Position numbers and translations under genes: made by a program. From assembly GCF_000143415.4 (NCBI RefSeq), contig NW_003314424.1, positions 157,647 through 221,646 of the forward strand: a stretch of DNA of 64,000 nt. The letters run 5' to 3'. Below the pieces are notes generated by a model. The model saw only the letters and a program-made list of their open reading frames with translations. It had not been told where the DNA came from and made no database searches. Source of the stretch: Selaginella moellendorffii (lineage: Eukaryota > Plantae > Lycopodiophyta). This document shows positions 1 to 64,000 of the stretch, in pieces; positions within the stretch are counted from its first letter, which is position 1; the number at the start of each line of letters is the position of its first letter.

Positions 1-239
1 TCTATCCTATTTGCTACTTTAACCGCTGAACCTTTAGCCGATGGAAACAGCTCCAGCCCTGGATCAGAGACAATCTCCCACTCACCATCATCACCCGGTA
101 ACCATGCTCAAGACCTCAACCTAATTATCTAGGGTTCATCTGGATCTATGGCTTACACTCTCATGCGCGAGGAGCTCTTGGACTTTGTGCTATCCGAGAA
201 GCTGCTTGGTATTGATTGGCATAGTTCATTTTTCGTCTC

Positions 240-900
240 TCACTGCTTACAGCTACTACAGTACAGGCTTTCAATTTTGACGATTGATACAAGGAGTGGT
301 ATATAGACCACGGATCCCAGGAGAACAATGTTCACGTGCTCGAAACAATGGCTTTTCCTGCCGAATTTTTTCCAAATGGCATCCAGCCATACAAAGGTAT
401 GGGAGTTAGAATACACCATACCTTGACTGGTGTGATTTACCACAAGGACGGCTACTTTTGCTCTACCCACCATAGATGCTTGGCGGATGAGAAAATGATG
501 AAGACTCACAAAGCTAAGGAGATTCCAGGATACCATGTATGTTACACTGCTACTTTGAGAGGTATGTTTTCTGTGTTTTATTGCTTTCTATTTATTCAGC
601 ATTGAATTTTAAGAGACATTATCCCACTTGAAATGGTGCTGATCTTTGGTGGACTTGGAAGTATTCCAAAATCACATGGCCACGGTATTCTATCATCACA
701 AGCTGGGTTCCACAAGTTGGGTTTCATGAGTGGCCTTTTGTATCATTTTGTGATCACGAAGTATTTGATTTATAGATGATATTTTTTTTACAACATTTAT
801 TTTTCTATTTTCTCAGTATCAAAGACATAGAATGGATCATGGAGGGCACGGACTGGACTTTCAAGATCACCTGCATCAATTGTAAAAAGTAGATCCTACA
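240..900 (+). pseudogene. Unidentified decayed coding remnant (5' end outside window)
   Basis: Short open stretch 336-605 flanked by GT..AG intron-like segments and in-frame stops; no family recognised. Confidence 0.2.
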
Positions 901-1035
901 GTGGTGAAAGGAGTTGTGACTGTACACAAAGAAGGTTGAGTTAAAAACTCAGGGAGAGCGCCTCGAATGTCTAACCGTAATCCATCCCTGCCAAGAACAA
1001 AAAGAATAAAGCAAAAACCCGTCTACCTATAGCAT

Positions 1036-1285
1036 ATGTTGGTGTTTCCTTCAAAACGTTCGCCAGCATCACGTAAGGCAAGTGCTTCCCCAGACTTTTG
1101 GAGTGAGTCGTCTCTAAACATTCTCCACTCCCTCGACTCCGGAGCTAATGCCATCCGAGTGTGTGATGCAAGCTCCAACGAAGGATGTCCAGCCGATAGC
1201 TCCAGGCCTGAGAGGCATCGAATTCAGCAACTCATGAGCCTCCGTTAACTTCCCAACTCTTCCCAGGATGTCAGCCAGTAGTGCT
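1036..1285 (-). pseudogene. PLS-class PPR gene fragment (last repeat / E domain)
   Basis: LADILGRVGKLTEAHELLNSMPLRPGAIGWTSFVGAC matches the S2/E-domain pattern of the intact PPR at 14580-16739; no upstream repeats present. Confidence 0.75.
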
Positions 1286-1371
1286 AACTTTAGGGCTCTT
1301 GGTTTGTATGCATTGCCGCTGCGATATTCCGAGCGATTGACCGCGCGTCTAGTGATTTCTGGGAGCTGCCG

Positions 1372-2192
1372 ATGGCTTTGGAGGCTGTCTTTAGCAAATG
1401 CTTTTCTGGAGCTGGGATTTCTCATGGATGTGGAAATTTCTTTCTAGGGGGATTTGCAGCAGCTGAGCTCGAGCTCCAGGTCGTGTTTCACGGGAAGGAA
1501 ATTGGCAGTAACAGGTGCGTGAGACACGTTTTCGACAGCGACAGTGCTCATTCGTGCATGTTTGCGGGCGCTCAATGTGGTACCTCCTCCAGTACGCAGG
1601 AGTACCCAAGAAATGCTGGTTCCTCTAAGATACGCTGCTCGTCAAATGATCCTCCCTCAGCTTGGCCAGAGCAATGGTGGATGGAGCTAGGAAAAAATCC
1701 TGGGATGGACCAAAGCCCATTTCACTTCTTGGATCCACGGGCTCCATCGGCACACAGGTTAGAATCCCTGTTTTCCTTCGTTTCCTATGCAAGCGATGAG
1801 GATGCTAACGTGGTGTTGTGCCACACACTTGACATCATCTCGGAAAACCCTGACAGATTCGAAGTTGTTGGCCTGGCTTCTGGCTCAAACGTTACACTTG
1901 TTGCTGATCAGGTAAACTACGAATTGGTCAGCCGTCGTATCTGTTTATACGAGCTTACACTGCCAATCAACAGGTCAGGAGATTCAAACCAAGCATGGTT
2001 GGGATTCGAGACCGAATTAAAAGAAGCCATTGCTGATCTTGACGAAAATCCAGAGATTGTCGTTGGGGACGAAGGAATTGTACAGGTACTTCAATTTGCT
2101 CAGTTGTTTTTTCTCATATTTTTTTTCTCTTGTGTTTGCTTTTTTTTGCTCTTCAGATAGCGTGTCATCCAGAGGCAGTAGAAGTTGTGGCA
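1372..2192 (+). pseudogene. DXR: 1-deoxy-D-xylulose 5-phosphate reductoisomerase 5' fragment, pseudogene
   Basis: Exons encode [60 protein letters not shown] and IACHPEAVEVVA. Lesions: frameshift near 1668, acceptor AG apparently changed to AC near 1823, deletion near 2012. Continues inverted at about 2430-2567. Confidence 0.9.
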
Positions 2193-2567
2193 TATTGGCG
2201 GAGGCAGCCGCGCGCATACCGGACAACAAAGATCAGTTGAATGCGGTGCTGGAGGTGGCGCAGCGAGTTTTCAAGCAAGCGTACGTTGTGGAGGGGCCTC
2301 GAGGGGAAATAGTTACATGCCTGTTGCAAGCACGTCGTTGAAGACTAAGTTTACTCAGCCGGCAGTCCATATGTTCTACCTCTTGCAAAGAAACACGGAA
2401 TCAACATCCTACCTGCGGGAGATTTTCCTTGTTGGCTAGAGCAATATCCTTTCCAGCTGCTATTGCTGCTACTGTAGGCTGCAAAGAATATTATTGTACA
2501 TGTCTAAGTGCTTGAAGAACAAACTTTCGTGTACGCTTACCTTGAGGCTAGCACAACCAACCATTCC
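2193..2567. other. 375-bp inverted segment: DXR continuation on - strand, NTPase-gene continuation on + strand
   Basis: Minus strand from 2567 reads GMVGCASLK, an intron, then [16 protein letters not shown] (DXR). Plus strand from 2193 reads (I)LAEAAARIP...GPRGEIVTCLLQARR. Flipping the segment restores both frames exactly. Confidence 0.85.
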
Positions 2568-3636
2568 TAGGCTTGAACGTGTCCGCGGTGAAGACCCAGT
2601 CACGGTTGGTCGGATCCTTTCTTCAGCTGCAAGGACATTAGCTTCTTTGCCTGCTCGAAGTCCCACCACAAGCTCCCCACCACCCAGATCGGCTCAAAGA
2701 ACCTGGTCGAAGAGGAGCTGCGCTCTTGCATTTGCGGAGGGATGACGAGGCCGAGCTTTCCGGCAGTATCTGCTACCAGTCCGAACACCTTTAAGTTGCG
2801 CGGAATGCACGAAAAAAACCTCCTGCAGGTCAGGAATGAACCGGCTACCTGTCCAAACCATGAAGACACCTTGTCCATGCAGACAATGATCTTCTTATCC
2901 GGTACGAAAGTCTTGTTGGCCGTCTTCCGGATCCAGTGAGTTAGCTTCACACCATCCCAGTCCTGTCCTGGACCCGGCTTGGACACACGCACCTCCTCCA
3001 GCACCTCCCCACGGAGTTTAAGGTAGCTGGAGGAAAGAGCACCAGCAGCACAAAGTCAGCAAGCAAAAAGAGAAGATAGGAGAAGATAGTCGCGTACCTT
3101 TTAGCCACGGGTTCGCCAAAGTGTGGCTCCGACTGCTCCTTCATCCACTCCTCCGGAGATTTCTCTTTGATCTGAGTTAAAATGGCGAGAACCCATGCTG
3201 CCACGGCGTGTGGATCGTTGCTCATTTTGCTACTAATCAGCTGCTGCGCCACAGCACTTCGATCCGGGATGCCTGTAGACCCGATCTTGAGAAAGGAGAC
3301 GTACACTACGTAGAAGCCCTTGGTGGCCAGCTCTCGCATGGTTCTTGACTTTCCCCACCCAGAGCTCTGCAGCACCATCGTCCATGCTGCAAGCTGCCCC
3401 ATATCGTTGTGCCACTCGTCAAACAAGCCATTGATAACCTCTGCAACGTAGTCCAACACTTTGCAAGGATCCTGGTAAGGGCGATCCCAGGCCACCTGTA
3501 GCGCCTCCTTGACACTCAGTGGGTAGTCAACTTTTGGACGTACTGTGGTTGGAGATGCATACTCAAGCACGGCCAAGACGAGTCCCCGGCGTTTTGAATC
3601 GCTGTGAGCAGCCCTTCCATCCATTCCTGATTTCAA
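2568..3636 (-). pseudogene. P-loop NTPase of fungal/Crinkler(CR)-like type, decayed
   Basis: Walker A VLQSSGWGKSRTMRELA, STGIPDRS, Walker B-like IIVCMDK, VADTAGKL; GT-AG intron 3027-3097 joins ORFs 2947-3636 and 2600-3004; internal deletion and frameshifts. Confidence 0.6.
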
Positions 3637-4041
3637 CAGTAGAGGATCGTCCCAAGGGACGACGGTGGTGAGCCATGTGAAGAGGTTATCCGAGATATTG
3701 GCAGTGATGGATCAAACGGGGGCATACCCCGGGCCAGTTTCTCAAGAGCGTCGCGCTGGCTTGCAGGAAGTGCTGGGTGAGAGAGGCATGAGACACAAGA
3801 TAGGCAGCGTCATATTGCGTACATACCACAAACATACACGTCGCGTGAGGGCGCAAGAGTGCGTCGCCATGCTCCTTGTTCAGCTCCTCCGCCGAGACAG
3901 TGTTAGGAACCGCAAGATTCGCACCGTCAAACTCCCATCGCACTCCGCCATCCCTAGTTCTACCAGGGTTTCCTACAAAACCTGATGTTGGAGACTGACT
4001 AAATCAAATTCCATTCTATAAGGATATACATACAACCCAAA

Positions 4042-7000
4042 CTACGTCGTCATAAACGTCCATAGTTTCTTTCTCAAGGGCTGAGAATCACCACTGTCGC
4101 CATCGCCTTCACTCATGCCTTCTTCGTCATCATCCACTTCTTCATCCATCTCCATTTCCTCCTCCTCCTCCTCCTCCTCCTCTTCTTCTGCCTCCTCATT
4201 GTCCTCGTCGTCTCCTCCTTGTGCTACTTCCTCCAGGCCCCCGTTCTCCACCTCTTCTGTCACCACCTCCACAGCCACGAACTCCTCGATGAGGCTAACA
4301 GTTTGTGCGCCCTCGCCCTCCCCTCCTTCCAAACCTCGCAAGTCTTGGTTGCCTACTGTAGTTGCATTGACTTCCTGGTCCGCGTCTCCTGTGGTCGGTC
4401 CATCCTCGCTCACACCGTTACAAGCGCCACCGTCGTGGCTCTGCAAAACAAAACCAACCAAACCAAAAAGTCACCTCATCACGCACGCACAGAAGAGGAT
4501 GGGTATCTTACAGTAGCCGGGTCTTCACTCTTTTGCGATTTCTTGGTCGCCGAAGCTCCATGCGTTCCTCCTTGTGTCGCCAGCATACTTGCACTGAAAT
4601 CGGTAAAGCGCATTAGGACGTGATACAAGTGTTTCTAGACTTACATTGTGGAGTCCCTGAAGTTGTACCGAGGGGTAGAGTCGCCATTCATCGCAGACTG
4701 TGACGCCTCCCGCTGTTTCCTCTTTTTCCTTCCACTGGCTGTCGCCTCCGGGTTCACTGCAGCACCCTCGCTCTCTTCCAGCCGCCTCTTCTTCCCAACT
4801 GTCAGTTCTGCTTGGTCCACGTCTGCTACTGGCACCTTGTCCTCCTCGCCACCCTGAGAAATGCTTTTCGGAAATATTCTGGACGCACAAGTTCGCAGCC
4901 ATGACAATCGGCTCGGAGTGATGGTTCGACTTGGAGTAGAGCTTGGAAGGGGCTGCAACTCGTTCTCGGACGAAATCCTCCTGGCGGACATAACTTCCCC
5001 ATCGTTGGCGTTCTTCTGTGAAGGTTGTTGCTCTGACATCCTTAAGCTGTCCTCGAGTTCCTTCAGGTCCTCCTTTAGCTTCCTCTGCCTCTCTGCTTCT
5101 TGCAGTACTTCTTGCCTTTCCGCCCGCAAAGCTTCTCGTTGCTCCTTCAGCTTCTCCCTCTGGACTTGTAACTCGTGTATATCCTTCTTTATTTCTTCCC
5201 ATTCAGCTTCAGCAAGCTCGCGCTGTCCAATTATCGCCAACCGCTCCTTCTCAAGACTCCGCTTCTCGGACTCCACGCCATCCAAATCCTTTCTAGCTTT
5301 TTCACTTATCTGTGCCACCTCTTGGCGCTCCTTCTGAACTTGTGACAGTAAGCGAGCTTCCCGCTCCTCTGCTTGCTTCTCCATCTCCTCCACTTTCTTG
5401 GCCATGTTCCGTTCAAGCTCAGCATGCCGCAGATCAACATCACGGATCAGCTCTTCCCTCTCCCTTTCGAGCCTAGACAAAATCTCAGCTTTCTCCAGCT
5501 CTGCAGTTCGCGCCAGAGCTTCCCTTTCAAGTGCCAAGGTCTCCATTTCCCTGTCCACCTGCTCGCGGAGCTCTCGCCTTTCCTGCTTTAGCCGTTCCTC
5601 CTCGTCATGCAGCCACTTCATTGACTGGTTTTTACTCGCCTCGAAGTGATCGATTTCGTTCGTAAGCCTGTCCTTCCTTTCATCGAGTAACTCCCACTGA
5701 GCCTCGAACTTCTCCTTGTCTTTCTTAAGCTCGTCGGATTCTGTCGTTAAGTCTTGTTTACGTACCCGAAAATCGTCTATCTCCTCTTTCAACCGCAGCT
5801 GAACCTTGAGAAGATCTTCCCTCTCCTTCTCGATCACATTAAGCTTCTCCTTCTCCTCCTGAATCTGCATCTTGACCCCCTCGAGTTCATCTTTCTCGGA
5901 AGCTAACGCCAGACGAAGCGCGGAAATCTCCTTCTCAAAGTCGGCCTTCTTTGTCCTTAAAGCCTGCTCGTTCTCATCCAGGGTCCTCGAGATATCCTCC
6001 TACCATGCAGAAACAAATAAGCGCGTGAGGCACATAGAATACAATGTTTACCAGGCTTTGCTTTGACACAGCCAAAAGATTCTCCCGAGTACTCAAACTG
6101 GCTTCTAGATCAACAAGACGTTCCTTTTCCTTCGCGTTTGCTTGTTCAAGTTCTCGTACCATCTGCTCGTGTTGTTCAAATGCCTGGAAGAATGATAACA
6201 GGAATAGATACTTTAGCAGGCAGAACACAGTTCTTTTGCTCACCCTGTCCCTGCTGGCAAGCTTCTCTTGTAGCAGCAAGATTTCCTGTTCCTTCTTTGT
6301 TGCAGCATTCTCCCTTTCCACAGCAGCCTGTGTAAAAGTATAAGACAAACATAAAAACAGAAACGTGTCGTATCGCATTCACTAACCTCCTCTCTCAGTG
6401 AAAGCGCAGACAGCAAAGCACTATACTCTGCCTGTTCTTGCCGTAGTGCAGAACGGTCCTTTTCTAGAACCTTTCTTGCTTCATCCAGGTCCCTCTCAAG
6501 TTTCGTAAGTGCATCATCCCTCTGTTGCATGTACTCCTCTCTCTTGTTCAGAAGCTTCTCGTTCTCCACAAATCTAGCCTGACTCTCTTCGAGGGTGCGT
6601 TCCCAGCCCTTGAGGTTCTGCTTTTCATGTTCAAGCTCCAGCTTATGCGCCCCGCACCTTTAACAAAGACTCTCAACTGTCAGAAGCGGGTTCCAGAAGA
6701 TAAAAGGGCTTACTCTGCCAGAAAACTGTGCCGCTGCCTTCTCAAGGCGTCTTCACGAGACTCGACTTCCTGCAGCTTTCTTTCCGCGTCAGCGTGCTTC
6801 CTGTTTGCTTTCGCAAGCAACGCCTCCGCGGAATGTAGCTTAGACTCCGCCTCGAGCAGCTTTTCTTCAGCGCTCATTGCCGTTGCCTTGCCTTGTTGAA
6901 ACTGCGTAGCAGCGGCTGCCTTGGCTTCAGCGACTTCCTCGTGCATTTCTTTGAGGGCCTTCTCGAGCTGGACACAAACGGCAAAGGTTGTGACAAGTGA

Positions 7001-7586
7001 AGAGAGAGCAATGGCGCTGTAGCTTACGTCGGCCACGCATTTCTTCTCGGTGGTGACAGCACGCTTCAGAGAATCCTCGCGCCTCTCCGCCTCTTGCAGC
7101 GCAATCATGTGAGCGGATTGTTCCCGCTTGAGCCCATCTCTCGTCTCGTCAATCACGCTCTTGAGACGCTCCGACTCGCCGCGCAGCTTGTTGGATTCCA
7201 GGAGCAGCAGCCCCATCTGGTACTGGTAGTCGTACAGCTGGAGATCCAGGCCGAGCGTCGCGTGAGACCAAGACTACCCGGAAAGAAACAAGACCCACCT
7301 CAGTTTCGAGCTTGGAGATATGAGCGAGGAGAGCATTGCGATCCTTGAGCTCCAGCGATTCTTGGTCCAGCGCACCCGCTTCCCGGAATGTCTGCCAGAT
7401 CTCGCTGCTGGACTTGCCCGCGCCATCTCCTGCGCCATTCCCAGCTAGGGTTCCGTCCGCGGACTGGTGCTGCTGCCGCCCATCTGGTGGGGAGGAGGAA
7501 GCAAACCTGACCTCTCGCCTTTCCGTGGACACAGAGAAGCCAGCTCCCCGGTTGGGCGTCGCGCCGCGCCTGTGCGGGGTAAACAT
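4042..7586 (-). CDS. NMCP1: Nuclear matrix constituent protein 1 / CRWN (plant lamin-like), multi-exon
   Basis: N-terminal MFTP.R, QYQMGLLLLE motif, long coiled-coil rod, RYNFR motif, acidic tail and C-terminal KKLWTFMTT; canonical short introns. Confidence 0.93.
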
Positions 7587-8016
7587 CGCGCTCTCTTTCT
7601 CTTCTCGCAACCAAAAGCCCTAAACCCGTCTATCGGGACATTTCGCTAGAGAGCGGAATATTCCCCCGACGCTTAAACCCTGGCTAACCCTCATAGGTCT
7701 CGCGATTGGCAATGTGTGGAGGGAGGGGCTCTCTCTCCTCGTCTTCGTCTTCCTGGCTAGGAGAAGAATAGGGCTTCGATGAAAGGCGTCCGAGGCAAGG
7801 GCATCTCCTCATTCTTCCGTGTCTCTTCCTCCCCGCTCTGCCACACTCCCACTCTCGCCCCCCATCTCTGGAGGCATTGCGTGCCATTCGGCGCCAGATT
7901 TCCAGCGCTATCCCTGCCATCGGTGCCGCGGCGTGAGCTATGGCAAGTGATTGCGAGTGACGAGGTATATAAGCTGTGCATGCCTTGGCATTTAGGTTAA
8001 CCTAGTCTGTGTTTGT

Positions 8017-11000
8017 ATGAAGAGGAAGATGCCTTCACAGCGCGGGCGAAAAGCCAAGACCGCCGCCAGCGACGGTGCTACTGTCTGGGTGCCAAAGGCA
8101 ACAATCTCCACATCTGCGCAGCAACAGCGTCCCTCCTCGCAGGCCGCCGTGGCCGAGCCCATGACCGAGACGGCCTATCCCGCCAAAAAGGGCCAGACCA
8201 AAGTCAAGTCGGAAGTTCGGGCCACCTTCTATCCCAAGTTTGAGAATGAAAAGTCCGATCAAGAGGTACTGCCTTGTCTTTCTACTCGTTTGGTTTATAG
8301 GATTGCCTTGGTAGATCCGAAGTCGGATGATCGAGGTGGTGGCTTCCGGCAGAGGTGTTGTGGAGGTGAGTTCCCGAGCAGTGAAAAGAAGCTTGCTTAT
8401 CCAGGGTTGTGTAGGTCACCTTGAAACATTCTGGATCCCTGTTTATGTACGCTGGTGATGGACAGGCTTTCGCGAAAAACAGCTATGGAAATCTGTAAGG
8501 CGGTTTACTCTTGGCCTGGTTTTCACGTTGTTTGTTTTTTGCTTGTGCCAGATATACGGCTGTTGGTGTGTATGTTCTGGGAAAAACCCTCGAACAAGCA
8601 TGGGGCGATCAAGCCAAAGCCAAGCAGAGAGAATTCAATGCGTACCTTAAGGTTTTCCCAGGGTTTTTGCCAATGGTATCATGTCAAACTGGTTTTTATT
8701 TCCCAGGAACACCGTATTTCAATCTCCATGGAACTTGTGACGGCTGTGCTTGGTGATCACGGTCAAAGGCCTCTCAAAGATTACGGTCTGATGTCTGTTA
8801 TTCTTTTAACAACGGCACTGACTTCTACCTCGTTACATGAACAGTGGTGGTGACAGCAGTTACAGAGCTTACAGGCCGTCCCAGATTTTTTTCTACCCCC
8901 GATCTTGTGGAATTCTGCAGGAAGTGGCGTCTTCCAACGAATGAGGTGTGGTTATTCTCCACAAGGTATGTGTACGATCTACTTGATCTGTCATTGCGAA
9001 TGAATTTCTCGTCAGGAAGTCCGCCTCAACATGTTTCGCGGCTTACGACGTCTTATGTGAGCAGAGCATTTATACGCTTGTTCGCGACAACTTCAACAAA
9101 ATTGCAGATGCGACTGTCCCAGGTATTTGTTTCTCTTCTACTTGCGTTTCTCTTGAATGTTTCCTTCTTGTGGTGTAGGCACCGAAAGTCATGCCGTAGT
9201 GCAAGGGGAAATACTGGAGGGACTGGTTGCTCGTATCGTTTCTTTTGAAAGTGGCAAGAAGCTAAAGCTTGTCGCTGAGAAATATCCTGTTCCAGATCAT
9301 GCACCTGGTAAATGTATCGCTTCAGTTTTGATTGGTATGTTTACGATCGGGCTCTTGCAGGTGCTTACACTGCGCCTGGTCTCCGTGAAATATGCATGGC
9401 AAACAGGCAGTCTGAGAAAGAGGTACAGGGTAGCTCTTGACGTACGGACTAATGATCATGTCGTCCAATTTTTCAGCAAAGCAAGGCTCTTTTGAAGGCT
9501 GTTGGCACCGACTTTTGCTCGGACTGGAATGCATGGTTTGACAAGGAAAATGATGCTACTCAGACAGCGTGGCTAAACAAATTTCTACAAACACCTCCTG
9601 CGGATGATCCCACAGCTAAACTTCAGGTACCACTATGTTCTTTTGTTCTGCCTCTAAACTTCTATGGGCAGGAAATGGTGAACTTGCTACGCCAAAAAAA
9701 TATGCGCGTGAGGTTTAAATGTCAGTCTCGCCAAGGCTCGGAGAACGAGTTCACAATGACTATTCATGTACTACAAGACTCTGTATTTAGAAGATATCAG
9801 AAGGAGATGCAGTATGTGATTTTCTTTCTGCCGCATTCTCTAATAATTTCTGTGCAGGTACAATCCAAGCCTATGGCCTTTATACAGAGGTGCGGTTTTT
9901 TTAACAAGGAAACTTCATAACATCTGACTTTTATATGTTTCTACAGGTTTCTTTGTGGATGTTATGTTAACCAAAGACTCGCAAAACAATTCTTCTTCTT
10001 CTAATGAGACGGAAGAAGTGACTTTGGGACACCTAGACCAAGATGCAATGGCGGATGATGCTGAGCACTTGATGGTGAAATTGAAGTTCTTGACATACAA
10101 GGTAACACGTTTTTTGCTTGTCTTCTTATGTGGTAACCTCAACTGGATGGTCTTTTCTCTCTCTTTCAGATTCGTACGTTCCTTATTCGTAATGGTATTG
10201 ATATTCTGTTTAATAAGGGGAAGCAGGGTTATAAAGACTATTATTTCAGGTACTTTGGATTCGAAGTTTTGGGCTCAGCTTATGTTTATTTGCCAGGCAA
10301 ATGCAAATCTGGGGCACTTCTGCGGAAAAGCAGCGAGAACTTTCCAGGATGTTGGATGAATGGTATTTTGTTAGAATCGCTGATTGCAGCTGCTCATCCT
10401 CTTGCTTTCCAGGGCTTCACACATCACACAAAAGATTAAGATTGGCAAGCTCAAAGAAGGGTCCTATCTTTCAGAAGCCGAACCGTTTCTGAAAGCTTTT
10501 GCTAGTCGCAGTACAAAGAACCAGCTACTGGTTGGTCAAGCTGGTACTGATATTGACACCGCGGCGTACCTAGCTGCATCTCGTGAAGGTGATGACGAGG
10601 AAGGTGATCTTAAACAAGACGTTGGAGCTTCGCCGGATGTGCCGATTTCCCGTGAAGGCATCAAGGCTAAGGGTCTGCTCGTGTTTTTTCCTGGTACTTG
10701 CTTACTATCGTTTATCGTGAATCGCTTAACGTCAACTTTTCTCTTTGTAGGAATACCTGGGTGCGCAAAATCTGCTCTTTGCAAGGAGATTATCAGCACT
10801 CCAGGTGGCATCGGTGATAAAAGACCGATGAAAAGCTTAATGGGAGACATGATAAAGGGTATGGCGTTGCTATGAGCGACTGACTCAATATTGAGCGTCA
10901 TCTCGTTGCAGGACGTTACTGGCCGAAGCTTGAAGAGGAAAGAAAGAAAAATCCAAACGTAATTACTCTGGCTGATAAGAATGCTCCGACTGCGGATGTG

Positions 11001-12521
11001 TGGAAGCTGGTAAGTATTTTGTTTTAGCCTGTACTACTACTCAAGCACCGTTTCAGGTGACCGATATTTGCAAGTCAACTGATGCCATTGCGGTTCCCAT
11101 AGTTCCTGACTCTGAAGGTTTGACGGCTTGTATAAGCAGAGGAACTTCTAATCATCGTGGTTATTTCAGGCACGGATTCAAATCCATTTTCTTTGGATGC
11201 CCTTGCCGTTTTTATTTTCCGAGTACTTCACCGAGAGCAGCATCCGGTAGGCTTTCGTATTTTGAGGCGCTGCTTTTTCTTTACTGCCTGTTTGTCGCAG
11301 GGCAACCTTGACAAAAACTCCCCATATCCTGGATATGTGCTTATGATGTTCTACAACCTGTACGATGGGATGGTCTGTATTCTTTTCTTTTCTTCATTTT
11401 GTTTTCTTTCCTTACTAGCACGATAATTTTGTGTATAGGATCGAAGTGAATTTGACGCGGAGCTACACAAGCGGTTTGGCTATCTGATCAAATTTCCCTT
11501 GTTGAAGCCGAATCGGTAAAATCTTGTCCTTTTTATCTCTACCGGAAGCGAGTTACGACGCGTGAATTCCAGACCTCCTTTGCCGGGACCTCTGAAAGCT
11601 GTGCTCGACGAAGGACTTGAGCTGTTCAGGAAACACGCCGCAAAGCATGGGAAGTAAGTCATCTGATGGTTTGTGGTTGTTATTCTAAGTTTCCCACTTC
11701 GCAGGGCGGATCCATCGAAGGGAAGCTTCAAGGGAGAGTGGGACGCATGGGAGAAAAAACTGAAGGACACCATGCTTGCACATTCGGCACACATAAATGG
11801 CATTCAGGTAAAACCGTTTTTTCGATTGACAGTAGTTTACAGAGGTGCGCTTGCAGGTTCCCTTCGAAGATGTTGTCAAATCTGTTCGAGAGAAGCTTCG
11901 TGATGTGGTTACTGGCAACGTTCAAGTTCACATGCCAGATACCCAGGAGCGTAAGTTTCGTGCATTCAATTACGCTGCGGTCTCCTTACCTGTGGATGGC
12001 ATTTTGAGCGCTCTGGCCAAGGTAAGTGTCCTAAAGTTTTGAGAAGAATTTGGATTCACAAGTTGTGCTACAGGTATCGAGCGCAGACGCCGGAGCAAAG
12101 GCGTTTCTGGCTCCAAAGAATCTTAGCAACACCCTTCGTGCCGGGCATGTGACACTTGCGCACGTTCGCTCTCACGGTGCGGCAGCGGTGGCGGAGTATG
12201 GCGCATACGTTGGGACGGAAGTGCCGGTTAAGTTCACAGCATTCTTGTACTGCCCAAGGATGTGTGCTTTCGAGGCTCATCTAGACAGCAAAAGCGTGGC
12301 TTCCAAAAACCCAATGCCGCACGTCACGGTGAGTTTTTTCTTTTCTTTGATTCTCTTTATTTCACTGGACTGACCTTCGTTCCGCACAGTTATGGACCGC
12401 TCCTGGCACGCCACCCAAGGAGGCAGGATCGCTGGGCAAGCTAGCTGCGGAGGGCCAAGCTACTCGAGTGGTGCTTCGGCAGCCAATCGTGGTGACGGGC
12501 AAGGTGGAGTTCAAGATGTGA
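8017..12521 (+). CDS. RNL: Plant tRNA ligase (ligase/kinase/cyclic phosphodiesterase), many short exons
   Basis: RATFYPKFENEKSDQE, LKHSGSLFMY, ISISMELVTAVLGDHGQRP, FFPGIPGCAKSALCKE P-loop, GHVTLAH and PHVT CPDase motifs; stop TGA 12519-12521. Confidence 0.95.
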
Positions 12522-12537
12522 GAGAGTAGAGACTCTC

Positions 12538-12557
12538 AGAGAGAGAGAGAGAGAGAG
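12538..12557. repeat. (GA)n microsatellite
   Basis: Direct reading; lies between convergent RNL and PR-1 stop codons. Confidence 0.9.
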
Positions 12558-12657
12558 ACATAGGTGGTTTTTGTGAATACCCCTCACCCCCTGTGTAGAG
12601 TTGAGTGAGCGACTGTGGATCGCGCGAGATGAGAATTGGAGAGAGGTAGAGAGGTAG

Positions 12658-13182
12658 CTAGTAAGGCCTCTGGCCAATGTAGTTCCCTGGGGGATCGTAG
12701 TTGCAGATCATGAACACGTCCCCGTCGGCACAGGTGACTCTTGCGCATCCCACCCGCGTTGAGCTTCTCCACACGATCTGTGTGTAGTGGCCACAGTCGT
12801 CGTTGAAGAGGCACGAGTTGGAGTAGTAGTCATACCAGCGGCGCTCGTCCACCCAGGCGTCGACGGCCTCGGACGGGCTCCACGGCTTGCCCCGCCCCCA
12901 AAAGATGTTCTCGCCGTAGGGACCCCCCGAGTGCTGGAGATAGCAGTTGCCCGACGCCTGCTTCTGGTTTGCCCACCATTGCGCGTACGCTGCCAGCCGG
13001 TTGTCCCACACCAGCGGCGGAACACCCACGCTGTAGCGAGCTCGGTTCTGGCCGTAGAGGAACTGCGCCACGAATGCGTTGTATCGGGGCGGCCAGTAGC
13101 TCGCGCCTGCCAGGAGCGAGCAATGCAGCACGTAGCACACGGCCACCACACAGTGGTATCTTCGATCAACCATGAATCTCAT
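12658..13182 (-). CDS. Pathogenesis-related protein 1 (CAP/SCP domain), intronless, secreted
   Basis: Hydrophobic leader, HSGGPYGENIFW, CGHYTQIVW, C-terminal CNYDPPGNYIGQRPY. Confidence 0.95.
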   Translation of the reverse strand: MRFMVDRRYHCVVAVCYVLHCSLLAGASYWPPRYNAFVAQFLYGQNRARYSVGVPPLVWDNRLAAYAQWWANQKQASGNCYLQHSGGPYGENIFWGRGKPWSPSEAVDAWVDERRWYDYYSNSCLFNDDCGHYTQIVWRSSTRVGCARVTCADGDVFMICNYDPPGNYIGQRPY

Positions 13183-13283
13183 AGCATGAATGTATGTACG
13201 TAGTGTAAGTGTCTGTCTCTATCTATGTATCTATGTATCTATCTGTCTAGAGCCCGAGACGACCCTGCTTCAAATGCCTACCT

Positions 13284-13317
13284 CTTCTTCTTCTTCTTCT
13301 TCTTCTTCTTCTTCTTC
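13284..13317. repeat. (TTC)n microsatellite upstream of PR-1
   Basis: About 11 perfect units read directly. Confidence 0.9.
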
Positions 13318-14579
13318 GCTTCTGGGGGCTTTATAAACTATCTATCCGTCGTGCGAGCAGCCAGGAAGCTTTATGAGCGCCACTGTCCAATGCGAGTGCG
13401 TGGTTGAGTGGGAGGAGCTCTGTTGCTACAAGAGAAGCGGCGCTCTCTTTCTCTTTTTGCCATTGCGCGGTGCCAGCCTTTACCAAGTCGTTGGAATCTC
13501 TGTTTGGCCCCGTAAAGTAGTATATATGCGATGCGCTCTGGCTGGCCGAGGGATGGTGAAAAGGATGGATTGGCAGCGAGCATTCCTTTGCTCCGCTCCG
13601 CTTGCAATGGCTGGCTTGATTGCACATGGGCGCAAGCGCGCGAGAACATGGATGTACACTCAATTCACACTTTAGCTGCCACCGCCTGACACAACACCCA
13701 CCAGTTGAGCAGTCACCATTTCAAAAGCTTACAAGGCTTATAGGTGAGAAGACAAGCAAGAGGAGAGGAGAAAAGAGTGGCGCGCGACGAGGCGAGTGAG
13801 GCCTATAGCTAGGAAATCGGCTATTAGTCACTGTTTCAGAGTTAGGGGTCACGGGAGGCTCTTGGCTGTCTGCTTTCCTCCTCTGCCTGTACGCGAGCAG
13901 GACAGGATTGGTCAAAAAGCCGCGCGAATTCATTATTTGATCCAAGTCGAGCTGCTGCTCCAATGTGGATGGCTGGTCTCCATCCATGCTTTCTTCCAGG
14001 AAGACTTGTGCTAAACTAAACACTATTTTATTATCCAAAGCGTGGAAAATGTTTCCTCGAGTTCTTGAACATCGAGCATTTCTTGGCTGATTCGATCCCA
14101 TTACCAACATTTTTGGCCAGCGTAAGCTTCTTGACAATGATAAATCGATGTTATTCCCATTATCCATTATCATTATAGATTTACTCACCTCGACCATGAG
14201 AACACCACCATCCATCCGAAAAGTGGCCAGGAAAGATGATCACGTTCTACTCCGGTTGATACTACTCGATCACTGTAACTACTATCCACCAGCAAGAATG
14301 GATGTTTAGCCGAAGACTAGGCGAGGTAAAAAGTGGTCACCTATGAGGAAGAATGTCGCAATCTTGCTGATGTTTAGTACAGAAGGGAATTCCGCAAATC
14401 CTAATCCGAAAGAACCAGTAACATTGATTAATGCATGGATGAATGGAACACGTTTCTTTTCTCGATGGTGGATGAATCCGACCCTGGCGCGTCTGAAAGG
14501 CTCCCCATGGCGGAAGGCAGGCGCGGATCAAGCTCAGGTCGGCGCGATCGAAAAGCACCGTCGATAGATTTAGCCGGTC

Positions 14580-16739
14580 CTAAGGGAGACTGGGACTTCG
14601 TCGTTGATCGGAGTTGAGCTCGTTTGCAAGCAGTGTGGTCCATGCCACACCGCCGGGAAGAAACGGCATTGTAAGCAGCAGCTCCCGAGCATCCTTGCTC
14701 CGTCCCGCCCGCCCCAACACGTCCAGCATGCAGTGGTAGTGCTCGCTCGAGTGGCTTATCCCATAGTCACTCGCCAGGCCCATGAAGTAGCGCATCCCCT
14801 TGTCCAGCAGGCCCCCGTGGCTGCACGAGAAGAGGACGCTCAGCATTGTCACCTGATCGGGAATGATGCCCTCCACCCCCATTGCACTGAAAACCTCCAC
14901 CGCCGCAGCGCCTTGTCCGTTGTGGGCATTTGCGGCAATGAGAGCACTCCAAGACACCACGTCTCGTTCCGGCATCCTATCAAACGTCGCCCTTGCTTCC
15001 ATCAGATGGCTGCTCTTCCCATACATGCTGATCACGGCATTGGACACCACCGTGTCGCCCGTAACGAGCTCCGATCCGTAGGCGTCTCCAAAGCTGGAGA
15101 GGACGATTCTCCCCTGGGACACCAGCCTCACGCTGGCGCAGGCCTCGAGGGCGCTCACCAGCGTCACTCTGTCACCTTGAAAACCCTCCATATCCATCGC
15201 CCGCACCAGCTGCAATGCCTCCTCGCCTTGCTCGCTCTGGGCATACGCCTGGATCACAAAGTTCCACGATATCACGTCCCGCACCGGCATCTCCTGCAGA
15301 AGCAACTCTCGTGCCGTGTCCAGATCCCCGTTGTGCGCATGCCCGGCAAGCAGCGCGTTCCAGGTGACCACGTCCTTCTCCGGCATCTCGTCAAACAGCG
15401 CCTTGGCCGCAACAACGTCGCCAGCCTGCGAGTAGGCCTGGACAAGCACATTCCACGCCACCCGGTTGCGCAGCGGCATGCTGTCAAACGCACGGCGTGC
15501 CGCCCTTAAGTCACCAGCGTCGGCGTACATGCCGACCATGCTGCTCCTCGTCACCACGTCCTGTTCCGGCATCTTGTCGAGGAGTGCCTCTGCCTCGCGA
15601 ATATTGCCCTCCCGAGCGTAGGCAGTGATCATAGTGTTCCACGTCCTTAAGTTCCTCCGAGGGGCTCTGTCAAAGAGATCTTTCGCCCTTGTCATGTCGC
15701 CGTGCTGGGAATGAGCTGCGATCATCGCGTTCCACGACACCATGTCTTGCTGTGGCATGCTCTCGAAAACTCTCACAGCCGTTTCCACCTCTCCAACTCG
15801 AACGTATGCCTGTATCAGCGCATTCCAAGCCGCAACGCATGTCTCCGGCATAGCATCAAATGCCTTGCGGGCCTTGCCAACATGTCCGTACCTGGCATAC
15901 GCTGCAATCAAGCTGGTCCACGACACTAAGTTTTTCTCTGGCATCGCATCAAACAGCTCCCTCACCTGAGTCATATCTCCCGATTCTGGATCATCTTCCT
16001 GAGATGAATATGCAGCAAGCATTGCGTTCCAGGAAACCACATTTCGCTCTGGCATGCCGTCAAACACTACTGCTGCCTTGTCTACTTGCCCTTCCCGGGC
16101 ATACGCTGCAGCCATAGTCGTCCACGACACAACATCCCTTTGTGGCATAGAATCGAAGGTTAGCTTGACTCCTGCAATATCGCTGTTTTGAGAGTACGCT
16201 TGCAGCATGGCGTTCCATGCAACCAGGTTTCGCTCTGGCATCAGATTGAAGAGGGTGACTGCCTCATGTAGCTGGCCGCAGGCAGCATACACAGAGATGA
16301 GAGCCACCCATGCAATGAAATCTCTCTCTGGCATCTTGTCGAATTTTTCTTTTGCGCTCTTGCAGCTTCCTTCCCGAGAGTAGGCTACCACCATAACCAC
16401 CCAAGAAACAAGATCGCGACGAGGCATTCTCTGGAATAAAAGCTCGGCCTCCAGCATATGCCCGTGTTGGGCATATGCAGAGACAATAATGTTCCAGGAA
16501 AAGACGTTGGGGCATGCCAAGCTCTCAAAGACCTTTCTCGCGTTTTCTAGGCTCCCACACTTGCTGTACATCTCCACGATCATGTTGCACACGTAGATGT
16601 TCCCACAGTGCTGGCTTTGTGCGAATAGCGAGTGCAGGCGTTGGCCGGCAGCGAGGTTCTTTGTCCTGGTGCACAGCTTGAAGGCCTCGGCGTAGGAATT
16701 GGGATCGTCTGGGATGGGACACACTTGGAGCTTGGCCAT
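14580..16739 (-). CDS. PLS-class PPR protein with many short (S/SS) repeats, truncated E domain, no DYW
   Basis: 719-aa intronless ORF with repeated FDxMPERDVVSWNAM units; ends HYHCMLDVLGRAG...WTTLLA. Confidence 0.93.
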   Translation of the reverse strand: MAKLQVCPIPDDPNSYAEAFKLCTRTKNLAAGQRLHSLFAQSQHCGNIYVCNMIVEMYSKCGSLENARKVFESLACPNVFSWNIIVSAYAQHGHMLEAELLFQRMPRRDLVSWVVMVVAYSREGSCKSAKEKFDKMPERDFIAWVALISVYAACGQLHEAVTLFNLMPERNLVAWNAMLQAYSQNSDIAGVKLTFDSMPQRDVVSWTTMAAAYAREGQVDKAAVVFDGMPERNVVSWNAMLAAYSSQEDDPESGDMTQVRELFDAMPEKNLVSWTSLIAAYARYGHVGKARKAFDAMPETCVAAWNALIQAYVRVGEVETAVRVFESMPQQDMVSWNAMIAAHSQHGDMTRAKDLFDRAPRRNLRTWNTMITAYAREGNIREAEALLDKMPEQDVVTRSSMVGMYADAGDLRAARRAFDSMPLRNRVAWNVLVQAYSQAGDVVAAKALFDEMPEKDVVTWNALLAGHAHNGDLDTARELLLQEMPVRDVISWNFVIQAYAQSEQGEEALQLVRAMDMEGFQGDRVTLVSALEACASVRLVSQGRIVLSSFGDAYGSELVTGDTVVSNAVISMYGKSSHLMEARATFDRMPERDVVSWSALIAANAHNGQGAAAVEVFSAMGVEGIIPDQVTMLSVLFSCSHGGLLDKGMRYFMGLASDYGISHSSEHYHCMLDVLGRAGRSKDARELLLTMPFLPGGVAWTTLLANELNSDQRRSPSLP

Positions 16740-18024
16740 CTTCCATCACTTCATACGCAGGACACGTCTGGAAAGAAGTGAAAAGCTCCATGAATGACAC
16801 AAGCAGCAGCAGTAGCAGCGAATTGTCAACACTACGCACCACGAGGAATGATGACGTGAGAAATCGTTAGTCCTTTGGGTCCTTTAGGATGCACGCGTGC
16901 CTTGTGCTCCCTTGCTGCTGCATAGTGGCTGAGCGATCCGATCATCCATTTATCCCAGCCTTGGAAAGCACCTAGGCTAGAGCGCCTTGAAACTTGCCCC
17001 AAGATCAAAGTTAGAACCAGAATTAAAAAAAATGTAACAATGTTTATATGCTTAAATAGATATGAAAAATGATTATTTTTAGACCATGGACATGAAAAAT
17101 TTAAAATAAATATGGAAGTAGAGATATGTATGAAGATTTTAAGGTGTGATTATGAGAAATAATTTAGATTTATAACTGAATTTATGGTGAATAGAAACCA
17201 AGACAAGCTATCATACGAGAATAAACACTCTATTGTAGCAACACTATATTGTAGGATTTTTGTAAAAATTTAACGTATATTTATTATTACATGTGATTAT
17301 TAAGAGATTAGGTGTACCAAAAATCTGAGAACGCAGCTACATTACTCGTGATTTGTTTGTATACACACTCACTTACACTTTGTTCCTTGAGCTTGAATTT
17401 GATTTGCCTTCAGTGACTATGTATATACATAGCATCATTCCCTTATAAAAAATTTACAAAGAATTTCTAATTCTCAGCTGCAAACGTCTTCACTAGCTCA
17501 TTTTCTAGTAGCGCCAATCTGTGTAAAAACCTCCTACTATCTGAGCTAAGAGCTTCAGCTCCTTATGCACACTAAAAGGTATCTACCTGGCTTCTTCGAA
17601 ACACACCTCAACAATGGAGCTCTTGAGTTTATTGCCACGGCCACAATGTCCTGTGACTTACTTATAAACCCCTCCTCTAAATCAAATCCTGTAAAACCGC
17701 CAATCTGCTTACAAATACCCCAGGCATATGTAGTATATCCACCTGTTTTGTAGCACGTCTTTTACTCTACTGACTTTTGAAACCAGCAAATCAAATCACT
17801 TTCTTCCTTGATTTTGTTCAAACAAGAGCTCCCATCCCCGTATACTCCTGTAGCTGGAATGGACCTGTTCTGGAAATGGATCCCCAATTAGCCGGACAAT
17901 TGTGAAGGTGTGAGAGGGAGATTAGAGAGTACGCCCTTGAGCCCAGGCAAATGTCAATCCCTGGCCAGTGTACGCGGGCGCATACGTATCGGTGATGCTG
18001 TGTGTGGCGTATGTACCGGCGAAA

Positions 18025-18207
18025 AGTCAATGAGCCATCCCCAAGCTCCCAGTTGTGACAGACAGATAATCTCAAAGTCAACTGCCCAACTTCCGGAACA
18101 AAGAAGAAGGAGAGACGAAGAATTGCAGGCCCAGCGCAAAACGCAAAGAAAGCTCCCTACCCCGTCCTTCCTGACCGTCGGTGATCGGGGCGACCGCCGC
18201 CAGTCAA
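18025..18207. promoter_or_regulatory. Three W-box cores (TTGACT on - strand) upstream of the PSK-like gene
   Basis: AGTCAA at 18025, 18076 and 18202; function inferred only. Confidence 0.3.
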
Positions 18208-18434
18208 CGTTCGACCAGCCCATCCGACGGTGGAGAGCCTGCCCCTTCCAACGGCTGGATGCACCCTTTATAAAGGGCGCATTTTCGATGGATGTTTTGC
18301 TGCTTCTTCGTTCGCTAACTATACGGGGCGTTCCTCCTTCTCTTCTCGCTTTCTCCTCTTTCTCTCTCTCTCACTCTCTCTATACTGCTCTGTAAGATCA
18401 ATCTCTTGAAAGCGTAGTTTGAATCTTACTAGTC

Positions 18435-18868
18435 ATGGGTATTCGCTGCAGCCTCTTGTTTCTTTCCTTGCTGCTAGCTGTCGACGTTCTCGCTCGGCCT
18501 CTTCCACCAGGTGAATGCAGTAATACTGCGGCAGAAACGAGTCCTGACTCACGGATTCGTCTTGCGTTGTGTTGTGCAGTACTAGAAAAGAAGAAGGATG
18601 CAGTGGAAGCAGCAGAGATCCTAGCTGAGAAGGAGGACTTGGATGCTGCGAGTGTGGTAATATACATACACAATCTGATTCGAGGCCTGCTTTGAATTTG
18701 ATCTCATGTCAAACACATGTTGGTTTTCATGACAAAACGCAGCAGCTGAAGGCGCAAGTCAAGTGCGAGGAATCCAAAACAGCTTCCGATCGTGTTGCTC
18801 GAGAGCTTGCTGACAAAGCTCCGGTGCCTGCTGATCATATAGATTACATCTACGATGTGGATCCTTGA
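18435..18868 (+). CDS. Phytosulfokine-like secreted peptide precursor, 92 aa, 3 exons (18435-18510, 18580-18656, 18743-18868)
   Basis: Signal peptide followed by ARP, acidic middle, in-frame GT-AG splicing, C-terminus ADHIDYIYDVDP* resembling the PSK AHxDYIYTQ motif. Confidence 0.75.
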
Positions 18869-19267
18869 TCCAGGCCTCTCTTTTTTTTCTCTACCCGAAT
18901 TCGAGCTCAAGATATGTACTATAGAGTGTGAGGGCCACGCGCAACTATCATCCTCTTCAAAATGTTATATGTGTTCTCCAGTTTACATCTCCGCATTGTA
19001 CAGAGCGGGGCGAGCATTATAGGGACAGGGCAGTGCAGCAAACATATAAAAAAGTCTCCTGTTCTTGGGAGTTTCGACTTTGATATACCGCATCTAAGAT
19101 ACAACTCTCGGGAGAACCATTGCTAAACTATAAGCTCTATAGACTTTTCAAACTCCATGTATGTATGCGTGTGCCAGTGTGAGAGTGTGTGTGTCACGAG
19201 TGGCGTGGGAAATATGGACATGATCACCGGGATTTTATGGAATGTGACGTTGGAACATATGATACAC

Positions 19268-20590
19268 TTAGAGGTTTGATTGATTATCATCTCTATCTTC
19301 GATCACCGGAGGAGCAGTAGTGGGATGAGGCGTGGCCGCATAAGATTCTAGTGCTTGCAGCAAAAACTCTTGACCCGACTCCACTCCGCTTTGCTCCATC
19401 TTGGACATAAGCACTGTCATCTTGTCCAGCTGCCGCTCCTCCCCATAGGCCTTGAACAGTATGAGGTACGAGGACACGGCGGGCTTGATGTCGAGCTTGG
19501 ACGCGTTGATGAACAGCGCCTCGGCCTCGTCCACCAGGCCGTGCTCAGCGTAGGCCCGCAGCAGCACGTCCAAGGTGGACACCTGCGGCTTGACGGGCGA
19601 CCGCACCATCTTGTCGAAGCACTTTCGCATCGTGTCCAGCTCCCCAGCCCGGCCGTAGGAGCTCATGAGCGTGTTGAAGGTGGTCAGGTCGGGGCCGAGG
19701 CCCGCCATGTCCATCCTCACCAGCACTTGCTCCATCTTTCCCAGCTCCCGCGACTGCCCGTAGCTCGCCAGCATCGAGTTGAAAGTGGTGGCCGAGGGCT
19801 TGCACCCGGACAAGTTGACGAGCGACTTGTAAGTCCGCTCCATCTTGACAAAGTCTCCCGCCCGGCCGTAAGCATCGATGAGGACGTTGAAGGTGACAAG
19901 GTCCGGCCTCACGCCATGCTCGCTCATCTCCTTGAGCTTGTACTCCATGTCGCGGTACAGCCCCTTCTTGGCGTAGGCGTCCATGATCCCGTTGAAAGTG
20001 TAGGCGTCGGGCTTGAGATCTTCTCGGCGCAGGAGCTCCAGGAAGAGCGCCTCGGCCTTGTCCGTGAGCCCGGCCTGCGCACACGCCCGGGTGAGCATGT
20101 TGTACGTGGCGAGGCTCGGGCACGAGTGGACGCTCGTCTTCATGTGGCCGAAGTGATCCAGCGCGCTGTCCAGCGCTCGCGCAACGTTCTTGCACCTCAG
20201 GTGAGCCATGATGATGGCATTCAACACCGGCGTGGTCCTGGACGAGAGCTGGAGCTGCGAGAAGATCCACGACGCCAGCCGCAGCTGCCCCTGCTTGCCC
20301 ATGGTGTCGATGATCTTGGCGTGCGCCACCTCAAGGTCCCGGTTGCTCAGCCGCGCCTCATTCTTTTGCAGCCACTTGAAGAGCTGTGGCGATGACAAAC
20401 ACATCAAAACCTCGCTTGATCGAGCACGATGAACTAACCGCGAGCGCCAGCGCCCAGTCGTTGAGCCTGCCAATCTCGTCCACCAGCGCCATGAATCCAT
20501 CCACGGGAATGTGCCTCGCGTACTTGTCCAGGACGTGGCTCTTGCTGCTCTTCTTGTCTTGGAGCTCGTGGAGAATCCTCATCACGGCCG

Positions 20591-20625
<35 letters not shown>

Positions 20626-20765
20626 TGCTGGTGGCTGGAGAGAGATCGATCGGCCCTCCTCCCCCTCACAAATCTCATCCTGGCGAGCTGCCCGCTGCCG
20701 CTCGTCCTGGCGTGATCGCCTCCACCATAGCCCAGCGCGGCAAAGCAGTGCCAGCGGCATTCCAT
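19268..20765 (-). CDS. PPR5: P-class PPR protein, PPR5/EMB2453-like (plastid RNA processing); intron 20384-20438
   Basis: FKWLQK..AKIIDTMGKQGQLRLASWIFS, PDAYTFNGIMDAY, PDLVTFNVLIDAYG..KMERTYKSL follow the PPR5 repeat series as recalled; polyQ in the N-terminus. Confidence 0.8.
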
Positions 20766-20797
20766 TTTTCTAGGGTTAGGGTTTTAGGACGACGGCT
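20766..20797. promoter_or_regulatory. 32-bp spacer between divergent start codons containing a telo-box (TAGGGTTT at 20777-20784)
   Basis: Sequence tagggttagggtttt; telo-boxes are typical of translation-machinery gene promoters. Confidence 0.55.
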
Positions 20798-22519
20798 ATG
20801 GCGCAGTTCGACCAGACGCTCAAGATTGCGCCCTTCCTGGACAGGCATCTCGTGTTCCCGCTGCTCGAGTTCCTCCAGGACAAGGGGATCTATCCCAATG
20901 ACCAGATTCTCAAGGCCAAGATCGAGCTGCTGGCCAAGACCAACATGGTCGACTACATGATGGACATCCACCGCAGCCTCTACGACGAGGTCCCCAAAGG
21001 TAGGCGGCCTCCATTTCGCGCTCCAATGCCCATTTCCCGTTCCTTCTTCTCGCAGAGATGATGGACAGGCGTGCCGAGGTTGTGAATCGCCTCAAGGCCC
21101 TCGAGGATCTGGCGGCTCCCTTGATCGCCTTCCTGCAAAACCCGCAAATGACAGCGGAGCTCAAGCCCGAGAGGCAAGCCAATCTCCAGATGCTTCACGA
21201 CCGGTACCAGGTACTTTGTTTCTTTGGTTTCTTGTAGCACCACCATTCTTCTTCTTCGCAGATTGGTCCCGAGCACATCGATGCGCTCTACCAATACGCA
21301 AAGTTCCAGTTTGAGTGTGGCAACTACTCGGGAGCCGCGGATTTTCTCTACCAGTATCGGACCTTGACCATCAACAGCGAAAAGGCTTACAGTGCAATGT
21401 GGGGCAAGTTTGCAGCCGAGATACTGATGCAAAACTGGAGCGGTGCAGAATACGAGCTTGGGAAGCTCAAGGAAGCCATGGATTCTAAGGTAGTTTTGCT
21501 TTTTCTTTCCTACTTAGAAAGAAATGTTTTTGTTTCTTGTCCTCTTTGCAGAATTTTTCATCGCCGCTTGTCCAAGTGCAAAATCGAGTGTGGCTCATGC
21601 ATTGGAGCCTCTTTGTCTACTTCAACCTCGAAAGTGGGAGGCACAGTCTCATCGACTTGTTTATGAATGATAGGTGAGTGTAGGGAAAAGAAAGTTTGTG
21701 TTTTGGCTTCTCAGAGTACCTCACTCATTCTGTGTCACCAGATACCTTCATGTGATACAAACGCATGCACACCATCTGCTGAGGTACCTCGCTGCTGCCT
21801 TTGTGGTCTGCAAGAGGAAGCATCGCGGGAACATCAAGGACTTCATCAAGGTGATCCAGCAGGAGCATCACACTTACAGGGATCCCATCACCGAGTTCCT
21901 CGAGTGCCTCTACGTCAACTACGACTTTGAAGGAGCTCAACGGAAGCTCCAAGAGTGTGAAGATGTGAGTGCCGCTTTGCTTCCCACCGCTCTCTTCATT
22001 CGTTTTTGTTTGCTTTGCAGCTCATCCTGAATGACTTCTTCCTTGGGCGTCCGGAAACGGACAACGGCTACATTGTGTACAAGTTCAGGGACGAGTTTTT
22101 GGAGAACGCACGCCTGGCAATGTTCGAGACATACTGCAAAATCCATCAAAGGATTGACATTGGGTAAAAGTGTTCCTGGAAGTGATGGCTTGTAACTAAT
22201 GTTTTTTTTCTTTTTGTGGGATCCTCAGGATGCTGTCTGACAAGCTTCACATGAATTACGACGATGCCGAGCGCTGGATCGCCAACCTCATCAATTTTTC
22301 CAGGCTCGATGCCAAGATCGATTCGAAGAATGGAACGGTTGTCATGGGCGTGCAGCACACGGACGTGTAAGTGGAAAATCGTGTTTGAATTCTCCCTCGC
22401 TGCTGTAACAAGCTTGATGCTGCAGGTACGAGCAAGCCATCGAACGCACAAAGCCTCTGGCAACCCGAACTTACGTACTAGCACGCAACATCGCCGAGAA
22501 TTTGCCTGTGAGAGCTTGA
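20798..22519 (+). CDS. eIF3E: Translation initiation factor 3 subunit E (INT6)
   Basis: [70 protein letters not shown]; stop 22517-22519. Confidence 0.96.
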
Positions 22520-22635
22520 AACCCTTGCTCGAAGTTTTGGTTCGTGAGATCTATCAAACGCAAGCGCCTTTATTTCTTTTGTTTAGAGAACACTCTTACG
22601 TAACAATCTATCCTTTCGCCGTTTAACGTCATAGC

Positions 22636-23296
22636 TCAGGAGCTTACGTTGTCTTCCTGCAACTGTGAAGAAGCAAAGCTAGTGGTTGGATGGGATTTCT
22701 TTTTTCTCGTCTTTGGCAAGCTTACCTGAACGATATGAGGCAGGAACTTCCCATTGAGCGTGATTTGCACCCGTTCTTCACCCTCTTTGCCTTGGATTTT
22801 GTTCACCTCGCAGAAGAAACCAACTGAGGACATTCTGCCACCCAAAAGCCACAGCTTGAAAGAAGACTCGAGAGGGTGGGAATGACATACATGCCATCGC
22901 CAAATTCCTCGTTGATGATGGCCTTGATGCTCTGGGCGTAGTGCATCACAGCTTCGTTCAGCCTGAGAGCCACAAGATTGACAAAAAAGAAGCAATCCAA
23001 GTCCGAGAAACTACTGACCGATAAACAATGGGATCCTGGATGAGGGTCGGTTCGTAGGAGCGAAGTGGGGGGGCTCGCATCTTCTCGAGGAGCTCATCCG
23101 AGAGCTGTGGCACGGCATTCCGGAGGGGAGACACTTGTTCCGGGTGAAGCTGAGCCTGGCGGTGGAAGAGCTGCCCCACATACGCATTCGTGAGCCCAGT
23201 CTCGGCTGCGATCATCGTGAGCGTCTTGCCCGACCGGGACTTTGCTTCCAGCAGCTGCTCCACCAGCGCCCTCTTGGTCCTCTTCTCGCTAGACAT
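22636..23296 (-). CDS. CYN: Cyanate hydratase (cyanase), 4 exons
   Basis: [51 protein letters not shown]. Confidence 0.95.
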
Positions 23297-23352
23297 CCTT
23301 TCTCTCACAACTTCTAGGTCCACTCACACAGTGAACGCGAGGTAAATAAAAG

Positions 23353-25625
23353 ATGGATGATGTGATTCCGGAGGAGGAGGTTCCGCCATGGACACAACAG
23401 ATCACTGTGCGCGGTCTTGCCGTGAGCGTGCTACTCGGGGTTGTGTTCTCCATCATCACCCACAAGCTCAGCCTCTCTATCGGCGTCGTTCCCTCGCTCA
23501 ATGTGGCTGCGGGGCTCTTGGGTTTCCTCCTGGTGAAGTCGTGGATGGCTCTCGTGGCCAAGCTGGGCCTCGTGACCAAGCCCTTCACCCAACAGGAGAA
23601 CACGGTCATCCAGACGTGCGTGGTTGCGTGCTATGGGATTGCAGTCAGTGGTAAGCTCTCCGGGCCGGGATCCCTCTGTCGCAAATCTTGGTTTGCTGGT
23701 GATACCGTCCAGGTGGATTCAGCACCTATCTGTTTGGGATGAGCAGCCGGACGTTCCAGGTCATTGGGCCTGGCTCTCCTGGAAACAGTGCACAGGATGT
23801 CAAGGATCCGAAGCTCGGCTGGATGACTTCGTTCGTGCTTACGTGCAGCTTTGTTGGAATCTTTGCTCTCGTGCCCCTTCGAAAGGTAGTGCTGCTCTTT
23901 TAGACTTCATTCAAGTTACTGCTCTCTAGGTGATGGTGATCGATTACAAGCTCACGTATCCAAGCGGCACAGCCACCGCAATGCTCATCAGCAGTTTCCA
24001 CAGCAACGCGGGTGCTCACGAGGCCAGGTAACCGGGATTGGATTCCGATACTCCGTTTGATCGTCGTGGTGTTCGTAGGAAACAAGTGGCCTGCCTCGGT
24101 AAGTCCTTTGCCGGGAGCTTTGCATGGAGCTTTCTCAAGTGGCTCGTTAGCGGTGGCACTGGAAGCAACTGCGGTTTCGAGCATTTCCCGACGCTGGGGC
24201 TCAAAGCCTATGCAAACACGTACGTGAAGAGTTCATGGAACTCTTGAGAGATCTCCTCTCACTTGACTGTGGATATCGAGGCAGGTTCTATTTCGACTTC
24301 AGTGCTACATTTGTGGGCACCGGCATGCTGTGCCCGAGCATCGTCAACTTTTCGGCACTAGCGGGAGCCATCCTGTCTTGGGCAATCCTGTGGCCTCTCA
24401 TCGGTGCCCGAGCCGGGGACTGGTATCCCGCGGGCCTGGAACCTACGAACTTCAAGGGGCTCTATGGATACAAGGTATGTGTGTGTTTTACAAAGGACAA
24501 GTCTGAGCTTGCTTGCTTTCTTAGGTGTTTATCGCCATTGCTCTCATCCTCGGCGATGGCCTCTACAATCTTCTCAAGATCGCCGTCATCAGCCTGAGGG
24601 CGGCCATGATCCACAAGGCAGGAGGGGACGACGCAACCGGTACGCAAGATCATCTTGGTTTGAAAAACTGACTGTGGAGCTCGTCCATCGGGCTCGCAGT
24701 AGTCCCGCTGTTGGATCTGGATCGAGACAAGCTAACCGAGACGTTCACCATGGAGGGCGTGCCAATGTGGATAGCCGCTACCGGATACGTGCTCCTGTCG
24801 CTGCTCTCGGTGCTGCACATACCCACGATCATCCCGGCACTACGCTGGTACCACGTCCTCGTCTGCTACCTCGTCGCCCCGGTGTTTGGCTTCTGCAACG
24901 CTTACGGCGCCGGGTTGACGGACTGGAACCTGGCGTCGTCGTATGGCAAGATGGGGCTGTTCGTGTTCGGGGCGTGGGTGGGATCGTCGGGTGGCGGCGT
25001 CATGGCTGGCCTTGGAGCTTGCGGCCTCGTCGTGTCCATCGCCTCCAACGCTGCCGATCTCATGCAAGACTTGAAGACCGGCTACCTCACACAGTCGTCG
25101 CCGCGCTCCATGTTCGTGAGCCAGCTCCTGGGGACGCTGCTGGGATGCTTTATAGCTCCGCTCACCTTCTGGATGTTTTGGAAGGCGTTCCCGGACGTCG
25201 GCCTGCCCGACGGGGAGTACAAGGCCCCCACCGCCATCGCCTACCGCCAGATCGCCATCCTGGGTGTGCAAGGCCTGGCAGCTCTTCCGGCCCACTGCCT
25301 CGAGTTTTGCATCGCCTTCTTCGCGCTGGCGCTGCTCCTGAATGCCGGCAGGGACTGCTTCTCCTGGCGGTGGCTGCCAATCCCGGTGGCGATGGCGATC
25401 CCCTTCTACATCGGCGCCTACTTCGCGGTGGACATGGTGGTGGGCAGCCTGGTGATGATCCTGTGGGAGAGGCTCCGCGGCAAGGACGAAGCGAGCGCGT
25501 ATGGAGCGGCAGTGGCGTCGGGCCTCATCTGCGGCGATGGATTGTGGACGATCCCCTCAGCCGTGGTGGCGCTGCTCAAAATCAAGCCTCCCATGTGTAT
25601 GACCTTCCTTCCAACTGCGACTTAA
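23353..25625 (+). CDS. YSL: Yellow Stripe-Like metal-nicotianamine transporter (OPT family)
   Basis: [77 protein letters not shown]. Confidence 0.95.
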
Positions 25626-26303
25626 AAAGGAGATTGACTGGGTTTGACTGACTCGCTGACTTTGTCCGTTGACCGACTCCTCTCATGCGTTGCCTCTTCT
25701 TCTTCGTCTTCGTCGTCTTCGCTGAAGAAAGTTCAAGCACTTTTTGAGAAGTTCTCGATCGAGGAGATCTATACCCTTCGTCGGCGGCGCTGGATCACGG
25801 GCAGGAGCGAAGAGGCGGGAGAAGAGATCCTCCTCATCCCTCGATCGGCAGGCCTAGGAGCGCTTGCAGGGGAATTCAATCGCCTCGCCACAAGAGCTCG
25901 CCGGCGCGCCCGAGGCCTCGCCGCTGCCCGCCTGAATCCTCTCACGGTACACTCGCCCAGCAGCCGGCTCACCGCCGTCGCCCAGGACGCCAGCATCTTC
26001 TCGCAATCGCATTCATCGCATCGCATCTTCGCATTTTCTGGTCCCCATAGGGTCGCGTCCAGTTGCCACGTCGGACGGCATCCAACGAGTTAGACCTCGC
26101 CACGTGGGGGGAGCTAACTAACATTGGCCTCTGTCTTCCTTTTCCCCCTTTTGGTCGTGTCATTGTTTTTTTAATTTTAGACCTAAAGTAGGCTAGAGCT
26201 CTCCCGGGAGGAGGAGAAAAGAGGGCAACGAAGCAACGCAAATGGCGGGCATTCTTCGTTAGGGCGCGGCGGTAAGCATCCTGTCCCGTCACTCACTCTC
26301 TCT

Positions 26304-27044
26304 GTGCGGCCGCCCAAGCCCAAAATCGATCAATCCATGATGGGGGAGGGAGAAGAAGAGGAGGAAGATTTGCTGCTCCAAGAATGCGGCGGCGGCGGTG
26401 GTGTGGGCGGCGGCAAGGAGAGCAGCAGTGGCAGCAGCAGCAGCAGCAGTGACCACATTCTCGTGAGCCTGGGCGCGCTGGTGCCCGATCAAGACGAGGC
26501 CGCCCGGCTAGTGGCGGCGGCGTCGCACTACCACTGCCACGCGCTGCGCGGCCACACCCAGTGCAGCAACGTGGTACCGCAGTGGATCCAGGCGCCGGTG
26601 GCGGTGGTGTGGTCGGTCGTGCGGCGCTTCGACAGCCCCCAGGCATACAAGTGCTTCATCCGGGGCTGCGTGCTGAGGGAGGGCGACGGCGTGAGCGTGG
26701 GCAGCACCCGCGACGTGACGCTCGTCTCGGGCCTGCCCGCCAGCTGCAGCACCGAGAGGCTGGAGATCCTGGACGACCAGCACCACGTCCTCAGCTTCCG
26801 GGTGGTGGGCGGCGAGCACCGCCTCAGGAACTACACCTCCGTCACCTCGCTCCACGCCACCACCGCCGGCGGCCGCGACGCCACCATTGTGCTCGAGTCC
26901 TACGTGGTGGACGTGCCCGCCGGCAACAGCAAGGAGGAGACGCTCACCTTCACCGACACCGTCGTGCGCTGCAACCTCCAGTCCCTGGCCAAAGTGTGCG
27001 AGCATCTGGCCTTGCAGCAGCAGCAGCAGCACCAAGATCGATGA
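26304..27044 (+). CDS. PYL: PYR/PYL/RCAR abscisic acid receptor, intronless (start could be 26335 or 26338)
   Basis: [17 protein letters not shown], gate SGLPA, latch [22 protein letters not shown]. Confidence 0.95.
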
Positions 27045-27259
27045 TACGCTACGATTGTCGATCGATGAGCGATCGATCCCTCTCGCCCCCCCTCCCGCTC
27101 ACAAGATCTTATGGCCGGATCAACGTAACATACTTACGTGCGTACATGCATGCTATGCGCGATGATATTGGAGATTTTTTTCATGCTTTTCAAAGAAGCA
27201 CAACACTTCTGGGGCTTGGACAAAAGGGACAGTGCAACATTTGGCCGATAGATGTATCA

Positions 27260-28777
27260 TCACCTCTTGCACTTGGCTTTGGTGGACGAGTTTGTGGACG
27301 ACGATGGGTGGTGGTGCCAGTTGCGCTTGCGCTGGTTGATGAACCAGTTGTTGATTTGCTTGAGCTCCAGCCCGGTCTCTTGGACCAGCCGCGCCTTCTC
27401 GTCCTCCTGCCACATCTCTACCTAGTGAGATCGATGATCCAGCAATGCTGAGAATGCGTGAACTCACGGTTGGATACGGCCATTTGGAGTGCGCATGCCA
27501 CCACGCCTTGAGAACCGAGGTGGTGTCGCCTGGCAGCTTCCCGGCTCGTCTCTTGCGGAGGATCTCCTCCCGCACGTCCACAATCCTCGCTCTATACCCC
27601 TGCAAGAAGCTCAAGTCGGGTAACTCGATCGGAAAGAATGAATCCGAGAGAAAGAAGAACCTGCTTGAGCTCGTGCTTGAGCTCCTGTCTCACGCGCTCC
27701 ATGAGTGTTCTCTCCGTCTCCGTGGGGATGAGGGGTCCGAATCCCAGATTGTCCTGCCAGTAATCGCTGTCCGACTGCTGCTGCTGCTGCTGCTCCTGCT
27801 GGGGCTGCTGCTGCTCGTCCTCGTCGTCGGACATGGTTGCGCCCGTACCCTCCCCCGGCGCAGCTCCTGCTTTTCAACACGCGGTTGGCACTACACCTAT
27901 GAACATTGGTTCATGAATTTCATGGCACGAACTGTGGAGAATTACCAGTTAGGCTGATGAGCGACTGTTCCAGCTCCCAGCACGCCATCACCGCTTCCTT
28001 GGCATGGACGCGAACGTGGTGCTGGAGCTGGTCCTTGAACGACTTGAGCAACATCACGTAGTGAGCCTGGATACAACACACAATAAGCACCACCAACAAT
28101 CAATACGATGAAAATACCATGAAGTGGTCGAGTTCTTCCTTGCTGCTCCCGCACAATAGCTGGTGGTTGGCCAGAATGGAGTACTTTGCAATGGCGTGGT
28201 GGCACTGGGAGATTTGCCCGTCAATCCTCGACAGTTGGTCGACTGGAGTGGCAATCCTGAGGCAGGCAACGTGAGCTTCGAGCAGCTGCTCGTACAAGGG
28301 ATGCGTGACAATATCAGCTTTGAGCCCGGCATTCATCTGGTAGCGCGCAGCAGCACACTCGTCCAAGTCGGGGTCACCTGGAACGGAGCCGTGGCTGGTC
28401 ACATCCGCTTCCACCGCCCCCATGAGCATCGCCGCCGCCGCCACTGCTGCTTTCCTGTCTTGCTCCACCAGCAACTCGGTGGTGGTGGTGGTGGTAGTAG
28501 CAGTGGCCGGACTTGTGTTGGTGGTAGCGGAAGCTTGTTGCTGCTCGAGGCGCCTAACACCCGTGCTAGTAGCACCAGCCGCGGAGAGCCAGTTGGTATA
28601 GGACGAAGACGAGGGATTCGGCCAGGCTTGCTGCTGCTGATCTTGTGCCTGTTGTTGAGAGCTTGTTTGCCTCGACAGAGCCGAGTTGAGCCAAGTGGGC
28701 ATTCCCATCTGCTGCTGCTGCTGCTTGCTCGAATCGGCAGCAGCGGCCTCGTCTCCACTCTGCGAGCTGGAACCCAT
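27260..28777 (-). CDS. Class II KNOX homeodomain transcription factor (KNAT3-like)
   Basis: KNOX1 [61 protein letters not shown], homeodomain [31 protein letters not shown]. Confidence 0.95.
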
Positions 28778-31649
28778 GCTTGTTTGTGCTTACAAGTATA
28801 ACAGATGCCCGGCCTGGGGAAAATGGCCCCCTTTTTCCTCCGCTCCGCTCTCTAATCTAGGGAGCATATGCCTCCCTCACGACAAGAATGTGTAGCTGCT
28901 CTTGTGCTTTGTGCTGTCCTTTCTCCTGGCTGCTTCGAGATTTCTGGCCTGGCTTGACGAACGACCACCAGAGATTGATCAGAGGAGGAGCTCCACGGCT
29001 ATGGATGGAACATGGAAAAGAGAAGCTAGCTTTTCTCCCGCTCCAGCACCTAGGACCTAGGCCTACGAGTTAGCGCTCCAACACACACTTGACTAGAGCA
29101 AGCAACAAACAAGGAGCAAGGGAAGGGGACCATATCTATACCAAGCATCAGCATATAGACAAACTCCAGAAATTAAAACAACAGCATTGATGCAAGGATG
29201 GTAATTAGATGGAAGGCCAAGGCAAGCCACTTTCTCAGCAGTCCTACTCGCAGTCAAAATCAATCAACAGCAAGAGAAAAAGAGAGATGCATATGCTTCT
29301 CTTTAGAAATCCTTGGAAACAAGTAGGTGAAACATTGTACAAAGCAACAAACACATATGATCACCAACTAAGCGGCCCTGGCACTTGCTTCAAGGCGGAC
29401 ACGAATCCGGGTGGGATTTCCAAGCAAGAGGAACGGAACTGGAACTCGGGTTGCAGTCAGTGGACTGTGCAGTGAAGTGAGTGCAGAAGTTGCAGCAAGC
29501 AAAGCTGCAGACACAGGTGCAGGTGCAGGAGGAGGAGGAGGAGCAGTAGCAGGAAGGAAGGACCTTGAAGGAAGCAAGCAGCACAAAAACAAGACAGGCC
29601 AACACTGGCCCCTACCAAACATCCAAAGTCAAACTGCCTTACGAAAGATCCCAATGTAGGAATAGGAGGAGAGGTGTACCTCTCTCTTTGTCTATCTATC
29701 TATCACAGAGACCCCAAAAGCGACCACAAGCACAAGCACCAATTGAAGCAAACATAATTCTCAGCGAGAGAGCACCTCTCGCTCTCACTCACTGGGGTTG
29801 ATGCGTACTTGATTTGATTCCGTGTGGTCCATCCAGCCATCCATCTATCCATGCTCCATCCGTCCAAGTTCCAAAGTCTTAGTCGGATCCATTGGTTAAA
29901 GTTGCATCACGTACTTAGCTCGTAATCCAGTCGGCGGCATTGTCTCCCTTTTGCTTTGGTGTGCTTTTTCTTAAGTCGCCTGCCAAGCATGCAATCAAGG
30001 AATGCAAAGCGAAGGCGTTCTCACTATAATTGAGGTCACTTTCTGTAAATCAGCTGGACGCCCGTGCGAAGCATCGCTTCCTACATAAAAAACTATCCCG
30101 TTCTTTCCAACAGCATGACACTAAGAGGGCATATATATATATGTGGAGACCAAGTGAAAGTCGGATGGATGGATATAAAAAAATCTTTTTCTGCTGTTGC
30201 TGCTCGCTTCACTCACTACCGGAGCTCGAGGATGTGGAATTGGAGGCCTTTCCCTGCTTGGGTGCGCACCATTTCGCATTCAAGTTGGACGTGGACATTT
30301 CCTGATGTTGATGTGCGAGCAGCAGGGACTTCTACGCTGGTCACGACAAGGAGTTCGATTCCACCTCCCACCACTCCATACCTATACATCATACACGGAC
30401 AGGCGATCCCCGATGTAACTTCTGCATATCGGGCAGTGTTTACATCTCTCGGAGCACACGCTGCCAACAAAGCCAGTCAGTAGGACGCCACCACAACGGA
30501 CTTCAAACATCAACCTGCAAAGGACTCGATGTTTACACAGAGTAACACCACGGCTATGTCACGCTCAAAGCACACCCGGCAAAGCACTTTCTCCTGCAGG
30601 GCCATCTTAGAGCAATAAGCCAGTCACGCTACACATAAATCACATATAATGCAGTGAAAAGGAGAAGCCCATACGCTCTGCAGGCGGTCAAACTCGTGCT
30701 GTCGATGCTTGGCTATTCATGTTTGCTCCGCTTGAAGCCTCCATATCTGTGTACAAGCCAGAGTGAGTCAGGCATTGGAGAAACAAGCGTAAAGTACCTC
30801 TGCAAGGTCTTTCCGGGCCATTTTCTTGACCGGAAGGCCAGTAAATGTGTAGTACCTGGAAGTACAAATCTCGCATAAATGCAAGCCAAAAAACCAGAGC
30901 CAAAGACAGTTGATTTTCTTGTTTTACCCCGAAAGAGCCGGTCTTGTTCTTCTTTGCTCTTCTCATCCATGGACTACCACCCAAGAAGCCTAAGTTGATG
31001 AATTGTCAAGGAACAGGGAACTCTATATAGATGACTAACCTTGAGCCATGGCGAACAAAACCATAGAATTCCGGGAGACGAGCTCTATGATACGTCACCT
31101 ACATGCATTAGCCTTTCCACGACACGCAAAACTGTAAGAAGAATACCCAAGTCAGAATGGAATGTTTATTGCTCCTGCTAAAGAAAAGAAACATAGTAGT
31201 TTTGCTTGCTGCCTTTCTTGATGGATAAGTTAAGAAAGTCTTACCTCAAGCTTTATACACAATAAGATCTGCGATATCAATACTGGCTTCGATGCCTTCG
31301 TCCTCAAAGTATGATTGATGTGGAAGATGCACTGCAAAGATATCGTCTCTTTCCAGTGTTTCACAAGACGATGAAAGAGATCCTCGAATCCAAGGGTTGG
31401 TCCATTTGGTGCAGACCAGAATGGTGAAATACTCAGCAATACTGAGCAGCAAAAGCATTAACAACGATGCAAATACAAAACTTACCTTACTTTATAAACA
31501 AGTTCCGCGATTCAAAATCCCCCACGCGAAAAAGGAGTGAAAATTCTAACTAGTAATACAAACTATTCTTACCAGTTAATTTAACAACCGGATGCAAAAG
31601 CCCCTGAAGCATAACAGTCCGAGAAACTAAGTTCCAAAGGGGCATAGTA

Positions 31650-31900
31650 CCAAGAGATGGTGCTTCGTTCTGGCATATCGTCAAACAAAGCCTTAGTTAC
31701 GATGCCCATTCTGGGTATGGATTGGTATTACAACATTCCAAGACACAACGTCCCACACGGGCATTGCATCGAGCACCTTTATTTGGCTTTGAAACGGCCG
31801 CCAGAGAGCACGCAGACATTAGTCCCGTCCACAAGAATAAATAGCTTGTCATCGTCTCAAACAAGCGCTGGGCATAGGCAACCAGTACTTGTGAGGCCAG
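31650..31900 (-). pseudogene. Frameshifted PLS-PPR fragment within a patchwork of unidentified exon-like pieces (about 30000-32200)
   Basis: AQRLFETM, LDAMPVWDVVSWNVVI and KALFDDMPERSTISW in shifting frames. Confidence 0.6.
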
Positions 31901-32436
31901 GAAAGAGAGGAGGGCATGCGCACAGACTGTTAGCCTCGTCGAGGAGTTCGTGCCTGTGCAGGAGGAGGAAATGAAAAAGGAGGATGATATATCAGAATAT
32001 AACTCTAACAAGCGGTAGAACTAGGGTTTGGGATGACTCGGATATAATCGCTTACCCAAACATAGGTGTTGCGTGACTGCCGTCGCCATACTCCTCGCTG
32101 AGCTCTTCAGACAGTGTTGGGGTATCGGCGTGCCTCTGTCAACTTCCTGCAAGCCAGAGAATGTTAATAAGCTTTATGGTGGGATTAGGCAATTGCATTT
32201 ACTGACTTTAAATATATTATCAGCCATCTTTCATATATAGTTTTAGTTACATTAATAAATAAGCAGACTATGAAGCAATTCACTTACATAAATGATGTTA
32301 CACTTGAATTATCCATGGCAGGGAGCTGACGAAGAAGATACTCGGTCTGATCCACAATTCATCCAACATTCAAGCTGCAAGCATGAATTTTACAGTGAAG
32401 CACTGTGCTCTTTAGGCGCTCTCAAAACCCCCAGAT

Positions 32437-33240
32437 TCAGATGAGGCAGGTGTCTTTCGGAAGGGAGGTTTGGTTTTGAGAAGGAGCATTGTATTCCTCA
32501 AGTTGGAGCTTGGCCTGGAGAAACTCAGCTACGTCCTCCAGCTCCTCCGGCTCCTTGATCCAGTGCCCGTCCAGCTTGGCGCCCACATACTGCCTCCACG
32601 TCACGTCCACGTTCATGTTGGTGCTGAGTACGTGACGAGCCCTCAACGCGAGCTCGAGAGGCACCTTGCGATCGTGAGTGCCGTGGCCCAAAAAGACGGG
32701 AGTAGCCTCAGCCCCCTGTAAATCTCCCTCTTTCAACGTCCCCTGATCGAGCTTGTGAGCGAGGGGTAACCATCCGCTCATGCCCACATAGGCTCCCAGC
32801 CTGTGCTCGCAGCGCAGCAAGGCGTACAGGGACGTTGCCTGTCCCTGGCTGAGGCCGCCAAGCACAAGCTTGTCTGCCCTGCCACCCAGCCGCTGCACCT
32901 CCTCCTCAATGAGCCGCAGAACGTACTCAACGGAGCTGCTTAGTCCTGGGATCTCCTGCGCCGACTCGCTGCTGTCCCGCGGCGAGGCGTCCAGCCACTG
33001 CTTGCGCTCCATCTCCATGGAACTCGACCACAGCAGCCCTGAGCTGGGGAAGACCCAGCGGAAGCTCGGGAACTTGGCAAAGAGAGAGGGGCGCCTCCGA
33101 CGGATCGCCCTCCAAAACTGTGGCCCGTCGCTGCCGCCGCCATGGAGGAAGATGACGGTATGGGTGTGCTCCGCAGCTGGCTCCTGGATTTGTGGCACCG
33201 GCCGCCCGCTCATGGTGGAAATCATTAGGGCTCTGCCCAT
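32437..33240 (-). CDS. Phospholipase/carboxylesterase (Abhydrolase_2), intronless, fungal-like
   Basis: HTHTVIFLHG, RWVFP, GLSQG nucleophile elbow, TPVFLGHGTHD, GHW: Ser-Asp-His triad intact. Confidence 0.9.
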   Translation of the reverse strand: MGRALMISTMSGRPVPQIQEPAAEHTHTVIFLHGGGSDGPQFWRAIRRRRPSLFAKFPSFRWVFPSSGLLWSSSMEMERKQWLDASPRDSSESAQEIPGLSSSVEYVLRLIEEEVQRLGGRADKLVLGGLSQGQATSLYALLRCEHRLGAYVGMSGWLPLAHKLDQGTLKEGDLQGAEATPVFLGHGTHDRKVPLELALRARHVLSTNMNVDVTWRQYVGAKLDGHWIKEPEELEDVAEFLQAKLQLEEYNAPSQNQTSLPKDTCLI

Positions 33241-33806
33241 TTTAGTTTAAGTAGTTTTAGGGTAAATAACAAGTTTTGAAAGTGTTTTAAAATTTCTAAA
33301 TAAAGTGGCGCTCGGGTCCCATTAGAATAATTATTTGGCAAAAAAACACACATATATAACATAGAATGTTACATGGTTTTCTAAGTTGTAGAGCATTCAT
33401 GATATTGGATTCATGATCATGATAGAGCTATAAAATTTTAAAGTTTGATAGAATATACATTTTTGGGTATGAGGGATAGATCCACTAACTACCATGTGGA
33501 GTAGGAGCAGAGTAGACAAGTAAGACATTGCAAACTGATCGAATTCTGCAAGATCACCGACATGAAAATCTTAAATGGGACATCACACTTGAGATACACA
33601 TATCATTCCCACACCTGGGCAAGTCGGTCTCCTATCCTTCCTGGAATTCGTCGATCACAGACCAATCGCAATCACACTCTGGCTTTGTGCCCCACATGAA
33701 AACTAAAACAACATAGCAACAGACTTGCCCCTTGATCGACCAACTCCATGAAGTAGATCACCTACAGCAGCGAGTTGAGGAACTTTGGAACACACACACA
33801 CACACA

Positions 33807-35714
33807 CACACAAGAAATCCTTGATTTTATTCATTGTGAAATATCAATTAAAGAGTGTATATGTGGCAAGTGATGTGGCACATCAATCACTTGCCACATA
33901 AGCCAAGATTGCCACGTCACTTGCCCCATATGTGGGAGGTTGGCCCCGTCGCGACGGAGCTCTTCAAGACGCTGAGGTATCTTGCGCTCCAAGCGAGTCA
34001 CTGATCACGTCAAGACCCGGGATCTCAAGAAGCTCTTCACGCTACTGATATTTCGGCTCAAAGATTCCAGCGAGAGATCACACTTGTGCTCACGGAGCTA
34101 GAATCGTCAGAACTGGTAAGCTTTTCTTCTTTTTTTGAGAAGATTATACGAAAGAGAGAACGAACTCACTTTTCTTCACACGAATTGATTGGAGCCTTTG
34201 AAGATGTAGTCTTTAGCCGCGAAATGGTGATGCGCCAAGATTCTGGTGCCATACATGCTCCTGTTTCCAAAGTTCTTCGGTGTTTCAACATGTTTTGCTT
34301 TTTCTTAATGTTCCCTCTTGGCTTTTCCCTAATGGCTTTTTTTTTCCATTCTACCAGAGTGATTGATAGTGAGGATGAAAGAGACATTCATCCCAAAGCT
34401 GCTATAGATTGTTTGGCTGGTGGGGCTTAATCGTTTCTTACTCAAGGTTTTGAAGCACCTCACCTTGAAGAGATCCATTGATGCGAGTCGAATGGAGTTC
34501 TTCTCCTACGCTGAAGCATTTCCTTCTATAGTTCAAATGGAGTTTGTTGTTGGTACTTCTGACCAAGTATCTGCATGTAGCTAACTCTTTATTCTTTCTC
34601 GGTTTCCAGGAGCTGTTCAGTCCATCGTTCAACTTCTTCGCAAGCAAGAGACCCGATGTGCAGCAGTAACAATGTTGGGGAAGACTATGGAGCTTTGCCT
34701 ACAACAGGTAGAATTAACATATGATAAATCCAGGTTCTTACATTTCTTTCCTTTCATTCTAGCTGAATGAGAAGTGTGATCTTACACAAATCTTATTAAA
34801 GGAGAGCTCTCAAAGCAATTACCAACCAGGTTTTGGTTGTTTTCTCTTCTTCTTTCTTGTTCATTTTGTATTTTTAAACAGGTGACTCCTGTAGCAAGAG
34901 GAGATGAGAACTCTCCTCATGGGAATTCAGCATGTCAAGAAGCTCCAGAAAGCCAGGTAAAAACTTGAGTGTCTCAATGTTAAACGTTTGCATTTTTTTA
35001 GAATCTGGCAAGACATCCATGGCATTTCTTCCAGGAGGTAAGTTCGATCCTTTTTTTATGTTATAATCTTTCTTTTACAGAGCCAGCAAGCCAACTAGAG
35101 CAAGTGCCAGTGAGCCAGCAGCAGCAAGCAGCAACAAGTAACAGTGAGCAGCAGCCAGGAACTTGGTGAGCTACAGCAGGCTGGGCAAAGGAGAAGCTGG
35201 AGAAGATTAGTGCACTCTAGATGGTGCCAGCCAGGTAAAAGACGATGATGGGGTGGTGGTGGCGGAGGAGGAGCCTGCTTTGGCTCGGCAGCTAGTAGCA
35301 GCAAGTCAGCCAGCAGCAGTGAGCAGCAAGAGCAGCAACAGCAGCAGAAGCAAGCAGCACAAGCAGCAGTGCAAGCAGCAAGTAACAAGCAAAGTTTTAG
35401 ATATCAATTCAATTAACAATCCAGATTTGTGGCATTTAATGTTCAAATAGATAGTGCTGTGTAAAGCTTATGTGGCATCCAATGTAGCAATCCATGGAAA
35501 TCAAACATGACAACATCAATGAAAAACTTGTGAATTGGTTATTAAATCAATTTGAAAATTCATACATTGTGAAACGATTGTAATCTCACATTCATGATTC
35601 ACATGGTTATACATCTAAAATTCATTATAAATGAATCTGTTGTGAATTTTAAAAATTCAGAAATGTTTAATTTGAAATTCTTTAATCATGATTTTTTGTT
35701 TTTTTTTTGTAGTG
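33807..35714. mobile_element. Non-autonomous CACTA/EnSpm-like element
   Basis: Right end ...tttgTAGTG (reverse complement CACTACAAAA); left end cacacaagaaatccttgatt resembles it; TGCCAC/GTGGCA subterminal repeats at 33860-33930 and 35427-35480; flanked by ACA; micro-exon remnants inside. Confidence 0.5.
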
Positions 35715-37849
35715 ACAGCCATGACATCCTGGAAGAGAATCACACAACTTACAGGTGGAAATACTCAAACACATGACACGACCAATAAGACAAAAGATAA
35801 AGCTGCCAATCAAAGGACCAAGTGTTATGGGCTCCATAAAGCATACAGAAGCATGAAAAGACAACACATCAAATGTGCAGCATAAACACTTTCAAAAGGT
35901 GGTGAGAGTAGTTAGGAGACATTATAATAAGAAGGCAACAAATGAAGTCCCACCCCGGTTTAGAGTATAAGATCTTCCAAAATACGAAGGCTCCAAGGGG
36001 ATGGACTTCTGGATTGCACACATTCAGCAGCTTTACCAACTTGACAATTTACTTGTGGCCAATATAACATAGATAGATAGATAACTGTTTATAAAGGTCA
36101 TGTGTCTAATAGCATGTGATTTCCCATATATAAATCAAGCCACCTTCTCCATCCTGTTTCAGTCTCTCCACCTATGGGGCAATGCTTATTTATATCTTTC
36201 CACTCCTGTTTGCATTTGTATGACTGGTCTTTCTCATTTTTTGACTGGCACTTCTTTGACCAGCATACTCCCATTTGACTACATTTTTTTTTTGTTCTTG
36301 TTCTTGGTGGAGACAGTGCAATATTTAAGGTAATGCATCCATCAGAAAGATAGTTGGAGATGTAGATATGAGATTCCCAAAAAACCCAAAACAGGCTTTT
36401 GATCATTTCAAATTGATAGCTCATGAAGAGGATTGAAAGATTTCTACACAATTTCTATAGGGTGTTGGTGAGAATTCTCTTTGAGGCCCACCAACAACAT
36501 ATTTTAAAGCAATTCAGCAAAGTAGTCTATGTCTTCATAGATGGGCTTTTTTGGCAGCAAAATTCACAGCTACATGCACCTATAGAATCCCAGCTCCTTC
36601 CTTGGAATCCAAGCTTGAGCCCTATTTTGCAGCCACACAAACCCTTGAGAAATCTACTCCTTTGGTCTCCATAAGGAGATAGTGGTTATCAATTGCAATT
36701 GAGGGTGTCCTCCAAGCAGCACACTATCATGGGCTTCCTATAGTAGATTAAGAGTAGCTTCTCAAACTTTGCCAAATATTCATAAATGACCACAGATAAT
36801 AAAAATGCCAGAGAGATTGAAATAGGATGGAGTTTAATCAAACCAAACCTAATGATATTTGTGGCCCAAATGGAGGAAGCAATCAAAATGCTCCCTTGCA
36901 ATTAGACATTTACAACTTCATAATAGAGCTTTTATAGATATTGGATGCATAATGGCTGGCTAAAAAATTCACTTGGGTAGGTTATAAGATATTGTAGCAT
37001 ATGTAATTATGAGATGAGATTTGAATATACCATCATTGTGGATCTTTAGAACTTTGGGGGATAAATAAGGATAAAATAATCATTAAGGGCCCTCTCATCA
37101 AGCAATTGAATTAGCTTAAGGGAAAGAGATAGGGTTTGTTATATTTGGTATTAGAGCAAATAACACAGATGTAATATTAGAGCAAATCTATTGATTAGTG
37201 GCTACTTAAAATATAATATACCCTTGATCAAGATATATTCCAACCCCTAAACTTGAAATCGTACATATTGGGCATCCATGGACGAAGGTATCTATTATGG
37301 GATTACGGCACAAGTGAATGATTAATTGCCTCACATGGAATAATTAGTTTATATAATAGAAGGATTGGTAAATTTAATGTAGAAATGGAAATATTGATTC
37401 CTCTTAGCTTAGTAGGGGTTGTTAGTCAATAATTTAGTTTATACAACAAAAGGATTGGTAGATTCAATGTAGAAATGGAGGCATTAGTTCCCTTTAGCTC
37501 AGTAGGGATTGTTAATTAATAATCAATGAGGATATTTACATCTTTGAAGAAAGGGATAAGATTTAGATATATTATCATTATGTATCCTTGGAATCTTGAG
37601 GGATAAATAGGGATAAAATAGCCACTAAAGGCTTTTTTATCAAGTAATTACCCCTTTTCTAGTTAGTTTAAGGTGGGGCAAGTGTAGCACATGTGATTAT
37701 GAGATGAAATGTGGATATACTATCATCATGGATTTTTGGAACCTTGAGGGATAAATGAGGATAAATGTAAGTAATCAACTCCTCGAGGTGTCGTAAGCTA
37801 AATGATCCCCAAAAGCATGACTAAAATGATAAAGAGTTCATTGGATAAG

Positions 37850-38100
37850 ACCAAGTCCAAGATCGAGTCTAAGACTAACTCTAAAACCGAGTTCAAGACT
37901 GACTATAAAACCAAGTTTGAGATTGAGTCTGAGATTTGAGATCAGGTCCAAGACTAAGTTAGAGATCAAGTCTAAGACAAAGTCTGAGGTCAGGTCTAAG
38001 ATCGAGGCCAAGACAAAGTCTGAGGTCAGGTCCAAGATCGAGTCCACGATTGAATTGAGTCCGAGGTTAAGTCCAAGATCAAGTTTGAGACTGAGTCTAA
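37850..38100 (+). repeat. Degenerate 12-bp-period tandem array inside the LTR (second copy 52405-52665)
   Basis: Units like gagtctaagact/gagtccgagacc; produce the low-complexity KSKT/SPRS pseudo-ORFs. Confidence 0.85.
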
Positions 38101-41100
38101 ATACTAATACAGATTGTGGGCTGAAATCCCAAAGCATGTGTCTCCAAAGGGGGGGAGGGCTATAAGGGGTTCCAAAAGTATAATAGGGATAGTGAGGTCT
38201 AGGAACCAATCTTGAAGGAACTCTCCAATGGTGCTTCTAAACTGATTTAAAGTTGAGGCTAGAGTTTAAGGGCTTTGGGTGGGAGTGAACATGGATTTAA
38301 GTGGTGTCGGAGGGGCCACTCAAAGAAATGCTCAAGAGCAGCTCTCACTCCTGGAAGGGAAATCAATTGTGATGCTCTCAGATCATGTGAAATAGTGCCC
38401 CACTTGAGTACCTTATGGCTCATTGATCCTCACCCTTTTTAGGGGTTTGGACCTTTCCTTCAGGATGGAAGTGGGGGAGTAGAAGTACCCATATTGGGCC
38501 ATTAGAGCACAATGTTTCCACCCGATATCCCGAAGTAAGTGTTACATCTAAGGCTTGGGATTTAAAGGGTCCCATAATTAAACCTTGTTGTACCAAGAGA
38601 GGTCAAGAATCTAGAGGCTTGATGTGCTTTGCTGCTTATGTTTGTAAGGAGTGTAATCAAACCTTAAATCCAATCTAATCCAAAGAGGGAGGATTGGGAG
38701 AGAATTTAGGAATTCGTGGATGGATGGCTAACGCTTTGTTGTTCGTGTAGTGAGTTGTTAAAACTAAGTAGGACCAAGTAGAAGTTGGTACAATAGGCGG
38801 GAACCTTGACAAAGGAACTTAACTAGGGTCAAAGCCATGGTGGTCAGATAAACAAGGTAACCTAGTAAATTGGAAATGAAAAATTTATGATTTACAATTT
38901 GGTATTAAAGCCTTTCCTCAATTGTAGTGAAGGATAAAGGTGTATTGTTGGGAGATGGTTAATGCAGGGCATAAAAGAATCAAGGCGGAGACAGAAACCT
39001 CCTTTAGAGCTAGAGCCTCTAATCAAATAAGAAACTATGGATGAAGAATCCTTGCACAAGGAAGACTCTAGTGAGGAATCTTCCAAACAAAAGTCTGGTG
39101 AAGAAGTTTGATCGTCCAATGCTCAATTGGATGTTCTAGAAGGAAAATTGGCATAGACCAATACCATGTTAGAGACTTTTGTATGTAAGATAAAGTGTGA
39201 CAAGAAATGGAAGAAAAGGCAAAAGACTGCAAAGGCTAGCAACACAAAAGGTGTGGACCCTTTGGTGGGGATTGAGGTGGAACCGAATAAGGTTAAATAA
39301 ACCGAAGTAGAATCAATCCTTCAAACAGTTCTCAAGTACAAACCAAAGCCCCCATTAGTCCTCAAGGGAGTGAATGACTATAAAGTGGTGGAGGATTGGT
39401 TTTATGATATGAAGGATTACTTCTGAGCATTATGGTTATCAAGTTCAAAAAAGGTCCCATGTGTTAAACCATACTTGACAAATAATGCTAAGTCTTAGTG
39501 GAGAACAACAAAGGCTAACAAAGGATCGGCAGCCACTTGGAAAATGATGAAGATAAAGATCTGCACAACTTACATTCCTCTAAATACTACTTTGCACCTA
39601 AGGGATGAGTTAAGCAGACTGAAGTAGACAAGAACCATTCAAGAGTATGTGAATGCATTCATGGTGAAGAGGATCCTTGTCATAGATATGGGCAACATAG
39701 ATGCGTTTCATGCCTTCATATTAAGCTTGCAGATTTGGGCTCAAGGCGAAATGATGCGTTGAAACCCAACCAACTACAAAAAAGTGTTGGATGTAACTAT
39801 CAAGGTGCATTTCAATGATAATCTGCGAAAGGGGAACACAATGGGGTCAAAGTCTATATTTAATAAAGGAGCCAAACTAAGGGGGATATATAGCAAAGGG
39901 AAATTCAAGATTTATGAATAAGTCTTGAAGGTTTCAAAAGGTAGATCTGGTGGCTAGCGAGTAAGTACATGGGGGAGTTAAGTGAAAAGGGACAAACCCA
40001 CTAATAATAAGGTTAAGTTTGCTAATAGAATGGGAAACAATATATGCTTCAATTGCAATGAGTAACTTTGAGTTAGGGATTGGATCATGTACCTCAATTT
40101 AGATTTCACCCATAATGGTTATATTGACTCTGGCTTTCTTCGAATAAAGATATTCCCTCAAAAAGTGTTCTACTTCACCACGCGGGCAACTTTGCTAAAG
40201 AGTCATTTGCGACATCTACTAACCCTTTGAGGGAAGTTCGGGGATAGCTTTGTTAAGATCTTTATTGGCATAGATGTTTTAGATAATTTTGTGGTTGACA
40301 TAGTTTGGCAAGTTAGACTAACGGTGGAATGGTTAGGTGAACCAAGGACTATAGAGTTTGTTCAAGGTAACTAAAGCATCGATAAGGTATTTCGACATAC
40401 AAGAGTCAAAGGTGGGATATAGAAAGTATAAATGGATTTTAACGTGTTGGATATGGCGGGATTTGTGATTTTTGGGATGGATTGGTTCAATCAGTTTGTG
40501 ATAGCTCTACATAGACAAGATAGGAACCTTGTGGTATTAGTGAATGCCCAAGGAGAATGATCTAGAGTGGAAGCCCAAGATTTAAAGGTAAGGCAAAGTA
40601 AAGCCAGAGACTCCTATTTGAACCTAATGTCCACAAGAGGACAATTTACTAAAGGAACCAAAGTAGCATTTTTGTGCTTACTTTTAGTAAAGAGTGACAA
40701 AAAGATGGGAATAGAAAAAATACCTTTAGTGATCTAGTGAGAGTTAGACCAATTTCGAGATACCATGCCAGAGGAGTTACTGGCGGGATTACCCCCCGCA
40801 TGATCGATAGAACATAAAATCGAGGGTGCTAAAGTAGTGGTTTGTCCCCTTTATCGGTTGAATGAAAAAGAACTCAAGGAGCTCAAGTGTCAATTTGAGG
40901 AGTTGGTGGAAAAAAGGTATATTAGGTTGAGCAAGTTGTTATATAGGGCACCAATGTTATTGTGAAAAAGAAAGATGGCTCTATACACATGTGTATAGAC
41001 TATCAGTTGCTCAACAAGTATACAAAGAAAAATAAATACCTTTTACCAAAAATTGAAGACATATTCGATAGGTTATGAAAGGCAAAATACTTCTCGAGAA

Positions 41101-41605
41101 TTGACCTAAGATTAGAATACTACCAAATCTAGGTAGCATCGGATAAAGTATGGAAGGTTTTAGTTTTTAGTGATGCCCTTTGGGCTGTGCAATGCACTAA
41201 TGATATTCTCAGTGTTAATGAACCACATTCTTTTACCCTATTTGGATCATTTTGTGGTCATTTACATTGACGACATCTTGATTTATAGTGAAACATTAAA
41301 GAAACATGCCAAACAATTAATAAAGGGGTTTGAGAAATTAAAGGAGTACCAACTATATGCTTATTAGGTATGTGGTGGGGAATGATGGGCTCAAGGTACA
41401 CCTTGAGAAGGTCCAAGTGATTTTGGAATGAGAATAACCATTAAATGTACATAAATTATGGGTATTCTTAGAGCTATGCAACTACTACCAAAAGTTTATC
41501 AAACACTATTCGAGAGTAGCCTTACCTTTAACGGACTAAACGGGAAAAAAGAAAATGGTATAAACAACAAAATGTGAAATAACATTTGTCCACCTCAAAA
41601 GAAAG

Positions 41606-42046
41606 TGTAAGCAACCAAAGGGAATGTCTCGAGAGACAATCTTTAGGGGTTCTTAGAGAGGGTCTCGGGTCCAACATTGTTGGTTGGCTTAGAGAAATCA
41701 CACTATATATTGATTGACATTTGGCAGGTCTAGTTTGCTTCAGTTGGGCTTGACCCGAGGGGTAGGGTGTCAAGAGAGTAAGGCTCTCGGGAGAGCTACG
41801 GCTCTCAACTTCCATTCATAAGGGCATGAACTTGTAGGGAAGCATAGTGAATTGTAAGCAATCAAAGGGAATGTCTCAAGAGATGATCTATAGTTTTAAA
41901 TATAGAAGGAAAGGGCCCATAAATAAAAGTGCACCCCCTTTTTCAATCAGTTAAAGGTCTTGGGATACTTTGGGGTTAAATGTCCTTGGGTTTGAATAAT
42001 ATTAAGCTAAGTGACCTCCCAAGAAAACTAAATTTAGAAGCTTACA
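41606..42046 (+). mobile_element. Cassandra-like TRIM inserted in Gypsy RT/RNaseH; 5' LTR mostly deleted, 3' LTR 41853-42046 with 5S-like core
   Basis: TGTAA..TTACA ends, PPT agggaagcatagtgaa, TSD GAAAG/GGAAG; the host frame (HLK-K/LKKAP) rejoins across it. Confidence 0.8.
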
Positions 42047-43364
42047 GGAAGTTGAAGAAAGCTCCCATGTTAGCGTTATTAGACTTTGGTAAGGACTTCA
42101 AGTTAAAAACAAATGCTCCAAACTTTGTATTGAGTGTAGTTTTGAAACAAGACAAATATATAATAGCGTTCTTTTTGAAGAAGTTAAAAAAAGCTCAGCG
42201 AAAATGGCCTATCCACAAGAAGGAATTGTTTGTGATGGTCAAGGCACTCAAGGAGTGGCAACACTACCTTGGGAGACACTTCAAAGTTTATACAGATAAT
42301 ATGGTAAAGTTTACACTCAATTCATTTCTAAAGTTGTTATTGAATGAATAAATATAGGTTGGATGCTATATAAGTTAGTTTTCTAATGCAATAAGTATTT
42401 AAACAGCAAATTTTATGCTTAGTTCATCTAGCACAATGCAAGCTATTGAAAATATCAAGCATGGGAAGAGTAAATCATCAATATTGTGAATAGCAAACTA
42501 AGAAAATAGGTAAAACATAAAAGTATTTAGACATTTTATTGAATTCAATAGAACCAAAGTAATACAAGACCATTTAAGATTGGGAGGAAATAGTGGATAA
42601 AGTGTTGGTTACTTTATGTTTTTACTTGTAAATTAAAAAAAAACTAAAGGAATACTAGTGTTTGTGATAAAATACTTTTCTCTTGCTTTTTCAATTAGTA
42701 CAGATAAGTTGTTTTGAGTTGAATTATTTAATCAGTTTTTTGATGAATTTTTATTTAGGTTCAATTTACTATTCTATTTTGTTGTGAAACACTACATGTA
42801 ATTACATTATTTTCTTATGGTGAAGAGTAAAGATAAAGACTTGATAACTCAATATAACTATATAATCAATAAGTTTTGACCTAGATAGTGAAGAAGAAGA
42901 ATCAAGTTGCAATAATCCCTTTATATGGGTTTTGATAAGTATTCAAAAAACTGTAATTTGGACCAAAAATCTATTAATGAACTTCACCTCAAACCCAAAT
43001 AGAATGATGCATTATTAGTCAATAATGGAGATTTCACTTGTATTTTAGACACTCGAGTGATAATAAGGATTGTTAAATTGGATCCATAAAAATTTAATAC
43101 TTTTACCATTTTGTTGGCTTTTATAATTCCTTGAACTTATTAAAAGCTTTTTGAATTATTTTTCCTTGTCATTCAGTTCTATTCTTTTAGTGCCTCAGAT
43201 TCTCCTAATAAATACTTTGAACTCTTCCACATATTGTAATTTATCTTCAATAACAAATAGTCCATATGTAAAATATCTCCTAAACCACTGTAAAAAAACC
43301 AATGGAAAAATTATATTACTTGTAAGATGAGTTTTTTTATAGTATTTTACCTGTAAAAGGTACA

Positions 43365-43939
43365 TATAACCAAATAAATAAAATAGCTTAAAGATAATCT
43401 ATAAAATTTTAAATATCAATAATACACCACCTCTTTTTAATTAGTTAATTAGTTAAAAATTCTTGAAATTTGAATAGTACTAAGAATGAATGACATTCTA
43501 GAAAGTTCAAATTTAGAAGCTTATACTTTGTATCAGAGGGGTCTCAAGTTTAATTCCATTGGTTGGTTAGAGGAATCATACCACATGTTAAGTTAGATAT
43601 TTAATGGTGTAATTTACTAATATTAAGTTATATTTAAGGGGTAATGTGTTTTGCAAATGTTTATATACAGATTCCTTTTACACAAGTAGTCTCATCTCCT
43701 ATTGACACCATTTAACCTATCTTCTCGACTAAAGAGCAGGTGAAGAGAGTTGGGCTTTCAAGAGAGTTGTAGTTATTAACTTCTATTCACAAGGGCATGA
43801 ACTTGTAAAAAATTATGGTAGAGAACTTATAAAGAATTGTGATAGATTCATTTTTCAATCTGTTAAAGGTTTGGGATATATACATTTAAGTATCCATAGA
43901 TAGGTAGCTTTTTAAAAATTCTAAATTTAGAAGCTTACA
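43365..43939 (+). mobile_element. Older, AT-drifted copy of the same TRIM (left end approximate)
   Basis: aaatttagaagctta(t/c)a LTR ends at about 43525 and 43939, PBS-like tgtatcagagggg, shared internal caagggcatgaacttgta. Confidence 0.6.
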
Positions 43940-46900
43940 ATATATTTATCTCTGCATTAAAAAAGAATTTGTCATGCAAAAAGAACTAATATTGTTTAAC
44001 CTAGAGATTGATTAGATCTAGCAAAAGTCATAGAACTTTATTTTCTCTTAAAACAACTTATCAAAGATTTGTTATCTCATTATGCTTTCCCTTTCAGCTT
44101 AGGCATCTACTTCATTATCACTATTGTTACTGTCATTATTAACAATCCCCTCCTCACCATATTATATTGTCATTCCATCAAGTAAACCAATGTATATATT
44201 TCATCCTCATAACCTATTAAAAATCAAATTCCTAATTTACTAGCATATTATCACCCTCATGAATTAAATCTTCCATGCATGAGACCTATTCCGTTAGTTG
44301 GAAGTGGCAAGTATTAGGAGCACTCAAAAGAGAAAGAAGGGTAAGATGTTGTAGATAAGTTTACATCATATTGCTCTTGTCAGAGCTATTGCTTTCTATG
44401 GTTGGTTGCTTTCTTTGATGTTGAGTTCTTGTGTTTTTGTTTCTCACTCAGGATTATGAGTGTGTTTTTTAATGGGCTTAAATATATGTTTTTGAATATG
44501 GTATTTAATTATTTTTTATTATAGGTTCTGTGCAATAAGAACTTCCTCACTGGAAGACTTTAAGAATGTAACATCTAATAGTGTCATTGAGTTTATTAAA
44601 AGGTGTTATCTCACAAAAGCTCTTGGAGCCTTGCAAAAAGATTGAAACTAAAGGAATTATAGGGCTGGAAGCATTAGAGTTCCAGAAAGAGGATTGGGTA
44701 CAATTTGGGGCTCAGTGGGAAATGCAACGTGAATTGTGCAAGCACTTAATAGTATTGGCAAGTGACAGGAGCAAGTTCAAGTGGAGCATGTCAAGGACAC
44801 AACATGTGTAGGAAGCACATAGACGCTATATATACCAGCACTAAGAAAGTGGTACATATCTATATGGAATGTCGATAATGGAGGTTGTGGTACTGCCAAT
44901 TACATCCAAGCCTTCAAATTCAGGATGAAAAAAGTACATAAAGCACTATATGGAGCTCCTAATGTCAATGTAAGGCATCAACATAGCCAAGAGTAAAACT
45001 CACATGGACTACAACCTTAGTTCGACAAAAGTGGATCTCATTGGTAGGGAAGAAATTAACCATGCAAAACATGGAATTCAAGTGAGTTTTTTGGCTTGTA
45101 GCCCCAAAAATTAACTCTAAAAAAGTCACACTTTTCCTACTGCTTTCATGCAATGCCAATGAATAGTTTTTACTGTAACAGTGATTATCTTTGTGATAAA
45201 GTAGTTGCAACTAAAAAGTGTTCAAGTACCCTTCCCAATTGCCACTCCAAAATTCCAAAGGAAATGATAAAAGTATGCTCAATAATATAACCAAATGTAA
45301 GTTCTTCTTTTGTGTCTCTCTCTATTCTTTAAGAATGCATTTGAAATTCAAATGTTATGCTTCTAGCCAAAGTTGTGCACACAAGTTAGTGATGAATGTA
45401 ATATTTAGTTGTTCATGTTGCAAAAATATCTTTTAGAATTTTGATGAAGGAAATTAAGATGTTGCAAAGGGTTCCAAAAGTATAGTAAAGATAGTGAGGT
45501 CTAAGAACCAATCTTGAAAGAACTCTTTAATGGTGCTTCCAAACTGACTGAGGTGAGGTAGNNNNNNNNNNNNNNNNNNNNNNNNNNNNNNNNNNNNNNN
45601 NNNNNNNNNNNNNNNNNNNNNNNNNNNNNNNNNNNNNNNNNNNNNNNNNNNNNNNNNNNNNNNNNNNNNNNNNNNNNNNNNNNNNNNNNNNNNNNNNNNN
45701 NNNNNNNNNNNNNNNNNNNNNNNNNNNNNNNNNNNNNNNNNNNNNNNNNNNNNNNNNNNNNNNNNNNNNNACTTTAGTGGTGCTAAAGGGGCCACCCAAT
45801 GAAGTGTTCAAGAGTAACTCCCACTCTCGAAAGTGAAATTAACTATAGTACTTATAATTCATGTGGAGTAGTATCCCATTTGAGTACCTTGTGGTTCATT
45901 AGTCCTCACCCTTCCTAGGGCTTGGGCCTTTCCTTTGGGATGGAAGTGGGGGAATAGGGGTATCTATACCAAGCCATAAGGCCACGGTGTTTCCCCTTGA
46001 TATCTCAAAGCAAGTGTTGCACCTAAGGCTTGGGATTTAAAGAGTCCTATGATGATATACCAAGGGAGGTTAGAAATTTGGAGGTTTGGTGTGCTTGGCT
46101 ACTTATGTTTGCTGCGAGTGTAATTGAACATTAAATCCAATCTAACCTAGGGAGGGGGGATTGAGAGAGAATTTAGGAATTCGTGAATAGATGGTTAGTT
46201 GCTCGTGCAATGAGTTGCTAAAACTAAATAAGACCAAATAGGACAAAGTAGAAGTTGGTACATTAGGCAGGAACTTTAGCAAGGAAACTTAATTAAGGCT
46301 AAGGTTGTAGTGGTCGGATAAACGAGATAAAGTAGCAAATTAGAAAGGAAAAATTTGTAGCTTACAATAATATAGCAACTAAAGTCTCTTTCATCAAGCA
46401 ATTGCCCTTTTCTTTAGTTAGTTTAAGGGGAGAGAAATAGGATATGCTATAGATATGATTTTCTAGAGGAATGGAATATTAGAAGTTTTGTTTCCATTCA
46501 CAAATAAAATATCCACACAATTAGAGAACTACCAAATAATTATGATCTCCACCAGTTTTGCCAAAGTTAAGTGGAATTGCATAGAGTTCTACTTATTCTA
46601 GTCTTATATGAGTTTTATATAAGCCACTTTATCATATTAAAAATCACTATAGATATCAAATAATAAAGATAAAGAGCTATAGCCTTGTCTAGACTATGCT
46701 ACACTTGTAAACAACCACAAAAAATGACTTAAGATACAATCCATAAAGTTCAAATATAAAGGGAAAGGCCTATGAATAAAAATGAGTTAAGGGTCATGGA
46801 AGTGTTATTGGGTTTGAATAATACTGGGTTGGTTAACCTCCTGAAAAGTCCAAATTCAAGAAATTACATTTGTGGTATCAAAGGGGTTTTAGGTCCGACT

Positions 46901-47759
46901 CTATTGGTTAGCTAGATGAATCACATTACATGTTGAGATTGACATTTGGCAAGTTGGCTATGAGAATCCCACCACATGTTTGCCTCTGGCTAGGCTTGAC
47001 TCAAGGTGTAAGTGTAAGCCACAAATTTTTCCTTTCCAATTTGCCAGCTTACCTAGTCTATCCAACCAACATTGCCTTGCCTTGTGCTAAGTTCCCTTGC
47101 CAAGGTTCCCACCTATTGTACCAGCTCCTACTTGGTCTTACTTGGTTTCAGCTACTCACTACACGAGCAACGGAACATTATCCATCCATCCACGGATTCC
47201 CAAATCTCTCCCAATCCCCCTCCCCGGGTTAGACTGGACTTAAAGTTCGGCTACACTCCCCGCAGGCACAAGCAGCCAAGCACACCAAGCCTCCAGGTTC
47301 TTAACATCCCTTGGTACAATAAGGCTTGATCATGGGACCCTCTAAATCCCAAGCCTTGGGTGCAACAAGGCCCAAACCCCAGGACTAATTAGCCACAAGG
47401 TACTCAAGTGGGGCACCACTCCACAAGAGCCAAGAGCATCGCAGTTGGTTTCCCTTTCGGGAGTGGGAGTTGCTCTTGAGCACTTCCCTGGGTGGCCCCT
47501 CCGGCACCACCCGAGTCCATGCTCACTCCCACTTAAGGCCCCTTGGCCCCAGTCTCAACCTCAAGTCAGTTTGGAAGCACCACTGGAGAGTTCCTTCAAG
47601 ACTGGTTCCTGGACCTCACTATCCCTACTATACTTTTGGAACCCCCTGCAGCCGNNNNNNNNNNNNNNNNNNNNNNNNNNNNNNNNNNNNNNNNNNNNNN
47701 NNNNNNNNNNNNNNNNNNNNNNNNNNNNNNNNNNNNNNNNNNNNNNNNNNNNNNTAAGT

Positions 47760-50124
47760 TCTTCTCCAGTTCGCATGTTGCTTTACATGTGGAATCCTTT
47801 CCACTTCACATGGAACTCTCTCACCTCGCGTCCTTGTCACTTGCTCTTGCGCGCATTGAGGATGGCTTCAACTTCATATTCCTCTTCCCCTTGGATAACC
47901 TCAGGTAAAGGTCTTATTTGGTCCTTGCGAAGCGGATCCTCAAAGTACGGCTTGAGTAAGTTCACGTGGAACACTAGTGCATCTTCCCCATCTCTCGAGG
48001 AAGTCGGAGACGGTAAGCCACTTTACCAATTCGTGCCTCAATCTCGTAAAGCCCTGCGAACCTACTTAAGGAACTCAAGATCAATTCATTTATAGGAATA
48101 CATGCATTTTTACCTTTGGGTCAACTTCCGGCTGATCCCACTTGGTGGCCTGAGGTTCTTGGTGTTTAGCCACACCTTCTCCCCAACTTGGAACTCTACA
48201 TCCCGGCGCTTCTGGATATTGCTAACTTCAAGCTTGCTTTTCAACTCAGCGTATATGCCACAATGTTGCTCTTCCCAGGCTTGTATAGAATCTCGCAATC
48301 AAACTCGGCCAAGGCATTGGCCCACCGACCCTATTTACCTCTCAAGTCGGGCTGTGACAAGAAGTGTTTCATTGCCACATTGTTTGTGTAAACCTTGAAG
48401 TGTCTCCCAAGGTAGTGTTGCCACTCCTTGAGTGCCTTGACCACCGCAAACAATTCCTTCTCGTGGGTAGGCCACTTCCTTTGAGCCTTGTCCAACTTCT
48501 TCGAGAAGAACACTACTGGATGGTTGTCTTGCTTCAAAACTACACCCAACGCAAAGTCTGAAGCATCCATTTCTACCTTAAAGTCCTTACCAAAGTTTGG
48601 TAATGCCAACACAGGAGCCTTCCTCAACTTCCCTTTGAGGTGGATGAATGTCGCCTTGCATTCTACTGTCCATACCATCTTCCCTTTTCTTGTTTGGTTT
48701 GTTAAGGGCAGGGCTACTCTCGAATAGTGTCTGATAAACTTTCGGTAGTAGTTGCATAGCCCCAAGAACGCCCTCAACTCATGTACATTCGATAGTCACT
48801 CCCATTCCTGGATCGCTTGGACCTTCTCTGGGTCCACCTTGAGCCCATCCTGGCCCACCACATGCCCGAGAAACTTTACCTTTTGTTGAGGAAAGTCACA
48901 TTTACTCTCTTTAGCATACAGTTTGTGTTCCCTTAGTTTCTCAAACACCTTCGTCAAGTGTTTGGCATGCTCCTCTAGCATCTCGCTATAGATTAGGATG
49001 TCGTTGATATAGACGACCACGAAGTGATCTAGATAGGGTACAAAGATATGGTTCATTAACGCTAAAACCATTGCTAGCGCATTGCACAGCCCAAAGGGCA
49101 TCACCAAAAACTCAAAGCTCCCATATCTAGTTCGATAGGTTGTCTTTTCGACATCTTTCTCTGCTACCCTGATATAGTAGTATCCTGACCTCAGGTCAAT
49201 CCTTGAGAAATATTTTGCCTTTCCCAACCTATCGAACAGGTCCTCAATCCTTGGCAAAGGGTACTTGTTCTTCTTTGTATACTTGTTGAGCAACTGGTAG
49301 TTTATGCACATATGCATAGATCCATCTTTCTTTTTCACCAATAACACCAGCGCCCCATACGGCGACTTGCTCAACCTAACATACCCTTTGTCCACCAACT
49401 CCTCTAGTTGGCGCTTGAGCTTCTCGAGTTCTTTTTTGTTCAAACGATAGGGGGGATGAACCACCGCCTCAGCACCCTCGAATAGCTCAATCTTATGTTG
49501 TATCAGTCGTGCGGGGGGCAACTCCACTAGTAACTCCTCCAGCATGGTATCCTGGAATTGGTCCAACACCCGCTGGATCACTAAAGGTACTTCTTCCGTT
49601 CCTGTCTTTTTGTCACTCTTCACCGAAAGTAAGCACAAAAATGCTACCTTAGTTCCTTTAGTGAGTTGTCCTCTCGTGGACACCAGGTTTAAGCAGGAAT
49701 CTTTGGCCTTGCTTTGCCCTACCTTTAGATCCTGGGCCTCCACCCTAGATCTTCTTCCTTGGGCATTCGCCAGTACCACAAGGTTCCTACCTTGTCCATG
49801 CAGGGCTACCATGAACCGATTGAACCAATCCATTCCGAAGATCACGTCAAATCCCGCCATGTCCAACATGGTGAAATCCATATCTACTTTCCATGTCCCT
49901 ACTTCGACTCTTGCTTGTCGAAGTACCTCATCGGTGCTTTGGCTACCTTGAACAAACTCTATAGTCCTTGGTTCGCCTAGCCGCTGCACCGTTAGTCTAG
50001 CTTGCCAAACTATGTCTGCAGCCACAAAATTATCCGAAGCACCTGTGTCAATAAAGATCTTAACAAAGCTACCTCCAAGCTTCCCTCGGAGGGCTAGTAG
50101 ATGTTGCGAATGACTCTCTACCAA
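47760..50124 (-). pseudogene. Gypsy pol: protease, RT, RNase H, integrase C-terminus and chromodomain, disrupted
   Basis: [37 protein letters not shown] (YIDD mutated), MDASDFALG, EKELFAVV, FQVGEKVWL, YEVEAILN..FHVKWKGF. Confidence 0.92.
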
Positions 50125-50178
50125 AGTTGCTCGTGTAATGAGTAACTTTGAGTTAGGGACTAGATCACATACCTTAGT

Positions 50179-51377
50179 TTAGACTTCACCCGACTTGATG
50201 GCCATATTGGCTCTAGCCTTCTTCGAGTAGGGACATTCCCTCGAAAAGTGTCCTGCTTCACCGCAATTGTAGCATACGTTGTTTCCCATGCTGCTATATG
50301 ACTTGACCTTCTTATGACTTCTTATGAATTGTCTCTTTTTGCTTGACTACCCCACGTACTCACTCACTGGCCACTGAATTTGCCTTTTCGGAACCCCGAA
50401 GACTCATTCTTAGAGAAACTCCTCTTGAATTTCCCTTTGGTATACATTCCCCTTGGTTTGGCCCCTTTGCTAAATGTGGACCTCGACCCCGTCGTGTTCC
50501 CCTTTCGCAGGTTATCGTTGAAATGCACCTTGATGGCTGCATCCAACGCTTCCTTGTAGTTGGTCAAGTTCCACCGCATCACCTCACCACGAGCTCAGGT
50601 TTGCAAGCCTGATATGAAGGCATGGAACGCATCCATATCACCCATATCCGTGACCAGTATCCTCTTTGCCATAAATCCATTCACATACTCTTGAATGGTT
50701 CCGGTCTACTTCAGCCTACTCAGCTCATCCCTTAGGTGTAGAGTAGCATTCGGAGGAACATATGTCACGCGGATCCTCGCCTTCATAATTTCCCAAGTGG
50801 CCACCGGTCCTTCGTTGGCCTCCGTCGTTCTCCACCAAGACTTGGCATTATCGTCCAAGTATGGTTTTGCATATGGGACCTTCTCTGAGCTTGGTAACCG
50901 CAATGCTCGGAAGTAGTCCTCCATATCGTAAAACCAATCCTCCACCATCTTATAGTCATTCACTCCCTTGAAGACCGGTGGGGGCTTTGGTTTGTACTTG
51001 GGAATTGCTTGAGGGACTGATTCCACTTTGGTCTGTTCGACCTTGTTTGATTCTGCCTCAGTCCCTACCAAGGGACCGCACCTTTTATGCTACCAGCATC
51101 TGTAGTCTTTCGCTTTTTCTTCCGCTTCTCGTCACGCTTTAGCTTGCATACGAGAGTCTCCAGTAGGGCATTAGTCTGCACTAATTGTCCTTTTAGAACG
51201 TCCAATCGAGCCTTGGGACGACTGAACCTCGTCACCAAACTCCTGTTTGGAAGTTTCCTCACTGGAGTCCTCCTCATGCAAAGATTCCTCATCCATAGCC
51301 TCTTGTTTGACCGGAGGCTCCAGCTCTGGTGGGGGTTCTATCTCCGCCTTGGTTCGTTTCCGCCCTACATTTGCCAT
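50179..51377 (-). pseudogene. Gypsy gag, disrupted
   Basis: PPVFKG..VEDWFYDMEDYF, AKSWWR, zinc knuckle; internal stops and frameshift. Confidence 0.85.
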
Positions 51378-52959
51378 CTCCCAGCAATCCGCCTTTATCC
51401 TTCGCTAGAACTGAGGAAAAGGCTCCGATACCAAATTGTAAGCCACAAATTTTTCCTTTCCAATTTGCCAGCTTACCTCATTTATCCAACCAACACTACC
51501 TTGGCTTGTGCTAAGTTCCCTTGCTAAGGTTCCCACCTATTGTACTAGCTCCTACTTGGTCCTACTTGGTTTCAGTTACTCACTGCACGAGCAACGGAGC
51601 GTTAGCCATCCATCCACAAATTCCCAAATCTCTCCCAATCCCCCTCCCCGGGTTATACTGGACTTAAGGTTCGGCTACACTCCCCGCAGGCATAAGCAGC
51701 CAAGCACACCAAGCCTCCAAGTTCCTAACATCCCTTGGTACAATAAGGCTTCATCATGGGACCCTCTAAATCCCAAGCCTTGGGTGCAACACTTGCTTCG
51801 AGACACTAAGGCGAAACACCGTGGCTTAACAGCCCGGTATGGGTACCTCTAAGCCCCTGAATGGTTTTCGAGCATAATAATCAATAGATCAGCCATTGGA
51901 AAATCTTTAGAAATTTGTGACAAATTTTCCATCCTAAAGAAAGAATGACTCTCAGTCTAGGAATATAAACTTTCAAAACTCAACCAACTTCCTCCTACCA
52001 ACAACTTCACCATAAGTTCACCTCAATATTGGTTCTCATGACCCAACAATATGTCTAAGCATAGAATATCTTGCCTATATTTCAACATCCAACACCANNN
52101 NNNNNNNNNNNNNNNNNNNNNNNNNNNNNNNNNNNNNNNNNNNNNNNNNNNNNNNNNNNNNNNNNNNNNNNNNNNNNNNNNNNNNNNNNNNNNNNNNTGC
52201 TCATTCCCACCCAGGCCCCTCGGCCCCAGTCTCAACCTCAAGTCAGTTTGGAAGCACCATTGAAGAGACTGAAGAGTTCCTTCAAGACTGGTTCTTGGAC
52301 TTCACTATCCCTACTATACTTTTGGAACCCCCTGCAGCCCCCCCCTCCCCGGGAGATGCAAGCTTTGGGCTTTCACCCCTTGACCTGTATTAGTATTTGA
52401 ACTCAGTCTCAAACTCGATCTCGGACTCGATCTTGGACCCGACTTTGGACTCGGTCTCGGACTCGATCTTAGACCTGATCTCAGACTCGACTTCGGACTC
52501 GACCTCGGACTAGGTCTCAGACCCAATTTGGATCTCGGACTCTGTCTCGAACTCGGTCTCAAACTCGGTCTTGAACTCGGTCTCCGATTCGGCCTCGAAC
52601 TCGATCCTAGACTCTATCTCGAACTTAGTCTCAGAGTCGGTGTTGGACTCGATCTTCGACTCAGTCCCATCCGATGAATTCTTTGTCATTTCGGTCATGC
52701 TTTCGGGGATCCTTTAGCCTACGACACCTCGAGAAGTTAGTTCCTTACAATAAGGTGCCAAGAGAGTGAGGCTCTCAACTTCCATTTATGAGGGCGTAAA
52801 CTTGTAGGGAAGTATAGTGGATTATAAATAACTAAGGAGAACGATTTGAAAGATGATTTATGGTGTTAAAATATAGAGCAAAAGGGCCTATAAATAAAAA
52901 TGCATCTTCATTTTCAATCAATTACCGAGAAGTCCAAATTCAAGCTTACAACCTCCTTT

Positions 52960-53350
52960 TGAGGTTCTTACCACATAACCACCATCAAACTACCTTATAA
53001 ACTCCACCATTAAACTAACCAATTTTATCTCTATATATCACCTAATGTTATATTTAAATTTCATCCCATAATCACATATACTATATCAAAGCTAACACCT
53101 AACAATTCTCCCCCACCTCTCAATAAAGTTTTTATTCTAAGGATGGGTTGTACTAGTGATCACCCTTTTTAGAGAATTTTATTTTAACTTTTAGTCCATC
53201 ATCCATAGACATATATATCAAGGAGGTGTTAGGCCTTTCACTCCAATATAATACACTTTCCAACTTGTTAATATAAAATATTAGATGAATTTTCACCCAA
53301 ATTAGTAGTTGCATTGAATAAATCACCTTACCAATGTGCTCTAGCACTTC
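52960..53350 (-). mobile_element. Old Gypsy 3'-end remnant
   Basis: LEHIGKVIYSMQL..KIHLIFYINKL integrase tail, then PPT gaggtgggggagaa and TGTTA. Confidence 0.55.
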
Positions 53351-53362
53351 ATATGAATCAAC

Positions 53363-53440
53363 TGTAAAGAACCAACTCGCAGAGGTGCCATAGGCTAAAG
53401 AATCCTTAAAATCACAACTGAAATGATAAAGAGTTCATCA
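53363..53440 (+). mobile_element. Start of an LTR related to the Gypsy LTRs (extent unresolved)
   Basis: tgtaaagaaccaactcgcagaggtgccataggctaaagaatcc aligns with the LTR start at 37766. Confidence 0.55.
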
Positions 53441-55655
53441 ATCTTCTAGCCCTTGGTTGCAAAACTCAATAAGATCCAAAGCAACATTTAGTAGCTCAAA
53501 AGAAGAGTTCGAGGTATGTCCTTCCATGGACAGTGTATGCAGAGACATAGCATATCAACAACCAACTCGCTAAAGAAAATGTAAAGCTCTATAGCAAGAT
53601 CCGCACTCTCAAAGCAAAACAGTCTACAATAATAGAAGATGACAATGAAAGCGAGCATGATGAGGAGAACGACGATGATAAGGAATTCCACTAATGACTC
53701 AACAAGTTCAAGGTTGAACTCAAAGGAAATCTAGCACCAACAATGCCAATTGACGCAATGGAGCAATAGGAGCCTCAAGACAAGGCTCTATTTAGTTATG
53801 GGAGAGTAAAGCACAGCCAATTAACCATGCATTCACATTTTCTTGATAATTAAGATTACAATTTTGACACTTAAGGTTACAATCTTGACAACCAAGATTC
53901 AGGAAGAAGTGGCAGTTGCCACTATGTAGGAGTAGTTAAAGGGGAAAGTTAACACTTGATCCCTATCCCCTATCTCTATTGTACTCTGGCCAATCACTAA
54001 TGCACATCCATTTTCTCAAGACTTAGAGTATTTTAGTGATGTTAAACTTATCCTTATTCACAACCTCTTGCATAAGACTTCTTGGGGATTGAAGGTGTTA
54101 GGTTAATTTTTAATTTATTTGTGTGTTCAGGAGCATGTTTTAGGGCAAAAAATACAATGCTAACACAAGAACCATGGCATTGAAAGCTCTTTGATTTATT
54201 ACAACCACAAACAACAAACCATCGCAACTAATTCTATACTAAATTTTCTCTCACACTGTAGCAAAATTGCAGTAGCCATATCAACACCTATACAACCACC
54301 ATTTTTCATGGTTTGTATTTTGAGTGCTAAATTATTATTTCTAGGAAAGATTTATTTTGTGAAAATTACAAAAAAAATTCTGTTATTGTAGACAATAAAA
54401 TCCAAGTTTTCTTCTCAATAAAGTATGTTTAGTAAGATTTATCTTTTGGATTTCTATCTCTCAAGGTAATATAAGTTTATTTGGTTTTACAAGTACTTTT
54501 ATATAGATTCCCATTCATCACTTTAAGTAGATGCTAAAACTTGGTAATAAATTTTAGCCTCTCACTAATTGGCATTCAATCACACTTCTATACTTATAAT
54601 TGAGCTCATTTTGAGAGAGATTTCCATCCTCCCATATTATAATTCTTATTGGATAGCTTTAGAGGTGGTTTTTGGTTCTCTTATAGATTGGAAATTAAAC
54701 CAACATTGCCCAATTGTAGTGATAGGGACACTATTTCTATTAGAGTGCATTTCACTTATGTATTTTAGACTTCAAACACTAATTCAATTCAAATCAAATA
54801 GATTGAAGATGCCCTTTTGCAAGTGAACATTTATCAAGTGGGGAATTTTTGGGCAAGGACATCTCAAAAGAACATTAACACATTTGTGCATTTATGCAAT
54901 TTTTCAATTAAATATGGAGGATTGTCATTTGCTCAATACATATGATTTCAATTTTAAGAGTAGGAATATACTTCACTCAAAGGTATATTATATTTTAAAC
55001 TAGCAGGGAACCCAGCTCCGCTGGGATAGTTAGATGCTAATTCTAAAAAGAGAACAATTTATTAAATCTTGTTTAAGTTCAATATGTAACAAGCACTTGG
55101 TTTATTTAGTTTTTACTAAGTGATTGCAACCATACACTATCTTCTTAAATGTTTATCTGGAATAGAATAATACAAGCTTGGACTCAAAGCGTCAAAGAAT
55201 TATTCAACACATGAAGAGGTGGCTCAATCATATTCCTCAATTTGGTATATNNNNNNNNNNNNNNNNNNNNNNNNNNNNNNNNNNNNNNNNNNNNNNNNNN
55301 NNNNNNNNNNNNNNNNNNNNNNNNNNNNNNNNNNNNNNNNNNNNNNNNNNNNNNNNNNNNNNNATGACTGTATTTTCTGGTGGTCTATGTGTTTGTTCAT
55401 TATAACATGCTAAATTCTGATACAGTTGATGCATTTGTCATTTATTGTCCACTTGAGAATCATGTGTTGTTCTTTCCCTTTTTTAGTTTTTGTATCTTGA
55501 CATTCCTTTCTTGCTACAGATAACCATCAAACAGAGCTGATGTTTGCTAGGAGGTGTGTTTTATTTTATTTGTTTTTGCAAGTTCCATGTAACTACAAAA
55601 CAAAACACAGATAAATATATCAACGTGTAAAAGATTAGAATGGAATCTGCATACC

Positions 55656-57547
55656 TTAGGTGTCAAGTCCAAGTATATAGAACCTTAGCTTCTCCATGTC
55701 TTGGTATTTTTCAAGCTTGCTCCGGATTTTGAATTTGTAAATCTTTGAGCGGATACCATCGATAAGTAGTGAAAATGCAGGGTAGTTCTCATCTCACATT
55801 GTAGCTAGTTCCTTTGCTGACATTCCCACTATTTCCTGTGTAGCCTCTTGAAATGCAATGGCCCACACATGACTGCTACTATCCTCGATGCACATCTTTA
55901 GAGCATACTTGAACTCCATGTTGGCAGACTCAAAATTGCAATAATTGCAGAACCAACCATCTGCTGTTCGGGTAGTTTTTTTGCCACATTGCCGTGCATT
56001 CACGACATTGATGCATGCATTATAGTAAAACTCATCTGTCTTCATTTCCTTCACAGTAGCTATCACTCTATAGATAGGGGAACTCTCTAACACCTTTAAC
56101 TGCATGTTTGATATCTCTGATAAAGTAGTGGTGCAGCTAACAGTCTGTCTGGATGATGAAGTGCTCAAATGTATGAAGTTAGTGACATTGTAGTACAATG
56201 TCATCCATTCTCTCAAATCAGCCACTGCTTCCATTTCCGGTTCAATAAGAATGGTGCTCACACCAATTGCTGAAAGTGATTTACCATTGTAGTCNNNNNN
56301 NNNNNNNNNNNNNNNNNNNNNNNNNNNNNNNNNNNNNNNNNNNNNNNNNNNNNNNNNNNNNNNNNNNNNNNNNNNNNNNNNNNNNNNNNNNNNNTGGCTG
56401 AACTCCACTGTCTATCCGCTCCTGTATATATGAGCCCTCTTCTTCTGCTTTTAAATCCCAGAGACATAGATCAACACTGTGGCCTGAATCATCACCTAGA
56501 CACAATGTTCTCTTCTTCACAAAAGTTCCACTGTCACGAGATGTTACTGTAATTGTACCAATCCATATTACGATACCAACCACATCGACAAAAGAGTCCC
56601 TTTCCTTCTGACACGCACTTAATATGCTTGTTTTTGCCAAGACAATTCTTGGGAACGTTGCATCCTCATCCAAAGCTGTAAACACCATACCTTTGTTAGC
56701 CTGAATCTCCCATGTCACTTCAAATGGTGTGTATGCCTGATTGGAACGTCGTATTCCACCACTACCAGAAAATGAATACACTGTACCCTGTACAATCTTA
56801 TCTGACAAAACCAAGGCACAATCATCGGAGCCAATAATTCTAATCTCTGTTCCCTGGACATCGACAACGTCAAATGACATTATGCATCCAGATCTTTTCG
56901 TGTTGAAATGTATCAACTTGTTCTTGTGTGTGACTCTTGCACGGAAGGACCACCTGTAAGAACGGTCACTGATTTCTTTGATGAACACCTCTTTTATGAC
57001 GGCCTTTTTTGAGCTCTCTCCCTGTATCAAAGGGAACAAATTGAATAAACTGGTTTAGACGTGAAATACCTTTTCCATGGACTCCTGGGCTCGTTTTTGA
57101 CCCTGGCAAGTTCAATTGTAGCAGTTATTTTAGAATTAAAACCAAAGAAAGGACTTACCACTTTCATATCTTGAAGGATAGGGTTTGAGTGTGTGCGCTT
57201 CCATACTCCACCATCCAGGAAGCATGCATCCGAAACAATCAATGACCTACAGAATATTTTGGAGTTTAAAATGCTCTGTCAAAAGGAAAATACACTTACT
57301 GTTTCCCATTTGTCTCAAGGAACGCGTAGTCCAGGAATTTTACAAACGAATTCAGACGGGCACCACATGAATCTATTAAACTTGAAACTTGGTGTGATGC
57401 AATTGCCTCGAGTATTTCTCTGTCATCCGTGACCGAGAACTTCTTGGTCAGAGGACCAGGCTTTGAATCTATATTTGTCACACGCAACACGAGTTCCTCT
57501 TTCGAATTTTTTTTTACCCTTCTGATCCCATCATCTGTGCACTTCAT
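55656..57547 (-). pseudogene. Helitron-borne RPA70-like ssDNA-binding protein
   Basis: WSFRARVTHK, FVDVVGIV, GDDSGHSVDLCLW, DYNGKSLS, C4 zinc finger YNAC..CGKK..WFCNYC; premature TGA at 55794 followed by in-frame YKFKIRSKLEKYQD. Confidence 0.85.
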
Positions 57548-60289
57548 GATTGTTCACGATAGGGTTTCTCCGTGATATCTGCTATATAATGTTCACATTT
57601 ATCAAACCGTTGGAAACGTTGTTATCACTGCCTTGATGCATATGCATTGGTTGAAATAATAAAATTTATTCTTGTATTAGTGGGGAAAAAAGATTACGAC
57701 TTTATCTTCCTCCTCCCTCTCCAGAAGAGTTAGTGGCAAAAGTAGTTTATCTTCTCGAGAAACTTAAGTTCTTGTTCATTTTTAAAAAAAAAAAACTGAT
57801 TCTACACTACCGGCCAAAAGCCCTCTCCATGATCTACCGATCTTCATGTTTAATAACAACTGTGGCAATACACGGCTCCTCTTTCCCACCAGCAAGTGCT
57901 CTAGAAAACTTAAAGGAATCGTGGCCTTGTCGATTCATCCCAAGCCACCTGCAGAAGCAGAGACATAAACGTTCTGTGAAGGTTTTGTAAACTTCTCAAA
58001 GTCGCCCATAATGGATCCCAGGCGCAGCGCGTCGCATCCAAGAAGGTAGTCATAACAAGCAAGGAATCTTTGCTTTACTATTCTGATTCTGGCGGCATGG
58101 AGTTCCATGACTTGAAATCACAGAGAACCTACACAGTATGATCCATGTCTAGTCACAGGCGTTTTTCTAGGTCTTTCCCTTTTGTTACCAAGGTTTTAAG
58201 GACCAAAGAGGATTACAACGCCCACGGAAACGGATTGCGTCCAGATAAGCACAAAATTGTGTCTGATGCATCTTCCAACACTCGAATTCCAGCTACACTT
58301 GCTGGTTATGAACGCAACTACTGAACACCATTTTGATCCATAGCAAAACAGTTTGATCTTCGTTTATTTGTAGTGTAGAAACTTGATGCATTCTTAAGCT
58401 TTTATAGGGCAAGCGTGTGCGAAGGGAAACAACTCCCAGGAAAAACACTTTCCTTTTCTTTTTTTTTCATCTGATTCTTCGTCTGAAAATCAGACGAATC
58501 CAACCAGCTCCAACCAGCTGCTCAAAGCATGCGATCCAATAAGCCAGACAGTAGGGCATGCATGTGAGTTGGCCTGCGTAATCTCCATTTCCCGGTGGCT
58601 GTCTTGCACGGTTAAGGAAACCTTTTCAAAAATCTAAAGGCTGAAGATAACAGGTGTTAGAACCCAGCGACAAGTAAAAGATCCACACCTGATTCCGATG
58701 TAACTCTCGAACCACCCTCGTCCTACCCCAGCCGTTAAGCTGGAAGAGACAAATGGTACGTGAAAATTCAGTCGGGCATCATAAAGAATGTCTACTCCAC
58801 CACCCTGGTACCCCGTGTCAAATGCTCGACCTGTAGCAGCACCAGACATAAACAATCATACAAAATTGCTGTTGCTATCTGTATGGCTTGTTGTGGACGG
58901 TAGTCCTTGTACTGCTGCACCTCTTCCGCTCTCATCCATGTACACTGATGAACTGTGNNNNNNNNNNNNNNNNNNNNNNNNNNNNNNNNNNNNNNNNNNN
59001 NNNNNNNNNNNNNNNNNNNNNNNNNNNNNNNNNNNNNNNNNNNNNNNNNNNNNNNNNTATGACTGTGATAATCGTCTTGTGCTGGATGATTTTTCTGCAC
59101 AAAGAATGCTTGTTTCCGTGTCTTGTATGCTAGAAGTTGATGTTGTGTAATCCAGAAACACAAAAGTCAAGTGTAAGCCTTTTTTTTATGCAGGTTCCAA
59201 ATGATTGTAATTCAGCAGAGCAATATTTCTATCTACCAAGTAGAGTAATGGGAACTATTGCAAACCATCGTTGAAGAGCTGTAATATTTAAAAATTACGA
59301 TGCAAAAGCCAGTGCTACTTTTTCAAAGCTAAGAAATTGGTTCCCTTTCAACAAAGTTTGCTGCTGGGTTTTGCCTTTAAAGCAGAAGCTGGTGTGCCAA
59401 ATCCAAACCCTTCACACTCACCCGAGGAGAGGAACTATGTCATGTGGTCTGTTACACAGGTGGAGCTCGTCCATACGTACATGGACTTCCTCTTCCATGG
59501 GGGCTGCTATCTGGTTCGGCTGGATGAGCTGTATTATTTGGATTTATTTAGTTTATTTTCTGGCAATTTGAAATTTTTTTTATACCATCAAATTAATGAT
59601 GAGAGGACCATAGTATAGATTAAAACTTTTTTCTCAATCTATTTTTTAATATCTGTAAGACATGATGTTTTTCCTTTTTCTCAATCTCATTTTAATATTT
59701 GTCATGCTCATTGAATAGCCCACCGCTTGATAAGACTTATCATTCCGTTCAGCTGTTGAATCTGTAATAATAACAAATACAGCTCAAAAAATACAAAATC
59801 ATCTGAGAGGGATTAGAGGAAGATCAAGTACATTCTTTTGGGTTTTCAGCAACTGCCATTTTTAGATGTGCCTCCGCTCTGAAATGGAAATTTAAAGTCA
59901 GAAATAGATACAATTCATACGTACTTCAGTGATAGTTCCCTCAATGTAGCTAGTTTAGGGAAGTTATGTATTGGCTGAGCATCTTTCAGTGTGGAGGTGA
60001 TCTCAGTGTCTGTTTTTTTTCTAAATAGAAACTCTGCTATTTGTGATTTTACATTCTGGAAATCATCAGATTTTGAGTTAGCTTAAATTTAATTTATGTT
60101 TCTCACAAATTTACACCAAATACCTTATCTATTTCATTAACAAAGTGAGATTCCGATGCCTTTGTTGCTTTTCTTTGAAAATGTTTGGTGTCCTCGCAAT
60201 CTTAGGACAATGATCACCAATCTTTTCGCAAATATGCTATATTTAAAAGACCAAATAATTATGGAATAACGCCTTAAGAAGGGAAGGCA

Positions 60290-60710
60290 AAATTTCCACC
60301 AACGAACACAACCACTGGAGGAAAAATGCCCGTGCCCTGTCCAAAAGGAGACTCGGACAATACCACAAAGTTAGCAAACTTTCCTGGCGTCAGCGACCCA
60401 ACCAAATCCTCTAATGCAGCTGCATACACAGCCGAGGATGTGTACCTGTGAATCCAAAAACAAAAACTGCATTTCAGTTTCTCATCTGTTATCTCTTACC
60501 CTGCCACTACGTCCCATGCAGAAATCCTTTCCTTGGGATGACTCCAGCCTGAAGTGTTCTCTCCACGGCTGTGTGGATTCCTCCAAGTGGATTCACTGCT
60601 ACCACCTTGAGACAAACCATTCATGTAACGCCGAAGAAAAAGTATTTGACAGGCTTACAGGCCAGTCAGATCCTAGAGCAACCACACTACCGTTTCCGAG
60701 GAGGGAAATC
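60290..60710 (-). pseudogene. Captured 3' exons of a LAF3-type amidohydrolase
   Basis: SLLGNGSVVALGSDWP / VVAVNPLGGIHTAV / YTSSAVYAAALEDLVGSLTPGKFANFVVLS with GT-AG introns. Confidence 0.75.
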
Positions 60711-61139
60711 ATTGCACTTCACCAGTTTATACCCCTCTTTGTGGCAAGCCTGTAGCTTTTGCGTTATAGAAGTGTAAAGTAGGGACCATGTATTAGCACC
60801 CACTCTGCAAAAGAGAGTCGATTAGGAAGGATTCTAGCAGTGTATCACCTTTTCACGTCTATGTTCACAGAAGATTATAAAGAAGGTAAACTAACAAAAA
60901 AAAGCACATTACTAAAAAACAATCTTTTGTATTGTGTAGACAAAGAAGAAACAACTGATAATCCAGAAGAACAAAAAAAAGGTGAGGCTGTGTAATAAAG
61001 ACTTTGTGAAACTTTAATAATTATAGGAAGAGCAAGTATGGATATCCATGGTTTCTTTGAACTCCTCTTTGCTCGGTTAGCCTTTACTACGGCCTTTTGG
61101 ACGTCCTGTGGTTTCCTCCTGTGATGTTTTCCTTCCTGG

Positions 61140-62341
61140 CATTAGAGAGTAACTGAGGATATAAGATTGCACTGCCTGAGCAAAGCCAGGCTTGTACGAG
61201 AAGAGCAGCCCACGGAAGAGCTTCCCATCGATGGAGGCTTCTACGTGTATCCGTAGTTGAATACGTCGCTTACTCTAGCCTCGAACATTTTCTTGCCTAG
61301 TGGCTGAATGTGAGCTTGAAACTCTGTAGCATGAGTTTGACAGAGAAAATTTGGAGAGGTCCAAGGTTTTCTGCAGATACCTCCGTGAGATGAAACCAAG
61401 CTCTTGTCCGCATCCCGTTGCTTGTCTAGCACGAATGGCGTGGCACGATCTCTTAAGTTCCTTACGCATGGGTAGCTTTGGTTCTGATGGATCTTTCTCC
61501 CTCATCATCTTTTCACAGAAAAACGGCAACCATATTGTCAGCAGCAATGTCAATAAAAGAAGAAGCCAACCTGTGTCGACGAAATACATGTCATCCAGAG
61601 CTTCAAGCTCTTCGTTACATCCCCCATAGAAGAATAATATGCCTCGCTCTGCGTTCACCAGCTCTTGGCATCAGCTCGGCACCAGTCGTCTTTACCTCCT
61701 GCCATGCCATTGTTTCTGGAAACACAAATGAATTCGCAAGTTTAAAACCAGCACAATGTATGTACCTGTGTCCAGAATATGAATGTCATATAGATAGGCA
61801 TTACCACCGTTCTCACCACCCATGACAATGCAACAGTTCTTATAGGAAGAGTAGGTATGGATATCCCAAGGAATAGGCAAGACTCCAGTGGTAGAAATCT
61901 TCTTCCAGACAAAAGTATCTACAGGAAAAAAAAGAGTTTAGAAGAAAACCAGGAAAGATAACAGGATATTACTCGTGTTCAAACCATGGAGGTCGTTGTA
62001 GTACTCCTCCTCTGAGGGATCGCTGGATTTCCCACATCCCCCATACACGAACAGGTTGTCACCGATGAGAGATGCGCTATGTCCTTCTCTCGGAGCAGGA
62101 ACATCACCAAAAACGTCAGGTTTCCCCCAGGTGTTGGTAGCTGCATCGGAAGATAAGAACAAGAAAAAAAAAATCGATAGAACTCGCTTACCAGTATCCA
62201 AAACAAAGAGATCGTCTAGCGGGCTGGTTCCATCAGTACCACCAAACACATAGAGCTTAGACCCGACGGCCGTGGAGCTGTGGCTGTCCCGAGGAGAAGG
62301 GTGCGTTCTTTTCATCACAGGCTTGCTCCAGGTGTACGTCC
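61140..62341 (-). pseudogene. Captured kelch-repeat gene fragment
   Basis: PSPRDSHSSTAVGSKLYVFGG, PAPREGHSASLIGDNLFVYGG, IDGKLFRGLLF; introns retained, N-terminus missing, in-frame stop. Confidence 0.85.
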
Positions 62342-62777
62342 CTGCACGATCCCACCAAAACATGATCAAAACCATATTTTCGGTTGAATAGCGAAGAGCA
62401 AGAAAGTGAAAAACCTTGATTCTAGTCGTGGTTCCAGCCTCGAGAACCTGGAACAAACAGAGACTCGAAAAAAGAATAGCGACGAGCAAGAGAGTGAAGA
62501 ACCTTGATTCTAGTCGTCGATGACAACGTGAATCCCCTCGTTGTCTGAGACGTCGTCCCTGTCGTGCGCTCCATCAGAGCCTCTTCGCCTTTCACTCCCA
62601 ATCCTCATCACATTTCCGACGTCGATCTACCAAATGCACCTGCGCAGGCGGATGCCGGCGGATTTGTTCCCCGCGTAAGTCTGGAAGGCGTCGAGCCTGT
62701 TCTCGCTGATCATCGAGCACAACTATGGTGACACAGAGAAAGCCGTGAGCCTCTCAAACCTTTCCAAACAGAGAAAC

Positions 62778-62781
<4 letters not shown>

Positions 62782-62811
<30 letters not shown>
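62782..62811. repeat. (GA)n microsatellite
   Basis: Direct reading. Confidence 0.9.
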
Positions 62812-62813
<2 letters not shown>

Positions 62814-63009
62814 CCTTCCCGCAAGCGGTGATTGACGCTCTCTCCTCATGCTCACGCGCCCTAAAAGAGAATTGAAATTTTTTATGATCCCAAAAGTCAG
62901 GGCTCTTCATTGTTTAATCTCAGCCGTTAGATTTTGGCATATGCCCAGAATAAGTGTCGCCAGTATATGCTATTATTATACTGGCTCTTTATGAGTATGA
63001 TGATGATGA

Positions 63010-64000
63010 CTAGCAAAAGTCCCAGCTACGCTGGGAGCATTGTGTTTATTTCTGATATTTTAATAATTTCAAAGAGTTGTAAGCGTAATTGTAAATTTTA
63101 ACATAATCATAATTATAAGATATATAGTTAAACATAACATAATATTTACATTAAAAATATCTTCAACAATTGACTCCATCACCAACAAACATTATAACAT
63201 AATAAATATAACTCAGTACATTATATTATATTTAAAATTCTGATTGTTGACTGAAGTCTTGGATATTCTATAAATGGAATTTCTCACTGTGGGATCCCAT
63301 GGCCAGATGAGTCATTTTTTATTAACTAATTTTTTCTTTTATTTGAAATCTCTATATAATTGATAAAAATCTTATTATTTGATGATTTATTAAACTATAT
63401 AATTTCTCCTCTTAATAAAGTATGTGTTACTTAGGTACACTCATTATAAATATAATATTTATAATGAAAGTTCCTTTTACATAATATATGTTTATTATAT
63501 GTTTACGTCGGGTTTCCCCCAGGTGTTGGTAGCTGCATTGGATGATAAGAAGAAAAAAATTTTGATAGAACTCGCTTACCAGTATCCAAAACAAAGAGAT
63601 CATCTAGCGGGCTGGTTCCATCGGTACCACCAAACACATAGAGCTTAGACCCGACGGCCGTGGAGCTGTGGCTGTCCCGAGGAGAAGGGTGTGTTCTTTT
63701 CATCACAGGCTTGCTCCAGGTGTACGTCCCTGCACGATCCCACCAAAACATGATCAAAACTATATTTTCGGTTGAATAGCGAAGAGCAAGAAAGTGAAAA
63801 ACCTTGATTCTAGTCGTGGTTCCAGCCTCGAGAACCTGGAACAAACAGAGACTCGAAAAAAGAATAGCGACGAGCAAGAGAGTGAAGAACCTTGATTCTA
63901 GTCGTCGATGACAACGTGAATCCCCTCGTTGTCTGAGACGTCGTCCCTGTCGTGCGCTCCATCAGAGCCTCTTCGCCTTTCACTCCCAATCCTCATCACA
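63010..64000 (-). mobile_element. Second Helitron, 3' portion, directly abutting the first
   Basis: CTAG at 63010-63013, hairpin tcccagc-tac-gctggga at 63020-63036; 63505-64000 nearly duplicates 62113-62612. Confidence 0.8.

What the first reader, a model, noticed from the sequence alone, without database searches (positions are those of the whole stretch)
18435..18868. Hidden phytosulfokine-like peptide gene with a non-canonical YIYDV pentapeptide
Seen: three exons splice in frame to MGIRCSLLFLSLLLAVDVLARPLPPVLEKKKDAVEAAEILAEKEDLDAASVQLKAQVKCEESKTASDRVARELADKAPVPADHIDYIYDVDP. The ORF track misses the key last exon. Known: PSK precursors are about 80-120 aa with a signal peptide, an acidic prodomain and C-terminal HxD-YIYTQ; the Asp-Tyr pair directs tyrosine sulfation; variants I know are YVYTQ, YIYTN and YVYTN. 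Inference: this is a divergent sulfated peptide (YIYDV or YIYDVDP), possibly a lineage-specific ligand or antagonist. Only one prodomain Cys and no RR site are present, so processing may differ.
Basis: partly seen in the sequence, partly recalled or inferred. Interest (0 to 1): 0.82.

Follow-up and report, generated by a model that had tools for sequence, protein, structure and literature searches.

The report
Spikemoss phytosulfokine-like secreted peptide gene
A small unannotated three-exon gene in the spikemoss Selaginella moellendorffii is transcribed and spliced as predicted. It encodes a 92-residue secreted precursor ending in HIDYIYDVDP, which resembles the plant growth hormone phytosulfokine, a hormone the literature says arose only in seed plants. 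Sulfation, processing and hormone activity are not shown.

Summary
Exons 18435-18510, 18580-18656 and 18743-18868 (+) join GT..AG in frame to a 92-aa ORF. Assembled RNA contigs from two runs of two studies carry exactly both junctions. This ORF starts at the first ATG of the mRNA model and is its only long ORF. It has a signal-peptide-like N-terminus. The neighbouring PPR gene is 99% identical to SELMODRAFT_135826, so the genome is Selaginella moellendorffii or a very close relative.

The architecture fits a phytosulfokine (PSK) precursor: signal peptide, acidic prodomain, then H-x-D-Y-I-Y seven residues from the end. Positions 4 and 5 are D-V instead of T-Q. The paired Cys and the RR are absent. 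No profile or sequence search links it to any protein.

Best reading (0.55): precursor of a Tyr-sulfated short peptide with a YIY core, a lycophyte variant of PSK. True homology, sulfation and a receptor are inferred only.

This scan had already noted sister genes ending DYIYDF(N/S)P on other DNA of this genome (s1-388136, s1-351356). I could not read them. Reviews from 2024 and 2026 place the origin of PSK in seed plants, so the family matters if it is real.

The parts
18269..18274 (+). TATAAA box of the putative promoter
   Evidence: The only TATAAA in 18200-18434. It lies about 50 nt upstream of the first base seen in a spliced RNA contig (18324). Its role as a promoter is inferred.
18324..18434 (+). 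5' UTR (minimum extent), CT-rich, no upstream ATG
   Evidence: X2 contig record 6 starts at 18324 and is spliced. Within 18290-18434 the only ATG is at 18292, upstream of that contig start; the read sequence also shows one at 18288.
18435..18510 (+). Exon 1 coding part: start codon, signal peptide (n-region MGIR, hydrophobic core, VLA|RP cleavage candidate after residue 20)
   Evidence: Purine at -3 and G at +4 around the ATG.
18511..18579 (+). Intron 1, 69 nt, GT..AG, phase 1
   Evidence: Skipped in contigs of X2 (2 contigs) and X9; splice sites.
18580..18656 (+). Exon 2: charged, Ala/Glu/Lys-rich prodomain
18657..18742 (+). Intron 2, 86 nt, GT..AG, phase 0, GC 0.37
   Evidence: Skipped in contigs of X2 and X9.
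18743..18868 (+). Exon 3 coding part with stop codon: rest of the prodomain (single Cys59) and the C-terminal motif
18833..18865 (+). Codons for D-H-I-D-Y-I-Y-D-V-D-P, the PSK-like motif (DYIY = 18842-18853), followed directly by the stop codon
   Evidence: Six-frame motif scan and translation.
18869..18992 (+). 3' UTR (minimum extent)
   Evidence: X2 contigs reach 18992. The X9 contig runs on into the convergent PPR gene, so the true 3' end is not defined.

Best explanation
This is a gene for a small secreted prepropeptide of Selaginella moellendorffii. It is built like a phytosulfokine precursor and is probably one divergent member of a lycophyte family whose C-terminus reads [A/D]-H-x-D-Y-I-Y-D-[F/V]-x-P-stop.

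Proposed mechanism (inferred):
- The signal peptide is removed after about residue 20.
- In the Golgi, tyrosylprotein sulfotransferase sulfates the Tyr after Asp, and probably the second Tyr. The local sequence is very acidic, with four Asp in ten residues.
- In the apoplast, Asp-dependent subtilases (phytaspase type, Asp in P1; SBT3.8 type, Asp in P1') cut at HID|YIY and possibly at YIYDV|DP.
- This releases a sulfated peptide of 4-7 residues with the sY-I-sY core. That peptide would act as an extracellular signal, most plausibly through a PSKR-like island-domain LRR receptor kinase.

Shown: the gene model, transcription, splicing, the motif and the signal-peptide-like N-terminus. Inferred: secretion, sulfation, cleavage sites, receptor, and homology with seed-plant PSK.
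For: - Gene model and both junctions are seen in RNA contigs of two studies. About 14 further RNA-like runs from at least 7 studies hold 0.35-0.58 of the sampled words. A spliced mRNA would give about 0.64 of the 801-nt query.
- The 92-aa ORF starts at the first ATG and is the only long ORF of the mRNA model.
- The N-terminus has a basic n-region, a 12-residue hydrophobic core and V-x-A before the candidate cleavage site. The remainder is acidic (17 D/E against 10 K/R, pI 4.5).
- It meets the PSK-precursor features as defined in PMC10796568: 80-120 aa, N-terminal signal peptide, peptide close to the C-terminus, conserved Asp before it, and otherwise little similarity among precursors.
- Asp in P1 at the N-side and Asp in P1' at the C-side match published processing rules for tomato PSK and Arabidopsis proPSK1.
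- TPST is reported in S. moellendorffii (PMC8462819).
- Chance expectation for the motif at that place is about 5e-4.
- Only 7 residues follow the Asp, which excludes PSY, RGF and CIF-type peptides of 13-24 residues (table in PMC11534595).
- Scan notes report at least 10 similar three-exon genes in the same genome ending DYIYDFNP, DYIYDFSP or AHVD-YIYDFNP. I did not verify them.
Against: - The Pfam PSK model does not hit exon 3, even at E<=10.
- No word-sharing or HMMER relative was found among 5.8 billion and 1.84 billion proteins. The ESM Atlas gave no usable hit.
- Positions 4 and 5 of the pentapeptide (D-V) occur in no described plant PSK. [quoted passage not shown]
- There is only one prodomain Cys, no RR, and D-H instead of A-H before x-D-Y.
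- The gene has three exons, whereas seed-plant PSK genes usually have two (from my own knowledge, not checked here).
- No orthologue or paralogue sequence was available to me, so conservation and selection are untested here.
- No peptide, sulfation or receptor data exist.
Confidence: 0.55

Rival explanations
1. It is a lineage-specific sulfated or unsulfated secreted peptide that arose independently of PSK. The D-Y-I-Y resemblance would be convergent, and the peptide would work through a different receptor.
For: No profile or sequence link to PSK precursors. Positions 4-5, the Cys pattern and the exon number all differ. Literature surveys find no PSK outside seed plants (PMC10796568; PMC13074997). 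The shared signal is only six residues.
Against: PSK precursors are in any case alike only in the peptide and the preceding Asp. The whole architecture (length, signal peptide, motif position, H at -3, D at -1) matches. Short peptides do not allow a formal distinction between homology and convergence.
Confidence: 0.2
2. It is an ordinary small secreted or ER-targeted acidic protein without a signalling peptide. On this reading the C-terminal motif has no function.
For: No functional data and no relatives found by me. The prodomain is a generic charged, helix-prone sequence.
Against: The motif at this position is very unlikely by chance (about 5e-4). Scan notes report the same C-terminal motif in many paralogues, with selection on it in one pair (s1-388136; unverified).
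Confidence: 0.15
3. The Tyr-containing C-terminus is the core of a ribosomally made, Tyr-cross-linked peptide (burpitide type) rather than a sulfated hormone.
For: A scan note (s1-358591; unverified) reports a split BURP cyclase system with Tyr-ending cores in this genome. The motif holds two Tyr.
Against: There is one core only, not repeats. The ORFs of the window that were scanned are PPR, a DXR fragment and a retroelement, and none has a BURP domain. The Asp-Tyr context and H-x-D-Y-I-Y fit PSK far better.
Confidence: 0.05

Closest known systems
Seed-plant phytosulfokine precursors (PSK-alpha YIYTQ; variants YVYTQ, YIYTN, YVYTN, YIYTH; Pfam PF06404)
   Same: [quoted passage not shown] H-x-D-Y-I-Y lies a few residues from the C-terminus. 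Asp precedes the first Tyr (TPST determinant and phytaspase P1 site). Asp follows the putative pentapeptide, as in Arabidopsis proPSK1.
   Different: Positions 4-5 are D-V instead of T-Q/N/H. It has one Cys instead of the usual pair, no RR, D-H instead of A-H, and three exons. The Pfam profile does not hit the motif exon. The host is a lycophyte, where PSK has not been reported.
Putative PSK-like genes of Marchantia polymorpha and Physcomitrium patens (YIYTSQ; Furumizu et al. 2021, PMC8462819)
   Same: Candidate PSK relatives in non-seed plants, recognised only by the short motif and the adjacent region.
   Different: Those lack the Asp before the first Tyr and keep Thr at position 4. The gene here keeps H-x-D-Y but has Asp at position 4.
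Root-knot nematode PSK mimics, theta class DYIYDN and omega class DYVYDN (preprint PMC13081851)
   Same: The same Thr-to-Asp change at position 4 of the core, in a secreted precursor with a C-terminal motif.
   Different: These are animal effector genes with position 5 Asn, and the omega class carries amidation signals. [quoted passage not shown] If the Selaginella motif is a true PSK variant, that statement would need revision.
Other Asp-Tyr sulfopeptides: PSY, RGF/GLV/CLEL, CIF/TWS1
   Same: Secreted precursors with a C-terminal peptide that begins with a sulfated D-Y.
   Different: Their mature peptides have 13-24 residues, are Pro-rich and often end in N or H. Here only 7 residues follow the Asp.
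PSK-like genes noted elsewhere in this genome by this scan (s1-388136, s1-351356, s1-433146, s1-405263 and others)
   Same: Three-exon hidden genes for small secreted proteins ending D-Y-I-Y-D-hydrophobic-x-P-stop.
   Different: Those end in DFNP or DFSP, and this one ends in DVDP. It shares fewer than three 5-residue words with anything in the protein collection, so it is a divergent copy. I could not read the other sequences.

Membership tests
Phytosulfokine (PSK) precursor family | N-terminal secretory signal peptide | tested here: met
   Basic n-region, hydrophobic core at residues 5-16, V-x-A at -3/-1 before R21. This is a heuristic; no dedicated predictor was available.
Phytosulfokine (PSK) precursor family | Precursor length about 80-120 aa (77-109 in Arabidopsis) | tested here: met
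   92 aa; ranges from PMC10796568 and PMC11534595.
Phytosulfokine (PSK) precursor family | Peptide motif close to the C-terminus | tested here: met
   The first Tyr of the motif is residue 86 of 92.
Phytosulfokine (PSK) precursor family | Conserved Asp directly before the first Tyr (sulfation determinant; phytaspase P1) | tested here: met
   D85-Y86, with H at -3; rule.
Phytosulfokine (PSK) precursor family | Pentapeptide Y-[IV]-Y-T-[QNH] | tested here: not met
   The sequence is Y-I-Y-D-V. Positions 1-3 agree and positions 4-5 do not. T-to-D is stated to be unknown in plant PSKs.
Phytosulfokine (PSK) precursor family | Upstream signature with two Cys and R-R before A-H-x-D-Y (Lorbiecke and Sauter 2002 signature, recalled from memory) | tested here: not met
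   One prodomain Cys (C59), no RR, D-H instead of A-H.
Phytosulfokine (PSK) precursor family | Match to the Pfam PSK profile (PF06404) | tested here: inconclusive
   No Pfam hit for exon 3, the 58-aa ORF or exon 1 at E<=10. The spliced full-length protein has no reference and was not submitted.
Phytosulfokine (PSK) precursor family | Detectable sequence relatives among annotated PSK precursors | tested here: not met
   Searches found nothing. PSK precursors share little similarity outside the motif even among themselves, so this test is weak.
Phytosulfokine (PSK) precursor family | O-sulfation of both Tyr by TPST | not testable with these tools
   Needs mass spectrometry or an in vitro TPST assay. 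TPST is reported present in S. moellendorffii.
Phytosulfokine (PSK) precursor family | Perception by a PSKR-type LRR receptor kinase | not testable with these tools
   No receptor data. Presence of a PSKR orthologue in this genome was not checked.
PSY / RGF / CIF sulfopeptide families | Mature peptide of 13-24 residues starting D-Y, Pro-rich | tested here: not met
   Only 7 residues follow the Asp, with one Pro; lengths from PMC11534595.
Selaginella YIYD-type PSK-like genes (scan-internal grouping) | Three exons; C-terminus D-Y-I-Y-D-hydrophobic-x-P-stop | tested here: met
   This gene has three exons and ends D-Y-I-Y-D-V-D-P-stop. The pattern of the other members is known to me only from note titles.
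Selaginella YIYD-type PSK-like genes (scan-internal grouping) | Alignable prodomain or signal peptide showing common descent with the other copies | not testable with these tools
No copy is in the protein collections and there is no second copy in this window.

The most novel reading that the evidence does not exclude
PSK-type signalling predates seed plants. On this reading, lycophytes carry a hidden multigene family of true PSK homologues whose ligand core is sY-I-sY-D-[F/V](-x-P). These would be sulfated by the conserved TPST and read by a co-evolved PSKR orthologue. That would fill the 'enzyme precedes its substrates' gap and would show that the Thr-to-Asp core variant used by root-knot nematode mimics also exists in plants.
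Probability: 0.35. Interest if true: 0.75.

Novelty: new variant of a known kind. Interest (0 to 1): 0.6.

Why it matters
Current reviews and surveys say that no PSK exists outside seed plants (PMC10796568). They say PSK 'emerged in gymnosperms' while TPST is much older, so that 'the enzyme precedes its substrates' (PMC13074997). Only doubtful candidates lacking the Asp are proposed for a moss and a liverwort (PMC8462819). An expressed lycophyte gene with signal peptide, H-x-D-Y-I-Y and Asp-flanked cleavage sites is a concrete candidate TPST substrate in an early vascular plant. It makes the origin of PSK signalling testable with a synthetic peptide, a TPST assay and a receptor-binding assay. 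It also shows that such genes escape annotation and homology searches. That could explain the reported absence.

Tried and rejected
- Pfam on exon 3, on the 58-aa ORF and on exon 1: no family.
- Word-indexed protein search with exon 3 and with the unspliced 86-aa ORF that carries exons 1 and 2 in frame: no relative. Not even the gene's own product was found, so the gene is unannotated there.
- phmmer of exon 3 against 1.84 billion representatives: 0 hits.
- ESM Atlas with exon 3: no usable hit.
- Metagenome contig scan: 374 pattern matches, none a relative.
- Six-frame search for D-Y-[IVL]-Y and tblastn in the window: no second copy. A DYVYT-stop at 17415-17426 lies in AT-rich intergenic DNA with stops just upstream, and about one such match is expected by chance, so I rejected it.
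- Fetching the allelic or public scaffold through the neighbouring PPR protein P0001: not on record.
- Exact look-ups of three neighbouring ORFs: not in the collection.
- Findings search by sequence: blank.
- Supplements of PMC8462819 are not held. PlantSSP tables held for PMC4526923 list no Selaginella PSK entries in the part stored.
- Not done: the spliced 92-aa protein was not handed to remote tools because it has no reference and I did not type it.
- Not done: no real PSK precursor sequences could be obtained, so no profile-profile comparison was made.

Full report
**Observation**

The sequence at 18435-18868 (+) holds three exons: 18435-18510, 18580-18656 and 18743-18868. The introns are 69 and 86 nt and both have GT..AG ends. 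The joined CDS is 279 nt and reads 92 codons plus a stop, ending in A-D-H-I-D-Y-I-Y-D-V-D-P.

I laid the contigs of four public runs on 18000-19300 (1301 letters, within the operators' limit).
- Run X2 (study P2) and run X9 (study P4, another organism label) both contain contigs that skip exactly the two introns. The tool reports 18507>18577 with cut +3 and 18655>18742 with cut +1, which are the junctions 18510/18580 and 18656/18743.
- One 2057-nt X9 contig carries both junctions.
- Run X15 has an unspliced contig covering 18173-18865, as DNA would give.
- The direction of GT..AG puts the RNA on the + strand.
- In the run search, 14 RNA-like runs from at least seven studies hold 0.35-0.58 of the sampled words of an 801-nt query. 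A spliced mRNA would cover about 0.64 of that query. Only X1, X2, X9 and X15 were laid.

The 92-aa ORF is the only long ORF of the mRNA model, and the next longest on the same strand has 8 aa. It begins at the first ATG of the mRNA model, with a purine at -3 and G at +4. A single TATAAA sits at 18269-18274, about 50 nt before the first transcribed base seen.

**Organism and context**

The convergent downstream gene (19268-20500, minus strand) is a PPR protein. It is 99% identical to hypothetical protein SELMODRAFT_135826 of Selaginella moellendorffii, and the next best hit has 36% identity. The window is thus S. moellendorffii or a very close relative. That agrees with earlier notes of this scan.

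Upstream lies another PPR gene (14580-16739, minus strand). The window holds no second copy of the peptide gene.

**What the protein looks like**

- Residues 1-20 have a basic n-region, a 12-residue hydrophobic core and V-x-A before a candidate cleavage site.
- The rest is acidic (17 D/E against 10 K/R, pI 4.5) and rich in A, E, K and D.
- The last eleven residues are D-H-I-D-Y-I-Y-D-V-D-P.

Reviews define a PSK precursor as follows (PMC10796568; PMC11534595):
- it has 80-120 aa (77-109 in Arabidopsis);
- it has a signal peptide;
- the pentapeptide lies close to the C-terminus;
- the preceding Asp is highly conserved;
- precursors share little similarity otherwise.

All of these features are met. 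The exception is the pentapeptide, which is Y-I-Y-D-V instead of Y-[IV]-Y-T-[QNH].

The Asp before the first Tyr is the sulfation determinant. It is also the P1 residue of the phytaspase-type cut. The Asp after 'YIYDV' mirrors the P1' Asp on which SBT3.8 depends when it cuts Arabidopsis proPSK1 at the C-side (10.1101/2020.10.21.349779). The internal Asp at position 4 could equally be a phytaspase site. The mature form could therefore be YIYD, YIYDV or the uncut YIYDVDP.

PSY, RGF and CIF-type peptides (13-24 residues after D-Y) are excluded by length.

A rough estimate of chance: H-x-D-Y-I-Y in the last ten residues of one of about 958 small secreted proteins of this species is expected about 5e-4 times.

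**What speaks against membership**

- Pfam finds nothing in exon 3.
- The word-indexed search of 5.8 billion proteins finds neither relatives nor the gene's own product. The gene is therefore unannotated there.
- phmmer of exon 3 against 1.84 billion representatives gives no hit.
- The ESM Atlas gives nothing usable, and a metagenome scan gives nothing.
- The paired Cys and the RR that usually precede A-H-x-D-Y-I-Y-T-Q are absent. That signature is recalled from my own knowledge of Lorbiecke and Sauter 2002.
- The gene has three exons rather than the usual two (also from my own knowledge).

These negatives are weak. The conserved part of PSK precursors is very short, and the full-length spliced protein could not be submitted by reference. 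Still, they mean that membership rests on six residues plus architecture. I therefore file the gene as PSK-like, not as a proven PSK.

**Relatives**

I could not obtain any paralogue or orthologue sequence. This scan's notebook lists at least ten other first-reader notes on this genome. They describe hidden three-exon genes ending DYIYDFNP, DYIYDFSP, AHVD-YIYDFNP or DYIYSG.

Two of them have follow-ups. In s1-351356 the gene was transcribed and spliced as predicted. In s1-388136, a tandem pair, the motif was reported as kept by selection.

If these notes hold, the family consensus is [A/D]-H-x-D-Y-I-Y-D-[F/V]-x-P-stop. That consensus contains the full A-H-x-D-Y-I-Y of seed-plant PSK. The present gene would then be a divergent member, with V for F and D-H for A-H. 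These are unchecked AI notes and I count them as leads only.

**Mechanism proposed**

The proposed steps are secretion, Tyr sulfation by TPST, Asp-dependent subtilase cuts, and release of a short sulfated peptide with the sY-I-sY core that acts as an extracellular signal. TPST is reported in S. moellendorffii (PMC8462819). The steps after translation are all inferred.

I give 0.55 to this reading as a whole. My estimates for the parts are:
- a real expressed gene: about 0.97;
- secretion: about 0.85;
- sulfation: about 0.6;
- true homology with seed-plant PSK: about 0.45.

The rivals are a convergent lineage-specific peptide (0.2), a secreted protein without a signalling peptide (0.15), and a Tyr-cross-linked ribosomal peptide core (0.05).

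**Comparison with the literature**

- PMC13074997 concludes that PSK emerged in gymnosperms and that TPST precedes its substrates.
- PMC13091385 calls PSK a vascular-plant innovation.
- PMC8462819 proposes PSK-like sequences (YIYTSQ, without the Asp) in Marchantia and Physcomitrium. It names no PSK-like sequence for Selaginella.
- A 2026 preprint on nematode PSK mimics describes a DYIYDN class and calls the Thr-to-Asp change absent from all plant PSKs.
- A full-text search for YIYD, YIYDF, DYIYD and YIYDV found no plant paper.

Within the held library, a lycophyte D-Y-I-Y-D family is therefore undescribed.

**Verdict**

The finding is a real, expressed, unannotated gene. Its reading as a non-canonical PSK-like sulfopeptide precursor is plausible but unproven. 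It is one more, rather divergent, member of a group this scan has already met elsewhere in the same genome. I rate it as a new variant of a known kind, interest 0.6.

Noticed in passing
window 18869-19300 and 19268-20500 (-): The peptide gene and the downstream PPR gene are convergent, with only 400 nt between their stop codons. One assembled RNA contig (X9, 2057 nt) runs from the peptide gene through into the PPR gene. Their 3' ends may therefore overlap tail to tail, or the assembler may have merged two transcripts.
   Followed up: partly
window 19184-19192: Contigs of runs X1 and X9 carry an extra GT after 19184 and T>A at 19192, inside a GT-rich stretch. This looks like a microsatellite-type polymorphism between the assembly and the sequenced samples.
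   Followed up: no
window 17415-17426 (+): A frame reads S-D-Y-V-Y-T-stop, about 1 kb upstream of the gene. It lies in AT-rich intergenic DNA with stop codons just upstream, so I judged it a chance match (about one D-Y-[IVL]-Y is expected in the six frames of 64 kb).
   Followed up: partly
window 14580-16739 (-) and 19268-20500 (-): Two intronless PPR genes (719 aa and 410 aa ORFs) flank the peptide gene. The annotated public product SELMODRAFT_135826 is 449 aa and covers 90% of the 410-aa ORF, so the public model differs at one end.
   Followed up: partly
window 48796-50124 (-): An ORF with retroviral-type aspartyl protease and reverse transcriptase domains, in the AT-rich half of the window. 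It is an LTR retroelement fragment.
   Followed up: no
window 1372-2160 (+): An ORF with a short match to the N-terminal domain of 1-deoxy-D-xylulose 5-phosphate reductoisomerase, probably one exon of the DXR gene.
   Followed up: no
window 18158-18314 and 18654-18771: Run X1 has contigs over the promoter region and over unspliced intron 2. That run therefore holds genomic DNA or pre-mRNA of this locus. It is labelled RNA only as a guess.
   Followed up: no
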